DNA of 64,000 nt from a virus (IMGVR_UViG_3300032030_000005:1-64000), one strand, 5' to 3'; shown: positions 1 to 64,000, counted from the stretch's first letter. Numbers and translations: made by a program. Notes: a model not told the origin generated them from the sequence alone.

Positions 1-431
1 TATATTGAAAGATTAAAAAGAAAAATATTGATAGATACTAAAAAACATAATGGTAAATTGAATAAAACTAAATTTAATTTAACTAATAAACAAATTGAAA
101 TATTATTTATTAATATTTAATTGAATATTTTATTTAAAGAAATTAATAAATTTATTTTATTAATTTCTTTTTTTTTTATTTATATATTTTTTGTTATTTA
201 TAAATTTTTTATTAAATTAATTTTTGAAAATTTTTACAATTTTTATTTATTTCATTTTCGTTTTATTTATTATATATTTTTTTATATTTTATTTAAAAAA
301 ATATATATAAAAATATATATTTAAATAACTACAAACTTATTTCCCTCTATATTAGTTAGTTACCAACGAAATTTAAAAATAAATTCCAAATTCACTTATA
401 CCAGAAGATCATGAAATTGATGCTCGAAAAT

Positions 432-444
432 AAATATATATTAT
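432..444 (+). promoter_or_regulatory. Early-type phage promoter motif AAATATATATTAT. Other copies: + 5044-5056, 21443-21455, 23097-23107, 39547-39558; - 44319-44330, 44764-44776, 52724-52736, 53062-53074, 56093-56105, 62525-62537
   Basis: The same 11-13 nt motif recurs in intergenic DNA, oriented toward accessory or RNAP genes or toward structured non-coding units. Confidence 0.75.
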
Positions 445-564
445 TTATATGAATAAGTGTTAATAATGTTATTCTTTTTTACCTGCCGATAATATTTATT
501 AATGATTTATTCAATATGTATTAAACCTTTAAACAAAATTCATTAAAAACGAGGTACAAGGATT

Positions 565-1434
565 ATGAAAACATTTTGTGCATTAACTGTAGAAACAATA
601 CAGAACGGTATATCTACTACAGAGAAATTCCGTGGTAAAGATTTACCTTTATTTCGTCTTAATGGCGATTGGTACTGTTTCCACAGGTATAACAAGGTAT
701 TCAACTCTGTAATCATTACAGACGGCCTTACAATTGAGCCAGAGAAAATGTATTATGTTATTCTGGAAAATTACAAAGGTACTCTGCATGAAGTAGCAAT
801 GTCGGATATACTTGTTAAAAGTCTTTCTTCAAATAGTGTATCGATTGAAGGAAGTAAGGCTGAAACAACTGAAGTAACAGTTCCAGAGTCGGTTATTGAT
901 GTTGACTATAAGCCTACACTTGCCGAAGTAGCGGTTACTAAAAACTACAACGGTAAAAAACCTTTAACAACTCCGTTTACTGCTATTAAAAATACCATTG
1001 GTGCCGGTATTAAAAACTTAAAAGGAAAAGTTAGAGGTAGAGGGGACTCTTCATGCCATATCAAAAGCGAGATTACTGATCCAGGTTCAATCAATAGTAT
1101 CGTTTGGAATGATAGATATAATAGAAATGGCTATTATGTTGGCATTGAGAGAACCTTAACTTTTGGTGTTAACCATTATACTATTGTATTAAAGGTTGAC
1201 AACGGATTAAGCAAGAGAGTTTATAGAACGAATATGACGTTCCGTTCTCTTGAAGAACTTCATAAGAAGTTTCCTTATACATTTAAGGAATACAACTCTT
1301 ATGATGGCGGTAAGATACTTAATGTGATTATATCAAATGAGTATAAGAACAATAAGTGTCTTGAAGATACAATTGGTAACAGAACGACCGTTACCGAAAA
1401 CACATTAGCCAAACTTATCGATAAGTTTGACTAA
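565..1434 (+). CDS. Hypothetical early protein
   Basis: 289-aa ORF with GAGG SD, downstream of an early motif and followed by a hairpin. Confidence 0.8.
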   Translation: MKTFCALTVETIQNGISTTEKFRGKDLPLFRLNGDWYCFHRYNKVFNSVIITDGLTIEPEKMYYVILENYKGTLHEVAMSDILVKSLSSNSVSIEGSKAETTEVTVPESVIDVDYKPTLAEVAVTKNYNGKKPLTTPFTAIKNTIGAGIKNLKGKVRGRGDSSCHIKSEITDPGSINSIVWNDRYNRNGYYVGIERTLTFGVNHYTIVLKVDNGLSKRVYRTNMTFRSLEELHKKFPYTFKEYNSYDGGKILNVIISNEYKNNKCLEDTIGNRTTVTENTLAKLIDKFD

Positions 1435-1459
1435 TAATTTCAGAAAGATACATTTATAT

Positions 1460-1498
1460 GACCCCAAAGATGCTTTGCAAGTTGACATCTTTGGGGTC
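1460..1498 (+). terminator. Intrinsic terminator hairpin
   Basis: gaccccaaagatg...catctttggggtc followed by a T-run. Confidence 0.7.
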
Positions 1499-1509
1499 AA
1501 AATTTTTTT

Positions 1510-2868
1510 ATGAAGGAGTTTTTATTTATGTATTTTCCAGAAATCGATAATTTTGATAGAACTAATTTATCATTTCCACTATCTATAACACCATTCCATT
1601 ATGATTATGAAAATATACTTAAATTATATTGCCTTAAAAACAAGGAAGAGTTTTTTAAGAAAAATGCTGAATACTATTCAGAAGAAGAAAAATTAATCAC
1701 TCTTGAAAGTATTAAAAAAAGTTCTATGCCGATTGATATAACAAATTTTAATAATTATTTATATAGAACTTTAAATAAAATGGATCAACTTCATTTTAGA
1801 GATGGAGATATATTTGTTGGTGTAAATAAATATATTATTTATAAATTTTATAATATGTTTGGAAAATTAGCACCTAAAGAATTTCAAAATGTAAATAAAA
1901 AAACAGTTATAAAAAAACCAGATGATTATCTTGAATATTTTGAATTTATGTTTAAACTTTTAAAAGATATGCATAAAAAATTCAATAAAGTTAAAAAAAG
2001 TAATAGCTATTTAGAATTATTATCATTTGTAAAATATCCAGATACAAACTTTAAGGAGTTTTCAAATGATCTTTATATTAAAAGTTATAATACGTTTATA
2101 GAATTTGTAAGAGATGGATGTTATAAATATGAATATGAATATAAATTATGTAGACTCAATTATATAACTCCAGAGTACAATGAAACTATTAAACAAGATA
2201 TAATTAAATATGAACCTGAAAAAGCTGTTGAAAGATTTGTAATATATAATCTTATGAAACCTTATATCATGGCATTAGGAGACTATGAATTTGATAAAGA
2301 ATTATTAAAATTATATAATTCCTCAAATATTATTGAAAATTGTCAATCAGCCACATCTTCTATAATAAAAGTTAATGATGATGGAACAGTAGATATTGGA
2401 AAATACAATGAGAAATTTTATCTTGAAAAGATGTTTCATATTTTAATGCATTTACATTTTGATACAAATTCTAAATACTATAAGAGTAAGAAAACAGAAA
2501 AGTATATTAATGAATATTTAGAATTTATAAAAGTTAATGCAGTAGATGTATATTGCTGTTTAAAAACTTATATGACAAAAACATCAAATAATGCTACAGG
2601 AACATTTTCTAATCCTGTATTTTTATATCCATTATGGGATATGATAAATAATATTTGTAAAGAAGTATTATTAAATAATAAAGATATTGATGAAACTTTA
2701 GAGCTTTATGGCTTAAAAGCTACAAAGTTTAAAAGTATGATAAAAAATGACAAAGATAATAAATATTTAACAAAAATGCTTATAGAAAATAATTTGGATA
2801 TTAAAGAATCTGCTTTAAAATTAGGTTTTAAAGAAAAAGATCTTCCTAATATCCTTTTATCAATATAA
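1510..2868 (+). CDS. Hypothetical protein (likely start ATG 1528 after AAGGAG)
   Basis: 452-aa ORF; possible helix-turn-helix-like C-terminus. Confidence 0.75.
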   Translation: MKEFLFMYFPEIDNFDRTNLSFPLSITPFHYDYENILKLYCLKNKEEFFKKNAEYYSEEEKLITLESIKKSSMPIDITNFNNYLYRTLNKMDQLHFRDGDIFVGVNKYIIYKFYNMFGKLAPKEFQNVNKKTVIKKPDDYLEYFEFMFKLLKDMHKKFNKVKKSNSYLELLSFVKYPDTNFKEFSNDLYIKSYNTFIEFVRDGCYKYEYEYKLCRLNYITPEYNETIKQDIIKYEPEKAVERFVIYNLMKPYIMALGDYEFDKELLKLYNSSNIIENCQSATSSIIKVNDDGTVDIGKYNEKFYLEKMFHILMHLHFDTNSKYYKSKKTEKYINEYLEFIKVNAVDVYCCLKTYMTKTSNNATGTFSNPVFLYPLWDMINNICKEVLLNNKDIDETLELYGLKATKFKSMIKNDKDNKYLTKMLIENNLDIKESALKLGFKEKDLPNILLSI

Positions 2869-2873
2869 AGAAT

Positions 2874-2912
2874 AAAAATCTCTTAAGGCTAATAACCTTA
2901 AGAGATTTTTTT
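2874..2912. terminator. Bidirectional terminator between convergent genes
   Basis: aaaaatctcttaagg-ctaataa-ccttaagagattttt. Confidence 0.8.
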
Positions 2913-2915
2913 TTA

Positions 2916-3806
2916 TTATTTCTTAGAAATCTTTCCACCTAAAAGATATACATAATCAGTACCACCCATATAACCAATACCAAGTGCATATCTCTTCTGG
3001 AATTCATTAATAGCTGCCATAGTCTTCTGACCACATATACCGTCTGCTATGCCACAGTTAAAGCCTAAGTCGTTAAGACGTTCTTGTACCCATCTTACTA
3101 ATGGTCCACGATCATTACGTTCTATAGTAAAGTCAGCTAAAGCTGTATAAGTCTTTGGACCTGCGATCCCATCTACTGTTAACTTATAACCTTTATTATT
3201 TAAAATCTTCTGAAGCTCTGCAATCTTATCTTCTTTAGCAAAAGTCCAGATAAAGTCATCCATGTTCTTAGTTGCATTATTAGCAGCTGATATTACTGTA
3301 GTACCTGAAGGCTGCTTGCCATTCGTAAGCTCTAACACTTCTGACTTCTTAATTCCATAATAAGAATAGAAATCAGCTGTTACTGTATTATAATTAATAA
3401 TTTCATTACCCTTATAAATTCTATTCTTTAAATCAAGATGAATCCAAGCATAATTACTTGTAATATTAGCAATACCTTTAAATCCCATATCTTGAGCTAA
3501 ACAGCTTAAGAGCTTAGTACTAATAGGCTTACCATTCTTAACAAAGCTACAGTCTGCTGCCTGACCTTCTACGTGAGGTCCTGAACCATAACCTCCGACA
3601 TTTCTATCATGAGTTGAGCATCTATATCCAGAAGAAATTTCACAATAATCAGCTCCAGTTAAATCAACAATTTCTTGAAGCTTTTTAACAAGATCTGTGT
3701 TAATAAGTGTCTGATGACTTCTACCGCATTTACACTTAAACTCACTTACATTAAAATTCTTAGTTAACTGTACATTAGCATTATAAGCAAAACCCTGTAC
3801 TGGCAT
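2916..3806 (-). CDS. Endolysin: peptidase M15 (Zn) domain plus two PG_binding_1 domains
   Basis: SSGYRC...H...GPHVEGQAAD...WIHLD motif; C-terminal LQKILN...VDGIAGPKT and VQERLN...ADGICGQKTMAAINEFQK repeats. Confidence 0.9.
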   Translation of the reverse strand: MPVQGFAYNANVQLTKNFNVSEFKCKCGRSHQTLINTDLVKKLQEIVDLTGADYCEISSGYRCSTHDRNVGGYGSGPHVEGQAADCSFVKNGKPISTKLLSCLAQDMGFKGIANITSNYAWIHLDLKNRIYKGNEIINYNTVTADFYSYYGIKKSEVLELTNGKQPSGTTVISAANNATKNMDDFIWTFAKEDKIAELQKILNNKGYKLTVDGIAGPKTYTALADFTIERNDRGPLVRWVQERLNDLGFNCGIADGICGQKTMAAINEFQKRYALGIGYMGGTDYVYLLGGKISKK

Positions 3807-3833
3807 AATAATTCCTCCTTAAAAATTAAAATA

Positions 3834-3845
3834 TATTATAATGTT
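3834..3845 (-). promoter_or_regulatory. Late promoter AACA-N6-TA. Other copies: - 5051-5062, 20738-20749, 21319-21330, 27171-27182, 36595-36606, 49994-50005, 52068-52079, 55703-55714; + 36632-36643, 56125-56136, 62541-62552. AACT variants: 38707-38718(-), 38724-38735(+), 43905-43916(-)
   Basis: Motif lies a short distance upstream of most structural and lysis gene starts, in the correct orientation; matches the AR9 nvRNAP late consensus. Confidence 0.75.
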
Positions 3846-3919
3846 GACAATACTAAAATATATTATTAAATAAAAATATATCCCTTAACACTATATAGTG
3901 TTAAGGGATATTATTAACT

Positions 3920-5020
3920 TTATTTATTCTTCTTGTAATATTTTTTTACTACTTCTTCTGCTTTTTTAAGATGAATACCAAATCCATTATCATTTTTAGC
4001 TTCTTCTTTAGTGTCATAAATATATGTAGACCAATCCCACCATAACATTCCACCAAAGCGTTCTTCAGGTAAAAATACTTCTAAACAAGATTCATAGAAA
4101 TCAGCCTGTTCTTGTTCATTAACAGCTAAATCTGTTTTATCAAATGCCCAAGGTTCTTTACTTGCTCCTTCAGCACTACGACAGCCTATTTCCATAAAGA
4201 GGTATTGCTTTCCGAGCTTATCAGAAAGTTTATTCATACGTTCTTTAACTTTTTCCCATTCTTTTTTCATATCTTCTTTAGTATTACCATTTTCACCAAC
4301 TGGATAGTAAGCAGATGTTCCTATATAATCTAAAGCACTAATCCATTCAGCATCTTCTTCATGATCATGATTAGAATTATATATTAATTTTCCTGAATAT
4401 ATCTTACGGATCTCATCTATAAGATATAACCATTCGTACTTTCTATGTTCCGTACCCATTAATTCACAACCGATACAGAGCATTTCTACACCTAATTCTT
4501 CAGCTAATTCTGCATATTTGAGCATAAAATGCTTATAATTATCAAACCATTCTTTCCAATATGAAGTATCATATTCATTTAATACCTTATCAGGGAATTT
4601 AATATATGCTCTCCATATTTCATCTTCGGAATTAAGCATAGGCTTTAAACATACTTTAACATTTTTAGCATGAGCTCTACGAACAAATTTCTCTATATCT
4701 CTGTCTGAAATTGTTCGTACATAATCACTGTAAATATGTGTCGAATAATAAGTCTTCTGATAATTCGTAACAGCTAAACATACCCAGTTGTTACCTAATT
4801 CATATAATATCTCTTGAGAATGTATACCTTTAGGACTAGATATCTCACCAGCATTAGCCATATAGCCATACGTATATCCTAAAATTTTTTTCGACTGAAT
4901 TTCTTTATTTGGTGTATTAAAAGAATAGCCATCTGAATAACCTATCTCTGGATAGTAATTATTATTAACAAAATAACCACCATCACTACCAAATAAATAA
5001 TCATTTACATTAACAGCCAT
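3920..5020 (-). CDS. Glycoside hydrolase family 113 (beta-mannanase-like TIM barrel)
   Basis: KVCLKPMLN, WRAYI, WFDNY, CIGCELMG, YNSNH, IGTSAYYP, FMEIGCRS and GMLWWDW motifs typical of GH113. Confidence 0.85.
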   Translation of the reverse strand: MAVNVNDYLFGSDGGYFVNNNYYPEIGYSDGYSFNTPNKEIQSKKILGYTYGYMANAGEISSPKGIHSQEILYELGNNWVCLAVTNYQKTYYSTHIYSDYVRTISDRDIEKFVRRAHAKNVKVCLKPMLNSEDEIWRAYIKFPDKVLNEYDTSYWKEWFDNYKHFMLKYAELAEELGVEMLCIGCELMGTEHRKYEWLYLIDEIRKIYSGKLIYNSNHDHEEDAEWISALDYIGTSAYYPVGENGNTKEDMKKEWEKVKERMNKLSDKLGKQYLFMEIGCRSAEGASKEPWAFDKTDLAVNEQEQADFYESCLEVFLPEERFGGMLWWDWSTYIYDTKEEAKNDNGFGIHLKKAEEVVKKYYKKNK

Positions 5021-5092
5021 ATTTAGTTCCTCCTTTTTTTTATAAATATATATTATATTGTTGACATTTAAATAATTAAGGAGGTAAAAACG

Positions 5093-6028
5093 ATGTCAGA
5101 CAATATAGTTAAAATAGAAGGAAAGGCTGATATTAAAAACTATTGTAGAGAACATGAAATCTCTATAATAGATTTTAATGAACCTGTAGAATTGCAGGAA
5201 TATTGTTGGTGCAATGGACTATTTGATGGTTGTTATAGTTTTAATCAACCGGTAAAACTCCCTGAAAATGCATCATGTGGTGATTTGAGGTATATGTTCA
5301 GAGATTGTTACTCATTTAATAATGATGTAATTTTCCCGGATAGATACAATGGTAATAATACATTATTCTCGCATATGTTTGATAATTGTATTTCTCTGAA
5401 AAGAATGATAATTCCTTCATTCTTTAATAAAGAAAAGGTTTTTAACAATTGTTATAGCCTAGAAGAAGTAATTATTAAAGATATAGATATTTTTAATAAT
5501 TGCAGTCATGAATCATATACAGGAAATAATTTTCTACATGAAAATTTCTATAATTGCATTAACTTAAAAAGAGTCAATGAATTGACTTATGAATCAATGA
5601 TGGAAAAAGACATTGATCTCTTAAGTACAGGAAGTGCTCATTTATTTAAGTTAGCATTCCCAGAAGATCAATTCATCTTTAAGAATTACTACGGAATTAA
5701 AAACACAATTATACCAGCAAGTTCAATGTTACTGGAAATTAAAAATAAAAATACAGGGGAACACTATGATTATGATTATAAAATAAACAGCAGAAATAAT
5801 CTAGTCGAATATAATCGTATGATTGGACACATGGCCAAATACGGTAAAAATAAAATAGAGTTTAGTCCTGTTATATTTCTTGCATATGGTGAAACAGCTG
5901 GATATAAAACTATGCGAAAGTTTGCGTCATTAGGAAGACCTGATGATATGTTCAAAATAACTATATTTCTTGAAAATGATGACTTCATTCTTGAGAAAGC
6001 ATATGGGCAGACAATAATCGAATTATAA
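5093..6028 (+). CDS. BspA/DUF285-like leucine-rich-repeat protein
   Basis: FNEPV/FNQPV and MFxxCxSL repeats; no signal peptide. Confidence 0.8.
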   Translation: MSDNIVKIEGKADIKNYCREHEISIIDFNEPVELQEYCWCNGLFDGCYSFNQPVKLPENASCGDLRYMFRDCYSFNNDVIFPDRYNGNNTLFSHMFDNCISLKRMIIPSFFNKEKVFNNCYSLEEVIIKDIDIFNNCSHESYTGNNFLHENFYNCINLKRVNELTYESMMEKDIDLLSTGSAHLFKLAFPEDQFIFKNYYGIKNTIIPASSMLLEIKNKNTGEHYDYDYKINSRNNLVEYNRMIGHMAKYGKNKIEFSPVIFLAYGETAGYKTMRKFASLGRPDDMFKITIFLENDDFILEKAYGQTIIEL

Positions 6029-6039
6029 AGGAGAATTTT

Positions 6040-7104
6040 ATGTTAAAGATAAGAAACAGATTCGATTTATATGAATATTGTAATGAAAAGGGTACGCCAC
6101 TTTCAGGATTCAATGAACCAGTTAAAATTGAACTCGAAAAAGGTGATAGATCTTTAAGTGGTCTATTCGCAGATTGTAATAGTTTTAATCAAGATATTAT
6201 AATTCCATCTGGAGTTACCAATATATCTGCAATACTTAAAAACTGCTATAGTTTTAATTCTAAAATTATATTCGAAGATGGAGATAATAATGTAATATAT
6301 AATGCAGCGAATGCTTTTAAAAACTGCTTATCATTAGAGCATATAGATCTAAATCTTCCGTATCTAAAAGAATCTATGGTTGAAGACATGTTTTTAAATT
6401 GTTCTTCATTAAAAACATGTAAATTGAAATTAAGATTTAATCCACTGACTAATCTTGGTGGAATATTCTATAATTGCTATAACTTAGAAGAGCTTATTAT
6501 AAATGATGATAATAAGGGTATTTCATATCCTAATCCACGAGAAGATCATCTGTTTAAGCTTGATAAGAAAACAAAGAATATTTTCAATAAGTTTAATAAA
6601 TGGAATTTCTTACATCTCAAACTATGTTCAGCCAATGAATATATACATAGGGCCGTGAGTTCAATTATACCACCAACACAATTAGCAAAATCCAAAACTT
6701 ATGTATATACAGATGATGGCACAAAATATTTATTAAATTTTAATCAAAATAATCTGTATATATTACCAATAGTTATAATTAATGAAAGCACCAAAGAAAG
6801 ATTATATCCTTCACCGGGTTCAGATATCTTTGGTAAAGTAAATGTAATGATGCTTACAACTAATGATGAAATAGGTAAGACACATAAAGTAAAATTCCTT
6901 TATACAGATACTTTGTTGGATCATAAAATAGTTCATGAAATAAATGAACTAATTGTAAATAAACCTTTTGAGTTAAAGATTTGTAGAAGAATAGGTTATA
7001 AAGATGATCCAACCTATCTAACAAGTACTTTTGTAAATGTGTATGTTGATAATGATACGTATACTACAATAAAAGCTAATTGTGAGATATTAAAAAATTT
7101 ATAA
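6040..7104 (+). CDS. BspA/DUF285-like leucine-rich-repeat protein
   Basis: LFADCNSFNQDIIIPSGV-type repeats. Confidence 0.8.
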   Translation: MLKIRNRFDLYEYCNEKGTPLSGFNEPVKIELEKGDRSLSGLFADCNSFNQDIIIPSGVTNISAILKNCYSFNSKIIFEDGDNNVIYNAANAFKNCLSLEHIDLNLPYLKESMVEDMFLNCSSLKTCKLKLRFNPLTNLGGIFYNCYNLEELIINDDNKGISYPNPREDHLFKLDKKTKNIFNKFNKWNFLHLKLCSANEYIHRAVSSIIPPTQLAKSKTYVYTDDGTKYLLNFNQNNLYILPIVIINESTKERLYPSPGSDIFGKVNVMMLTTNDEIGKTHKVKFLYTDTLLDHKIVHEINELIVNKPFELKICRRIGYKDDPTYLTSTFVNVYVDNDTYTTIKANCEILKNL

Positions 7105-7132
7105 AAGACAATAACAATTAATAAAAAAGGAG

Positions 7133-7981
7133 ATGTTCTCAATGTTAGAAATAGAAAAGCATGATGACATTTTAAAGTACTGTTACAAAAACAATATACG
7201 TACTAAAGATTTTAACGAGCCGGTTAAAATATTAGATGGAGCAAATTGTAATGGTCTTTTTAGTCGTTTAGACTCATTTAATCAGGATGTAATAATTCCT
7301 GAAAATGTTCACATGTGTGATTTGAATAAGATGTTCTTTAACTGTCATTCATTTAATAGTAAAGTGATATTTAAAAGCGATAAAGATATTAAATATTACA
7401 ATATGAATAAAATGTTTGACAATTGCTGTAGTTTAGAAAAAATAGATTTAGATGTTTCAATGCAAAAAAAGTCTATTTTTAAAGACTGTTACAATTTAAA
7501 AGAGGTCACGCTAAGGATACATAATACATCAAAACATCTTAATCTTACGTTTCCTTCAGATTTTACAAATTGTATTAATCTTAAAAAAATCAATTGTGAG
7601 TCTAAAATGAATATACTCAGTAAAAGTGAACTTTTCGATAATATGTTATACGGACTACTAAATAAAGAAATAATCTGTAGTTTAAGTTTCTTAAGGACAT
7701 TCAGCGATTCAGTTGATGAAGATATAGCTATGGGATTTTATAATGAAAAAGATCATTCTTTATTTAGTCCAGACATGGTCTATTCAGATGTTTATGGTAT
7801 GTCTGATTTCAGATGGTCCAGATTGTATAAATATATAGATAGACCAGCAATTATCAAAACTATTAAAATAACCGAAAAGCAAACAAGATGGGAAAATGAG
7901 TATATTCCATGTTTATATATCAAAGTTACCCCCGAAGAGTATGCAGAAGAATTATTAACTTATAATTTAGGAGGAAATTAA
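7133..7981 (+). CDS. BspA/DUF285-like leucine-rich-repeat protein
   Basis: FNEPVKI and MFFNCHSFN repeats; C-terminal YAEELLTYNL box. Confidence 0.8.
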   Translation: MFSMLEIEKHDDILKYCYKNNIRTKDFNEPVKILDGANCNGLFSRLDSFNQDVIIPENVHMCDLNKMFFNCHSFNSKVIFKSDKDIKYYNMNKMFDNCCSLEKIDLDVSMQKKSIFKDCYNLKEVTLRIHNTSKHLNLTFPSDFTNCINLKKINCESKMNILSKSELFDNMLYGLLNKEIICSLSFLRTFSDSVDEDIAMGFYNEKDHSLFSPDMVYSDVYGMSDFRWSRLYKYIDRPAIIKTIKITEKQTRWENEYIPCLYIKVTPEEYAEELLTYNLGGN

Positions 7982-7982
7982 T

Positions 7983-8387
7983 ATGAAAAAAGTTATTAGT
8001 ATTTTAATGATAATGATGTTTGCTGTTATGGTAAGTATTTCTTTTACATCTTGTGAAGATGAGGCCTCTACAGTAAGGTACAATCTTGCAAGAGAAGCTG
8101 ATAATTTTAATTGTCAGCGAAGAATTACAGTAATTAATTGCATTACTGGAGACACTTTACTCACAGTAGAAGGTAGATGTAGTATTACTGCTGATCGTGA
8201 CGATAATCAGCTGGAAATCCTTGTTGAATACGAACAGGACCAGTACAAGAAGAATATTATCGGATTATCTGATAATGTAGCATATCTTGTAGAAGACTTA
8301 GATATCTCAGACACAGATCCATATAACTATAAGGTAAATGTTAACCCTAAGATGTGGTGGCCTTATAAATTAGACGTTATTGATTAA
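7983..8387 (+). CDS. Lipoprotein
   Basis: MKK, hydrophobic stretch and FTSC lipobox. Confidence 0.8.
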   Translation: MKKVISILMIMMFAVMVSISFTSCEDEASTVRYNLAREADNFNCQRRITVINCITGDTLLTVEGRCSITADRDDNQLEILVEYEQDQYKKNIIGLSDNVAYLVEDLDISDTDPYNYKVNVNPKMWWPYKLDVID

Positions 8388-8448
8388 AAATAAATTTATC
8401 CCTAAGACTAAAGAAGTCTTAGGGATTTTAATTAAAGGAGGAAATTAT

Positions 8449-9156
8449 ATGAAAAAGATGACTTTAGACGTTAAGATAACTCTAGTAGGTTTATTAGTAT
8501 TAGCTTTTGTCTCAGGTTTATGTTTTAGTATGCTTTTTAATAATACAACTACTGTTAAAGCAATAACAAGAATGAAAGACTTACATTTAGAAGGCAAAAC
8601 AGTTGCTAAAAATTTACATTATGACTTTCCAGATTTGACAGGTACACCATATATAGACATGACCATTCATACAGATGGTTATATTGCTGTAACATATGGT
8701 TTTAATAAAGTAAAATATGATCCAAATGATATGGTTAAAATGCCGAAATTAATTTATGATAATAATTTTTATTACTTAAAAGAAACTTATGACTCTTATT
8801 TTAGAGGTAATAATACAAAATTCGTAAAATCTAATACAGAAGATGGTTTATCTAGTTATGGATTTGAATGTAATGAAGTAATGGATAATGTATCTTATGA
8901 TCATTTTACGTTTATTCCTCTTCAAATAGAAAAAGAAAATATAAGTACTATAATTGAAATTAGACATCCTGATATAGAAACTATAAAGATTGATGTTTCT
9001 GAATATTTAGAACCAAGTTCAAGGGATGCTTATCATTATGATGTTAATCATGATTTTAAGGTTGATATCATGGATTTAATAGATTTAAAGCGTTTCTTGC
9101 TAGGAGATCCAGAATATAGTAATAATGCAAACAAGTTTCAGTTTGGAGGTCAATAA
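8449..9156 (+). CDS. Membrane-anchored or secreted protein with C-terminal dockerin-like repeat
   Basis: SD AAGGAGG before ATG 8449; N-terminal TM helix; C-terminal YDVNHDFKVDIMDLIDLKRFLLG. Confidence 0.75.
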   Translation: MKKMTLDVKITLVGLLVLAFVSGLCFSMLFNNTTTVKAITRMKDLHLEGKTVAKNLHYDFPDLTGTPYIDMTIHTDGYIAVTYGFNKVKYDPNDMVKMPKLIYDNNFYYLKETYDSYFRGNNTKFVKSNTEDGLSSYGFECNEVMDNVSYDHFTFIPLQIEKENISTIIEIRHPDIETIKIDVSEYLEPSSRDAYHYDVNHDFKVDIMDLIDLKRFLLGDPEYSNNANKFQFGGQ

Positions 9157-9287
9157 TGTTTAAAGTTTTAGCATTTATAGTAGTTATATGGTTATTAGTA
9201 TTAATAACTGTAGGCACTATGCTTATCCTTACAGAAGTTATTGGAAAGGATGATAAGGATGACAATGGATCTAAACACGATAGTTAA
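9156..9287 (+). CDS. Small single-pass membrane protein (43 aa, MFKVLAFIVVIWLLVLITVG...)
   Basis: TAATG overlap with the upstream stop; GGAGG SD; not in the ORF track. Confidence 0.7.
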   Translation: MFKVLAFIVVIWLLVLITVGTMLILTEVIGKDDKDDNGSKHDS

Positions 9288-9465
9288 ACTAATTTGTTTA
9301 GCTATAAATATCACTTGTGCTATATGTAGCACATACTGGCTTGTGAAAACCAGTAAAGAATTCAAAGAAGTATTCAAAGAAATTACAAGAGTTTATGAAA
9401 ATGAGGAAACTATTAATAATTTCATAGACTCAGAAGGAAAGTGGACTAAAAATGAAAATGAGTAG
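9265..9465 (+). CDS. Small membrane protein
   Basis: AAGGA SD; hydrophobic N-terminus and charged tail. Confidence 0.65.
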   Translation: MDLNTIVKLICLAINITCAICSTYWLVKTSKEFKEVFKEITRVYENEETINNFIDSEGKWTKNENE

Positions 9466-9604
9466 CGATATTTTAATATTTATTACGGAATTGTTTATCT
9501 GTATAATGCTTGGATTAGCCGTTATACTAACTACCTATTTGATATTTAAGTATATATGGACAGATATTAAAGAAATTAAAGAAAGTAAGGAGAATAAGGA
9601 ATGA
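9452..9604 (+). CDS. Small single-pass membrane protein (50 aa, MKMSSDILIFITELFICIMLGL...)
   Basis: Overlaps both neighbours; TM helix plus charged tail; not in the ORF track. Confidence 0.65.
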   Translation: MKMSSDILIFITELFICIMLGLAVILTTYLIFKYIWTDIKEIKESKENKE

Positions 9605-9753
9605 ATCTTTTACACATATTTGGCATTATACTAGTTGTTACATTTGGATTACTAATGCTTGCATTAGTGATTTGGGTGTTTCATGCTGTAATAAATGGTA
9701 TAAAAGATGATAATATTTTTATAGAATGGAAAAAGAAGAATAATAAGAAATAA
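9601..9753 (+). CDS. Small single-pass membrane protein (50 aa, MNLLHIFGIILVVTFGLLML...)
   Basis: ATGA overlap with the upstream stop; AAGGAG SD; Lys-rich tail. Confidence 0.7.
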   Translation: MNLLHIFGIILVVTFGLLMLALVIWVFHAVINGIKDDNIFIEWKKKNNKK

Positions 9754-9757
9754 AATT

Positions 9758-9790
9758 ATATCCCTAAAGGTTAATAACCTTTAGGGATAT
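9758..9790. terminator. Bidirectional terminator (CCCTAAAG family)
   Basis: atatccctaaaggtt-aat-aacctttagggatat; near-identical copy at 53100-53132. Confidence 0.85.
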
Positions 9791-9810
9791 TTTTTTTTTT
9801 AGATTATAAA

Positions 9811-12800
9811 TTAGTTAAGTAATGCTTTAAGTCTAATAAGTTCATCTACTGTAAAATGAACAGATTTAAAGTCAGCACCAGCACCGGAAGAGAATTCAAT
9901 ACCTTCATTATCTGCTTTAATTGAGAAATTCTGATAAATTCTCACTTCAGCGTTTTCAGAAAGTTCAAGAATAGGTGAACCATTATCTTTTACAAGATGT
10001 CTGTTCCATCCTTCTGGACCCATATAATAACATTTATCAGCTTGTACTGTAATAGTATAATTACCAGACTCTCCAGTATGACTCATATAAGTAATACCTT
10101 CAAGTTTCTGATATCTTGTACTTAATGCATAAGCTTCTAAATCATCTAAAGCTTGTTGATCAAGACTAACTGAAGGATCTGTTGTTGTAGTTGATGTAAA
10201 TGTAAAGTTTTTATTTGCTATAGGAGCATCTGTGTCTGTAATAACACCAGTCATTTGGAAACCAGATCCATCATATACACCAATATATGGATTATCAGCA
10301 ACTTTGGCAACTGGAGATGCCCATGTATAATCATCACTATCAAAGATTCGATTACTAAGGCCCGGAACATTTCTATAGCCTCTATTACCAGATCTCATAA
10401 TAAATCTAGAAGCATTCCACATTTCACTATGTGAATTTTCAGCATATTGTACAAAAGCATTATTATTAAAATGTAATTCAACTTTTTCGCCATCTCTATT
10501 TGCTATATCTAAGATTTGAATACTTTCATTACTACTACCACACATCTTAATTCTAGCTGATTGTTTAATTTCAATAACTGGAGTTGTAGTTGCTGGTTTC
10601 GGATTATCTTCAAGATATTTAGTAACACCATAACCCTTAGTATAACCAAGATTTTCATCATAATTATAGAAATATATAAGAGGATTATTGATACTATAAC
10701 TTCTTTGTGTAGTACCATCATTAACTAAATAATAATACCATTGATAACTACCATTATAATGAATTGATGATATCATCTGTGTAGTACCATCTATACTTAA
10801 TTCATGAAGTTGTCTTGAAACATTTGATTCATGAGCATTTACATAATTATACATAGACATCATTGTTGAATCAAAATGAAGTGATGGTTGATAAGCTGTA
10901 AATAAGAATTTTTCTTTAATCCATGTTTGGAATGTAGAATTAGTAAGTATAGATTTTAATTTATCACCAACAGGTGTGGTTGTGTAATATCTAGAATCTG
11001 TACTTGGTTGATAATAACTATAACAATACTGTACAAATACCATATAAGTTTCAAAGAAATAATTAGACCAATTAGATAAAGTATCTTTTACATCTTGAAT
11101 ATGATCATGTGTAATATAAGTTATATCAGTATCATACCAACTTTCATGTCCGACTAAAGCTGTATAAGCATTATAAATTTGTCCTTGTTTTGGTAATAAT
11201 ACTTTGTATTCTTCATATTCTGTTTTACCTACAATATTTGTTGTAACATATGTATTACTCATAGTACTTTCATCAATAAATGAATTACCAGTCATAATAT
11301 CTAATGTAACACTATAATAATTATCTCTAATACCATAATCATATAAATAATGAACTGCATCTTTTTTACTGAAATATCCACTTGGCATATGTCTAAGACC
11401 ATATGTTAAATAACCAGTTTTTGCATATACATTGGATAAAACTCTATCATCTAGTTTTCTATCATAGCCTGCACCTTGAGTAGAATTACTAATATAGTTT
11501 TTATCTTGAGGTCCGAAATGGAAGTATTCACCAGTCATATCAAGTATTGGATATTCGTAATCCATAAATCCACGATGATTATAATCTGAATAACCATTGT
11601 TTTTAGTTCTCATATAAATAGTACCAGCACCCTCTAATGAGAGATTCGATACGTCACCAAAACGAACAAGTGGTGCATCTTCCATTAATAATGTAGATCT
11701 ATTAGTTACTTTAACATTACTGTTACCTTGAATTACAAGTGATGATGGACCTTCCATTTTAAGCCATGCTGCATTGGTTAAAGTTGCAACAGATCTACCA
11801 GTCATTTCTAAATAGCTATTATGATGTGAATCTAATGATGGTGCATAACTACCTGGTTCATATCCACTCCATCGTGGTGGATCAAATAAGAAATCATTTG
11901 TACCTTTTATACTAACTAATAAACAATATGTATCAGCAATATTAAATACACATTCAGGTGCTGTATCACCGCTTATTATATAATAAGGTTCGGAATTATT
12001 TGTTAAATATGATTTTATTCCAATTGTAAGAGTCTTACTTTGAACGTTAGATGAACCCGGATATGAAGTTTCTATTGTAAATGTTGGATCATTTAAGAAA
12101 CTTGATGTTGGATGTCCTTCATTCTTTTGATAACTTGAACCTTCAAGGCCTTTTGGATTTTCGCTATATACTCTTATAAGTTGTGATTTTTCATGAGCTT
12201 TTAATTCTTCAATTGTAGGCATATGGTCAATATCACTCTTTAATATATACAGCCAATAAAATTTCTTAAATTCATCAAAGAATCTGTCATCCATATTAAA
12301 TCTAGTTTTACCATGCATACGGAAAATAGTCTGCTGAATACCTTCTGACATATCATTACCCGGATATTTAGCTGTTGGATTATGACCACAATCCATTTCA
12401 ATTGTTGCATAATCATGTAATCTTACACGAGCTTTACCATCAATATTGACTTCAGGTTCATCATGCATAAATACTTTAGCTTTTTCACGTACTCTTACAT
12501 CAGCATCTTGAGTTAATTCTAATACAGGATTTCCAGCAATCTTTGTTGCATATCTAGACCACCATTCTGGTCCTACATATTTAAATTTAAAATTATTAAT
12601 TGTAATAGTATAATTACCAGATTCACCAGAAGCTGTAACTGTACCACCTGATACATAATTAGCATAATTCTTTGCTTCAGTATAAAGAACAGCATTAAGA
12701 TCACTAATAGCTTGAGCATCTAATCCAGTTGTAGGATCTTGAGTAGTAGTTGATGTAAATGTTATTGCAGTAGTCTGTGTCTGTTCAGTATCAGTAATCC

Positions 12801-15800
12801 ATGTACCTGACATATGGATGAATGAAGCATCATACATACCAAAATTAGGTGAATCTTCTGTAACCTGAACAGGTCTTGTCCATTTATGCCAGTAAGTTGT
12901 AGTATTTTTACCAGTTGTATACTCATATATATCATTCCAAGGATATTTATTATCAGCTAACGCACCTCTCATGATACTTCTTGATTTATCATGCATTTCA
13001 GAATGACTATCACCTGTATGCTGTAAGTAAGTATTACCACTAATTAAAAGATTAATAGATTCTCCAGCTTTACCACCTATTTGAATATAAGATCTAGAAC
13101 TTGCCTGTCCACCAATATTTACAATAGAATCATTTTTAATCTGAATTGTAGGTGTACAGTATTCTTCAAAGAAAGTTCTAATAATATCTGGATTTGGACT
13201 ATATTGATCCGTATCTACTTCTGTAAAACACTGATCAAAATAAGACGTTGCACTAGTATAACCAGCACTCTTATAATTTCCAGTAAATGAATTTAATTGT
13301 GTATTTGTCATTCTTGAAGGAAGTTGAGTATCTATAATCACACCATCTTCCATTGCTATTGATGAGAATTTAGCACTATCTGTTGTTGAAACTGCAACAA
13401 ATTTAGGATAATAAGTATCCATAGCACCATACATACTAACTTTTATTGGAAGTATATAGATATAATTATTTATTTCAGTACTTGTAATTCCATAAGAACT
13501 ATAGTTAGTCATAACATCTGTTGGAGTATCCCAATCAGTTCTAAATACAACTAACATATCAAGTACATCTTCCCATCCAGTAATATTCATAATACTGTTA
13601 ATATAGTTATTTCTAAACCAACCATATACTGAGAAACCATCAACATAATACGAAGATTTATTATATACTAATTCATAAGCTTCTTTTATTTTACCAACCT
13701 TTGGAACAAGAGCTATGTCTCCATCTCTACCTGTATTAAGTGAACGTTTTGCTTTAATTTTTTCAATAATAGATTCTGTATTTTCAGGTAAAGAAACAAT
13801 ATGTCCTCTTAACCAAATACTATTATTAATATATGGCTTGCTAGTAGGATCAAAAAGATATCTATCAAAATAATAACCTAAAGATGCTACTTTATCTTCA
13901 ATTTCTTCTTTAGTAAAAGTTTCAGAGCTACTTCTAAAATAACTACATAAAGCCGCACCAGATTCTGCATATTGTAATCTGGTTGATGCTACAGCTCTAG
14001 ATTTATAAGATAAATCACAATCTTCAGTTGCACCTTGACTACTATGTACTAATGATATATAATTAGAATTTATTAAATCACTATAAGTTCCACCTATTGC
14101 AACAGGTCCAACATTAAAAGCATTTCCATCCCATTCAATACATACTGGAATTTGTGCAGTATCACTAGTTGGTCTACCAGACATTAAACTAATAGTATTT
14201 AAATCATCAATATCAATAACTGATTTATTTGTTGTGCAAATAACTGAATTATCAGTCATATGAAGACCTGCATAATCATACATTTCAATATGTGAGTCAT
14301 CCTGCATTGCAATATATGAAGTGCCTTTCATATTAAGAACCGCACCATGCATCATATCAATTACAGCTTTATGTTTCATCATTAAAAGACATTCATATTT
14401 AGCATTAGTTGTTCTAAATAAATTTCCTGGTAATGATACTTGATTGCTATAAATATCTTCAAAATGATAACTTGATCCAGATGATTGGTGTCTAGTATAA
14501 TTAGTACCACCAGATATTGATTTAGTATATATTTCACCACATGTATAATTAAAAGAACAATAATAACAAGGAATTGCTGTTCCTTCAGGATAAACATTGC
14601 CGCTAAACACAAATACACTAGGTTGATTATAAGCATGATTAAATTTATAAACAAAATTAGATTCTTCTTTAAGTTCATTTAAATATGTAGCACCATTTTT
14701 ATCCATTGCAAATCCATTAGTTGATGTACCATAAGTATCATCTACGTTCGCATGAGTACTATAATTATAATATACAAAACCATTTACTGCATTCATTATC
14801 TCATCAATGGTTGGAGGAGTATCTGGATCATCTAAATCTTCTTTTTTAATATAACATTGAATAGCACCTGAATATTGATTTACTGTTTTGGTAGTACTAT
14901 TAGTATACATACCTTCCATCATGATAGAAGCATTACCTCTAACACTAAAATAAGGGTTACATCTACCATATTGATCATCAATTTCAACCATACCGCCGTG
15001 CATTCTTACTACATTATCACCAGTTAAATCTACTTCAGTATCTCCACCTGCAATAACTTTTGCACCATTTTTAAGAATAAGATGTGAATAATTACTTTTA
15101 TATCTTCTATTATTATATGAATAAGAAGTTTTATCTTCATTAGTTAATTCTTCAGCAGTCTTACCTTTAACAGTTTGATTTGTAATCATTATTTGTTTTG
15201 TAGATAATTCAGATTCATTATCAAGGTCTATAGCAAGTCTTGTTTCATTATAGCCTTTTGATATTTGTTGACTTTCTGGAGCATATTCAGAAGGAACTGC
15301 TGGTTCTTCTATAAAATCAATTACATCAACATAAGCATTTGTACCTTGAGCCCAATCATTTCCATCACCAACTATAACTTGATTTACATCAGCGTCTATA
15401 GTCTGTTCAGCACCTGATACATTAATAACACCGGCATCAGTTGTATCACCATTAGTATATGTAATATAAAGATGATTATCAACAGTAACTTCTACATTAG
15501 CAATACCATTACCATCTTCACCATCAGAACCATCCTGACCGGCTGGACCAGTAATATCTGCAATACTAATTAAATTTCTCCAGTCATTAGCGCCTTCAGT
15601 GGTATATTTCCATTGAATATGGGTATCGCCCTTACGAAGTTCAATTTCTCTACCATCAGTACCGTCTTGACCATCTTCACCATCTTGTCCATCTGCACCT
15701 GTAATATCAGCTAAGCTTACAAGATTACGCCAATCATTTTCTCCTTCAGTAGTATATTTCCATTGAATATGGGTTTCACCCTTACGAAGTTCAATTTCTC

Positions 15801-16656
15801 TACCGTCTTGACCATCTTGTCCGTCTTGTCCATCAGCACCAGCTGGACCTTGAGGACCTGTTGCACCTCTGAGCTCACTAAGATCATATATATCAACCCA
15901 GCTTTGAGGATCTTCTGGATCATCATTTTCATATCTATAATATAAGTGATCATTTTCAGCCTTAAGGACTATAGCTTCTCCATCCTGTCCATCTTGACCG
16001 TCAGCACCAGCTGGACCTTGAGGACCAATATCACCTGTTTCACCAGTATCACCTTTTTGACCTTTAAGTAATTCAGTACTCATAAGATCAAGCCATTCAG
16101 CTGGAGGATCTTGTTCTACTGGACGATATTGAATATATGGATAAGGAACTCTATCGTCTACCTGAAATTCAATCCAAGGACCATCTTCACCTTGAGGACC
16201 AATTGGACCTATAGGACCAATATCACCTACTACTTTACCAACGTTATCATCTACACCGTCAGAATATATTACATGTAAGTAGCCTTCATTATCAATGTTA
16301 GTAGATCTTATAGTTCTACCTTCACCACCGCCACCATTTACATATTCAATATATTCACCAACGAAGTAACCCGGTACAATATCATAAGGACCTGGATTAT
16401 AATCAGCTTGCTTACGAACTATTTTACCTGTTCTACCAATTCTGTAACCATCTTCAGTAGATAATACTTTATAATATTTGTCTTCGAATTCAGAATAGAA
16501 TATCATACCTATATATGGGAAATGAATTTTATCATCTAATTCATTAAGAGATGATGTTACTAAACGACCATCGACTGGAATGTTCTTCCACATCTTAATA
16601 GATTTATTTAATGATACGTCTCTATCATGATTATCATGAAACATAAGTTTTAACAT
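9811..16656 (-). CDS. Giant tail fibre/spike protein with collagen-like and beta-solenoid repeats
   Basis: 2281 aa; G-X-Y runs, two DGREIELRKGxTHIQWKY repeats, IxMxDxS-type rungs; paralog of 16727-20707. Confidence 0.75.
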   Translation of the reverse strand: MLKLMFHDNHDRDVSLNKSIKMWKNIPVDGRLVTSSLNELDDKIHFPYIGMIFYSEFEDKYYKVLSTEDGYRIGRTGKIVRKQADYNPGPYDIVPGYFVGEYIEYVNGGGGEGRTIRSTNIDNEGYLHVIYSDGVDDNVGKVVGDIGPIGPIGPQGEDGPWIEFQVDDRVPYPYIQYRPVEQDPPAEWLDLMSTELLKGQKGDTGETGDIGPQGPAGADGQDGQDGEAIVLKAENDHLYYRYENDDPEDPQSWVDIYDLSELRGATGPQGPAGADGQDGQDGQDGREIELRKGETHIQWKYTTEGENDWRNLVSLADITGADGQDGEDGQDGTDGREIELRKGDTHIQWKYTTEGANDWRNLISIADITGPAGQDGSDGEDGNGIANVEVTVDNHLYITYTNGDTTDAGVINVSGAEQTIDADVNQVIVGDGNDWAQGTNAYVDVIDFIEEPAVPSEYAPESQQISKGYNETRLAIDLDNESELSTKQIMITNQTVKGKTAEELTNEDKTSYSYNNRRYKSNYSHLILKNGAKVIAGGDTEVDLTGDNVVRMHGGMVEIDDQYGRCNPYFSVRGNASIMMEGMYTNSTTKTVNQYSGAIQCYIKKEDLDDPDTPPTIDEIMNAVNGFVYYNYSTHANVDDTYGTSTNGFAMDKNGATYLNELKEESNFVYKFNHAYNQPSVFVFSGNVYPEGTAIPCYYCSFNYTCGEIYTKSISGGTNYTRHQSSGSSYHFEDIYSNQVSLPGNLFRTTNAKYECLLMMKHKAVIDMMHGAVLNMKGTSYIAMQDDSHIEMYDYAGLHMTDNSVICTTNKSVIDIDDLNTISLMSGRPTSDTAQIPVCIEWDGNAFNVGPVAIGGTYSDLINSNYISLVHSSQGATEDCDLSYKSRAVASTRLQYAESGAALCSYFRSSSETFTKEEIEDKVASLGYYFDRYLFDPTSKPYINNSIWLRGHIVSLPENTESIIEKIKAKRSLNTGRDGDIALVPKVGKIKEAYELVYNKSSYYVDGFSVYGWFRNNYINSIMNITGWEDVLDMLVVFRTDWDTPTDVMTNYSSYGITSTEINNYIYILPIKVSMYGAMDTYYPKFVAVSTTDSAKFSSIAMEDGVIIDTQLPSRMTNTQLNSFTGNYKSAGYTSATSYFDQCFTEVDTDQYSPNPDIIRTFFEEYCTPTIQIKNDSIVNIGGQASSRSYIQIGGKAGESINLLISGNTYLQHTGDSHSEMHDKSRSIMRGALADNKYPWNDIYEYTTGKNTTTYWHKWTRPVQVTEDSPNFGMYDASFIHMSGTWITDTEQTQTTAITFTSTTTQDPTTGLDAQAISDLNAVLYTEAKNYANYVSGGTVTASGESGNYTITINNFKFKYVGPEWWSRYATKIAGNPVLELTQDADVRVREKAKVFMHDEPEVNIDGKARVRLHDYATIEMDCGHNPTAKYPGNDMSEGIQQTIFRMHGKTRFNMDDRFFDEFKKFYWLYILKSDIDHMPTIEELKAHEKSQLIRVYSENPKGLEGSSYQKNEGHPTSSFLNDPTFTIETSYPGSSNVQSKTLTIGIKSYLTNNSEPYYIISGDTAPECVFNIADTYCLLVSIKGTNDFLFDPPRWSGYEPGSYAPSLDSHHNSYLEMTGRSVATLTNAAWLKMEGPSSLVIQGNSNVKVTNRSTLLMEDAPLVRFGDVSNLSLEGAGTIYMRTKNNGYSDYNHRGFMDYEYPILDMTGEYFHFGPQDKNYISNSTQGAGYDRKLDDRVLSNVYAKTGYLTYGLRHMPSGYFSKKDAVHYLYDYGIRDNYYSVTLDIMTGNSFIDESTMSNTYVTTNIVGKTEYEEYKVLLPKQGQIYNAYTALVGHESWYDTDITYITHDHIQDVKDTLSNWSNYFFETYMVFVQYCYSYYQPSTDSRYYTTTPVGDKLKSILTNSTFQTWIKEKFLFTAYQPSLHFDSTMMSMYNYVNAHESNVSRQLHELSIDGTTQMISSIHYNGSYQWYYYLVNDGTTQRSYSINNPLIYFYNYDENLGYTKGYGVTKYLEDNPKPATTTPVIEIKQSARIKMCGSSNESIQILDIANRDGEKVELHFNNNAFVQYAENSHSEMWNASRFIMRSGNRGYRNVPGLSNRIFDSDDYTWASPVAKVADNPYIGVYDGSGFQMTGVITDTDAPIANKNFTFTSTTTTDPSVSLDQQALDDLEAYALSTRYQKLEGITYMSHTGESGNYTITVQADKCYYMGPEGWNRHLVKDNGSPILELSENAEVRIYQNFSIKADNEGIEFSSGAGADFKSVHFTVDELIRLKALLN
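15593..15804 (-). repeat. Intragenic direct repeat (two near-identical copies of about 60 bp)
   Basis: ccttcagt(g/a)gtatatttccattgaatatgggt..c.cccttacgaagttcaatttctctacc at about 15593-15654 and 15743-15804. Confidence 0.85.
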
Positions 16657-16726
16657 TCCTTTCTATAATAAAATAATATAATAGAGCTTAATATAAAATT
16701 AAGCTCTATTATTTTTATGTTTTTAA

Positions 16727-19700
16727 TTATAATGAATTCTTAAGAGCCTTTAATTCTGCAATTGTAAATTTAACTGAATCAGTACCATCTGAGAATTCAA
16801 TACCATCATTATCAGCTTTAATTGAGAAACTATCATGAAGTCTTAATTCAGCATCCTGTGTTAATTCTAACACTGGAGAACCTGGAATCTTTGTAGCATA
16901 TCTTGACCATCCTTCAGGACCAGTGTACTTAACCTTAAATCCTGTAATCTTAAGAGTATAACCACCACTTACTGGATGTGAAATAACTGTTACAGTACCG
17001 CCACTTGAATATACACAGCCTTCTCCATCTGCAGCTAACTGTGCATTTAAATCATCAATTGCTTGCTGATCTAATCCTTCAGTAGGATCTGCTTCTGTAG
17101 ATGTTATAAATTGAATATAATCATGATGAATATATTGCCACTGATTATCTATCCATTTATATTCAGTTGCTTTAGTCCAGAAATCTACTTCATCTTCATC
17201 TGTAATCCATGTACCTGACATATGGAATGTAGCTTTATCATACATATTGATAAGTGGTCCATTATCATGAATCTGAATTGGAGATGAGAAATATTTTTGA
17301 TTGATGTCTGGACCAGTATAATCAGTCCAAGGCATCTTATAAGATTTATAAGCTGCTTCAAAAGTAGGACTTCTCATAATGAGCATTGATCCATCGTGCA
17401 TTTCTTCATGTGAATTTCCTGAATGATGAATAAATGAGTTATTCATAATATATACATTAGAAGTTTCGCCTTCCTTACCAGTCATTTGAAGGAATGTTCT
17501 ATAATTTTTAGCACCAAGATTTAACATTACATCTCCACATAAATGTACTGTAGGGAATACTTTTTCACTTAATAAGCCTTCTATTAAATAATTTGGTCTA
17601 TAAGTATCGGTATCTTCTTCTTCAAAGAAAAGTTCTAATGGATCAGCATTATTAATAGTAGGAAGTTCAGCTTCTGTTAATCTAGAGAAACATTTTTTTG
17701 TTGTATCACTAGAAATAGCATCTTCTGTGTCAAGACCACTAAATGATGAAGGATACTTAGTAGAAAGTGTATCAAGTAAATTCCAGTATTTAACTTGATA
17801 CTGTCCATCAATTGCATCAGGAGCTGCTGGAGTTAAATAAATTAAATTGCCCCATGATACACTATTTGAATATTTCTTATAAGCATCAGAACGTTTATCC
17901 CAACTAAATTTAGCAATAACTACTTTATCAAAAATGTCTTCCCAACCTGTCTGACTTGTTATTCTATTATAATATCTTGGATTAACCCATCCAAATTGAC
18001 TGTCAAAATAATAAGAATCAAAGTCATGTGCTTCTTTAATCTTACCTTTTTTAGGAATAAGCGTAACAGCTGGATCGAGACATTCCCAAGGACTCATATC
18101 AGATTTACCATCAAGAGGATAACCATCAGCTTCTAATTTAGCAATAATAGCTTCAGTACAGGATGGATCACATACTGCATTGCCTCTTATCATATATTTC
18201 TTAAGAATATTGAATTTCTCTGAAGTACAAATATATTCAAATCCCATATCCTTAAAGCCAAGCTTTATTTCATCTAATGTAAAAGTCTTATCAGTTGTAA
18301 ATCTTTTTACTAATGGCATACCAGTTGAAGGATGTGCCAGTCTTTTAAGATTTGCATTTCTTGTTGTACTACCACTTTGGTCTGTACAGCTTTTCTGCCA
18401 GTTAGAATCACTATCACCTAATCCATCTATATAAGCATGATTAATTCTAGGCCAATCATTTGTTGAAGAAGCAAATGTTGCTGTTTTAGTTGGTCCGATA
18501 TTAAAGTTAGAACCATCACTTTCAATTGTTGTTGGAATACAAGTATCGTCATCAGTATAATCATATTGACGTCCACCAGTAGTAGCCATGTTAATTGAAT
18601 TAAAATGATCCATATAAATTGATGTATAATCTCTAAGCCCTAAGTAACCATAGTTTTCTACATGAATAAATCCATCTTCTACGACTTCTGTTCTAGAATT
18701 ACCAGAACAGTTGATATAAGGAGAACCTGCCATTTTAAGAACAGAACCTTCCCTAAGTTCAAGAAGGGCATTATCTTTAAGGAATAAAAAGCTGTCTACG
18801 TGATCATTATAATCAGTAGTAGGGTTAGCTCTATCATTCGTAGTCCATGTAAAAGGATATTGTCTTGTATAGGTCTTTCTAGCATAAAATTTTGCACCAG
18901 ATTTAGCAGATATATTTACTCTATAATAATAAGTACCCCAACCGGTTCTAGTTACGTCTCCAATAGTAATATCATAATTTTCAGAATCAGTTACAATATT
19001 ATAATATTCAAGTGTATCTTCATTAGTGCTTAACTGATTACCACTTGAAGTAGATTTAAAATAACTTGTATAATGATATTCAGTTCTCCAACCAGTTAAA
19101 TTACCGCATTCTAAGAGTTCTTCTAATGTAGGTGTATTACTAAAATGTGATACTTCAGCTTGTATATAACCTGAATATTCTGTTTCTCCATGATATTTAG
19201 TCTGATCATAAGATGTACATCCTTCTAAATTTATAAATGTATAACCTCTTAAAACTACTTGTGGATTATAATTGCCATACCAGTCATCCATTTCAATGAG
19301 ACCACCATGAAGTCTAAGTGTTGTATCATTATCAATATCTATTTCTGATTCTCCACCAAGAATACATTTAGCAGTATCTTTCATTATAAATTTATAATAA
19401 TCACTATCATATTGTCTTATTTTATTACTATTATAAGTTTGAGCTTCACTATCTAAAGTTTCTAATGATTTACCATCAACGATCTGATTAGTAATCATAA
19501 ACTGTTTATTTTTATTATTATCATTTTCTTTAATTGATAATCTATATTCTTCACGTTCAGGAACTGAAGGAGATGATGGAGTATTCTGTAATACATCAAA
19601 ATATGTAGAACTTCCTTCAGCCCAATCATTACCATCACCAAAGATTAATTCATGCAAATCAGCATCAATTGTTTGGCTACCAGCAGGAAGAGTACCAGCA

Positions 19701-20707
19701 TCTATTTCTGAATCATCATCTAATATGAGTATAAGATGATTATTAAGAACATTTACACGAGCACCTTTAATACCCATACCTCTAGCACCATCTTGACCAT
19801 CAGCACCGGCTGGACCCTGTTCACCTTGAGGACCTTTTAAATCATCGTAGCTTACAAGGAATCTATATGATGAATTTGGTTCATCTTCATATTTCCATTC
19901 AAGACGTTCTAATTGATTATTACCTCTAACAACTATTTCTCTACCATCTTCACCATCTTCACCGGCACGACCAGTAGGACCTTGAGAGCCTGTTTCACCT
20001 TTAAGTTCATTAAGGTCAAATAAGAAAGTCCATTTATCTGGACTGGCATTTGTGGCTTTTGTCTGCAATTCATTCTCATCAGTAACTCTAAGTTGAACTC
20101 CTGGACCTTGAGGGCCTTGCGAACCAGTATCACCTTTCTTACCTTTAAGAAGTCCTGTATCATAAAGATCAATCCATGATGAAGGAGGATCTGTTACAGG
20201 TCTATACTGAATAAATGGATCAGGTTGTCTGTTATCTACCATTAATTCAATAGAAGGACCACTAGGACCTATTGGACCTTCATTACCAACAACTTTACCA
20301 ACCTTTTCATCTACACCATCTGTATATATAATGTGTAAATAACCTTGTGTATCTATATTAGTTGATGTAATAGATCTTGATTCTTTAGCACCATTCTCAT
20401 ATTCTTCATATGTGCCTACAAAATAGCCCGGTATAATATCAATAGGATTAACAGCATAATCAGCATTGATACGAATAATTCTACCAATTCTATTATTTCT
20501 GTAACCATCTTCAACTGATAATACTTTATAGTACTTATCTTCGAATTCAGAATAGAATATCATACCAACATAAGGAAAATGAATCTTATCATCTAATTCA
20601 TTTAATGAAGGTGTAACTAATCTACCATCAATAGGTAAATTTGCCCACATTCTGATAGGCTTATTAATAGAAACATCTCTATTGTCGTTACCATACATAT
20701 TAATCAT
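16727..20707 (-). CDS. Tail fibre/spike protein, collagen-like (likely start ATG 20698)
   Basis: 1326 aa; shares N-terminal ~140 aa and C-terminal module with 9811-16656; late promoter upstream. Confidence 0.75.
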   Translation of the reverse strand: MINMYGNDNRDVSINKPIRMWANLPIDGRLVTPSLNELDDKIHFPYVGMIFYSEFEDKYYKVLSVEDGYRNNRIGRIIRINADYAVNPIDIIPGYFVGTYEEYENGAKESRSITSTNIDTQGYLHIIYTDGVDEKVGKVVGNEGPIGPSGPSIELMVDNRQPDPFIQYRPVTDPPSSWIDLYDTGLLKGKKGDTGSQGPQGPGVQLRVTDENELQTKATNASPDKWTFLFDLNELKGETGSQGPTGRAGEDGEDGREIVVRGNNQLERLEWKYEDEPNSSYRFLVSYDDLKGPQGEQGPAGADGQDGARGMGIKGARVNVLNNHLILILDDDSEIDAGTLPAGSQTIDADLHELIFGDGNDWAEGSSTYFDVLQNTPSSPSVPEREEYRLSIKENDNNKNKQFMITNQIVDGKSLETLDSEAQTYNSNKIRQYDSDYYKFIMKDTAKCILGGESEIDIDNDTTLRLHGGLIEMDDWYGNYNPQVVLRGYTFINLEGCTSYDQTKYHGETEYSGYIQAEVSHFSNTPTLEELLECGNLTGWRTEYHYTSYFKSTSSGNQLSTNEDTLEYYNIVTDSENYDITIGDVTRTGWGTYYYRVNISAKSGAKFYARKTYTRQYPFTWTTNDRANPTTDYNDHVDSFLFLKDNALLELREGSVLKMAGSPYINCSGNSRTEVVEDGFIHVENYGYLGLRDYTSIYMDHFNSINMATTGGRQYDYTDDDTCIPTTIESDGSNFNIGPTKTATFASSTNDWPRINHAYIDGLGDSDSNWQKSCTDQSGSTTRNANLKRLAHPSTGMPLVKRFTTDKTFTLDEIKLGFKDMGFEYICTSEKFNILKKYMIRGNAVCDPSCTEAIIAKLEADGYPLDGKSDMSPWECLDPAVTLIPKKGKIKEAHDFDSYYFDSQFGWVNPRYYNRITSQTGWEDIFDKVVIAKFSWDKRSDAYKKYSNSVSWGNLIYLTPAAPDAIDGQYQVKYWNLLDTLSTKYPSSFSGLDTEDAISSDTTKKCFSRLTEAELPTINNADPLELFFEEEDTDTYRPNYLIEGLLSEKVFPTVHLCGDVMLNLGAKNYRTFLQMTGKEGETSNVYIMNNSFIHHSGNSHEEMHDGSMLIMRSPTFEAAYKSYKMPWTDYTGPDINQKYFSSPIQIHDNGPLINMYDKATFHMSGTWITDEDEVDFWTKATEYKWIDNQWQYIHHDYIQFITSTEADPTEGLDQQAIDDLNAQLAADGEGCVYSSGGTVTVISHPVSGGYTLKITGFKVKYTGPEGWSRYATKIPGSPVLELTQDAELRLHDSFSIKADNDGIEFSDGTDSVKFTIAELKALKNSL

Positions 20708-20859
20708 TCCTTTCTAATTATTATTTATATAATAGTATAAGATACTGTTTGGGATAAGTATATAAGATAAAATAAAAAACCCTTAAGGAATCATCCTTAA
20801 GGGTTTTTAGTGGAGAAAAAGTAACGATTTTTATTTTGGAAATAAAACTTTAAGTAAAA

Positions 20860-21249
20860 TTACTTATTGATTTCTTCTGAGAACTTAGGGAATACCTTAA
20901 GAGAAACTCTCTTCTTAGCTGGGATAGTGATCTTAGCACCAGTCTTAGGATTTACACCTGGACGTTCCTTCTGTTCGTTTACTGAGAAACGACCAATTCC
21001 CGGAAGAATAAATGTAGCCTTATCAGCGTCTGTTGTCTTAGCAAATGTTGAGAAAGATTCTGAGAATGCGTTAAGTACCTTAGATACTTCATCCTTAGTG
21101 ATCTTCTTATCATTCTTAGCATTATATGTATCTCTAACAAGTACACAAAGATCATCGATGTTTGTGATGTTTGTCTTTGTTGATACAGTAGCCTTCTTTT
21201 CTTCTGTTGCTGCAGGCTTTGAAACCTTCTTAATAATCTTAGTAGCCAT
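20860..21249 (-). CDS. hup: HU/IHF-family DNA-binding protein
   Basis: LPGIGRFSVNEQKERPGVNPKTGAKITIPAKKRVSLK signature. Confidence 0.93.
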   Translation of the reverse strand: MATKIIKKVSKPAATEEKKATVSTKTNITNIDDLCVLVRDTYNAKNDKKITKDEVSKVLNAFSESFSTFAKTTDADKATFILPGIGRFSVNEQKERPGVNPKTGAKITIPAKKRVSLKVFPKFSEEINK

Positions 21250-21550
21250 GGTTAATTACTCCTTTAAATTAAAATAATTTTTAATAATGTCATATAATAG
21301 ATTATGTAAATCTTATTATACTAATTTGTTATTTTATAAAACTAAAATTTTTTTTTAAATTTTTCTATTTTCGTAATAATTATTTCATTTTAATTTTATA
21401 ATATATTATTGTTTAATAATTAAAAAATAAATTTTCAAATGAAAATATATATTATAATTAGGTTTAACCTAGAAAATTGATTAATTAAATGTTATAAAAT
21501 TTGAAAATAAAAAGGTTAACAATAAAAATAGATATAGGAGGATAAAATCT

Positions 21551-23092
21551 ATGATTGAAAAATTTGAAGAATTGTGGCAAGATATGTATCATACATTACA
21601 GGATACATCTAATCCAGATAAGTTCAATGAAGAAATCTTTCATCTAAAAGAAAATGATGATATACTACAGCAAGTAATAGATGCTTGTAAATCATTAGAG
21701 ACAATAAGTGGTATTAAATTTATTTCAGCTACAAAGAAAGATGAAAGATCTTTATATGCTCCATCTACTGAAATTACAGATATTCCATATGAAAGATCAA
21801 GACTCATTCAGATTGATATGACATTTGAACTTTCAGATAATAAGGGAGAAACAAAGACAATTGAAAAGAAATTATATTTCCCTAAACTTATTAATGGATG
21901 TTATTATCTGATTAAGGACGTTATGTACTTTCCTATATTTCAGATTATTGATGCAGAGACTTATAGGACTAATAGTAGTATTACTATGAGAACTGCACTT
22001 CAGCCAATAGTTGTTTCTTATAAGAATACTACTATTAAGACTGTTGAAAATGAAGAAATAGACGGATATTATACTTTCAGTAAAATATTTGATACTAAGA
22101 TTCCTATCTTTATCTACTTCTTCGCTAATTATGGAGTAAATGGAACTTTAAAGTTTCTTGATCTTGAGGAACACTTCTTGATATTAGATAAGAAGAGATA
22201 TGATGATTTTGATTCAGATAATTATTATCTCTTTAAATTAGGAAGTATGCTTTATCTTGCAGCAGACAAAGATTATGTTAATCAGTCAGTCAACAATAAA
22301 ATGATGATGATCACTTTTCTTAATGCTTTCTTAAAGAAAGACAAAGTATCAACAGATAAGCTGGATGACCTTAACTACTGGGTTAAGAAGCTTGGTAGTT
22401 ACTTTACTAAGAATCCAACTAATTATGATACTAAGGGTAAATCAGTAAAATTATCATTTGAAAGACTTCTTGACAATACAACCAAGAGAATTATTAGATT
22501 AGCAGATAGAGACAAAGAATCAGTATATACTTTATTAAGATGGTTCTTAATTAACTATAATGACTTACTCTATCAGGATAATGATGATCTTGCAAATAAG
22601 AAGTTAAGATTAAATGAATGCTTTATCTTCCCATTACTTAAAACATGGACAGATGGTGTATTAAGAATTCTTAATGGTAAGAATATTACAATTAAGACTC
22701 TTGAAAGTCTGTTCAGTAACATTACACCAGACTTCCTGATTACCAAGATTAAAAATGATAATCTTAGATATATGAATAATGTAGATAGTATTGATATATC
22801 TAATAAACTTAAATTAACAATAAGCGGTAATCAGAGTATAAGTAATTCTAAAGGAGAAATTAAGGGAAAAACCCTTCATCCAAGTCTCATAGGAAATATT
22901 GATCTTATCTTTACATCAAATAATAATCCAGGTGAGACTAGATGTCTCACAATAGGTGCAAAACTTAATGACACATGGCACTTCTCAGATGAGCCAAATA
23001 TTAAGGCAAGCAGTTATGATGGAGAAGATGAAGATATTAATTTAAATGAAGAAGTATTGGATGAAATCGAGGACATCGATGAGTTCTTTTAA
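21551..23092 (+). CDS. Multisubunit RNA polymerase beta subunit, N-terminal half (probably non-virion RNAP)
   Basis: LYFPKLINGCYYLIKDVMYFPIFQI and HPSLIGNIDLIFTSNNNPG align with conserved beta regions; early promoter upstream. Confidence 0.75.
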   Translation: MIEKFEELWQDMYHTLQDTSNPDKFNEEIFHLKENDDILQQVIDACKSLETISGIKFISATKKDERSLYAPSTEITDIPYERSRLIQIDMTFELSDNKGETKTIEKKLYFPKLINGCYYLIKDVMYFPIFQIIDAETYRTNSSITMRTALQPIVVSYKNTTIKTVENEEIDGYYTFSKIFDTKIPIFIYFFANYGVNGTLKFLDLEEHFLILDKKRYDDFDSDNYYLFKLGSMLYLAADKDYVNQSVNNKMMMITFLNAFLKKDKVSTDKLDDLNYWVKKLGSYFTKNPTNYDTKGKSVKLSFERLLDNTTKRIIRLADRDKESVYTLLRWFLINYNDLLYQDNDDLANKKLRLNECFIFPLLKTWTDGVLRILNGKNITIKTLESLFSNITPDFLITKIKNDNLRYMNNVDSIDISNKLKLTISGNQSISNSKGEIKGKTLHPSLIGNIDLIFTSNNNPGETRCLTIGAKLNDTWHFSDEPNIKASSYDGEDEDINLNEEVLDEIEDIDEFF

Positions 23093-23150
23093 TTAATTAT
23101 ATATTATAAAAGTGTCTAGTAGACAATTATAAATATAGGAGGATTAATTA

Positions 23151-25259
23151 ATGAAGAAACATCAGATTGAACAGGTTGTAAAAATGGCTGACAAGTTTAA
23201 AGAAGGTCATGGCTTTTTAGGCCCAACCTGTATGATACCGGGACTATCTTTAACAGATAGTAACCGAGCACAGATGGATGCTTCTCATCTCGATCAGAGA
23301 TTACAGGTTTTAGAACCACAAGCACCATTAGTATACACTGGCTATGAGAATGAATGGGGAAAATATTCGTCAGGATATTGTGAACTTAAGGGTACATGGA
23401 AGGTTATGGCTAAGATAATTAGAAATGATTATCTCTATGTATTAATTCTTAAGAAGTTAAAGCATTCTAAAGAAGAGCTTAATGACCTTAAGACTAAAGG
23501 AAAAAAGCCTGAACATGATATTGGTGAATACCATATAGTAGAAAGATGTGAATGTACACATCTTACTGAAAAGTATGGATATCAACATGATAATACAGTT
23601 ATTGATTCACTTAAAAAAGGTGATGTCCTTAAAGAAGATACTGTTCTCTATAAAGACAATAATAGAGATTCTAGAATGAATCTTACTCATGGAAGAAATC
23701 TTAATTTAGTGTATTTAACATATGCTGGATTAACTAATGAAGATGCGATTGTTATTAGTAAATCTGCAGCTAAGAAAATGGGCTACTATCAGGTTAAAGT
23801 AGTAGAAGTGTCTTTAAATACTAACGATATATTTGTAAATATGTATGGTAAAAAGACTAAAGATAAAAAGAAATATATTTATAAGGCCTTTCCTGATATT
23901 GGTGAAGAGTGTATAGATGGTCTGTTATGTGCTACTAGACGAATAGACTATAAGACTGCACCAATTATATTAGCAGATACCATTAATCTTATTAATGATG
24001 ATATTAAATATAGAGGACATGGTAAGGTTGTTAATATAGAAGTTATTAGTAATATAGAAAATCCAGAAGAAGTTCTTGATAATATGTACAATAAACAGAT
24101 TAAAAAATATTATGATGAACAACAGAACTTCTACAATAACTTTATTAAATATTCAGAACCTATTCTCACAGACACAACTAATAAGGTAAGTACAGACTAT
24201 GTTGATCTTTACAACTATTATTGCAAATTAACCGATCCAAATAATAAGTTTTTAGTAAGTGACAATTTATTTGATCATCTTAAGATTAAATTTACATTAC
24301 TGGAATCTGTGCCTTTAGATGTTGGTAATAAACTGGCAGGACGCTACGGTGACAAAGGAGTTATATCTTGTGTGCTTCCTGATGAAGAAATGCCTAAGAT
24401 TGAAGACTTTGCAGGCCTTGGTGGTTTAGATCCAGACAGTGTTGTTAATTTCAATATAGACATAATTTGTAATCCACTCGGTATCATTAATAGACTTAAT
24501 CCATCTCAGAATATTGAAATGGAATTAAACTATAACTCTAAATTTATAAGATATCAGATGGAACAGCATTGGGGAGAATGGACAGTTAAAGAACAGATCA
24601 AATACTTATTAGATTATATAAATGTAATTGATCCAAAGGAAAAAGAGAGAATTGAAAATATATTTAAAAAATTAAATGAAGAAGATAAAGAAGAACTCTT
24701 AGAAGGATTCATTAGAAATGGTATTCCGATCCACCAGCCACCTATTAATGGTGCTAAGAATATCATGGATCTGGCGAGAGTTTATGAATATACAGGCGTT
24801 GATAGAACTAAACTTTACAATATTGAAAATACAGTAATCTTTGGTGAAAAGTTTATGATGACTCTTAAGCATACACCACAGAGTAAATTTAGTGCTAGAA
24901 GTGTAGATCAGCTTAGTATAAAGAATATTCCAGTTAAATCTGAATTATATAAAGAATATAAAGCTGACTATTCTACAAACGCCATCAAGGTCGGTGAGAT
25001 GGAAAATATTAATCTCGGCCTAGCAAATCCAGCAAATAAGGGTGCTATGCAGATTAATAAAAACTTCTTAGATTCTCATGCTAATAATGAGGAAATGAGA
25101 ATGGATTTATTAGAGGCACAGTTATTTGATAATCCGTATGACTTCAAAGTAAAGACTTCTGAGACGATGTCTGAAAATAGTAAGATACTTAATACATTCT
25201 TACTATGTAGTCAGTTAGAGACTGAAAATGATGAAGATATGTTCACAGAAGACGAATAA
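23151..25259 (+). CDS. Multisubunit RNA polymerase beta subunit, C-terminal half
   Basis: DSNRAQM, GRNLNLVY..Y.GLTNEDAIVIS, GNKLAGRYGDKGVIS, DIICNPLGIINRLN, LKH, KVGEME motifs. Confidence 0.93.
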   Translation: MKKHQIEQVVKMADKFKEGHGFLGPTCMIPGLSLTDSNRAQMDASHLDQRLQVLEPQAPLVYTGYENEWGKYSSGYCELKGTWKVMAKIIRNDYLYVLILKKLKHSKEELNDLKTKGKKPEHDIGEYHIVERCECTHLTEKYGYQHDNTVIDSLKKGDVLKEDTVLYKDNNRDSRMNLTHGRNLNLVYLTYAGLTNEDAIVISKSAAKKMGYYQVKVVEVSLNTNDIFVNMYGKKTKDKKKYIYKAFPDIGEECIDGLLCATRRIDYKTAPIILADTINLINDDIKYRGHGKVVNIEVISNIENPEEVLDNMYNKQIKKYYDEQQNFYNNFIKYSEPILTDTTNKVSTDYVDLYNYYCKLTDPNNKFLVSDNLFDHLKIKFTLLESVPLDVGNKLAGRYGDKGVISCVLPDEEMPKIEDFAGLGGLDPDSVVNFNIDIICNPLGIINRLNPSQNIEMELNYNSKFIRYQMEQHWGEWTVKEQIKYLLDYINVIDPKEKERIENIFKKLNEEDKEELLEGFIRNGIPIHQPPINGAKNIMDLARVYEYTGVDRTKLYNIENTVIFGEKFMMTLKHTPQSKFSARSVDQLSIKNIPVKSELYKEYKADYSTNAIKVGEMENINLGLANPANKGAMQINKNFLDSHANNEEMRMDLLEAQLFDNPYDFKVKTSETMSENSKILNTFLLCSQLETENDEDMFTEDE

Positions 25260-25352
25260 ATCATGATTTATTGGGATGTTAGCTTGCTTAATTTAAAAAT
25301 TTGCGAGCTAACATCCCTCTATACTTTATTTAGACATATGGAGGATATTATT

Positions 25353-27062
25353 ATGGAGAATTTATTCCCACAAGACACACAGTTCATCAATTGTTTATAC
25401 ACCTTTTCAAGATGGATATACGATAATGAAGGAATGAGAGATCATAAAGAACATGACTCTGTAATATTAGTATGGAAAGATAAAACAGGTAAAAAAGGTT
25501 ATACTTTTATTGAGTCACCTGAGTATACTTTCTATGTAACAAAAGATATAGAAAAACAATTTAGTAAAATTGAAAATGGCTTCGAATATAGATATATATC
25601 TCTTGATGATGTAGTACCAGTTACTACTAAATATGAAAAAAGATATTTAGCTATGAGAGATGCCACAACCAGACAGGAAGTAAAAGATTTCTACAAAGCT
25701 TGTAAAGATGAACAGAATTATAAGAAATTACAGGAAATGCATTACTTCAATGAATTCCACAACTCAGATGTAAATATTACTGATTATTATGTAGATAAAT
25801 TTTGCGTACAGAACGATCAGTCAAAATGTGATTATGGTTTAAGTATAGCAAGTTGTGATATTGAGGTTGATGGTGCTGATTATCCAGGATTCCCTGATGA
25901 AAATATAGCTCCATGCCCGGTTAACTTAATTACTTATTACAATGATCAGACTAATGTATTAACAGTATATATGCTAGAATATGATACAGATACATTTAGA
26001 GATTGTGTAACTAAAACTATAAAACAGAAAGTAAAAGAAGTTAAAGAAAAATACTATAAGTATTTTGATGGTTTTACAGTTAAATGCAAAAAGTTTAAAA
26101 ATGAATTAGCATTGATTAAAAATTATTTTGATGATATCAATACTGATAGACCAGATTATGTAACTTTCTGGAATGCTCGTTTCGATATTCTGACACTATG
26201 GAATAGACTTAAACAGCTCTTGGCCGGTAGTGATCTTACACCAGAAGATATAATGTGTCCTGAAGATTTTCCATTAAAGAGAGTTATTATAAGAATTGAT
26301 GACTCACAGGAATCACAGAACGATTTTACAGCAAGAACTGATGTATTTAATATATATGGTTATTCTGTATGGATTGATATGCTTCCTTTATATGGTAATA
26401 TTACAAGACCTAAAGGTAAAAAAGACTCTTATACTCTTAATGCTATAGGTCTTGAAGAAACAGGTATGTCTAAGGAAGATTTAAGTGCAGAAGATACAGA
26501 TATCAAGACTGCTCATTTAGATAATTATTCATTATTCTTCAAATATGGTTGCATTGATACAATGTTACTAGCATTAATAGTTAAAAATACCGGTTTTATA
26601 AATCTGTTACAGACAATTGTAACACTAACTCATACAAGAGCTAATAAGGCTTTAACAAAAACTGTATGCCTTAGAAACTTCGTTAATTACTTCTATAACT
26701 TAATGGGATATACAATTTCAAATAATAGATGTTATATCCATAATTTTGATAAAACGGGAATTTCTGGGGCTTATGTCGCAGACCCTAATTTATTAGATTT
26801 AATTGGAAGAATTAATGGTATTCCATCTAATAAGATATTAGACTTAGTAATTGATGAAGACTTAAGTTCTATGTATCCAAGTATATTAAGAGCACTTAAT
26901 ATATCATCATCAACTGCTAAATATAGAATAATAGTAAATAAAGGTGCTGAAGATATAACAAAACCATTTATGGAAGCTTATCTTTCAGATGATTCAGTGT
27001 CTTATTGTACTAAATATCATAATCTTCCAGATTATGATGAAATATATAATTTATTTGCATAA
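25353..27062 (+). CDS. Family B DNA polymerase, N-terminal part (3'-5' exonuclease plus motif A)
   Basis: CDIEV, FWNARFD and YGCIDT exonuclease motifs; GAYVADP and DLSSMYPS; GGAGG SD before ATG 25353. Confidence 0.85.
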   Translation: MENLFPQDTQFINCLYTFSRWIYDNEGMRDHKEHDSVILVWKDKTGKKGYTFIESPEYTFYVTKDIEKQFSKIENGFEYRYISLDDVVPVTTKYEKRYLAMRDATTRQEVKDFYKACKDEQNYKKLQEMHYFNEFHNSDVNITDYYVDKFCVQNDQSKCDYGLSIASCDIEVDGADYPGFPDENIAPCPVNLITYYNDQTNVLTVYMLEYDTDTFRDCVTKTIKQKVKEVKEKYYKYFDGFTVKCKKFKNELALIKNYFDDINTDRPDYVTFWNARFDILTLWNRLKQLLAGSDLTPEDIMCPEDFPLKRVIIRIDDSQESQNDFTARTDVFNIYGYSVWIDMLPLYGNITRPKGKKDSYTLNAIGLEETGMSKEDLSAEDTDIKTAHLDNYSLFFKYGCIDTMLLALIVKNTGFINLLQTIVTLTHTRANKALTKTVCLRNFVNYFYNLMGYTISNNRCYIHNFDKTGISGAYVADPNLLDLIGRINGIPSNKILDLVIDEDLSSMYPSILRALNISSSTAKYRIIVNKGAEDITKPFMEAYLSDDSVSYCTKYHNLPDYDEIYNLFA

Positions 27063-27198
27063 AGAAAAAAGATTCCTAAGACTACTTAAGTCTTAGGAAT
27101 CAAAAATAAAATAAATAAAGAAAATAATAAAATAAAGGAGTAAACTAAAAAAACGGCTTGATTACTAGCCTAATTAAATGTTTTGGAGGCAGATTTAA

Positions 27199-27945
27199 AT
27201 GACTCTTACAGATAAAAAAGTTAATACTTTTATTAAAAAACTTTATGATCTGAATCAGATTATGAAATCAATATATAAAGATGAAACAAATTTTTCACCT
27301 AAATATATTTTAACAGAATCAAAAGCTTTATATACAGATGAAGATGCTATACCTGAAATAGTTGAATATATCTTTGATGAAAAATTTGATGGTGAATTTA
27401 ATGTAATAATTGATTCAAAAGATTTATATGATTTTTTAAAAGATTTTAAAAAAGAAATAGTTAAAATAGAAATTGAAGAAACTTCAATAAAAATATATAA
27501 TGAAACTGGTATCATTAAAAGTATTTATAATGATAAAGTAATATCATATAATATTATGGATAAATATAATAAATATAATAATACATATAATAATGAAGAA
27601 TATATTCTTAAGACTGATATACCTGAAGATATGATCTTATATATTAAAGAAAATAATAAAAACTTAATTGAATGTATTATTGATGCAGATAACGAAAGTG
27701 TTCATATTAAAGATTCTGTTGATATATCAAAAATAGAATCCTATATAACATTCTTTATAAATAGTAAATTTATCAATGGACTTTCATATAAAATAAAACA
27801 TCTTAAAAAAGGTGATGTAGTTGAATATACACCTATAGAAGTTTTATTATATGAAGGTAAGGGCGAAAATTACTATAATTTAAATATAAATGTCTATGTA
27901 AAAAATGATGTTATAAAACATCATTTTATGATATGTGACTATTAA
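27199..27945 (+). CDS. Hypothetical protein, possible sliding clamp
   Basis: 248 aa, downstream of the PolB gene; alternating strand/helix pattern (IIDSKDLYDFLK, FFINSKFINGL). Confidence 0.5.
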   Translation: MTLTDKKVNTFIKKLYDLNQIMKSIYKDETNFSPKYILTESKALYTDEDAIPEIVEYIFDEKFDGEFNVIIDSKDLYDFLKDFKKEIVKIEIEETSIKIYNETGIIKSIYNDKVISYNIMDKYNKYNNTYNNEEYILKTDIPEDMILYIKENNKNLIECIIDADNESVHIKDSVDISKIESYITFFINSKFINGLSYKIKHLKKGDVVEYTPIEVLLYEGKGENYYNLNINVYVKNDVIKHHFMICDY

Positions 27946-27994
27946 TATTTGTAAGAAGGCCTTTAACCGGGCCTTCTTTTTTTTTTTATAAAGG

Positions 27995-30466
27995 ATGGTG
28001 AAATTGATGGATAAAAAAGAGTTTAATAAACAAGAAAAAGAAACCGAAAAGGATATTAAACATAGACAAAATTATTTCGGTAAACAAGATGATCATATCG
28101 ATAAGAAAATCCTTGAGTTACAAAAAGGACTTAATAAAGAAGACTCTTTAATAAACTCTACATTATTTGGTGGTTATGAGCATACTGTTAACCAAATTAA
28201 TAATACAGAGTATGATCCTAGTTTAGAATTAGCTAAAAGATTAGAGAAGCTTAATAGTAAATATAAGCCAATTATAGGTTCTAATCCTATGGAATTTCTC
28301 AATAGAATTGAAATGGATAGTAAAACATTAGATCCTAATGAGAAAAAGGTTAATGGTAAAAACGGTAGAATTAAAAAGCTTGAATCTATGTTAAAGAATT
28401 CTAATGGTGAATTCTTCTTAGAAGAAAAAGATAGATTTTTTAAATATGAAGACTATAGACTTATAGATAGCTACATTCCAGAAGTATCTAAATGTTTAGA
28501 TTTATATAGAGACTGTATTTTATCACCAGATGATTTAACAAAAACATCTTTAAACTACTATTATAATAATGATAGTATGTCTAATAATAAATCGGATGAA
28601 TTAATATATATTTCAAAGAATCTTGAAACATTAGAAACATTATATGATTTAAAGAAAATAATTAGAACTGATATTAGAGAAGGTTGTAAGATAGGTGACT
28701 TATTCTATCTTATTATGCCTTATAATGTAGGTTTTACAAAAGTCTTTAAAGAAAATATGATGAGTGAATCGTTTGATATAGAAGCGGATCAAGGTACAAT
28801 TTTAACAGAGGACCTCTTTAACTTAGATGATGATAATGATTTCAAAGGATTATTTGAGAATGAAATATATTTAAATGAAGATTCTAAAAGAGCTGTAGAA
28901 AAGAAACAAACTATAGAACAGGCTAAAAAAGATATCTTAGATTCTATTAACAATAATATTAAATTCTATAAAGATCCTTCAGATATATTATCTGAAAAGA
29001 AACAAGAATCTGCTAAATCTAAGAATTTAAAAGATCTTAAATTAACAGGTAGTATATTTAAGAAATTAGCTCCTGAAAATATAGTAGTATTAGAATTAGA
29101 TGAACAGGTATTAGGTTACATTTATATCGAAAAAAATAATATTAATCTTCAGCATGATAGACAAGGTTCTAGAAATATGAATCCTAACTCATTAAGATCG
29201 GGCAATACAGGATCATCTATTAATACTTCTGATAGTTTAGGATATGGATCAAATGATATTTTTAACTCTAGATATGATTATCTTAATAGAGATCAGACTC
29301 AAATTAAGTCTAAGTATGCTTTAATATCATCTATATTTGTTAAAGGTATTTCTAAGAAAGTTAATAAAGATTTCTTAATGAGAAATCAGGAATTTAAAAA
29401 GTTAATATATACATTGGTACATGAAGAATATATCACTAAAAAAGAAATTAAAATGACATTTATTGAACCTCAATATATTTATCATTTTAAATTAGAAAGT
29501 ACTGATTTATATGGTGTTAGTAAAATGGCCAAGAGTATTTTCTTCTGTAAATTATATCTCAGTCAGTTATTAACTAATATCATGCAGAAAGTTATACGTG
29601 GTAGAGATCGTAGAGCATATTACATCGAAACTGGTTTAGATGATGATATGGAAGGTACAGTTCAGGAATTCATAAGAGATGTTAAGTCAAAAGAATTAAC
29701 ATCCGGATACTTAAAAAATATAACAACTATTCTTAATAGTGTCGGAGCTGCTGAAGACTTCTATATTCCTACGATAGATGGTCAGAGGTCAATAGAAATA
29801 GACACTGTGCCTGGAATGGATGTAGAAATGGAGAATGACTTCACACAAGGATTACTTAAGTCAATTGTTATTGGTATGGGTGTTCCATATAATTATATAG
29901 ATGCTACTATGGAAGTGGACTTTGCAAGAACTCTTACAATGGTTAATAATCCTTTTGTAAGAAATATTATTAACATGCAAGAAGAATTTGGTAAGTTCTA
30001 TTCATCTATTATAAGAGCATTATATAAGAATGAATTTATGCAAGACTTTACTAATGCTACTAAAGGTCAAGTTGATAAGACTAAAAAGAATAGTTATTTA
30101 TCAATTAATATAAATAACCTTGAATTAAGATTCCCTACACCTATCTATTTAGTATTAACTAATATGAATGAACAGGTTCAGAATGCTCAACAGTTAACAG
30201 AGTTTATCACTCTGCAGTATTTCCCAGAAGATCCAACAGGTCAAGCAGGTCTGGACTATAATAATGAATTAGATAAGGCTTCTTTCAGAAGAGAGCTTTA
30301 TAAGAATCATTTCTTACCATTATTACAGTGGGAGTCATTTGATAAAATATTCTCTCAAGTTAAACAAGATGGTAATAAACGTAAAACAAAAGATAACATT
30401 AATTTTGATGCCAATGGTAAACCAAAAGATGAACTTGATATGCTTGAAGAAAATGACTTTGATTAA
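27995..30466 (+). CDS. Portal protein (T4 gp20-like, jumbo-phage type)
   Basis: YRLIDSYIPEVSKCLDLYRDCILSPD, RGRDRRAYYIE, EDFYIP, IDTVPG and GVPYNYI motifs. Confidence 0.8.
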   Translation: MVKLMDKKEFNKQEKETEKDIKHRQNYFGKQDDHIDKKILELQKGLNKEDSLINSTLFGGYEHTVNQINNTEYDPSLELAKRLEKLNSKYKPIIGSNPMEFLNRIEMDSKTLDPNEKKVNGKNGRIKKLESMLKNSNGEFFLEEKDRFFKYEDYRLIDSYIPEVSKCLDLYRDCILSPDDLTKTSLNYYYNNDSMSNNKSDELIYISKNLETLETLYDLKKIIRTDIREGCKIGDLFYLIMPYNVGFTKVFKENMMSESFDIEADQGTILTEDLFNLDDDNDFKGLFENEIYLNEDSKRAVEKKQTIEQAKKDILDSINNNIKFYKDPSDILSEKKQESAKSKNLKDLKLTGSIFKKLAPENIVVLELDEQVLGYIYIEKNNINLQHDRQGSRNMNPNSLRSGNTGSSINTSDSLGYGSNDIFNSRYDYLNRDQTQIKSKYALISSIFVKGISKKVNKDFLMRNQEFKKLIYTLVHEEYITKKEIKMTFIEPQYIYHFKLESTDLYGVSKMAKSIFFCKLYLSQLLTNIMQKVIRGRDRRAYYIETGLDDDMEGTVQEFIRDVKSKELTSGYLKNITTILNSVGAAEDFYIPTIDGQRSIEIDTVPGMDVEMENDFTQGLLKSIVIGMGVPYNYIDATMEVDFARTLTMVNNPFVRNIINMQEEFGKFYSSIIRALYKNEFMQDFTNATKGQVDKTKKNSYLSININNLELRFPTPIYLVLTNMNEQVQNAQQLTEFITLQYFPEDPTGQAGLDYNNELDKASFRRELYKNHFLPLLQWESFDKIFSQVKQDGNKRKTKDNINFDANGKPKDELDMLEENDFD

Positions 30467-30510
30467 AATAAAAACCCCTAAGACTATTAGTCTTAGGGGT
30501 ATATTTTTTA

Positions 30511-31416
30511 TTAAAGGTTATTAGTACCACTTGTTGCATCCCATGCTGGAGCTCTAAGCTTTTCATCACCGATTTCAACTTTGATACCTGTATTAAGATC
30601 GTTCCAACCACCTGTAGGAAGATTAGCAAGAGTTGAATCTGGCTTAGCCATACTATCTTTATAATCTCTGTTAGATGGATCGAAGTCTGCAGTTGTAAGA
30701 ACTGGATAAGGTCTAGCAAGAGTTGTATGCTGATCCTTAAGAACTTCTGCTGCAAAGTTATCAACTTCCTGACCGATATGTAAGTCACCTACAAAGTTAA
30801 CATCAATTTCAGGTGAAGTATGATCACCTTGCTGATAGTTAAAGTGACTAAGAGGAATCATTGTTGGCATTACAGCTGTATAGAAAGCTGCAAATTCAAT
30901 ATTGTTTCTCTCAACGTTATTAGCATCCGGTCTTGTAACGATATATAAAAGTTCACCAGTATGATTCTTAGCACCATATGAACAACCAAATGCTCTACAA
31001 TAAGGTGCAATATCTGTTTCAGGATCACGAATACCAGAAACCCAGAACTGATACATATTCTTAATCGGGTTGCCTGAGAATTCCTGATGCTTAATCATAA
31101 AGTTTGTATTCTGCTTTGAGATTGTAGCTGCATATTCATAGTTATTACCATTGAATGTATGAGCATACTGAGCTGTCTGTAATTCGATATTTGTAAGACC
31201 ATCAAAAGCTTTAAAGTTCTTTTGAGTCATATCTGCAAAGTTTGTATATGTCTTTTCAACCCAGAATGGTAACTTAGTCCAAATAATAAATGAATAACCG
31301 GTAACGAGCGGATCGAAATCAAGCTTTTGTGTATTCATTTTACCTGTGAACCAACTACCTTGAACTCTGGTTTTGTCCATATCGAAAATATTAATTTGTT
31401 TACCAGGTATTAACAT
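30511..31416 (-). CDS. Tail tube protein
   Basis: Directly downstream of the sheath gene; FWVSGIRDP and FYTAVMPTMIPL tube-like motifs. Confidence 0.7.
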   Translation of the reverse strand: MLIPGKQINIFDMDKTRVQGSWFTGKMNTQKLDFDPLVTGYSFIIWTKLPFWVEKTYTNFADMTQKNFKAFDGLTNIELQTAQYAHTFNGNNYEYAATISKQNTNFMIKHQEFSGNPIKNMYQFWVSGIRDPETDIAPYCRAFGCSYGAKNHTGELLYIVTRPDANNVERNNIEFAAFYTAVMPTMIPLSHFNYQQGDHTSPEIDVNFVGDLHIGQEVDNFAAEVLKDQHTTLARPYPVLTTADFDPSNRDYKDSMAKPDSTLANLPTGGWNDLNTGIKVEIGDEKLRAPAWDATSGTNNL

Positions 31417-31491
31417 ATGTTGTAACTCCTTTCATAAATTAATTAACATAAAGAGTTAAATAAATTTAACTCTTTATGTTTTATTTTATAA

Positions 31492-34400
31492 TTAGATTGT
31501 TGCTGGACAATCAATGTTAATTACGATTCTTTCAATTACGCCAGTAAATTGAAGTGTAAGACTTACACGTACTATCCTCTGGATAATATCATAATCTGAA
31601 GCATAAACTGTAGCATTAGCATAAGTACAAGCACCGTTATTAATCCAGTTACCTAAGTAAACATTGATTTCAGCGGCCATAGCACTTCTTGTATCAGCAG
31701 TATTATGTTCAAACTGATATGTCTTAGCAATCTTTTCTACTGTTCTCTTAATTCTAAGGAGTACAAGCATATTATTAATCTGTCCAAGAGGACCTGCTGG
31801 ATAGTTTGTATTCTGTGAACCTATACGAATAGTAGTAACATCCTTTTCAAGATAGTTAATATTATTCTTATAGAGCTTTTCTTTCTGGTCTTCATTTGGA
31901 TACCAGTCATTAGAAATAAATCCACCTACTACACCACGTCTTGAACCAGCCATTGGATACTGTACACCATAGCTATTAATATGTTTATTAAGCATATCGG
32001 CAATAAGATATGTTGATGTAAGTGTAATATTTCTTGATGTATATTCATCATACCATACTTGAGACTGACCTATAATTGACATGAAGTATGTCTGATTTGT
32101 GAAACCAGACTTCCAATCAAGAGCATCTTGTAATGTATTCTGAATCTTAGTATCAGCCCAATAGAAGAAGTCTTGTCTTTCATCTCTTGCGAGAGTAACG
32201 ATAGCGTTCTTAATCGGGTCTTCATAGTTAGCATCAAGTACGTGATCGAATTCAAAGAGGTCCTTATTAAGAACATCTGGATTCCAAGTACCCTTATAAG
32301 CCTTAATACGAATATCATTGATTAAATGAGTACGTTTCTTAAGAGCAGAACTTGTTGAATCATCATATGTGAAGCTACCATCAGAACCTTCAAGTAAGCT
32401 GATAGGTGCAGAAATATCTGTAACAAGGTTATCATAGCAAAGAGTATTAAGACTAGCTAAAACTCTATCCTGCTTTGAGATATTTGTTTTAACGATTTCC
32501 TTGTTTTCCTTTGCTAAGTTAACAGAATCTTCAATATCTACCTTACACATATAAGGATAATTAATAACTGGATCTGCTTCTGCTTCTGTACTATCTAATG
32601 GTAATTTCTGATTATTAAATGTTACTTTAATAGCTTCATTAATGAGGTTTGTAACATCTGTTTGAGTTAATGAACCATCATTAAGATCAGAATTATAGTA
32701 GTTCCAGATTTCATTAATAGAATATGAAGAACCATTATACTTAACAATTGTATTTCTAATATCAATAGTACCAATTAATGTATTGATAATGTCAGAGATA
32801 AACTTTTCATTGATTAATACATTGATGATGCTATGGATATCTGAAAGCTGTGATAATGATTCAGAGAGAATCTGATAAATAACTTCATAACGTTCTTGCG
32901 TTAAACCACCAGATACGTAACCATTCTTGATATCATCATAAATACTAATAAGTGATGGACCACCATAAATGGTTCTTCTAGGTTCACCATAATGGTTTTC
33001 ACCAGTAATATTAATAAGAATCTTTTCAAGAATTGGCATCATACCCTTATATGTAGTTTCATCATTTTCATCTCTACCATAAAGCTGAATATTATTAAGA
33101 ATACCAAGAGGGTCAACTTCCTGATTCTTTAATTCACTTTCAGTTGAATCAAAATAATATGCATAAGGCTTACCATTATCAACACGATCCATATGGATAA
33201 GGTTGTAAATAGTATATGTCTTATTAAGAACTGTATTGATAATATTTGTAATTAAGTAATTAGCTTCACTTACAATAGTATCCATAGCAGCATAAAGATT
33301 TTCAAGTGATTCAGTACCAAGAATAATTGAAGCATTTGCTTTAGCTAACTTAGTGCTAAGATCGAGAATATTATTTCTATGTACATTAAGTAATGTTAAG
33401 TATGTAGATCTAAGATCAAGATTATTATTAATTGTCTTAATTAAATACTTAAGTGAAGAATAGTTAGAGTAATCTGTAACAGAACCCATATTGTTAATAA
33501 TAGATTCAAAACCAGCTACAAAAACATTTAATAATGTAGTGATTGAGTAATCTGCATAATTTAAATCTTCAAACTTCTTAGTAGTAATATCATTGATAAT
33601 AGTATCTTTACCCTTACCATCTAATTCTTTACTAATTAATGAAGAATAACTTGCAACCTTATTAAATGAGTTAGTTAACTTACCATTTCTAAGTCTTTCA
33701 GAGAATACTTCATCAAATACAACATCATTAACATCATCTTTGCTGAAATAGAAGTTTGTAATAACGTTATTAACACTTGTTGATTCCCAAACAGGGCTAC
33801 CTGTTGAATAATTATCTCGTGTATCAACTTTTAAGTTAAATGCTGTTATTGCAATATTTAAAATTTCATATTTAGCAGTTGTATTTGGATAAATAATCTT
33901 ACCATTTTCACTCTTCTGATTTACAATTGTTTTATCATTAATAGCATTTGCAAATCTAATTACATCTGTTAATGCTACTTCTAAGTATGGTAAATAGCTC
34001 TTTCTATTCTGATAATCATTATAACCTCTAACATCAAGAATCTGATCGCTTGAGTGATCAACATTCTTAACGAGAATTAAATAGTTATCATAATTAGTAT
34101 CGCCAAACTTATCATAGATAGCCTTGATAAATTCATAGTATCCCTTAACAGTATAGAAGTTATACTTATCAGCTTCATCAGTTCTAATCTTAGTCTGGAT
34201 TTCTAATGAAAGATTATCTTCAATATTCTTATTGAGAACGAGATATGTATCATTGTAAATCTTATAGTTTCTACCACCAGTGATTTGTTCGTATTTTCCA
34301 TCTACAGCTGGATATAAATACTTATTAACAAGGCTGTTAAGATAGCAATCATCATATCTTTCACCAACCATAACAGTTGTTCCGTTGATTGGCTGATAGT

Positions 34401-36441
34401 GCTTATTACCTAATACATCATATACTTTAAGTGTGTTAGCATATGGGTTAGCTAACTTAGTATTAGGATCAAAGAGCTTAGTATCTACAATTGGAATATA
34501 AATATCATCTTCATATGTATCATCTACATACATTGGATAAAGTTCAAATGTTTCAGCACCATCATTATAATCATAATAACTGAATGTAGTTGTTCCATCT
34601 GAAGGGAAATACTTCTGAACTGGTGCATCATTCTGTACAGCTATATCTGCAAAGATATTTGATGTTACATAATCATAAATTGTCTTATTACCAAGTGTAA
34701 CACCTTCATTTGTAAGAGTTGTATAGGCATCAGATACATAAGAACCTAAACGTCTATAAACAGTCTTACTACTATTTGTAGAATAAATAGTATTAATTGG
34801 AGCTGATGCAGAAGTAATTGTATAATATTTATCAGCCTTTACAAATGGATCAGAAATTACAAAACCAGTATTATTGTAAATATCATAGTTTGCAACGAAC
34901 TGAACATACTTCATAAAGTTATGATAATAGCTGATAAGATGTTCGCCAGTTTTCTCAATGAAACCATCTGGTGTAATTGTGCTAGCCATTTCTGTTGAAG
35001 AAATATATACAGAATCTGTATCTTCATAACCAGTCTTAGTTGCAGTACCTACATAAACACCATTATTGTCCTTTAATCCTGGATTAATAATTTCCTGTGT
35101 TCTAAGATACCAGCTACTTGGCTTATTAACAGAACTACCAACTTGATCTGCTAAGAATTCATTCTTATCAAATGAATAGCTATACTGATCACAGTTTCTC
35201 TTATTAGAATAAATGAGATTATCAACCTTATCTAAGAGAAGTCCCTTTACATTAGAGAATCCACTTTCAATATTACCTGAAATAATCTTATTAAGATTCT
35301 GTGAAATTCTATCCTGAATAAGCCAGTTATAGAAACCTCTCATATAGTCAGTGATATATTTCTGATTGTTATAGATAATCTTACGTGAATTATCTGCAAT
35401 ATCAACGATATCTGCAGTTGTTTCATCATTATTAGAAATATTGAGAACGTATTCACCGTTATCTGTAAGTGCTACACCATTTGAAGAATACTTCATTAAA
35501 GCAATATGAACGTCTTCTTCCTTACCAGTTGATGAACTAAAATATGTTTCATAAGAACCATCAGGCATTACACGGCTCTTACCGCTAATTACATCAACAA
35601 TATAAGGATCTACTTCGTTATTAATAATAGAAGCGAGCTTAATATAGTTTTCTGTATTAAACTTAACTTTAACATATTCAGAGTAACTATTAACAACTGT
35701 TTCAATAAACATTGACTTCTGGCTATTTGGATCAATTGCATCTGGGTCAAATGATACAAAATATGGACCGTCAATGATATCGAATGTTGATGCAGAAGTA
35801 TATTTAATAACTTCAAAAGTATAAACTCTGCTTGTAATCATTCCATCATAAGAAGAATTTAAACGAATTCTAAAACCAAGATCGTTATAGTATTCACCTC
35901 TTCCTTCTGGATATACTGCAAAGATAAAGTTATCAAAATAACCATCTGTAGTTGGATAACTTGTACGATCTTCTGCTAATTCACTTTCTAAAAGTTTTTC
36001 AGAAGTATTATTAACACCGATGTATGCTACAACTGGTCTTAAATAAACGTCATTGATTTTAGTTTCATTACCATTTGAATCAATAACTGTTTTACCATTT
36101 GTTGAAGACTTGTACTGAATGTTAAAAACAGCGTGAGCATATCTAGCATCTTCAGGAAGAAGTCTCATAATAACGGCAGAGCCACCATTTGTTAACCACT
36201 TTTCGATGTTATAACCAGCTTGACCAAATTTCTTAATATTTGGTGAACCATATTTAAAAAGAAATTCATCAAGTGTTGTAACTTCTTGTAATACATTATC
36301 CTTACCATGATCGAATACGTCAGCTACAAAGAGAACTTCTCTATTTACTGATGTATCATACTTATAATTATCAGTAGTGATATAAGTCTTTATAGAAGGA
36401 TGAAGATACTTTAAAGTAATTTCACTAGGCATATTAATCAC
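31492..36441 (-). CDS. Tail sheath protein with very large central insertion
   Basis: N-terminal EFLFKYGSP..WLTNGG..IMRL; C-terminal MAGSRRG, LYKNNINYL, INNMLVLLRIKR, FEHN, FTGVIERIVI. Confidence 0.85.
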   Translation of the reverse strand: MINMPSEITLKYLHPSIKTYITTDNYKYDTSVNREVLFVADVFDHGKDNVLQEVTTLDEFLFKYGSPNIKKFGQAGYNIEKWLTNGGSAVIMRLLPEDARYAHAVFNIQYKSSTNGKTVIDSNGNETKINDVYLRPVVAYIGVNNTSEKLLESELAEDRTSYPTTDGYFDNFIFAVYPEGRGEYYNDLGFRIRLNSSYDGMITSRVYTFEVIKYTSASTFDIIDGPYFVSFDPDAIDPNSQKSMFIETVVNSYSEYVKVKFNTENYIKLASIINNEVDPYIVDVISGKSRVMPDGSYETYFSSSTGKEEDVHIALMKYSSNGVALTDNGEYVLNISNNDETTADIVDIADNSRKIIYNNQKYITDYMRGFYNWLIQDRISQNLNKIISGNIESGFSNVKGLLLDKVDNLIYSNKRNCDQYSYSFDKNEFLADQVGSSVNKPSSWYLRTQEIINPGLKDNNGVYVGTATKTGYEDTDSVYISSTEMASTITPDGFIEKTGEHLISYYHNFMKYVQFVANYDIYNNTGFVISDPFVKADKYYTITSASAPINTIYSTNSSKTVYRRLGSYVSDAYTTLTNEGVTLGNKTIYDYVTSNIFADIAVQNDAPVQKYFPSDGTTTFSYYDYNDGAETFELYPMYVDDTYEDDIYIPIVDTKLFDPNTKLANPYANTLKVYDVLGNKHYQPINGTTVMVGERYDDCYLNSLVNKYLYPAVDGKYEQITGGRNYKIYNDTYLVLNKNIEDNLSLEIQTKIRTDEADKYNFYTVKGYYEFIKAIYDKFGDTNYDNYLILVKNVDHSSDQILDVRGYNDYQNRKSYLPYLEVALTDVIRFANAINDKTIVNQKSENGKIIYPNTTAKYEILNIAITAFNLKVDTRDNYSTGSPVWESTSVNNVITNFYFSKDDVNDVVFDEVFSERLRNGKLTNSFNKVASYSSLISKELDGKGKDTIINDITTKKFEDLNYADYSITTLLNVFVAGFESIINNMGSVTDYSNYSSLKYLIKTINNNLDLRSTYLTLLNVHRNNILDLSTKLAKANASIILGTESLENLYAAMDTIVSEANYLITNIINTVLNKTYTIYNLIHMDRVDNGKPYAYYFDSTESELKNQEVDPLGILNNIQLYGRDENDETTYKGMMPILEKILINITGENHYGEPRRTIYGGPSLISIYDDIKNGYVSGGLTQERYEVIYQILSESLSQLSDIHSIINVLINEKFISDIINTLIGTIDIRNTIVKYNGSSYSINEIWNYYNSDLNDGSLTQTDVTNLINEAIKVTFNNQKLPLDSTEAEADPVINYPYMCKVDIEDSVNLAKENKEIVKTNISKQDRVLASLNTLCYDNLVTDISAPISLLEGSDGSFTYDDSTSSALKKRTHLINDIRIKAYKGTWNPDVLNKDLFEFDHVLDANYEDPIKNAIVTLARDERQDFFYWADTKIQNTLQDALDWKSGFTNQTYFMSIIGQSQVWYDEYTSRNITLTSTYLIADMLNKHINSYGVQYPMAGSRRGVVGGFISNDWYPNEDQKEKLYKNNINYLEKDVTTIRIGSQNTNYPAGPLGQINNMLVLLRIKRTVEKIAKTYQFEHNTADTRSAMAAEINVYLGNWINNGACTYANATVYASDYDIIQRIVRVSLTLQFTGVIERIVINIDCPATI

Positions 36442-36667
36442 TTCGATTGTCTTTAATAATATAGATTATAAACTATAAAATGCTTAAGCTGAAGCATTTG
36501 ATGATTACTAAATTAGACAATCATTTCCTTTCTTCAAAAATTTTAGCTTATTTTTCATCTAGTAACCATATAATTAATAAATTTTATGGATTTATAAAAG
36601 AATGTTTAAGATATTGATATATTATTATATCAACAAACATTTATACTTTTATAAAGAGGTGATATTA

Positions 36668-37594
36668 ATGTTCGTTATTAATAAAGACAGATTCTTTGAG
36701 ATATTAACAACTATGAATAAAACATGTATGTTTAGAGATATTAAGGATAAGTATATAAAAGATGTACCTAAACTTAAGGAGATCTTTGAGTTCGTAGATT
36801 TAAATAAATATGACTTAGAATACTGTCAGAATAGATTAGTTGCTATTAAAGATAAAACAACACCTATTAATTTTATCCGTAATCTTATTATATGTCCATT
36901 TGATACCGAATTTGTATTACAGAGTGAAGAATGTGAAAATATCACTTATGAATTCCCTTCAACACTTAGAAAATCATATCTTACTACAGGTAATACAGGT
37001 GGTGAAAATGAATCATTATGTATTAAAGGATATATGAATCCATCTATATTAAATAGTATACTATTATATATGTTAGATACTAATTTAATTCCATCAGATA
37101 CTATGGTTATCTTTTCATTAAAGGCTAATACTACTAAATTTGATGCCGATGATATAATCGAATATTTACAGGTAAAAGGTCTTAATGATGTTAATAAAGG
37201 TATTGTAAATGTTATTAATTTAAATTATACTAGCTTAGATAAAGGTTATCCTAAGAAAGATTTTGCCGGAAAGATAGTTATTCAAAGTGATGATCCATCT
37301 TTTGCTAATTATGCTTTACGTAAATTTAATATAGATCAAAACTTTGATAAAACTTTAATTAATAATTTTGAAACATTTGTTAAACCAATGCCTAAAATTA
37401 AAGATAACTATTTAAAATTATTACAGTATTTTAGAATTCCATTATATATAGAAGATAGATTATTTATATTTACAGATAAGACTATTAATATGAAATATCA
37501 TGTAATATGTAATACTAATTTCTTAGTAGAATGGAATACTATTAATAATTATATTAATGAATTATATTATTATATAAAAAGAGGTGAATTATAA
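36668..37594 (+). CDS. Hypothetical protein (possible degenerate Zn-peptidase fold)
   Basis: GAGGTGA SD before ATG 36668; late promoter upstream. Confidence 0.7.
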   Translation: MFVINKDRFFEILTTMNKTCMFRDIKDKYIKDVPKLKEIFEFVDLNKYDLEYCQNRLVAIKDKTTPINFIRNLIICPFDTEFVLQSEECENITYEFPSTLRKSYLTTGNTGGENESLCIKGYMNPSILNSILLYMLDTNLIPSDTMVIFSLKANTTKFDADDIIEYLQVKGLNDVNKGIVNVINLNYTSLDKGYPKKDFAGKIVIQSDDPSFANYALRKFNIDQNFDKTLINNFETFVKPMPKIKDNYLKLLQYFRIPLYIEDRLFIFTDKTINMKYHVICNTNFLVEWNTINNYINELYYYIKRGEL

Positions 37595-38154
37595 TGAATA
37601 AAGAACTCAAAAAAGCTTATTTAAAGTATTATCTTAAAGATACTGAAAACGCTTTATCTTTTAATGAATGGTTTGATTATTTATTAGAAAAAGCTGATGA
37701 ATTAGATGAATATAATTTCTTAAATGAAGATTTTATAGAAGCTGAAAAGTACTACGATGCTTTATGTGAAGATATTAATATCAGCTATTCTAATACTGAT
37801 AAAAATAAAAAAGAAGATAAAAGAGAAAAAAAATTAGATGCTGATAAAATTGAACAAAAATATAAAGACTATTGTAACAAAATGAAGACAAAAGGTAAAA
37901 AACCTTTACCTTATAGTGAATGGAAAGATAGACAAAATTTAGCTAGAGATTTAAAATTAACTATGGCAACTGCTGGTATTGCTGTTACTGGCGTTGCAGC
38001 TACAAAAATAGGTGGAGCAATATCTAGTAAAGCTGCTAAAAAAATATATAATGATAAACATGAAGTAAAATCTAAATCTATTGAATTTAGCACTCATGGT
38101 AAACGTAAAAAAACTACCTTTACTGCCAAAACTGAATACTACAATGATAAATGA
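37594..38154 (+). CDS. Hypothetical basic protein with acidic N-terminus and Ala/Gly hydrophobic segment (candidate internal virion protein)
   Basis: 186-aa ORF coupled to the upstream gene. Confidence 0.7.
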   Translation: MNKELKKAYLKYYLKDTENALSFNEWFDYLLEKADELDEYNFLNEDFIEAEKYYDALCEDINISYSNTDKNKKEDKREKKLDADKIEQKYKDYCNKMKTKGKKPLPYSEWKDRQNLARDLKLTMATAGIAVTGVAATKIGGAISSKAAKKIYNDKHEVKSKSIEFSTHGKRKKTTFTAKTEYYNDK

Positions 38155-38194
38155 TAAAAAATCCTAAAGAGTATAATACTCTTTAGGATTTTAT

Positions 38195-38701
38195 TTATTT
38201 TTTAATTATATTATGGCATTTTTTACCAATATATTTGATTGTATTTTTACTATGTCTTATAGATGCATCTTTTGCTCTTAATGCTCGTCCTAATTTTATT
38301 TTATCTTTTTTACTTAAATTTTCTGGATCTCTTTTTAATTTATGTATAATGGCTTTATCTAATAAATCTTTTTTAGTTTTAGAATCATTTAACATACTAT
38401 CCACTCGTCTAATACTTTTTTTATTATCACTATGAACAGCTAATGCTCCACCACCAACAGCTAATGCTCCACCAGTACCAAGTATAATTTCTTTTTTATG
38501 TTTTTTCAAAAAATTTTTAATATCTTCATTTTCATTATCCGTATTTTTATCTACATGTTTTTCAGTAGATTTACTTTTAAATTTATCTTTAATTTTATCA
38601 AATATTTCATTTTCATTTAAATAAATATCATCTATAGCATCATAATAACCTTCTAAAAAAGCTTCTTCATAATTCATAAAATAACGCTCCTTTCCATACA
38701 A
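38195..38701 (-). CDS. Hypothetical basic protein (candidate internal virion protein; likely start MNYEEAF)
   Basis: EAFLEGYYDAIDDIYLNE leader; GGALAVGGGALAV segment. Confidence 0.7.
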   Translation of the reverse strand: MYGKERYFMNYEEAFLEGYYDAIDDIYLNENEIFDKIKDKFKSKSTEKHVDKNTDNENEDIKNFLKKHKKEIILGTGGALAVGGGALAVHSDNKKSIRRVDSMLNDSKTKKDLLDKAIIHKLKRDPENLSKKDKIKLGRALRAKDASIRHSKNTIKYIGKKCHNIIKK

Positions 38702-38768
38702 TTTAATAATAAGTAGTTTAAGAAACTAATCTTTATACTATTTAATTAATATAAAGGATGGTGAGTAT

Positions 38769-39506
38769 ATGCTTAAATTCTTTGAACAAGATGGAGAATC
38801 TATTAGATTTACTGGAGATATTCTTAATATTTATCTTCCTAAGAATTATTTTGAATCTAATGTAGCGTACTATGATGGTAATGAAGTAAATACTATAGCA
38901 TATTTCTTCTTTGAAGTAAAATCATTTGCTATGGAAGAAAAAGATGAATTGGGTCATATTTATACTTTTAAATTACCTGCAAGAATTGTTTTTGAATTTG
39001 ATGATAAGAATTCTAAGACAATAAATATTAAAGATACTGGAGATATTCAATATGATATATTGACTATGAATAAAGGTAGTTTATTTGTAAAGAATATTAA
39101 CGTAGAAAAATCTGCTACAAACGCTAAAGACTTCTTATATATGTTGCATAAAGGTAGATTTCCATCATTAATTCCTTATGATGAGATTATTAAAATTTAT
39201 ATGCAGAACTTATCTCTTAATGAAATGTCATTAGGATGTCAAAATTGTATATATGAATTAATGATAGGTGAATTAATGCGTAATAAGAAAAATCTTAAAG
39301 AACCTTTTAGAAAATCTATTAATAAAGAATCTGTAAATCCTCTCGATTATAAAAATATCAATATGAAGAATATAGCCTTCTTTAACTCAACATATACAGC
39401 TGTATCATTTGAAGATATGAATAAAGCCTTAGTTAGTGGTGTAGCTAAAGATATTACTAAAGAAAAAGAAATTCGTTCTCCTGTTGAGAAGGTATTGAAG
39501 TACTGA
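38769..39506 (+). CDS. Probable RNA polymerase beta-prime C-terminal fragment
   Basis: IYELMIGELMR and NSTYTAVSFEDMNKALVSG..RSPVEKVL resemble the beta' motifs hiEvivrqm and SflsaaSFqet..vL..aa...l.gl.env. Confidence 0.6.
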   Translation: MLKFFEQDGESIRFTGDILNIYLPKNYFESNVAYYDGNEVNTIAYFFFEVKSFAMEEKDELGHIYTFKLPARIVFEFDDKNSKTINIKDTGDIQYDILTMNKGSLFVKNINVEKSATNAKDFLYMLHKGRFPSLIPYDEIIKIYMQNLSLNEMSLGCQNCIYELMIGELMRNKKNLKEPFRKSINKESVNPLDYKNINMKNIAFFNSTYTAVSFEDMNKALVSGVAKDITKEKEIRSPVEKVLKY

Positions 39507-39618
39507 TTAAAATTCCCTAAAGAGTTAATGCTCTTTAGGGATTTTATTTATATATTATTACTATGTAAAAAGTGTTAATATTAAAATATTAACTAAATAT
39601 GAAAGGAAGTAATAATTA

Positions 39619-40674
39619 ATGGAAATGGAAGGAAAATATTTAAAAGTACGCACATGCTCAGATATTAAAGCTTTTTGTAGACAGAATCATATTTTAGAAG
39701 AAGAATTTAATAATCCAGTAATTATATATGGTGATATGTCTGGATATGCAGGATATCTCTTAGGAGGTAAGAAATTTTTTAATAGTGAAGTAATTATTAA
39801 AGAAGGTGTTAAAAATTGTGAATTTTTATTTCATAATTGCAGCAAGTTTAATCAACCAGTTATAATACCTTCAACTGTTAAAAACTGCAATTCAATGTTT
39901 ATAGGTTGTACTGCATTTAATCAAGCGATTAATATACCGGGTACAGTTTATAGTTGTGATATGATGTTTCGTAGTTGCACATCTCTTAATAGCCCAATTA
40001 CATTAAATGAAGGAACTGACAGCTGTTCTGCTATATTTATGAATTGTACGGAATTTAATCAACCAGTTATAATACCTTCAACTATTAGAGGCTGTGTTCA
40101 GATGTTTCATAGTTGTGAAAAATTTAATCAACCTGTTACCCTTTCAGAAAATAATGACGATTGCACTGAAATGTTTATGCGTTGTTATTCGTTTAACCAG
40201 CCAATCACAATTCCAGAAAAAGTAATAAATTGTCATAGTATGTTTTGTCAATGTAAAAAATTTAATCAACAAGTAATATTACCAGAAAATCTTGAATGTT
40301 GCGATCAAATGTTTATATATTGTACTGCATTTAATCAACCTATTATAATTCCTATGCATGTTCCTATAACAGACTGTATTGAGATGTTTGATTATTGTGA
40401 TAGTTTAGATCCGGCAAATATATTATATTTAAATAACGGACCAAATTCTTGTGTTGTATGGTCTGGTCGGTTAGGTAGGATAAGAGACTTTTATACAATC
40501 AGAGTATGTATAAATGATAAATATTATAGTAACAGTATACTTTGTGATGAAAATATAAAAAATATCAAACCGTCTGAAGTTTATTATGATAAATATGATA
40601 ATTCATTAAAATTTAATCATAAACTAACTACTAAAAGATTAGCGAAGATGTTATTAAATGCAAATTTATATTAA
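39619..40674 (+). CDS. BspA/DUF285-like leucine-rich-repeat protein
   Basis: About nine 22-aa repeats CxxMFxxCxxFNQPVxIPxxV. Confidence 0.85.
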   Translation: MEMEGKYLKVRTCSDIKAFCRQNHILEEEFNNPVIIYGDMSGYAGYLLGGKKFFNSEVIIKEGVKNCEFLFHNCSKFNQPVIIPSTVKNCNSMFIGCTAFNQAINIPGTVYSCDMMFRSCTSLNSPITLNEGTDSCSAIFMNCTEFNQPVIIPSTIRGCVQMFHSCEKFNQPVTLSENNDDCTEMFMRCYSFNQPITIPEKVINCHSMFCQCKKFNQQVILPENLECCDQMFIYCTAFNQPIIIPMHVPITDCIEMFDYCDSLDPANILYLNNGPNSCVVWSGRLGRIRDFYTIRVCINDKYYSNSILCDENIKNIKPSEVYYDKYDNSLKFNHKLTTKRLAKMLLNANLY

Positions 40675-40692
40675 AAAGGAGTTAAAAAAAAT

Positions 40693-41850
40693 ATGGTAAT
40701 AGTTAGAAACCGTTACAGTATCAAGGAATACTGTAAAGAACATGGTATTTTTGTAGATGAGTTCAATGAACCTGTAAAACTAGAACCGGACGGTTTAAAT
40801 TGTGATTGTTTTTTCGCAAATTGTCGTTCGTTTAATCAACCAGTAGAAATACCTAAAGGTATTATAAGCTGTGAGAATATGTTCTTAAGATGTGATAACT
40901 TTAATAGTCCAGTAACTTTCATTGGTAATACAGTAAAAAATGTTGAATCTATGTTTAATGATTGTAAGTCTTTTAATCAACCAATAGAATTTCCAAATAG
41001 TGTAGTTAATATGAAAAGTACGTTTTCAAGTTGTCGTAAATTCAATCAGAAGATTACAATACCTGAAAATGTAATGTATTGTGAACGTATGTTTGAATAC
41101 TGTTATGATTTCAATCAACCAATAGAATTACCTGATTGCGTTATTAATATGCAATCCATGTTTTCATGTTGTGAAAGTTTTAATCAATCGTTAAAAATAC
41201 CATTAGGAACTACATCTCTGTATTTTACATTTTATAAATGTATTAATTTAAATAAAGATATTATATTACATGATAATATATATAATATGTGTGATACATT
41301 TTATATGTGTAGTAAGTTTAATCAACCAATAACAATACCAAAATATATATATAATTTAAATAGTACATACTTTGGTTGTGAAAGTTTAAATTTAAATCAA
41401 ACGATTGATTTAACAAAATATAAATATTTAAATAATACGAATAACATGTTTAATAACTGTAGTAATTTAAAAATAGATGTGAAAATAAGTGATGCACAAA
41501 TAGTCAATAATGGTAATTGTCAGTGTATCTTTGATGCTAATAGTGAAAGTAATGTAATTACTAAAGATCTCAAAGAAATATTAAAAGACTGGAATAAAGC
41601 TAAACATTATACAAAAAATGGTGACTTATTAAAATTTAAAAAGATAATAATAAATGGTAATGAATATGACTATATATCAAAATATATTAGAAAATCTAAA
41701 CATGATCTATGGAAAATAAATTTTAAAAATACAACCATAGAATATATTAGTGATAAACCTTTTAGTGAAAAAAGGTTAGCTAAATATTTATTAGATGTTA
41801 ATTTATCATATCAGCGTATGGCTAATGCAATGTTACAAGGTATTTTATAA
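40693..41850 (+). CDS. BspA/DUF285-like leucine-rich-repeat protein
   Basis: About nine FNQPIxxP repeats. Confidence 0.85.
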   Translation: MVIVRNRYSIKEYCKEHGIFVDEFNEPVKLEPDGLNCDCFFANCRSFNQPVEIPKGIISCENMFLRCDNFNSPVTFIGNTVKNVESMFNDCKSFNQPIEFPNSVVNMKSTFSSCRKFNQKITIPENVMYCERMFEYCYDFNQPIELPDCVINMQSMFSCCESFNQSLKIPLGTTSLYFTFYKCINLNKDIILHDNIYNMCDTFYMCSKFNQPITIPKYIYNLNSTYFGCESLNLNQTIDLTKYKYLNNTNNMFNNCSNLKIDVKISDAQIVNNGNCQCIFDANSESNVITKDLKEILKDWNKAKHYTKNGDLLKFKKIIINGNEYDYISKYIRKSKHDLWKINFKNTTIEYISDKPFSEKRLAKYLLDVNLSYQRMANAMLQGIL

Positions 41851-41866
41851 TAAAGGAGATATATTT

Positions 41867-42766
41867 ATGTGGTATATTGATAACAACAAATATCTTTGTG
41901 TAGCAGATAAAGAAGCATTACAGCATTATTTAGAAAGTGAAAAAATATCTAGAACTAAATTTAATCAACCTGTAAAAGTTATCGGTAGTCAACCAACTGC
42001 ATTAGTAGAGTTATTTGAAGGTATGAAAAATTTTAATAGTGACGTTATCATAGAAAATAAATATGTTTATACTGCAAGACGTATGTTTAAAGGATGTAGT
42101 AAATTCAATCAACCTGTAAAGTTTCCAAAATTAATAACTAGTTATAATGAAACTTTTATGAATTGTATATCTTTTAATCAGTCTATAGATGATATGTTTT
42201 TAAATATAAAAGGACATTCATATATGGCAAACAAAATGTTTTATGGTTGCAAGTCTTTCAATCAACCATTTAATTTTAAAAAGATAATTAAAAATACTAT
42301 AATTTTAACTAGTATGTTTGAAAAATGTATAAGTATTGATGAAAAATCAGTTCGAAATGCAATAAAAATAATTATAGATCCTACATTGGAAAATTATATA
42401 AATTTTAATTGTCCTAGATATATAGATAGAATATTCTGTAAAACTAATTTTAGATTTAAAAATGATATAATAATTAATAAAAATTTTACAACAATATTTG
42501 GTTCTTTTAAATATTTTTATGATTACGATCAAGATTCTATAGATTTTTATATTTTAGTATATTCTAAAGGATTAGGAATAAAATTAGCAACAAATTCAAA
42601 TAAAGCTAAAATAACAGTATGTGAAAAAGTATATAATTTTAAAGAATTAAAAAATATTCGTTTTGGTATGATTCCGTCAAAATACAGTCCTAAAGAAAAT
42701 ATGTTTTATATAAACATGAATAGGGAAGATTTTGCTAAAAAATTATTATATTCTAATTTAAAATAA
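41867..42766 (+). CDS. BspA/DUF285-like leucine-rich-repeat protein
   Basis: AAGGAG SD before ATG 41867; MFxGCxxFNQP repeats. Confidence 0.8.
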   Translation: MWYIDNNKYLCVADKEALQHYLESEKISRTKFNQPVKVIGSQPTALVELFEGMKNFNSDVIIENKYVYTARRMFKGCSKFNQPVKFPKLITSYNETFMNCISFNQSIDDMFLNIKGHSYMANKMFYGCKSFNQPFNFKKIIKNTIILTSMFEKCISIDEKSVRNAIKIIIDPTLENYINFNCPRYIDRIFCKTNFRFKNDIIINKNFTTIFGSFKYFYDYDQDSIDFYILVYSKGLGIKLATNSNKAKITVCEKVYNFKELKNIRFGMIPSKYSPKENMFYINMNREDFAKKLLYSNLK

Positions 42767-42806
42767 ATATATAGCCCATAGAGATATTCTCTATGGGCTA
42801 TTTTTT

Positions 42807-43196
42807 TTATAACATATTTTCACGCTTCATACGTTCTAATCTAAGATTATTTCTATCTGCAATAGATTTTTCATGAGCTGCTTTAGCTTTTCTAAGTGAA
42901 TTCTTAGATTCTTTTTCTTCAATTTCAGCTTTCTTATGTCTTTCTTCTAATTTACGTTGTTTCCATGTTCTATAATTAGGATACATTTTAGGATTTTTTC
43001 TATGATCCCTCTCGTATTGTCTCATTTCTTTATTTTCGAAATTATCAATACTAAGTTGTCCGCCTTTTTGTTGATATTGAATGTATCTTGCTCTTTTTTT
43101 ATTATCTTCTTTAGCCATAGCTTTATTTTCAGATTCTACAGCTTTTCTATTACGATAAGAACTAATAATACTTTCATCTAAAGGATAATTCATCAT
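42807..43196 (-). CDS. Hypothetical highly basic protein
   Basis: 129 aa, K/R/E-rich; ATGA overlap with the upstream gene. Confidence 0.7.
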   Translation of the reverse strand: MMNYPLDESIISSYRNRKAVESENKAMAKEDNKKRARYIQYQQKGGQLSIDNFENKEMRQYERDHRKNPKMYPNYRTWKQRKLEERHKKAEIEEKESKNSLRKAKAAHEKSIADRNNLRLERMKRENML

Positions 43197-43888
43197 ACTG
43201 CCACCACCTCATAACGATTATTATCTTCATCGTAAGCAAATTCTTCATCTTCAACAGTATCAAATTTAACAATATTAATTAATGATGTATCAAATTCACA
43301 ATCATCTATAATATTATAATCACTATCAATGATGTATAATTCTTTATTTTTAGTACATACGATATTATATTCAGCAGGTAATACTTGAGTCTTTTTAGTT
43401 TCTATCTTTTGTTCTTCTTCGCCTATTGATAATCTATCATTTAGTATCTTATCAATTTCTTCATTAGATGGCTGTTCAATATTTTCTTCTTCAGCTTCTT
43501 CCATAGAACTCTGAAGTAATGTAGTTTTATCACTCTTATTAAGAAGTCTATAAAGATCAAGAATATCCTTACTAACACCAGATTGCTGATCTTCAAGTTT
43601 ATTATTAGCACTAAACATTTTAGCTTCCATATCCATTTTAGTTCTTTTAATATTAGTTAATTCTTTAATAATATTAAGTCTCTTTTCTTTAATAGATATT
43701 AAATTAGCTGTCTGGGATGACATGAAGACTGGGTTTGCTCTCGTTGGTGTCTTCGCTACAGCATCAAGTCTATCTTTTGCTTCATTAAATAATATATCTA
43801 AAGATTGTAATTCTAATAAGAGCATATTATATTCTTCATCTAATTCTTCTGGATTTAATAATAGTTTATTACTAGCCATATATCTCAC
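43193..43888 (-). CDS. Hypothetical coiled-coil protein
   Basis: 231-aa ORF with SD and AACT-N6-TA upstream. Confidence 0.75.
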   Translation of the reverse strand: MRYMASNKLLLNPEELDEEYNMLLLELQSLDILFNEAKDRLDAVAKTPTRANPVFMSSQTANLISIKEKRLNIIKELTNIKRTKMDMEAKMFSANNKLEDQQSGVSKDILDLYRLLNKSDKTTLLQSSMEEAEEENIEQPSNEEIDKILNDRLSIGEEEQKIETKKTQVLPAEYNIVCTKNKELYIIDSDYNIIDDCEFDTSLINIVKFDTVEDEEFAYDEDNNRYEVVAV

Positions 43889-43926
43889 TCCTTTATTAAT
43901 AGTATAATTAAAAGTTGATTTTTAAT

Positions 43927-44314
43927 AAAAAAAAGAGCAATACTCGGTTCGATCCGTAGATAGGCTATTGCTCTTTTTTTGCTTGGTCATTATTAGCTTT
44001 TTTAACTGTCCGGATCAGTAGCTAATAATGGAATATCGACTTTGATATTCACCGGGGGCGTTGCTTATTCCTCTTTTTTCAACTGCTCTGCCATGAATAA
44101 CCCTGTTATTCCCACTGTCAGCACATGTGCTGGAAGGCATTTTGCTTGTAGTTAAGAGCCTCGACGTCTTCAAAGGACCGCATAGAAGACCATATCATTT
44201 TAACATATGGTTGTTTCTTCTATTGTTGTAAAACTATGAATAAGGTTAATGTTTTTTGCGCAACAATCTATTCATAAAACCGAGAAAAACATCAATTTCC
44301 TCTTCCTTATTCAT
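43927..44314 (-). ncRNA. Candidate structured early ncRNA A (~390 nt)
   Basis: Early promoter at 44319-44330; at least seven hairpins; terminal hairpin plus U-tract; no substantial ORF. Confidence 0.6.
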
Positions 44315-44344
44315 AAATATAATATATAAATAAAAATATAATCT

Positions 44345-44759
44345 AAAAAAAAAAGAATAACCCAGACTTTTCAACTACGCCTTATGTATCACCGGTCGAT
44401 TACTGCGTGTATTATTCTTTTTTATTATGCGGACGTAAGATATGTATAGGTTCACAGCCGATTACTCGATCTATATAGTACGTATACTATATTATATAGA
44501 ACATGAACCTCACGGTAAATCAATATCTTTACGGAGTACAGAAATAGTACCCATCAGACTCATTTTTTTTTTCTTAAGAAACCTCAGCAAAGACCCTATT
44601 GCTAGATAATTACCTCTAGCTCAGTCTTCATAAGTTACATGTAACCTTAGCGTGTTTGGTTTCGTGTAAAATGGCGAAAAACACAATAATAGCTTCCATT
44701 TATGTTTTACTTATCCAAAAGTCTGGTAAACATCGGGAAGTTCTTCTTGCTATTATCAT
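44345..44759 (-). ncRNA. Candidate structured early ncRNA B (~415 nt)
   Basis: Early promoter at 44764-44776; nested stems; 10-bp long-range complement; U-tract end. Confidence 0.6.
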
Positions 44760-44774
44760 AAAAATAATATATAT

Positions 44775-45320
44775 TTATTTTTCCTTAAAGAAAATTTCTT
44801 TAATAAAATATTTACTAAAGTATTTATCAAAGTATTCTATTAATACTGGATCATTAGATTCTTTAATAATACTAGATAATTCTATACTCTTTAAAACCAT
44901 CTTAGCATCCTTATCTTTATCAAACCAGTATATATGAATCTTATCATTAAATACTTTACCATTATATTTACATGTAAATGGATATGTAAATATAATAGGA
45001 TCACCATCTATTGTCTTAGTCATTTCACCTAATTCAAGTACTAATTCTTTACATTTGATATTAATAACTGCTTTACGTTCTTCATCAAATTTAATTAAAT
45101 GTGATTCATAATCATCATCGATCTTCATCCAAGCTTCTGTATGTATAGGTGTTTCTTGATCTTTCTGAAATCCATTAGAAATACCTTCATATTTTTCCTG
45201 AAATACTGATGGTTTTCTAAAAGTATCTATTCTATAAGATACTTTACCATTATCATCTATGACTCTACATACATATATACCTTCTTCACTTGGAAGCTTT
45301 TCTTTTACATGTATAAACAT
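44775..45320 (-). CDS. Hypothetical protein with DUF551-like N-terminus
   Basis: FIHVKEKLPSEEGIYVCRV...EAWM pattern. Confidence 0.7.
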   Translation of the reverse strand: MFIHVKEKLPSEEGIYVCRVIDDNGKVSYRIDTFRKPSVFQEKYEGISNGFQKDQETPIHTEAWMKIDDDYESHLIKFDEERKAVINIKCKELVLELGEMTKTIDGDPIIFTYPFTCKYNGKVFNDKIHIYWFDKDKDAKMVLKSIELSSIIKESNDPVLIEYFDKYFSKYFIKEIFFKEK

Positions 45321-45322
45321 AA

Positions 45323-45691
45323 CTATTTCTCCTTATCTGTTACATTGAGATTAAAAGTTATTGTATTATCCAAGACATTATGGGCGAATTTAAAGACTTT
45401 GTAGTTCTTCAAGATCTCTTCACCTATTGCAGTAGCTAAGTCTTTTAACATATAACTCGGTATCTCATCTTTACTAATATCTTCTAAGTTATTGATTTTC
45501 TTGTATAATTCCGGTTCACAATCTTTAATAAAGCTGATATCATAGTTAATACTAACTGTATTTTCTTTAATATTTTCTTCTTCTTGCATTTCTGTATCCA
45601 TTGGTATATCTTCTTTAAAGAATTCCAGCATTTCATCAAACGCTTCAGCTTCATTATCTTTCTTTTTAATATCAAAAAGTCTTTCAAACAT
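45323..45691 (-). CDS. Hypothetical acidic protein
   Basis: 122-aa ORF with SD. Confidence 0.7.
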   Translation of the reverse strand: MFERLFDIKKKDNEAEAFDEMLEFFKEDIPMDTEMQEEENIKENTVSINYDISFIKDCEPELYKKINNLEDISKDEIPSYMLKDLATAIGEEILKNYKVFKFAHNVLDNTITFNLNVTDKEK

Positions 45692-45754
45692 ATTCTATCC
45701 CTTCCTATATATAAAATAGCTCTTAAGGAATATTACTTCCTTAAGAGCATGTTA

Positions 45755-47416
45755 TTAAATTATACCTTTGCAAATAAACTGATTAGATGTAACTAAAATA
45801 CCAATAATACTTATAACAGCCTTAAGTATTTCAGTTTCAGTTTTTAATGAATTAACTATTGAAGTTGATTCATCTGGTTCATAAGCTTTAGTTTTAAGAT
45901 TATATATACATTTTTCTTCTACACATTTTTTAATAATTTTATTTATCTCTTTATTTGGAATACCTGCATTTACAAGTACACATTTATAACATTCCATAAA
46001 TGCTTCAGCTATTAAATCTTCAAGAGTTGTTAATAGTTTATAATTCTTAACTACTCTTGCAAATGGAGTATGCTGAATACATTTAGGAATAGCTAAATTA
46101 CCGCCTGAAACATAACCTGTTTCTAATGCTGCCTTACAAGCAAAGATACTATCTTCAATAAGATATCTTCTATTATTCTTTTCTAATTCAGTATCTCCAC
46201 CTACATAATATTTTACAATAGATGAATTAAGATTACCTCTACGAGTCTCTAACTTAAAGATCTTATCATCGAAAGAGTCATCCTTTAATTCCTTAAGCTT
46301 CTCTATCTCTTCTGTAATAAAATCTACTCGTTCAGCAAGTTCTTTATCAGAACACTTTCTACCAATAATCTTAGTAGTCTTATTAGTAATTGAGATCTCA
46401 TCACAAGAGCCTAACATCTTATAGAAGTTTTTCTTAAAGTCTTCTTCTTTCTCAAAGTTCTTATCATAAATAGTGCTTTTTGTAAATAAAGCAATATCTT
46501 TAAATATTTCTTCCTGATTTTTATTCATAAAATTAAAATCAACTAAACAGATCTGAAGATCAGGATTCTGCTTCTTATTAATAATCCAACAAGAAACAAA
46601 TTCTACAGAAAAGCTCTTAGCGATAATAACTACTGGCTTTGTCTGCTGAGATACTAAATGACCTATTACATCTACAATATAATTAAGATCTGTTGAATCA
46701 AGTCTATCATTACACATAAATATAAAAGGATCTTTAACAGAAAATTCTGGCTTATTTTTATTAGTAGTAAATTCTTCTGCAATCATTCCTGATGCAAATT
46801 CAAGACCATTCAAATATTCATAAGAGTCTGTAGAATCTTTAGAATTCTCTAAATAAATAAAGCCTTCCTTACCGATCTTCTTATAAATATCATAAATATT
46901 CTTACCAACTTTTTCATCATTATTATTAGATACTTCCGCTATCTTCTGAATAATGTTAAAATTACTTTCATTAATAGGAGTTGCAAATTGCTTAATATTT
47001 TCGTTAATATAACCTTCTAATTCTTTTAAACCATCGAATATTTCTTTAGGTGCATATCCAGATAATTTACCATTAAGATTATTATTAATAGTATTAAACA
47101 AACTCTCTGCAATAACTACTGATGATGTACTACCATCACCAACAGTCTGTACTAAATTAAAAGAAATCTTTTTAATAATTTCATAAATAGTTCTTGCTAC
47201 CGGGCTTTCAAATCTTAAGCTAGATAAAATAGTATAACCATCCTTAGTAGCAATATGACCACTTATTTTATCTTCAATAATTGTTGAAGAACCATAATAA
47301 CCTAATGACTTTCTAAGGCTATCTGCTATAACCTTAAGAGTCATTGATGAAAGATCTTTATAATCTTTTTCTTTTACAATATTATCACTTTTACTATATA
47401 CTATATTATTTTCCAT
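45755..47416 (-). CDS. groEL: Phage chaperonin GroEL-like
   Basis: SLGYYG, ATKDGYTIL, VGDGSTSS, VGGDTELE, IEDSIFACKAA, GYVSGGN motifs; no GGM tail. Confidence 0.92.
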   Translation of the reverse strand: MENNIVYSKSDNIVKEKDYKDLSSMTLKVIADSLRKSLGYYGSSTIIEDKISGHIATKDGYTILSSLRFESPVARTIYEIIKKISFNLVQTVGDGSTSSVVIAESLFNTINNNLNGKLSGYAPKEIFDGLKELEGYINENIKQFATPINESNFNIIQKIAEVSNNNDEKVGKNIYDIYKKIGKEGFIYLENSKDSTDSYEYLNGLEFASGMIAEEFTTNKNKPEFSVKDPFIFMCNDRLDSTDLNYIVDVIGHLVSQQTKPVVIIAKSFSVEFVSCWIINKKQNPDLQICLVDFNFMNKNQEEIFKDIALFTKSTIYDKNFEKEEDFKKNFYKMLGSCDEISITNKTTKIIGRKCSDKELAERVDFITEEIEKLKELKDDSFDDKIFKLETRRGNLNSSIVKYYVGGDTELEKNNRRYLIEDSIFACKAALETGYVSGGNLAIPKCIQHTPFARVVKNYKLLTTLEDLIAEAFMECYKCVLVNAGIPNKEINKIIKKCVEEKCIYNLKTKAYEPDESTSIVNSLKTETEILKAVISIIGILVTSNQFICKGII

Positions 47417-47430
47417 AATATGTTTACTCC

Positions 47431-47799
47431 TTAATTTTTTAAAATGATAAATGTGTATTTATTATTATCTTTCGTAATATTAAAAATACCATTCAAATCA
47501 TATTTATCTATTAGTTCATCAATAGTATTATCTATATTAAATACTATCTTCTCAAAATTACAAATCATCGCATCTGTTGACTCACAATCATATCCTTCAA
47601 CTACACTATAATCTATATTTTCTGATCTAAATATATTTACTAATTTATTAAATTCATATCCATTCTTTTTATCTAAGGATTCTATAAAGTTATTTAAATC
47701 AGCACTATATTGATTTTCGATTTGTTCTTCTTCATTTATTACCTGATTTGATGGTTGTATAAGATCATTATAATAAAAATAAATCATAAAATCAACCAA
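47431..47799 (-). CDS. Hypothetical protein
   Basis: 122-aa ORF within the minus-strand operon. Confidence 0.65.
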   Translation of the reverse strand: MVDFMIYFYYNDLIQPSNQVINEEEQIENQYSADLNNFIESLDKKNGYEFNKLVNIFRSENIDYSVVEGYDCESTDAMICNFEKIVFNIDNTIDELIDKYDLNGIFNITKDNNKYTFIILKN

Positions 47800-47822
47800 C
47801 TTTCATAAATATATGCCCAACC

Positions 47823-48110
47823 TTATTTCTTATTAGATGCTAAGTTGTTAAGCTTAGCATTCTCGGCTTCTATACGTTTTCTGTCTAATTCCATTTTTTC
47901 TTCTTTAGCTTCTTTTAAAGATAGTAATACTGAATAATCCATTTGCATCATTTCAGTAATACTTATTTTACCTTCAAATAAGTCTAATAAATATAGTAAG
48001 AAATTAGCACTATTTTTATATTTCTCTTTTAATAATAAGTTGCCTTCTAAATCTTTGCTTACTGGTTGAGCATTAGACGAAAAAGCACATTTTCCATATC
48101 TACCGGCATT
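47823..48110 (-). CDS. Start-less -1-frame ORF, T4 gp51/gpGT-like; probable frameshift extension of 48059-49282
   Basis: Open frame of 95 codons (...NFLLYLLDLFEGKISITEMMQMDYSVLLSLKEAKEEK...) overlapping the upstream gene's 3' end. Confidence 0.6.
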   Translation of the reverse strand, partial: NAGRYGKCAFSSNAQPVSKDLEGNLLLKEKYKNSANFLLYLLDLFEGKISITEMMQMDYSVLLSLKEAKEEKMELDRKRIEAENAKLNNLASNKK

Positions 48111-49282
48111 TCACCAAGATCTTTTCCACATGAAGGACATTTAAAGTTAGGAATTCTATATTCTGTCTTGTATTTATTTGTCCATTCATCAATAGCTCTT
48201 GCTAACTGCTTTGAATCATTAATAGATAACTGCTTAAGAATCTTAATAATCTTTTCATTACCTGATACTGGATAATAAACAGGACTCTTCTTTTCAAGAG
48301 TTTCTGGTACATTAAGAAGATAAACATTCTTTATAAATAAAAGTGTAGCTAAATCACTAGCTAAGCTTTCAAGCTGATCTGTAGGTGTTGACTTTAAGAT
48401 ATCAAGCTGATTCTTAAGAGATGGTACTCGAATATCAATAATAGTCTTTGACTGCTCTAAGCATACTCTCTTATGTTCAGAAAGTAAAGAAGCCTTAATA
48501 ACAGCATCTGAATTATCAGCTGTCATAGCAATTTCATTTAATCTTTCAAAGATAGCTTCATCCTTACTAAATACAAGACTATCATTTGGAATATCATGTG
48601 AAAATTCATGTTCACAATGTACACACTTAAAATCAAACTTTGTACTACCTGGGAATGTCTGCATATGTAAACCATAGAATAAAGACTGAAGATCAAAGAA
48701 TGATGTACATTCACAGAATGTATCAAAATTAATTGGTCCAATACTTGTAGCCTGAATTCTATTATGAATAATCTGATAAATCTTCAATGTACTATGATAT
48801 TCATCCATTGTAGAATTTGTAATAGCATCAATATCATCAAACTTAAGAGCATTCATATAAGCTACATAACAACTCTGTGGAAGTGGTACTTGGAATGTAG
48901 GTGTTGAATTAAAAATTAAATCTAAATTACTATGCTTTTCAAGACTATTAAGTGAATCTGAAATTATAATATTATTTAAATCAATATTCATTGTAGGAAG
49001 AAGTTCATTAATCTGAACCTTCATATCATTCATTACATCATGCTTTGGACTAAGATTAAGAGGATCTGGATTAACATCTTCCTTTTGAGTGATAATATCC
49101 TTTGCTGAAAGACTCTTTGATGATTTTCTCTTAGTTGGTACATTATTACCTTTAGTCTTAACACTAAGATCTAATTCACCTTTAAGTTCTTTTTTAGCAT
49201 TTTCCATAGCTTCAAACATTTCTTGATTAACCTGAACTTCAGGTACTATATCATTTTGATCAAAATTAACTTTCTTGCCCAT
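48059..49282 (-). CDS. Baseplate hub assembly protein / tail chaperone (T4 gp26-like)
   Basis: FDLQSLFYGL..TFP, FKCVHCEH and FKCPSCG Zn-knuckles, IRVPSL. Confidence 0.7.
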   Translation of the reverse strand: MGKKVNFDQNDIVPEVQVNQEMFEAMENAKKELKGELDLSVKTKGNNVPTKRKSSKSLSAKDIITQKEDVNPDPLNLSPKHDVMNDMKVQINELLPTMNIDLNNIIISDSLNSLEKHSNLDLIFNSTPTFQVPLPQSCYVAYMNALKFDDIDAITNSTMDEYHSTLKIYQIIHNRIQATSIGPINFDTFCECTSFFDLQSLFYGLHMQTFPGSTKFDFKCVHCEHEFSHDIPNDSLVFSKDEAIFERLNEIAMTADNSDAVIKASLLSEHKRVCLEQSKTIIDIRVPSLKNQLDILKSTPTDQLESLASDLATLLFIKNVYLLNVPETLEKKSPVYYPVSGNEKIIKILKQLSINDSKQLARAIDEWTNKYKTEYRIPNFKCPSCGKDLGEMPVDMENVLFRLMLNQ

Positions 49283-49305
49283 ATTAGTTTATTCCTTTCT
49301 TATTA

Positions 49306-49950
49306 TTATAGATCCATCTTAGAAATTATTTTACTATTAGATGAATCTCCTGTATAAAATAGACTAAGTTTATATTCTTCTGAATTTCCATTTGGATTAG
49401 TATCATATACTGTAAAAAATATAGCAACTGTAATATATTTATTATCAGAACTTCTTAAAAATTCTATTTCTTGTTTAGTAGATATATTTGTATTAATTAA
49501 ATCTTTATTTAACCATTTAGTCATTTGATTATTAATATTAGTATTAAGTTCTGATTTTAAACCTTGTGTAGCTAATTCAAATAAATAATTTTCAATACCT
49601 ACACCAAAGTCTGGATTATTAGGATATGTACCCGGTTTAGTAACTAAAATATTTTGAATCATTCTAGCTACTGCTTCTTTACCTGATGTACCTTTTAATT
49701 TTTTAAATTCCGAAATATTTAGTGTTACATCTCTTATCTCTGTAGGAGTATTATTTTTCATTACAGCTTCTTTACCGGCTTTTACCATATCTTGAATCTT
49801 TTTATTAGCTTCATCTAAACTATTTTGCCGATATATTTCATAAACGTCACTTACATTTAAATGACCATTTGAATAAGCTCTATTTATAGCATCTATATAA
49901 GACTGATCGAATTCTCTAACTCCTATATTATTTGTGTTATCATTAGGCAT
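49306..49950 (-). CDS. Baseplate wedge protein (gp25/GpW-like)
   Basis: IQNILVTKPGTYPNNPDFGVGIENYLFE signature. Confidence 0.85.
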   Translation of the reverse strand: MPNDNTNNIGVREFDQSYIDAINRAYSNGHLNVSDVYEIYRQNSLDEANKKIQDMVKAGKEAVMKNNTPTEIRDVTLNISEFKKLKGTSGKEAVARMIQNILVTKPGTYPNNPDFGVGIENYLFELATQGLKSELNTNINNQMTKWLNKDLINTNISTKQEIEFLRSSDNKYITVAIFFTVYDTNPNGNSEEYKLSLFYTGDSSNSKIISKMDL

Positions 49951-50090
49951 TTTATATCACCTCATTTTTTAACTTATTAATATAGTTTATTTATACCTTT
50001 ATGTTAGTTATAGTATTAAAAATTAAAATTTTTAATTTTTTTAAAAAAGAAATTTATTAAATAATAATTATTTATTAAGGAGGGAAAAAT

Positions 50091-51452
50091 ATGAGTGAAA
50101 TAATAGAAAATATAATTGATGAAAATGAAAAAAATAAAAATACTAAAGAAAGAATTAGTGATATTAAAGCTTCCTTAGAATATACAGTTTCAGATGATGA
50201 AATTAATAATATCAATAATTTAAAAAATATTGTTGAAGATTCTACTATACCTAGAAAATATACATATGTGCCTAAATTAACAGCTATATTTTCAGATGGT
50301 ACTGTATATGATTTATTACAATATACTACAATAGTTCAAACTGAAATTAATTTAGATATATATGTGTTTCCATTAATATCTGTTAGATTAGATGTTCCAG
50401 TAGAATTAGTACCTAAGATTCAATTTGATGATGACTTAGTTATTAATTATGAATTGATGTACAATGCCAATACAGATTTAGATACAGCAACAATGTATAA
50501 TATATTATGGAATATTAATCTTAAAAAAGTTAAACAAGAAAGTTCACCTATTATGATGAATGAAATATTCTATAAGGAAGTATCTGAAGAAATTAGAAGA
50601 GTTCCTTTAGAATTAAAACTAATACCAGAAGATTGTTTAAATGCTAATAAGATATTATTCTCAGGTGTATATAGTAAATGTGATATGGTTCAAATGTTAA
50701 CTTTATTAACTGAAAAATTAAATTATAAAACTTATATATCAAGACCAGATAATATTAGAAAGTATAATCAAGTAATATTTCCACCTTGTAATATATTTTA
50801 TGGTATTGAATATTTGGATCAATATTATGGATTATATGATAGAGGATTAAAGATGTTTTATGGTTTTGGAAATAGTGTCATAATGTCAAAGAATCATTAT
50901 ATAGAAACTGGTATGAATAAAGTTAAAGTATCATTTGCTCAAAATAATAATGGTTATGATATTTATAATTATACTAATGGTGGTATAGAGCAATTAGGTA
51001 GTGACTATTATATATCAATAACTCCTAATAAAGTTAAGATTTTAGATAAAAGACATTATATGAAAGAGACTTTAGGTACTATAGTAACAACTTATTCAAG
51101 AGATGATCATGTATATTTTGAACAAGCAAGAGAATATGATTATACAGAAAAAGAAGATATTATAGAAAAAGTTAAATCATATGTAAACCAATATAATAAT
51201 ACAAATAAAGAAAAAGAATATTTATTAAGATCTGTATATTCAAGACAAATAGAATTAATGCTTGAAGGTGCTTTATTACCACCAGATGGATGGTTTAAAG
51301 TATTTGATATTAATTTTGATTCTAATAATTATAATTCTTTAAATGGTCTTTATTGTATGCATGGTTATTATTTTAGATTAGCTAAAATTAGTAATAAAAA
51401 TAGTACAAGAGGTTTTGATGTTACTTCTGCTATAGAATTAACTGAAATATAA
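50091..51452 (+). CDS. Putative baseplate hub / virion structural protein
   Basis: 453 aa; hub-like pattern (QVIFPP..IEYLDQYYGLY; NGLYCM); located among baseplate genes. Confidence 0.55.
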   Translation: MSEIIENIIDENEKNKNTKERISDIKASLEYTVSDDEINNINNLKNIVEDSTIPRKYTYVPKLTAIFSDGTVYDLLQYTTIVQTEINLDIYVFPLISVRLDVPVELVPKIQFDDDLVINYELMYNANTDLDTATMYNILWNINLKKVKQESSPIMMNEIFYKEVSEEIRRVPLELKLIPEDCLNANKILFSGVYSKCDMVQMLTLLTEKLNYKTYISRPDNIRKYNQVIFPPCNIFYGIEYLDQYYGLYDRGLKMFYGFGNSVIMSKNHYIETGMNKVKVSFAQNNNGYDIYNYTNGGIEQLGSDYYISITPNKVKILDKRHYMKETLGTIVTTYSRDDHVYFEQAREYDYTEKEDIIEKVKSYVNQYNNTNKEKEYLLRSVYSRQIELMLEGALLPPDGWFKVFDINFDSNNYNSLNGLYCMHGYYFRLAKISNKNSTRGFDVTSAIELTEI

Positions 51453-51496
51453 AAAAATTGAGTAAAAACCTATATAGGTTTTTACTCAAAATAATA

Positions 51497-52042
51497 TTAA
51501 TCTTTATACCAGTTGGCGAGTCTATGCTTATCTGTGCCAAAGTTATCTTTACCCTGATTGATAAAGACTTCTTCAACTTCTCCGGTCTTATAATTAAGCA
51601 TTTCACATTTCTGCTGATAGTTATATTCTACAATAGCATTTGTCTGATCTGCTGCAAAGTATACTTTTTCACCATTAGTTCTATCTACGATACCAACAAT
51701 ATTTTCACTAACTGCTTCAGCATTATTTAAATCATAACGTTCACAGTCATATACCTGAACTGTTGATGTATAAATATCAGATATACTACACCAATCCATT
51801 CTCCATTTTACTTCATCATAGATTCTAAGTAAATCATTCTTCTTATACTGAGGCTTAGTCGGATCTTTAATATATTCGATCAAATCATCTCTATCTAATA
51901 AATCATTACCTGATTCTACTAATGGCTTATGCTTCTGAACTAATAATAATTCATAAGGCTTATACTTATCAAAATAATTAAATACGTTCTTATCGATCTT
52001 AGGGCTATTAGTTATAATACTTATAATTTCAGCTGCTGTCAT
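51497..52042 (-). CDS. Hypothetical late protein (start MTAAEII)
   Basis: GAAAGGA SD and late promoter 52068-52079 place the start at 52042. Confidence 0.7.
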   Translation of the reverse strand: MTAAEIISIITNSPKIDKNVFNYFDKYKPYELLLVQKHKPLVESGNDLLDRDDLIEYIKDPTKPQYKKNDLLRIYDEVKWRMDWCSISDIYTSTVQVYDCERYDLNNAEAVSENIVGIVDRTNGEKVYFAADQTNAIVEYNYQQKCEMLNYKTGEVEEVFINQGKDNFGTDKHRLANWYKD

Positions 52043-52097
52043 AATATCATTCCTTTCTATAGAAATATAACCATTTGTTAAAAGGAGGCAAACTAAT

Positions 52098-52565
52098 ATG
52101 AATATAGAAATTTTAAAATTCAAAATAACTGATTATAAAGATAAAGTTATCCCAAAAAAATTATTTAGAAAAGAAAAAATAGTTAAAGAAGAAATATCAT
52201 ATGAAATTAAATTATCATATAATTTAGATGAAGATAGATTTTATTATGAGGATGAAAATAAATTAATCCCTACTAAAAAAGATTTATCAAGATCTATATT
52301 AATGTTATATGATATTTATAAGAGATATGAGAAGTTTGGTTATGCAGAAAATTTTATATTATCCAAAAATAATTTAGGAGTATTTCTTAAGAATTTCTTT
52401 ATATGTAATAATGATGAAAATGATAGTTATTTAAAAAGAATGATTTTTGGAACTCAGCCTATTAATATAATGCTTATTAATAGTGTTTTAGATGAATTAA
52501 ATATCAAAGATGTAGATTTTACTAATTACTATTATTATCAGTATCCTACTATAAAATTTAGATAA
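52098..52565 (+). CDS. Hypothetical protein
   Basis: AAGGAGG SD; 155 aa. Confidence 0.75.
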   Translation: MNIEILKFKITDYKDKVIPKKLFRKEKIVKEEISYEIKLSYNLDEDRFYYEDENKLIPTKKDLSRSILMLYDIYKRYEKFGYAENFILSKNNLGVFLKNFFICNNDENDSYLKRMIFGTQPINIMLINSVLDELNIKDVDFTNYYYYQYPTIKFR

Positions 52566-52720
52566 AAAAAAATGCTAGACGTAATGTTACATGTAACATT
52601 ACGTCTAGCTCCCGTTAATAGACTCGATATATGCTATATGCACTATTAACCATACTAAGCCTTTCAGTAGTAAACTACCCTCGGAGATTAATAGAACATT
52701 ACATACTCTATCTATTCACA
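52563..52720 (-). ncRNA. Candidate early sRNA C (~155 nt)
   Basis: Early promoter at 52724-52736; several hairpins; ends in a 36-bp perfect palindrome plus U9. Confidence 0.55.
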
Positions 52721-52804
52721 ATTATAATATATATTTAAAATAATGAGTTAATACGGTTTATAATAAAAGTTATATACATTCCTACTATAAAATTTAGACA
52801 AAAC

Positions 52805-53058
52805 AAAAAAAAAATAAGTACAACAATGTACTTATTTTTTTTTTCTCTATTTCGCAAGAAACGTTGCTTCACAGCAAGGCTAGACAAGCAAGCATAGAGA
52901 GGCACTCTTGTTCTTTTTTCAATGGTCTACAAGGAAAAGACCCTGACATATTATGAACAACTGAATAAAATATTATTTATAAGTAAGTGTATACTATACA
53001 CTTACTTTCTGGAGGACTTTTGAAGAGAATATAAGGGGGATATATTCTCTTCATCACA
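52805..53058 (-). ncRNA. Candidate early sRNA D (~250 nt)
   Basis: Early promoter at 53062-53074; 5' hairpin with UCCCCCU loop; terminator 52805-52843. Confidence 0.6.
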
Positions 53059-53136
53059 ATTATAATATATATTTGAAAATTACATTTAAAACAGAAATTA
53101 TATCCCTAAAGGTTATTAACCTTTAGGGATATAATT

Positions 53137-54291
53137 TTAAATAAATAAATCGTCACCTGGATTGCTTGTTGCATCATATTTAGGAACGACATCTTGTCTA
53201 TTATCAGGATTATAATTACTTTCAAGACTGTTTGAAGTACTCATATCTTCCTGTTTTAATGTAGTAATTGTTTGATGTTCTGTCTGTCTTACGTCATCAT
53301 CAAGAGCTTTTGCAAGTTTCTTAACTGTATCCGCAGCCTTAAGCTTTCTTTTAGCAACTGCCTGATCATGTTTACTATTAGAAAGAGCTACAGCATCTGC
53401 TTCCATAGTCATAGAAAGATATTTTAATGATTCTGCAATATCATTCTTCTTGAAGTAGAACCAGCAAATAAATACTCTAATTAAATAGATAGCTGCAACA
53501 ATGGCTGTACCAACTAATGCAATACCAGCTGTAGCAGCAAGAACCGGATGAGCACCAGCACCAGCTGTAACAATTTGACCTAAAGTACCAACAATTGAAG
53601 CTCCTTCTGGAACTGCTTCATTATAAACCATTTCATATTCTTCAACTTTTCTTTCAAAAGTTTCATTAAGAGTAAGTTTATTATTTCTACAAAGATCGTT
53701 AAACTTTTCAAGATTTTTAAATAAAATATTTTTCTTTAATGAGTTTGTCGGTGGATCTCTATAAATTAAAAGATTATCTTCAGTAATAGAAATACAATTA
53801 ATAAATACAATTGATGTTGCATCCATAACAGCTAATGATACTGTCTGATATAAAAGAATATTAACACTATCGTTTGTATCATAAGCTTTTTCAAAATACT
53901 TAATATTCTTTTCAAGATTATTCATAGCAGTTTCAACAATATGAAATGCTGTTACAGCTTCTACTGTATTTTTACCCTTAGCTTTTTCAAGCATAGGCTT
54001 TAAAACTGATAAACACTTCTTAGTAATCTTATAAGCCTTAGACTTAGTAATATTACCTCTTGTTTGTGGTAAATCTAAGAAAGCACCTTTCTTATTTAAT
54101 GCTTGAAGACGCTTTTCTGATTTCTTCATAGCTATAGAACCAACTTTATCAGCTAATCCTATTTTTTGTGCTTCAGTTAAACTATTTAAAAATTTATCTG
54201 ATACTACAAAAGAATTTGTATCTAAATAATTTTCTTTTAATACAGCTTCTAATGTAAATCTATCAGGAGTCATATTCATTATATAAGCCAT
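53137..54291 (-). CDS. Virion structural or internal protein with TM-like segment
   Basis: 384 aa; late operon; L-x-E motifs; Ala/Gly hydrophobic helix. Confidence 0.6.
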   Translation of the reverse strand: MAYIMNMTPDRFTLEAVLKENYLDTNSFVVSDKFLNSLTEAQKIGLADKVGSIAMKKSEKRLQALNKKGAFLDLPQTRGNITKSKAYKITKKCLSVLKPMLEKAKGKNTVEAVTAFHIVETAMNNLEKNIKYFEKAYDTNDSVNILLYQTVSLAVMDATSIVFINCISITEDNLLIYRDPPTNSLKKNILFKNLEKFNDLCRNNKLTLNETFERKVEEYEMVYNEAVPEGASIVGTLGQIVTAGAGAHPVLAATAGIALVGTAIVAAIYLIRVFICWFYFKKNDIAESLKYLSMTMEADAVALSNSKHDQAVAKRKLKAADTVKKLAKALDDDVRQTEHQTITTLKQEDMSTSNSLESNYNPDNRQDVVPKYDATSNPGDDLFI

Positions 54292-54309
54292 TTTTTACAC
54301 CCCTCTCTA

Positions 54310-55683
54310 TTATCTACCAAATAATGACTTAAGATCATCTAAGTTAAGAGGCTTCGGCTTCTTCTGTCTCTTAAATGCTTCAAGCTTTTTAACGATATAA
54401 TGACCAGATGGCTCATCATAAATATATACTGTATTTGTAGATTCATCAATATAACCAAAATTTAATAAATATAATTGATCTAATAAATTCTGAGCAAATT
54501 TAGGTAATGTTAAATCAACCTTATATGTATTAGCTATATAATCTACTTCATCTTTAGAAACCATTAATGTAGCAACCTTAATAGGAGCATCTAAAGAATG
54601 ATTTGATAATCTGGTTGCTTTATTCATAGCTCTAAGCTTCTTTAATTTAAACCACCAATAGTTAGATGATTTAGCGGCCTGAATACCAGTATTCTTCATG
54701 TTTGTAAAGTCAAATAAGAATTCAAATAAACCTTTAGCAAAATTATATTCACCAGTAGTCCATTTAATAAATCTGAAGAAACCAGTATTCTTATATGAGT
54801 TACCAATATTAAAGATGATATCTTCTGATTTAATAGGATGAGCTACACATTTAACACCAAAGATAACTTCTTTTTCATCAAGAGATGATCTAGACATGCC
54901 ATATGATGGATTCTTTTCATTTCTAGAACCAATATTAAAAATAGATTTACCATCAGTTCCTGGAATTGGAATACCTATACCTGCAGAAACTGAATTCTGC
55001 ACAGAGTTGGCTACAGAAATTCTAACTTTTAAAAACGTTGGCTGTAAATCATTAACCTTTTTAAACATATCTGGATCAAATACATTCTTATCAGAGAATG
55101 TAGCTGTTGATGAGCTAGAAGTTGTTTGCTTAACAGAATAACTAAAAGGTCCAATATCATTAGTTGATTCCCATGAATTATCTGTTTTATTAACAATTGT
55201 TCCGTTTGGAGTATCATCTTTGGCTTCTTTTAAGTATTTAGGTAAAGTAGTTTCATTTAAAGACCATTTACAGAATTTATCTTCAACTGGAATTAATGAA
55301 GATTGAAGAGCAGAATTAATAGATTCTTCAAATAATGCTGGTGTTCTCATAATTTGAGAATTTGGTCCACCTTCAATATTAGTATGTACAAGTTTTAATG
55401 CTGATAAAAGATCGCCAGTACCATTAGTTAATTTACCAAAATCATTTTGAAGTAAAAGTCTAAGCATAATAGTATTTTCAACTTCAAAACCATCAGCTAA
55501 TGCAGTTGCTGCATCAACCGAAATATTTTGACTTATTAATAATGGAAATTGTAATATATAATCTTTAGCTAACATTTTAAGAGATTGACCATTTGGCATT
55601 GTTTGTTTATAATCTCTAGATGTTGTTGCTCTCATTGTCATATAACGATCTAAGATATTATTAAAAGCTCCCATAAAATTCAT
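54310..55683 (-). CDS. Virion structural protein (likely start at the second Met, 55674)
   Basis: 457 aa; late promoter 55703-55714; LQFPLLIS, LQPTFLKV and FGVKCVAHPI motifs. Confidence 0.6.
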   Translation of the reverse strand: MNFMGAFNNILDRYMTMRATTSRDYKQTMPNGQSLKMLAKDYILQFPLLISQNISVDAATALADGFEVENTIMLRLLLQNDFGKLTNGTGDLLSALKLVHTNIEGGPNSQIMRTPALFEESINSALQSSLIPVEDKFCKWSLNETTLPKYLKEAKDDTPNGTIVNKTDNSWESTNDIGPFSYSVKQTTSSSSTATFSDKNVFDPDMFKKVNDLQPTFLKVRISVANSVQNSVSAGIGIPIPGTDGKSIFNIGSRNEKNPSYGMSRSSLDEKEVIFGVKCVAHPIKSEDIIFNIGNSYKNTGFFRFIKWTTGEYNFAKGLFEFLFDFTNMKNTGIQAAKSSNYWWFKLKKLRAMNKATRLSNHSLDAPIKVATLMVSKDEVDYIANTYKVDLTLPKFAQNLLDQLYLLNFGYIDESTNTVYIYDEPSGHYIVKKLEAFKRQKKPKPLNLDDLKSLFGR

Positions 55684-55732
55684 TCCTTTCTATTAAAAAA
55701 TATAAATGGTTGTTAATAGTGTATTATTAATG

Positions 55733-56088
55733 AAAAAAAAAATAATTAACCCTATAAAGGGAGGCTAAGTAGTATTGCATACTTAGCCTAAACAAAAATT
55801 AATATCAGAGGCCCACAACAATACTTAAATTGTTTACAGTTTATTTTTAATTGAAAAAGTTTTAATTAAATACCTAATAAAATTCCAATGATGAGCTTAT
55901 AAATTAAACTAGCCATGTTATAAAACCTCTCAATTAAATAAATTGAGATTAATATTAGTGAGAGAGCATTGGTTTACTTCTGTAATATATTGTATCTGTA
56001 GGAACAAACTATCTTAAAAGATATCAAACATATCTCCTACTGGGCTTGACGACTAGTGAAGCATGGTTCATCACCCACTAATCTCTAC
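55733..56088 (-). ncRNA. Candidate structured early ncRNA E (~355 nt)
   Basis: Early promoter at 56093-56105; stems attagtg/cactaat, gtagga/tcctac, aggctaagta/tacttagcct; U10 end. Confidence 0.5.
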
Positions 56089-56168
56089 TATAATAATATA
56101 TATTTAAAGATTTTTATGTAAAACAACAACCTAATATTAAATTTATATATAGAAGAAGGTGATTTAAT

Positions 56169-57920
56169 ATGAGAAATGCTGCTGATATTTTAAAAGAACG
56201 TTATATTGATGAAGTTAATATATATGATAATTTTAATCCATATAGAATTAAAGAAAATGTAGAGCCTTTTATGGGAGGATTACCTATAATATTTATGACT
56301 ACACCTTCAATGTCAATTATTGATGGAGATGCTGTATACGAAAATTTAGCATTGGTAAATCCTTTATTTACATTATTAGAAACAACTGATTTTAATTTAT
56401 TAAAAGGACTTCAATATGGTGAAGGTGGTACTAATTCACCTTTTATTAAAATATTAACAAATAGATTTAAAGGTATAACTCTTAAAGACTTTGTTATGAG
56501 CACAACAGACGAGCATGAAACATATTATGGTTGGAAACAAATTCTTCCGGGATCAACAGTTGAAAACTTTACGGCTGAAGGATCTTTGATAGTAACATTT
56601 TCTGAAACTAAAAACTTAGATATTACTAAATATAATTATGCTTGGATGAATTATATAGAAGCTGTTAGATATGGTACTTATGAACCAAAAGCTTCAACAA
56701 GAAGTACCAGAACTTTAGATTTTACATCTTCATTATATTTCTTCTTATTAGACTTTGATATGAGAACGATATTATATTTCTGCAAATATACTGGTGTATA
56801 TCCAACAAATGTTCCATTAGGAAGTACTATTATTAGTGATAATATATCTACAACTAAAAATATGATTGATTCTCCTATTACATTTGCATATCAATATAAA
56901 GAAGAAATGAATCCACAAATATTATATGATTTTAATATAGTATCTGAAGATCCAGGTAGTTTATTTAAAAATCTTAAACATGGTGAAGATGGTACTCCAA
57001 GTTTATATGGTGGTTTTAAACAATATAATCCTACTGATTATATGATAACTAGTACACTTAATATAGAAGATAAAAAAGATAATAGTTCGACAAATGCTCT
57101 TTTAGATGATGGTAGAGATTATTTATATGTAAAGAATTATAACACACCTGTAATAAGAATGGCTAATGAAGAAAGTTATGATTCTAATAGTCAGACTAGC
57201 TTTAATAGTGCAGAAACTAATAAAACTACATTTGTAATGGAATTCTTAAATACTAATGAAAAAGCTACTGCTGCAAGTATCTTTAATGATGGTACATCTA
57301 GTAATGGTGCTGCATATAAGTCTTCAGCTCTTAGTGAATTAAAGAATAAAATTCGTGGAGAAGCTTTAGCATTATTAGCATCTACAGTAGGTAAATCATT
57401 CTCCAGTGTTGATGATTTAAATACTCATAGAGAAATTTATGAATTATGGTTAGAAAATGTTAATGGTGGAGATATTAAAGATGCTAAAGATGTTGATTGG
57501 AGTGATAATCCAGTTTATGCATCTGAAGAAGCTTATGAATATGCTAAAGAATGTTGGAAACAACAAGTAGAACGAGAAGGTTTGCAAGAAGGTACAGTAG
57601 AATATGAAGAAAGATATGCTGAATTAGAAAAAGACTATTGGAATATTAATTCTGGTGGTCTTCAATATGAATTAGGTGAAGATGGTGAAAAATTATCAGC
57701 TGGATATGAAGATGGTGACTTTGAACAATGGATGCAAGAATATAGTAAATACGAAAATCCAGAAAAATATCAGGAATTAGTTACATTAGTTAATAAAGCT
57801 AAAGAAAAAACTAATGAAGAATATCAGGCTAGTGTTGATAGATCTAAATACGATACATATGCCAATCAATCAGCTGAAGAATTTGCTAATTTATATGGTG
57901 AATTCTATGGAGTAATTTAA
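56169..57920 (+). CDS. Tail-tube-fold baseplate protein (gp48/gp54-like) with acidic C-terminal extension
   Basis: N-terminal half parallels 30511-31416 (WMNYIEAVRYG; FCKYTGVYPTNVPL). Confidence 0.65.
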   Translation: MRNAADILKERYIDEVNIYDNFNPYRIKENVEPFMGGLPIIFMTTPSMSIIDGDAVYENLALVNPLFTLLETTDFNLLKGLQYGEGGTNSPFIKILTNRFKGITLKDFVMSTTDEHETYYGWKQILPGSTVENFTAEGSLIVTFSETKNLDITKYNYAWMNYIEAVRYGTYEPKASTRSTRTLDFTSSLYFFLLDFDMRTILYFCKYTGVYPTNVPLGSTIISDNISTTKNMIDSPITFAYQYKEEMNPQILYDFNIVSEDPGSLFKNLKHGEDGTPSLYGGFKQYNPTDYMITSTLNIEDKKDNSSTNALLDDGRDYLYVKNYNTPVIRMANEESYDSNSQTSFNSAETNKTTFVMEFLNTNEKATAASIFNDGTSSNGAAYKSSALSELKNKIRGEALALLASTVGKSFSSVDDLNTHREIYELWLENVNGGDIKDAKDVDWSDNPVYASEEAYEYAKECWKQQVEREGLQEGTVEYEERYAELEKDYWNINSGGLQYELGEDGEKLSAGYEDGDFEQWMQEYSKYENPEKYQELVTLVNKAKEKTNEEYQASVDRSKYDTYANQSAEEFANLYGEFYGVI

Positions 57921-57937
57921 ATAAAGAAGGTGAAAAT

Positions 57938-60900
57938 ATGGCAATAGATATTACTAATAAAATAACATCAACTGATTATGCAGATAATACAGTTGATACA
58001 TCTGATAAATCTATTATAAATATTAATTCAACAAGTTATAATGTATTTAATAATTGGATGGACTTTGTTAAGAAGTATTTTGGTTTAGATGAAACAGACT
58101 CTCCATATATAAGTACTTTAAAGTCTTCATTCTTTGGTTATTTTAATGAAATAGCTTCTAGTGAAATTAAGAATGCCGTTTATCATAAGAATTTCTTATA
58201 TGATGAGCACTTTTTAAATACGGCTATTTTACCAGAAAGTATTTATAATTTTGCGAAGCAATTTAATGTACCAATAGATACTGCCACTCCAGCAACAATG
58301 TATTTAAAAATAGGTGTTGCCGAAAGTAGTTTAACGTCTAGTACTTTATTAAAAGAAGTTTCTATTGATAAAGAATCTACTAATAAAAATGATAATGTCC
58401 TTAAGATATATAATTTAACATTTACTAGAGATAACACTTTATTTACAGTAAGTAATTATAACTTTTTATTACCATATCCAATAGTATTAACTATTCAGGA
58501 AATAAGTGGTGTTACACCAGATGATAAATCTTATAGCTATGCAGTTAATTATGATACTACTGCTGAAAGATTTCCTTTTACAGAAGCCATGGGCACATTA
58601 CCATTTTTAAAAGTATGGAAAGAAAATGTTGATGATGTAGATTATGTATTTATAGCCTTTCAGGTATATCAGTTTGAAAAAAGAACTACTGAAGTATTAG
58701 TCACTTCAACACAAGATAACCCTGATACTATTTATCATAACGTTAAATTTGATAATCAATTAGCATTCTTTGATGCTAAATATGAATTTAATGGAAAGAT
58801 TACTGATTTAAATCTTTACTTTAATAATATATATGTGCCTAGTGAAGAAGAATATTTTGCATATTATACATATTTAAATGATAACTGCTTACAGATATCT
58901 TTTTCATCAAACGATATTACAGGTTTTAGACCGACACAGGGTTCTACCTTATATTTTAGGACTTATACTACATTAGGCGAGGAAGGTAACTTTGATTACT
59001 CTGGTGGAGTGTCTATGAAGTTTACTAATAACACTTCATATGGTTATCTTGATTTCTCTTGTGAAACATTTGTTGATGGTTCTAGTGGTGGTAAAAATCG
59101 CTTAGACACTTACGGTCAAAAGATTAAAATCTTAGAAAAGATTACTACTAGAAATAATGTAATTACTGATAATGATTTAATAAGATTCTTTGATTCTGTT
59201 AATGAGTCTTTAAATATTAATGGTAGTACTATTAAATTCTTAAAGAAACAGGATGATGTAATTAAACGTATTTATTGTAATTTCTTATTATTAAGAGATG
59301 AAAATAAACGTGTAATACCAACTAATACAGCTCCACATATTAAAGTAAAAGCTCAAGATTTATTAGTTGATAAGAATAAATACGTTATTAAAGAGCATTC
59401 TATCGTTAAATGTAATTATGTAAGAGATATTGCTAATTATAATCCATTAACCATGGATCCAGAATTAGTAGTGGAAAACTTTAATGACTATTTTGATACT
59501 ACAAATAATTTAAGATATTCTCAAGACTATATCGAGTATTTCTTAGACAATGAATATTTCCAGAACATCTTAAATGAAAAGACTGAGTCTTATGAAATAG
59601 CCTTAGATACTTTAGATAGTATTTATGATATTATGAAATTCTTTGAAGTAGAAAATGATGAATTAGTTTATACTATTCCATTTATGATTTCTATTGAAAA
59701 AGATCCTTTCCTTAAAGCTACTTATTATAATATGGATGTAAATACTAATGCTCAAATTAACTATAAATATTTAAATAGTAAAGTTGGTGCTTCATTCAAT
59801 ATTAGTACTTTAAGTATTGAAAAAGATGTTAATCCTACAGCCACTAATAAATATACTTTAGATTCTAATGTATATAAATTATCATTTAATTTAAATACTA
59901 ATGTAAGTTATTCTGAACTAAAAGAAAAAGTTGTTGTTAAATGTTTAATGACTGATATGAAAGATTCTAAAGTATATGGTCATTTCTTCTTTAAACTTAG
60001 AGATGTAGATATTGATGAAAATAATGTAGTAAGTTATTCTTATAAATATGAAGCTGAATTAGCTACAGATTATACTTTTGATAATGGTATGCTTAATATG
60101 TATAACTGTTTATACAGAAATATAGCATCTATTAATGGTTATAAGAGTCAATTATTTAAAACAGTTCCTATTGATGAAGATATCTGTTTCCAGATTGGTA
60201 TACTTTATTATGATAAAAGTTTAGCTGAGACACAGAATAAAGAAGAAAAGGCTGACTGGTTCTATCCTTTCCCTGATGGTTTTATTCAAAATATTGAAGA
60301 CGCTGTAAGAGTTATAGATGATAGAACTGGTGGTAAAGAATTTACTTCTTGTGAAGATTTAACAGATCAGTCCGAATTTTACACAAATACTAACGATGTT
60401 ACCTTATGGAAAGGTTATAGAAATATAGATTCTATACTTTTCTTACCGGTTGAATTAGATTCTTCAAACTCAACAGGTTCTAATAATAATTATCAATATT
60501 ATCAAGATAAACCATTTGATTGGAATATAGAAATTGATGATAAACATCCATATACGCATTCATTTGGTTGTCTGGCATATTTTTTAAATGAGCATAAATT
60601 ATCAGATTGTAAACTTACTATAAAAATAAAAGATACATTCCCGGTAAATAATCCAGATGCTGATACTAATCATTTAAGTTTAAATGGTTATGCTAAAATT
60701 GTAATACCAAATCTTAAAATTGATACAACAGTAATTAATATAGAAATTGGTCATAAAATTAAATATGATGAAGCATTACCTAACTTTGGTAATGAAGATG
60801 AGAATATTTCTATTACTAAATCATATGATAAAGATGGTAATAAATTTATAACTATTACAATTGAGAGTATTATAAAGATTATAAATGATATCAATACAAG

Positions 60901-62062
60901 TTATATTAAAATTATTACTGCTGATGAGGATGAAAGTGATGAAAGTTACAAAATTTATAGAAGATTAAATGAAACAGTTCCTATAGATGATACATTAGGA
61001 CATACAATATTAGAAAATGTAGAAAAGATGGATAGAGTATCTGTTATGTTCTATAATATTGTAAGAGGAATTACTAATAATCTATCAAATGATGTAGTAG
61101 AAGCTGATATGAGTGAACTATCAATAGATTCTATATTAGTATCTAGAACTGATTATGATATGGATAATGATGTTGATAGTAGATCAAATATTAATAATTA
61201 TGTATTAGCTACTGTATTAGATAATGCTTCTCCTGTAAAGATGTATCAGAATTTGTCAAGTGTTATGAGTTCTATTGTTGAATATGATGAAGAAACTGAT
61301 ACATTTGATATAGAATTAGTACCATTAATTTCATTAAGATATTATATGGCTAGACCAAAAATGTTATATGATTTATTAAATAAATTTATAGCTATTGTTG
61401 ATAGCCTTTTACCTAGACTTGAAAATAATACTAATTGTGATATGAAGTTCTATAATACTTACGGCCCGTCAAGATATTATTATTTCACAAAACAGTATTT
61501 AGATGAAATTAATTACGTAGACAAAGAAACTGGAGAGGAAGTTGATATTAATGACGATAACTTCAATCCTTATAGAAGTGCTATAGTTACTACTAACTCT
61601 ACAGTTATGTATAATTATTTAGGCAGAACTGATGCTATGTTAGATTTTACTATCTATGTAAATGAAAATATCACAAATCAAAAGGACGAAGAAATTAAGA
61701 AATATATTTCTGACTTTGTAGAGGCTTCTAATGATGATTTAATATTACCTATTTCTAATTTAATAGTAGCTTTACAGAATAATTTTCCTATTATTAAATT
61801 TATTAAATATAATGGTATCTTTAGTGATATTGTAAATAGTAACAACCCTTCAATTAATAATGACTATCAGTTAATTGATAATGATTTTGATTTTAATAAT
61901 TTAAGTAAAGATGAAATTAGAACTTATGTTCCTGAATATCTTAACTTAAAGAAATCTGTTATTAAAGAAACCGAAGATGCCATTGTGTATACTAATAATA
62001 TATTTAATTTACTTAAGTATTCTACATATGACTATGTAATTAAGATTACTTATAAATTATAA
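57938..62062 (+). CDS. Baseplate wedge protein (T4 gp6 / baseplate J-like)
   Basis: EHFLNTAILPESIYNFAK..PA, TTLGEEGN, SSGGKN, TRNNVITDND motifs. Confidence 0.85.
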   Translation: MAIDITNKITSTDYADNTVDTSDKSIININSTSYNVFNNWMDFVKKYFGLDETDSPYISTLKSSFFGYFNEIASSEIKNAVYHKNFLYDEHFLNTAILPESIYNFAKQFNVPIDTATPATMYLKIGVAESSLTSSTLLKEVSIDKESTNKNDNVLKIYNLTFTRDNTLFTVSNYNFLLPYPIVLTIQEISGVTPDDKSYSYAVNYDTTAERFPFTEAMGTLPFLKVWKENVDDVDYVFIAFQVYQFEKRTTEVLVTSTQDNPDTIYHNVKFDNQLAFFDAKYEFNGKITDLNLYFNNIYVPSEEEYFAYYTYLNDNCLQISFSSNDITGFRPTQGSTLYFRTYTTLGEEGNFDYSGGVSMKFTNNTSYGYLDFSCETFVDGSSGGKNRLDTYGQKIKILEKITTRNNVITDNDLIRFFDSVNESLNINGSTIKFLKKQDDVIKRIYCNFLLLRDENKRVIPTNTAPHIKVKAQDLLVDKNKYVIKEHSIVKCNYVRDIANYNPLTMDPELVVENFNDYFDTTNNLRYSQDYIEYFLDNEYFQNILNEKTESYEIALDTLDSIYDIMKFFEVENDELVYTIPFMISIEKDPFLKATYYNMDVNTNAQINYKYLNSKVGASFNISTLSIEKDVNPTATNKYTLDSNVYKLSFNLNTNVSYSELKEKVVVKCLMTDMKDSKVYGHFFFKLRDVDIDENNVVSYSYKYEAELATDYTFDNGMLNMYNCLYRNIASINGYKSQLFKTVPIDEDICFQIGILYYDKSLAETQNKEEKADWFYPFPDGFIQNIEDAVRVIDDRTGGKEFTSCEDLTDQSEFYTNTNDVTLWKGYRNIDSILFLPVELDSSNSTGSNNNYQYYQDKPFDWNIEIDDKHPYTHSFGCLAYFLNEHKLSDCKLTIKIKDTFPVNNPDADTNHLSLNGYAKIVIPNLKIDTTVINIEIGHKIKYDEALPNFGNEDENISITKSYDKDGNKFITITIESIIKIINDINTSYIKIITADEDESDESYKIYRRLNETVPIDDTLGHTILENVEKMDRVSVMFYNIVRGITNNLSNDVVEADMSELSIDSILVSRTDYDMDNDVDSRSNINNYVLATVLDNASPVKMYQNLSSVMSSIVEYDEETDTFDIELVPLISLRYYMARPKMLYDLLNKFIAIVDSLLPRLENNTNCDMKFYNTYGPSRYYYFTKQYLDEINYVDKETGEEVDINDDNFNPYRSAIVTTNSTVMYNYLGRTDAMLDFTIYVNENITNQKDEEIKKYISDFVEASNDDLILPISNLIVALQNNFPIIKFIKYNGIFSDIVNSNNPSINNDYQLIDNDFDFNNLSKDEIRTYVPEYLNLKKSVIKETEDAIVYTNNIFNLLKYSTYDYVIKITYKL

Positions 62063-62133
62063 AAAAAAATAGAGATAAGCCTAGTGCTTATCTCTATTTT
62101 TCTATGAAAGGAAATAGGTAGGAAGATTTCTAA

Positions 62134-62475
62134 TTAGTCGTCGAACTCTTCTTCCCCTTCATACTCTGTAGGCTCGTTACAATAAGGAAGTATATTTTCC
62201 TTAAAAAACTTTTCTGTAAATACGCCACAACGTTTTAATTCGGATAATGTTGTAAGAGAACATCTTTCAACGTTCTCATTGAAAGTAAAGCCGTAAAGAG
62301 CCAGACCGTATTTGAAATCTTTTTCAGTAGGATAGAGACCAAAATGTTCTCTGGATTGCATAGGCATTCCAGAAATTTCTAGTCTAGCTAACATAGCTTT
62401 CTTAGTATCCGGATTAAGTTGAATCTTAAGAGAGCATGTGGGGGTAAGTTCGACCGTAAGAATCTCATCATTCAT
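62134..62475 (-). CDS. Hypothetical early protein
   Basis: AAGGAGG SD; early motif at 62525-62537. Confidence 0.75.
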   Translation of the reverse strand: MNDEILTVELTPTCSLKIQLNPDTKKAMLARLEISGMPMQSREHFGLYPTEKDFKYGLALYGFTFNENVERCSLTTLSELKRCGVFTEKFFKENILPYCNEPTEYEGEEEFDD

Positions 62476-62583
62476 AATTATTGTCCTCCTTAAAAATAAA
62501 AAATGAATATGATTTTACATGAATATAATATATATTTAAAAACATAAAGTTATATTTTTAAAGAAAAGTGAGGTGCTACTACG

Positions 62584-63441
62584 ATGCAATATTTCCATGA
62601 AGAAAAGATATTAAGTACTTTTAATACTAAAGCGGCTAAGAAAAGAAGAGATAAAGTTAATAAGACTCAAGAACTTTTAGAATCATTTGATGCTTTAAGA
62701 CAGACTGATGATATCATAGAAGAAAGACAAGAAAAGGCTTTACATGAAAGTTTAATGAATTCTTTTTCTAAAACAGGTAAAGAACTTGAAAAAGAAAATA
62801 CTATTAGAGATGTAAATCATAAAACTGATTATATTAATGAACAAATCGATACACTTGCTAGAGATTTATTCTTCTATACAGTATATGAATCACTTTTAGT
62901 TGATGAAGTTATTAAAAATGCTAACTATGAATATATTAGAGAGCAAGCTTATGAATTCTATGATAAATGTAATGAAAAAGGTATGTTAGTAGTTAAAGAA
63001 AATAGTGGTTTTGATGATTTACTTGGCACAGCTATTTGTAATCTTAAAGAAGAATTAGTTAATAATAATAGTTGTGATATTGGTAAAGTTCTTGAAGAAA
63101 CTGTTAATGATAAGAACTTCTTAACATTCTACGCTACCGAATCTATTAAGCTTAAGACTGCTGAAAGTCTTAGGAATGAAAAGAAGGCTTCTATTATTAA
63201 GGAAGAATTAATAAGTGAAGAAAAGTATGTTGATCCTTCTAAGTCATTATTCAGATTCCTTTTTGAAAGTAATATTCGTGATATTATCGATAAGACTGAT
63301 ATTACAGATCCAGAAAATCTTCAAGACATGGCTATGCTTGAAACTATTTTAGATTATACTATTATGGAAACTGCTAATACATTAGAATTAGTTAATTTCT
63401 CTAATCTTAAGTCTATCTGTAATAAACCTATTACTGTTTAA
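62584..63441 (+). CDS. Hypothetical late protein (candidate head/scaffold-associated)
   Basis: Late promoter 62541-62552; many L/I/F-x-E motifs. Confidence 0.7.
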   Translation: MQYFHEEKILSTFNTKAAKKRRDKVNKTQELLESFDALRQTDDIIEERQEKALHESLMNSFSKTGKELEKENTIRDVNHKTDYINEQIDTLARDLFFYTVYESLLVDEVIKNANYEYIREQAYEFYDKCNEKGMLVVKENSGFDDLLGTAICNLKEELVNNNSCDIGKVLEETVNDKNFLTFYATESIKLKTAESLRNEKKASIIKEELISEEKYVDPSKSLFRFLFESNIRDIIDKTDITDPENLQDMAMLETILDYTIMETANTLELVNFSNLKSICNKPITV

Positions 63442-63447
63442 AATAAT

Positions 63448-63474
63448 ACCCCTAAAGTCTATAGACTTTAGGGG
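63448..63474. terminator. Bidirectional terminator (CCCTAAAG family)
   Basis: cccctaaagtc-tata-gactttagggg between convergent genes. Confidence 0.8.
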
Positions 63475-63481
63475 ATATTTT

Positions 63482-64000
63482 TTAAATATAAATATGATAT
63501 CTAATATTAAATGAACTTGCTAATTCTTTTGATAAAGACATATTTTCAAATGTTAATCTACTTGCAAGACAAACAGTAGACATATCAATATCAGTTATAA
63601 TACCTGAATTACTTAAATCACAGTTAGCCATTACTAGACCAATTTCACTAAATGATTTACCAACAAGATCATTTCTAGTAATATCGAATTTAATAATATA
63701 TTCTACTTCAAAATTAGTAGGATTTATTTTAATTTCAGATTTAGTAGTATCTATAGATTTACAATAAAAATTATCATCATCATTTAAACTACTTGGTGAA
63801 AAATATTTAGTGAGTCCTGTAGTATTATCAATAACACGATCACTATCAAATGTAAGATTATTAAGATATGCATCTGTATTTTGATAACTATTATTACCGC
63901 CATTACCACCATTATTAGCATTTTCAGGTCTAGGAATCATAGGAACAGGAACAAACATTGTTGAATCTGTTGTTAAAGTACTATCGCTAGTGAAATTATC
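63482..64000 (-). CDS. 3' part of a baseplate/tail-collar-like structural gene extending beyond the window
   Basis: Frame stays open to the window edge; FSEIGLV...LASRLTF motif. Confidence 0.6.
   Translation of the reverse strand, partial: DNFTSDSTLTTDSTMFVPVPMIPRPENANNGGNGGNNSYQNTDAYLNNLTFDSDRVIDNTTGLTKYFSPSSLNDDDNFYCKSIDTTKSEIKINPTNFEVEYIIKFDITRNDLVGKSFSEIGLVMANCDLSNSGIITDIDMSTVCLASRLTFENMSLSKELASSFNIRYHIYI

What the first reader, a model, noticed from the sequence alone, without database searches (positions are those of the whole stretch)
43927..56105. A set of five independently promoted, structured early non-coding RNAs
Seen: five ORF-free stretches (43927-44314, 44345-44759, 52563-52720, 52805-53058, 55733-56088), visibly richer in G+C and hairpins than other spacers here. 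Each has the early motif at its right edge, pointing minus, and a hairpin/U-tract at its left edge. A+B and C+D are tandem pairs. C and D share an identical 21-nt promoter/start (tcacaattataatatatattt at 52716-52736 and 53054-53074). None looks like tRNA, tmRNA, RNase P or a hammerhead. Inference: the phage devotes five of the eleven early promoters found here to RNA products, a possibly undescribed RNA-based host-takeover or anti-defence system.
Basis: partly seen in the sequence, partly recalled or inferred. Interest (0 to 1): 0.88.

Follow-up and report, generated by a model that had tools for sequence, protein, structure and literature searches.

The report
Orphan early non-coding RNAs, jumbo phage
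A 306-kb rumen jumbo phage related to Bacillus phage AR9 carries five small promoter-to-terminator units without normal genes; two of them (about 390 and 410 bases) are real, abundant, folded RNAs of unknown function, while the other three remain unproven.

Summary
All five minus-strand units start at the published AR9 virion-RNA-polymerase early consensus (AAATATATATTAT-6N-+1), end at a hairpin plus U-run, lack ORFs of 30 aa or more with a ribosome site, and are G+C-richer than other spacers. No Rfam family or tRNA matches.

A (43927-44312) and B (44345-44757) are well supported as RNA genes. A sheep-rumen metatranscriptome holds separate contigs that fit each unit almost end to end, at roughly 6-20 times the depth of neighbouring contigs. 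Two bovine studies show B variants at raised depth. One diverged copy keeps the folds through compensatory changes, and its indels rule out coding.

C, D and E are only predicted: no homologues and little or no RNA support. E also carries a 16-codon hydrophobic ORF with an occluded ribosome site.

The "system" reading is not shown. The five RNAs are unrelated to each other. They sit in variable cargo slots that are empty or hold small-protein genes in related phages, and A/B occur only in this lineage.

The closest known things are the orphan ncRNAs of jumbo phages PA5oct and 201phi2-1. This scan has reported large orphan jumbo-phage RNAs before, on other DNA; I found no sequence likeness to them. 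Function is unknown.

The parts
44319..44331 (-). Early promoter of RNA A (ATTTATATATTAT, 2 mismatches to the consensus; +1 G at 44312)
   Evidence: The copy in L016 is a perfect AAATATATATTAT. The consensus is from PMC5312081.
43927..44312 (-). RNA A, about 386 nt, G+C 0.37, multi-hairpin, ends in a hairpin plus U8
   Evidence: An RNA contig covers 43943-44301 (359 nt, depth 79.6, identical) in a sheep metatranscriptome. It is 76% identical to L016, while the flanking genes are 94-95% identical. 13 compensatory pairs and SCI 0.68, against a column-shuffle null with mean 4.2 and max 9 for compensatory pairs, and max 0.53 for SCI. Folding z-score -4.0.
44764..44776 (-). Early promoter of RNA B (perfect consensus, overlaps the stop codon of the 181-aa gene; +1 G at 44757)
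44345..44757 (-). RNA B, about 413 nt, G+C 0.34, ends in a long-loop hairpin plus U10
   Evidence: An RNA contig covers 44363-44740 (depth 69.8). Variant contigs occur in two bovine studies at depth 13-35 and 160-330. It is 86% identical to L016/L017, with indels in loops and linkers. 7 compensatory pairs and SCI 0.65, against a null with mean 1.0 and max 4 for compensatory pairs, and max 0.33 for SCI. Folding z-score only -0.7.
52724..52736 (-). Early promoter of unit C, with an upstream AACCGTATTAA element
52564..52717 (-). Unit C, about 154 nt: a 100-nt 5' hairpin domain plus a 36-nt perfect palindrome terminator
   Evidence: Folding z-score -6.3. No ORF above 12 aa. RNA contig depth is low. 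No homologue.
53062..53074 (-). Early promoter of unit D; the promoter and start together are identical to C over 21 nt
52805..53055 (-). Unit D, about 251 nt: a chain of perfect hairpins, with an exposed UCCCCCU loop (53034-53040) and a CCUCC linker (53011-53015)
   Evidence: Folding z-score -9.6. The C-rich motifs are predicted unpaired, with unpaired probabilities 1.0 and 0.58. Only 25-26-aa ORFs, none with a ribosome site. No homologue.
56093..56105 (-). Early promoter of unit E (perfect consensus; position +1 is A at 56086)
55733..56086 (-). Unit E, about 354 nt, ends in two hairpins plus U10
   Evidence: Folding z-score -4.2. The RNA depth bin is 26 against 12 and 4 beside it, in one run only. 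No homologue.
55866..55916 (-). 16-codon hydrophobic ORF (MASLIYKLIIGILLGI) inside E, 9 nt behind GAGAGG. The ribosome site is paired in the predicted fold.
   Evidence: In the relative G001 the same slot holds an early unit with a hairpin-occluded AGGAGG and a 62-aa ORF.
55703..55714 (-). AR9-type late-promoter-like motif AACA-6N-TA between E's terminator and the 457-aa virion protein gene
   Evidence: Sequence read. The same arrangement follows the unit at genome 150335 and is present in G001. The late consensus is from PMC5312081.

Best explanation
The five stretches are separate early transcription units. Each has the AR9-type promoter read by the injected virion RNA polymerase and an intrinsic terminator. 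All are inserted as accessory cargo between conserved, mostly late structural genes.

A and B give abundant, discrete, stably folded non-coding RNAs of about 390 and 410 nt. These evolve fast in sequence but keep their helices.

C and D are probably short early sRNAs. D shows C-rich, anti-Shine-Dalgarno-like single-stranded motifs of the kind Firmicute sRNAs use to pair with ribosome-binding sites. E is either an sRNA or a tightly folded mRNA for a 16-aa hydrophobic peptide.

Inferred, not shown: the RNAs act in trans on the host in the first minutes of infection, as decoys or sponges for an RNA-binding factor or as antisense regulators. They would then be exchangeable, strain-specific cargo in the same way as the small early proteins that relatives carry in these slots.
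For: Promoter and polymerase:
- The promoter is identical to the AR9 early consensus.
- The phage has two RNA-polymerase beta-like genes and a beta-prime-like NADYDGD protein.
- Ordinary early promoters in this genome are followed by a ribosome site and ORF 25-90 nt after +1. These five are not.

RNA evidence:
- One sheep metatranscriptome has separate contigs at 43943-44301 (depth 79.6) and 44363-44740 (depth 69.8). The listed neighbouring contigs have depth 4-12.
- B variants appear at raised depth in two further bovine studies.
- RNA contigs of three studies stop at 53144-53157, just upstream of the hairpin that follows the 384-aa gene. This fits RNA rather than DNA carry-over.

Structure and non-coding nature:
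- The diverged copy (L016/L017) has flanking genes 94-95% identical, B 86% and A 76%, with many indels that are not multiples of three.
- Consensus folds show 13 (A) and 7 (B) compensatory pairs and SCI of 0.68 and 0.65. None of 40 column shuffles reached these values.
- With the fold taken from the window sequence alone, A has 9 compensatory pairs, exceeding all 60 shuffles.
- Indels and variants fall in loops and A-rich linkers.

Accessory nature:
- A+B are absent from relatives with 70-73% protein identity, where the gap is 100-120 bp.
- C/D are absent from two relatives and replaced by a 68-aa gene in a third. E's slot holds a 62-aa gene.

D motifs: its C-rich motifs are predicted accessible.
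Against: - No strand-specific or end-mapped RNA data exist. Contig depth is a crude measure, and no DNA run was laid as a control.
- Covariation rests on one diverged copy. Folding the opposite strand gives nearly equal scores, so the strand rests on promoter and terminator orientation alone.
- B does not fold better than shuffles. With the single-sequence fold, its compensatory count is only marginal (3 of 60 shuffles equal it).
- C has next to no RNA cover and D is not distinguishable.
- C, D and E have no homologue, so no constraint can be shown for them.
- A's promoter deviates at two positions. The AR9 paper reports one predicted early promoter with a single deviation that was inactive.
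- No target, partner or phenotype is known. The trans-acting host-directed role is pure inference.
Confidence: 0.6

Rival explanations
1. The units are short early mRNAs for micro-peptides. Candidates are E's 16-aa hydrophobic peptide, D's 25-26-aa frames, and a 22-aa frame that starts at A's +1. The folds would regulate translation, as in type I toxin mRNAs.
For: - E has GAGAGG 9 nt before the ATG of a hydrophobic 16-codon ORF, and the site is paired in the predicted fold.
- The syntenic unit in G001 has an occluded AGGAGG and a 62-aa ORF.
- This phage has true small membrane-protein genes of 29-42 aa, and the relative G003 has a 16-aa ORF with a strong ribosome site.
Against: - True small genes here use strong AAGGAGGTGAT-type ribosome sites. 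A, B, C and D have none before any frame.
- A and B carry many frame-breaking indels between copies and keep helices instead.
- The ATG or GTG at +1 is part of the promoter/start consensus and recurs at many promoters.
- 16 aa is shorter than the type I toxins I know of (own knowledge), and no antisense partner was found.
Confidence: 0.15
2. The units, at least C, D and E, are decayed cargo: the promoter, leader and terminator left after loss of a small early gene. They would be transcribed but have no function.
For: - The same slots hold small-protein genes or nothing in relatives.
- There are no homologues of the C, D or E bodies in 550 kb of related phage DNA.
- C has almost no RNA cover.
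- A and B diverge about as fast as, or faster than, the flanking genes overall.
Against: - The unit bodies have no residual similarity to the small proteins of G001.
- Their G+C lies above spacer level and, for A to D, above the gene mean.
- C and D have very low folding z-scores with long perfect hairpins.
- A and B keep their structure through compensatory changes and are abundant.
Confidence: 0.15
3. The units act in cis rather than as RNA products. They could be promoter-terminator modules that insulate late operons from early transcription, attenuator-like leaders (E upstream of the 457-aa gene), or primers or R-loops for replication.
For: - E, and the similar unit at genome 150335, end just before an AACA-6N-TA late-promoter-like motif and a late gene on the same strand.
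- 5'UTR-derived sRNAs formed by premature termination are reported upstream of a tail gene in phiKZ-like phages (PMC11512511).
- The units lie among late structural genes.
Against: - A simple terminator does the insulating job in relatives, so 400-nt conserved folds are not needed for that.
- A+B and C+D are followed by another terminator-bounded unit, not by a gene they could regulate.
- Absence from close relatives argues against an essential origin of replication.
Confidence: 0.08

Closest known systems
Orphan ncRNAs of jumbo phage PA5oct (ncRNA001 236 nt, ncRNA002 451 nt; PMC7318152)
   Same: They are ORF-free, actively and highly transcribed regions of a jumbo phage. Sizes are 236-619 nt. 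They have no similarity to anything outside a near-identical isolate, and their function is unknown.
   Different: - PA5oct uses the host RNA polymerase and no promoter was known for its ncRNAs. Here the units carry the AR9-type virion-polymerase early promoter and clear terminators.
- Here there is comparative evidence for structure.
- There is no sequence relation.
sRNAs of phiKZ-like phage 201phi2-1 (11 sRNAs under 250 nt; PMC11512511)
   Same: They are short promoter-to-terminator units in a jumbo phage with two multisubunit RNA polymerases. One sits upstream of a conserved tail gene, as E and the unit at 150335 sit upstream of late genes.
   Different: - Most of those are 5'UTR-derived by premature termination, and one is conserved across genera.
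- A to E are stand-alone, lineage-specific and (A, B) much longer.
Early transcription units of Bacillus phage AR9 (PMC5312081)
   Same: The promoter consensus AAATATATATTAT-6N-G+1 is identical. The gene set includes two RNA polymerases and GroEL.
   Different: In AR9 the mapped start sites are described as lying upstream of annotated genes. The passages I read report no ORF-free early unit.
Large ornate RNAs GOLLD, ROOL and OLE, and the large multi-copy RNAs of Rak2-like jumbo phages noted earlier in this scan
   Same: They are large, G+C-enriched, structured, phage-associated RNAs of unknown function with their own promoter and terminator.
   Different: - No Rfam match even at E up to 10.
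- A and B are smaller (about 400 nt against 450-800), single-copy and restricted to one lineage.
- A word look-up in the scan's notes found no look-alike outside this genome.
C-rich-motif sRNAs of Firmicutes (RsaE type); comparison from my own knowledge
   Same: D shows a UCCCCCU hairpin loop and a single-stranded CCUCC, which could pair with Shine-Dalgarno sequences.
   Different: There is no Rfam RsaE match and no target has been tested. The resemblance is one of motif only.

Membership tests
AR9-type virion-RNAP early promoter | Consensus AAATATATATTAT followed by 6 nt and a G start | tested here: met
   B, C and D are perfect. E has a perfect motif with A at +1. A has 2 mismatches here but is perfect in L016.
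AR9-type virion-RNAP early promoter | The phage encodes two multisubunit RNA polymerases | tested here: met
   Two Rpb2_6 matches above the cut-off lie at 23673-24911 and 89539-90204. A beta-prime-like NADYDGD motif lies in the ORF at 135933-137357.
AR9-type virion-RNAP early promoter | Transcription in the first minutes, independent of protein synthesis | not testable with these tools
   This is an uncultured phage. The metatranscriptome contigs carry no timing information.
Stand-alone non-coding RNA gene (A, B) | Discrete transcript bounded by promoter and terminator | tested here: met
   The RNA contigs 43943-44301 and 44363-44740 are separate from each other and from the flanking genes. 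Strand and exact ends are not shown.
Stand-alone non-coding RNA gene (A, B) | Secondary structure kept by compensatory change; no coding pattern | tested here: met
   13 and 7 compensatory pairs and SCI of 0.68 and 0.65, above all 40 column shuffles. The indels are not multiples of three. Only one diverged copy exists, so the statistics are thin.
Stand-alone non-coding RNA gene (C, D, E) | Evidence of expression and of constraint | tested here: inconclusive
   RNA cover is low or ambiguous and there is no homologue. Only low folding z-scores support them.
Any Rfam family (GOLLD, ROOL, OLE, 6S, RNase P, tmRNA, SRP, introns, self-cleaving ribozymes, RsaE) | Covariance-model match at the gathering score | tested here: not met
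   There are 0 matches at gathering score in the whole window. At E up to 10 only terminator-like chance hits appear. ARAGORN finds nothing.
Repeat-based RNA decoys (type III antitoxin mimics, CRISPR-repeat RNA anti-CRISPRs) | Tandem or solitary repeat units inside the RNA | tested here: not met
   There are no tandem repeats inside any unit; the only arrays lie in AT-rich promoter spacers. Likeness to host CRISPR repeats cannot be tested because the host is unknown.
Type I toxin mRNA (E only) | Small hydrophobic ORF with an occluded ribosome site, plus an antisense RNA partner | tested here: inconclusive
   A 16-aa hydrophobic ORF with a paired GAGAGG is present. No antisense partner was sought beyond inspection, and toxicity is untested.

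The most novel reading that the evidence does not exclude
A and B are RNA counter-defence or takeover cargo. The injected virion polymerase would make them in bulk in the first minutes, and they would bind and neutralise a host RNA-binding sensor, nuclease or regulator. They would evolve in an arms race (sequence racing, helices kept) and be interchangeable with protein cargo, such as the HicA-like genes that relatives carry nearby.
Probability: 0.2. Interest if true: 0.85.

Novelty: new variant of a known kind. Interest (0 to 1): 0.55.

Why it matters
Phage-encoded non-coding RNAs are known but very few have a function. In jumbo phages with their own polymerases only a handful have been catalogued.

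Here two about 400-nt RNAs come with unusually good indirect evidence for an uncultured phage: an exact published promoter type, discrete high-depth RNA contigs in three independent rumen studies, and kept helices in a fast-diverging copy.

The comparison with relatives also shows that early-promoter cassettes in this phage group are exchangeable cargo that can carry either a small protein or an RNA. That makes these RNAs natural candidates for host-directed or anti-defence roles and gives a defined pair of molecules to test.

The value is limited by the unknown host, the narrow distribution and the lack of any functional lead.

Tried and rejected
Searches for homologues of A and B that found nothing:
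- blastn against GenBank phages gave only GroEL matches.
- Exact and degenerate patterns in viral contigs.
- Patterns in metagenome contigs gave nothing and one chance hit, L020, at 53% G+C.
- Patterns in genome contigs.
- BLAST against six related IMG/VR records matched only the promoter.
- nhmmer profiles of A and B, and single sequences of C, D, E and three further units, against 550 kb of related phage DNA including the complete 265-kb G003.
- A protein search with a spurious antisense ORF of B, meant to fish out RNA contigs.

Searches for close variants of the proteins that flank C, D and E:
- They gave only the same genome, a contig that extends the wrong way, or an unrelated bacterial contig.

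Other points:
- A 147-aa 'gene' called over A in L016 has in-frame stops under table 11 and is spurious.
- No paralogy among the five units. The exception is a 35-nt A/D likeness, 27 of 35 identical, which is not kept in L016.
- Strand could not be discriminated from structure.
- ORF-free early units as a family-wide trait is not supported. In G003 the candidates turned out to hold small ORFs or to be motif hits inside genes.
- Parts of the laid stretch without RNA contig cover (for example most of C) are not evidence of silence.


Full report
**What the DNA is.** The window is the first 64 kb of a 305,865-bp IMG/VR virus record with 27% G+C.
- Its GroEL matches AR9/PBS1-like Bacillus phages and S6-like Staphylococcus jumbo phages.
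- It encodes two RNA-polymerase beta-like proteins and a beta-prime-like NADYDGD protein.
- The DNA recurs in sheep and cattle gut (rumen-type) metagenomes and metatranscriptomes.
- The genes around the finding are mostly late or structural: a gp25-like baseplate protein, a tail-tube protein and two 'virion structural protein' PHROGs.

**The observation.** AAATATATATTAT with up to 1 mismatch occurs 14 times in the window against 5.1 +/- 2.1 expected.
- It is exactly the experimentally defined early consensus of phage AR9, AAATATATATTAT-(6N)-G+1, attributed there to the injected virion RNA polymerase (PMC5312081).
- Applying that rule gives +1 at 44312 (A), 44757 (B), 52717 (C), 53055 (D) and 56086 (E, an A).
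- B to E have perfect motifs. A has two mismatches here but a perfect motif in its only relative.
- Each unit ends in a hairpin followed by 8-10 U.
- The 21-nt identity between the C and D promoter/start is exact.
- G+C is 0.373, 0.341, 0.329, 0.315 and 0.282 for A to E, against 0.21 +/- 0.065 for 120 other spacers.
- Folding z-scores are -4.0, -0.7, -6.3, -9.6 and -4.2.
- Nothing matches Rfam, even at E up to 10, and ARAGORN finds nothing.

Genome-wide, ordinary early promoters are followed by a ribosome site and ORF 25-90 nt after +1. These five are not.

**Coding capacity.** No unit holds a frame of 30 aa or more with a ribosome site. The ATG or GTG at the start of several units is part of the promoter/start consensus (aattRTG) and recurs at many promoters. 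True small genes of this phage (29-42 aa membrane peptides at 143.1-143.7 kb) use strong AAGGAGGTGAT-type sites.

E is the exception. A GAGAGG lies 9 nt before a 16-codon hydrophobic ORF (55916-55866). The site is paired in the predicted fold with a segment just beyond the ORF's stop codon.

**RNA evidence.** Only assembled contigs of RNA libraries could be laid, so strand, ends and levels are not strictly measurable. Even so:
- In a sheep metatranscriptome with the identical strain, one 359-nt contig lies wholly on 43943-44301 (depth 79.6). A 401-nt contig lies on 44363-44740 (depth 69.8).
- These contigs are within 11-19 nt of the predicted ends of A and B and are not joined to each other or to the flanks. 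The listed neighbouring contigs have depth 4-12.
- In two bovine studies, variant B contigs have depth 13-35 and 160-330, against 0-15 beside them.
- RNA contigs of three studies end at 53144-53157, just upstream of the hairpin after the 384-aa gene. This argues that RNA rather than carried-over DNA is being seen.
- C has almost no cover. D cannot be separated from the neighbouring gene. The depth bin that holds most of E is about twofold above its neighbours in one run.

**Relatives.** A 2.3-kb metagenome contig (L016) and a 1.1-kb Logan contig (L017) carry the same genes at 94-95% nucleotide identity, but B at 86% and A at 76%. They show many indels of 1, 2, 4, 13, 14 and about 50 nt, so neither RNA can be coding.

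Helices are kept.
- In A, a 7-bp hairpin changes three pairs on both sides, and the next helix changes two.
- In B, GUUAC/GUAAC becomes GUUGC/GCAAC, GGUUCA/UGAACC becomes GGUUAG/CUAACC, and the terminator stem changes A-U to G-C.
- RNAalifold finds 13 (A) and 7 (B) compensatory pairs, with structure-conservation indices of 0.68 and 0.65. Forty column shuffles gave at most 9 and 4 pairs, and indices of at most 0.53 and 0.33.
- With the fold taken from the window sequence alone, A still exceeds all 60 shuffles. B is marginal.
- Variants seen in the RNA runs fall in loops and A-rich linkers. The 10-nt loop at 44606-44615 is skipped or replaced in one variant contig, and carries about 50 extra nt in L016.
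- Limits: there is one diverged copy, and the opposite strand scores about as well.

**Accessory nature.**
- In relatives whose flanking proteins are 70-73% identical (G001, G003/L021, L024, L026), the two genes that flank A+B are separated by 100-120 bp holding a plain terminator.
- The C/D slot is a 40-bp gap in two relatives. In G001 it holds one early unit with a 68-aa ORF.
- The E slot in G001 holds an early unit with a hairpin-occluded AGGAGG and a 62-aa ORF.
- Only promoters and flanks are homologous. The unit bodies are unrelated.
- No body of any unit has a match in 550 kb of related phage DNA or in any collection searched.
- The five RNAs are also unrelated to each other.

So these are lineage-specific cargo cassettes, not a conserved system.

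**How it most likely works.**
- Shown: AR9-type early promoters, terminators, and discrete abundant RNA for A and B with constrained helices.
- Inferred: the virion polymerase makes them at once after injection, and they act in trans.
- Fast sequence change with kept structure, early expression and a place in exchangeable slots fit host-directed or counter-defence cargo. Relatives also carry a HicA-toxin-family gene in another variable slot nearby. No target or partner is known.
- D has an exposed UCCCCCU loop and a CCUCC linker. This suggests pairing with ribosome-binding sites, but it is a motif-level hint only.
- E may be a peptide mRNA.

**Comparison and novelty.** The closest published things are:
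- the orphan, highly transcribed ncRNAs of jumbo phage PA5oct, 236-619 nt (PMC7318152);
- the 11 sRNAs of 201phi2-1 (PMC11512511).

A dRNA-seq study of early phiKZ infection predicted only one sRNA and could not confirm it (PMC8244752). The AR9 passages I read mention no ORF-free early unit. This scan has already reported large orphan RNAs in other jumbo phages. A word look-up found no look-alike of A or B outside this genome. I rate this a new variant of a known kind.

**Verdict.** A and B are credible new RNA genes. C, D and E are candidates. 'System' and 'anti-defence' are untested.

Noticed in passing
genome 140930-141138 (+), 145944-146180 (+), 150316-150060 (-); beyond the window: Three more early-promoter-to-terminator units of 190-260 nt lack a normal gene. 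The unit at 145944 has a 31-aa hydrophobic ORF behind a strong ribosome site that runs through the terminator. The unit at 150335 ends just before an AACA-6N-TA late-promoter-like motif and a late gene, as E does.
   Followed up: partly
window 52737-52760 and genome-wide (e.g. 68410, 68850, 115749, 143129, 150335, 286229, 287455, 298075); also G001 and G003: A subclass of the early promoters carries an extra upstream element, about AACCGTATTAA, roughly 12 nt before the AT-rich consensus, and starts with aattgtG. It drives mostly short cargo: 37-154-aa genes or ORF-free units. This suggests cassettes that move together with their promoter.
   Followed up: no
genome 143129-143720: An early operon of four tiny membrane-peptide genes (about 20-42 aa) with strong AAGGAGGTGAT ribosome sites. 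A 60-aa ORF cut-off misses them.
   Followed up: no
window 45323-45691 (-): A 122-aa very acidic protein between GroEL and the 181-aa gene has no Pfam or PHROG match. It has no homologue in related phages, which carry HicA-toxin-family and other genes in that slot. It co-occurs with A/B in L016.
   Followed up: partly
genome 193209-196230: A cluster of 8 tRNA genes (Lys, Tyr, Asp, Met, Glu, Asn, Leu, Gln) explains the large 'gaps' there. Other G+C-rich ORF-free gaps at 83478-83838, 163282-163616 and 235544-235931 remain unexplained.
   Followed up: partly
window 44717-44726 versus 44362-44371 and 44554-44560: CCAGACUUUU in B's 5' domain can pair either with AAAAGUCUGG next to the terminator or with GAGUCUG in the middle. 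All three segments are invariant in L016, so the choice cannot be tested by covariation.
   Followed up: partly
window 44634-44645 (B) and 52586-52597 (C): The same 12-nt palindrome GTTACATGTAAC occurs in B and in C's terminator. In L016 the B copy is GTTGCATGCAAC, so the hairpin is kept but the sequence is not.
   Followed up: partly
L016 1556-1999 and L017 705-1121: Public gene calls over the A and B regions of metagenome contigs contain in-frame stops under table 11. They are artefacts that would hide these RNAs in annotation.
   Followed up: yes
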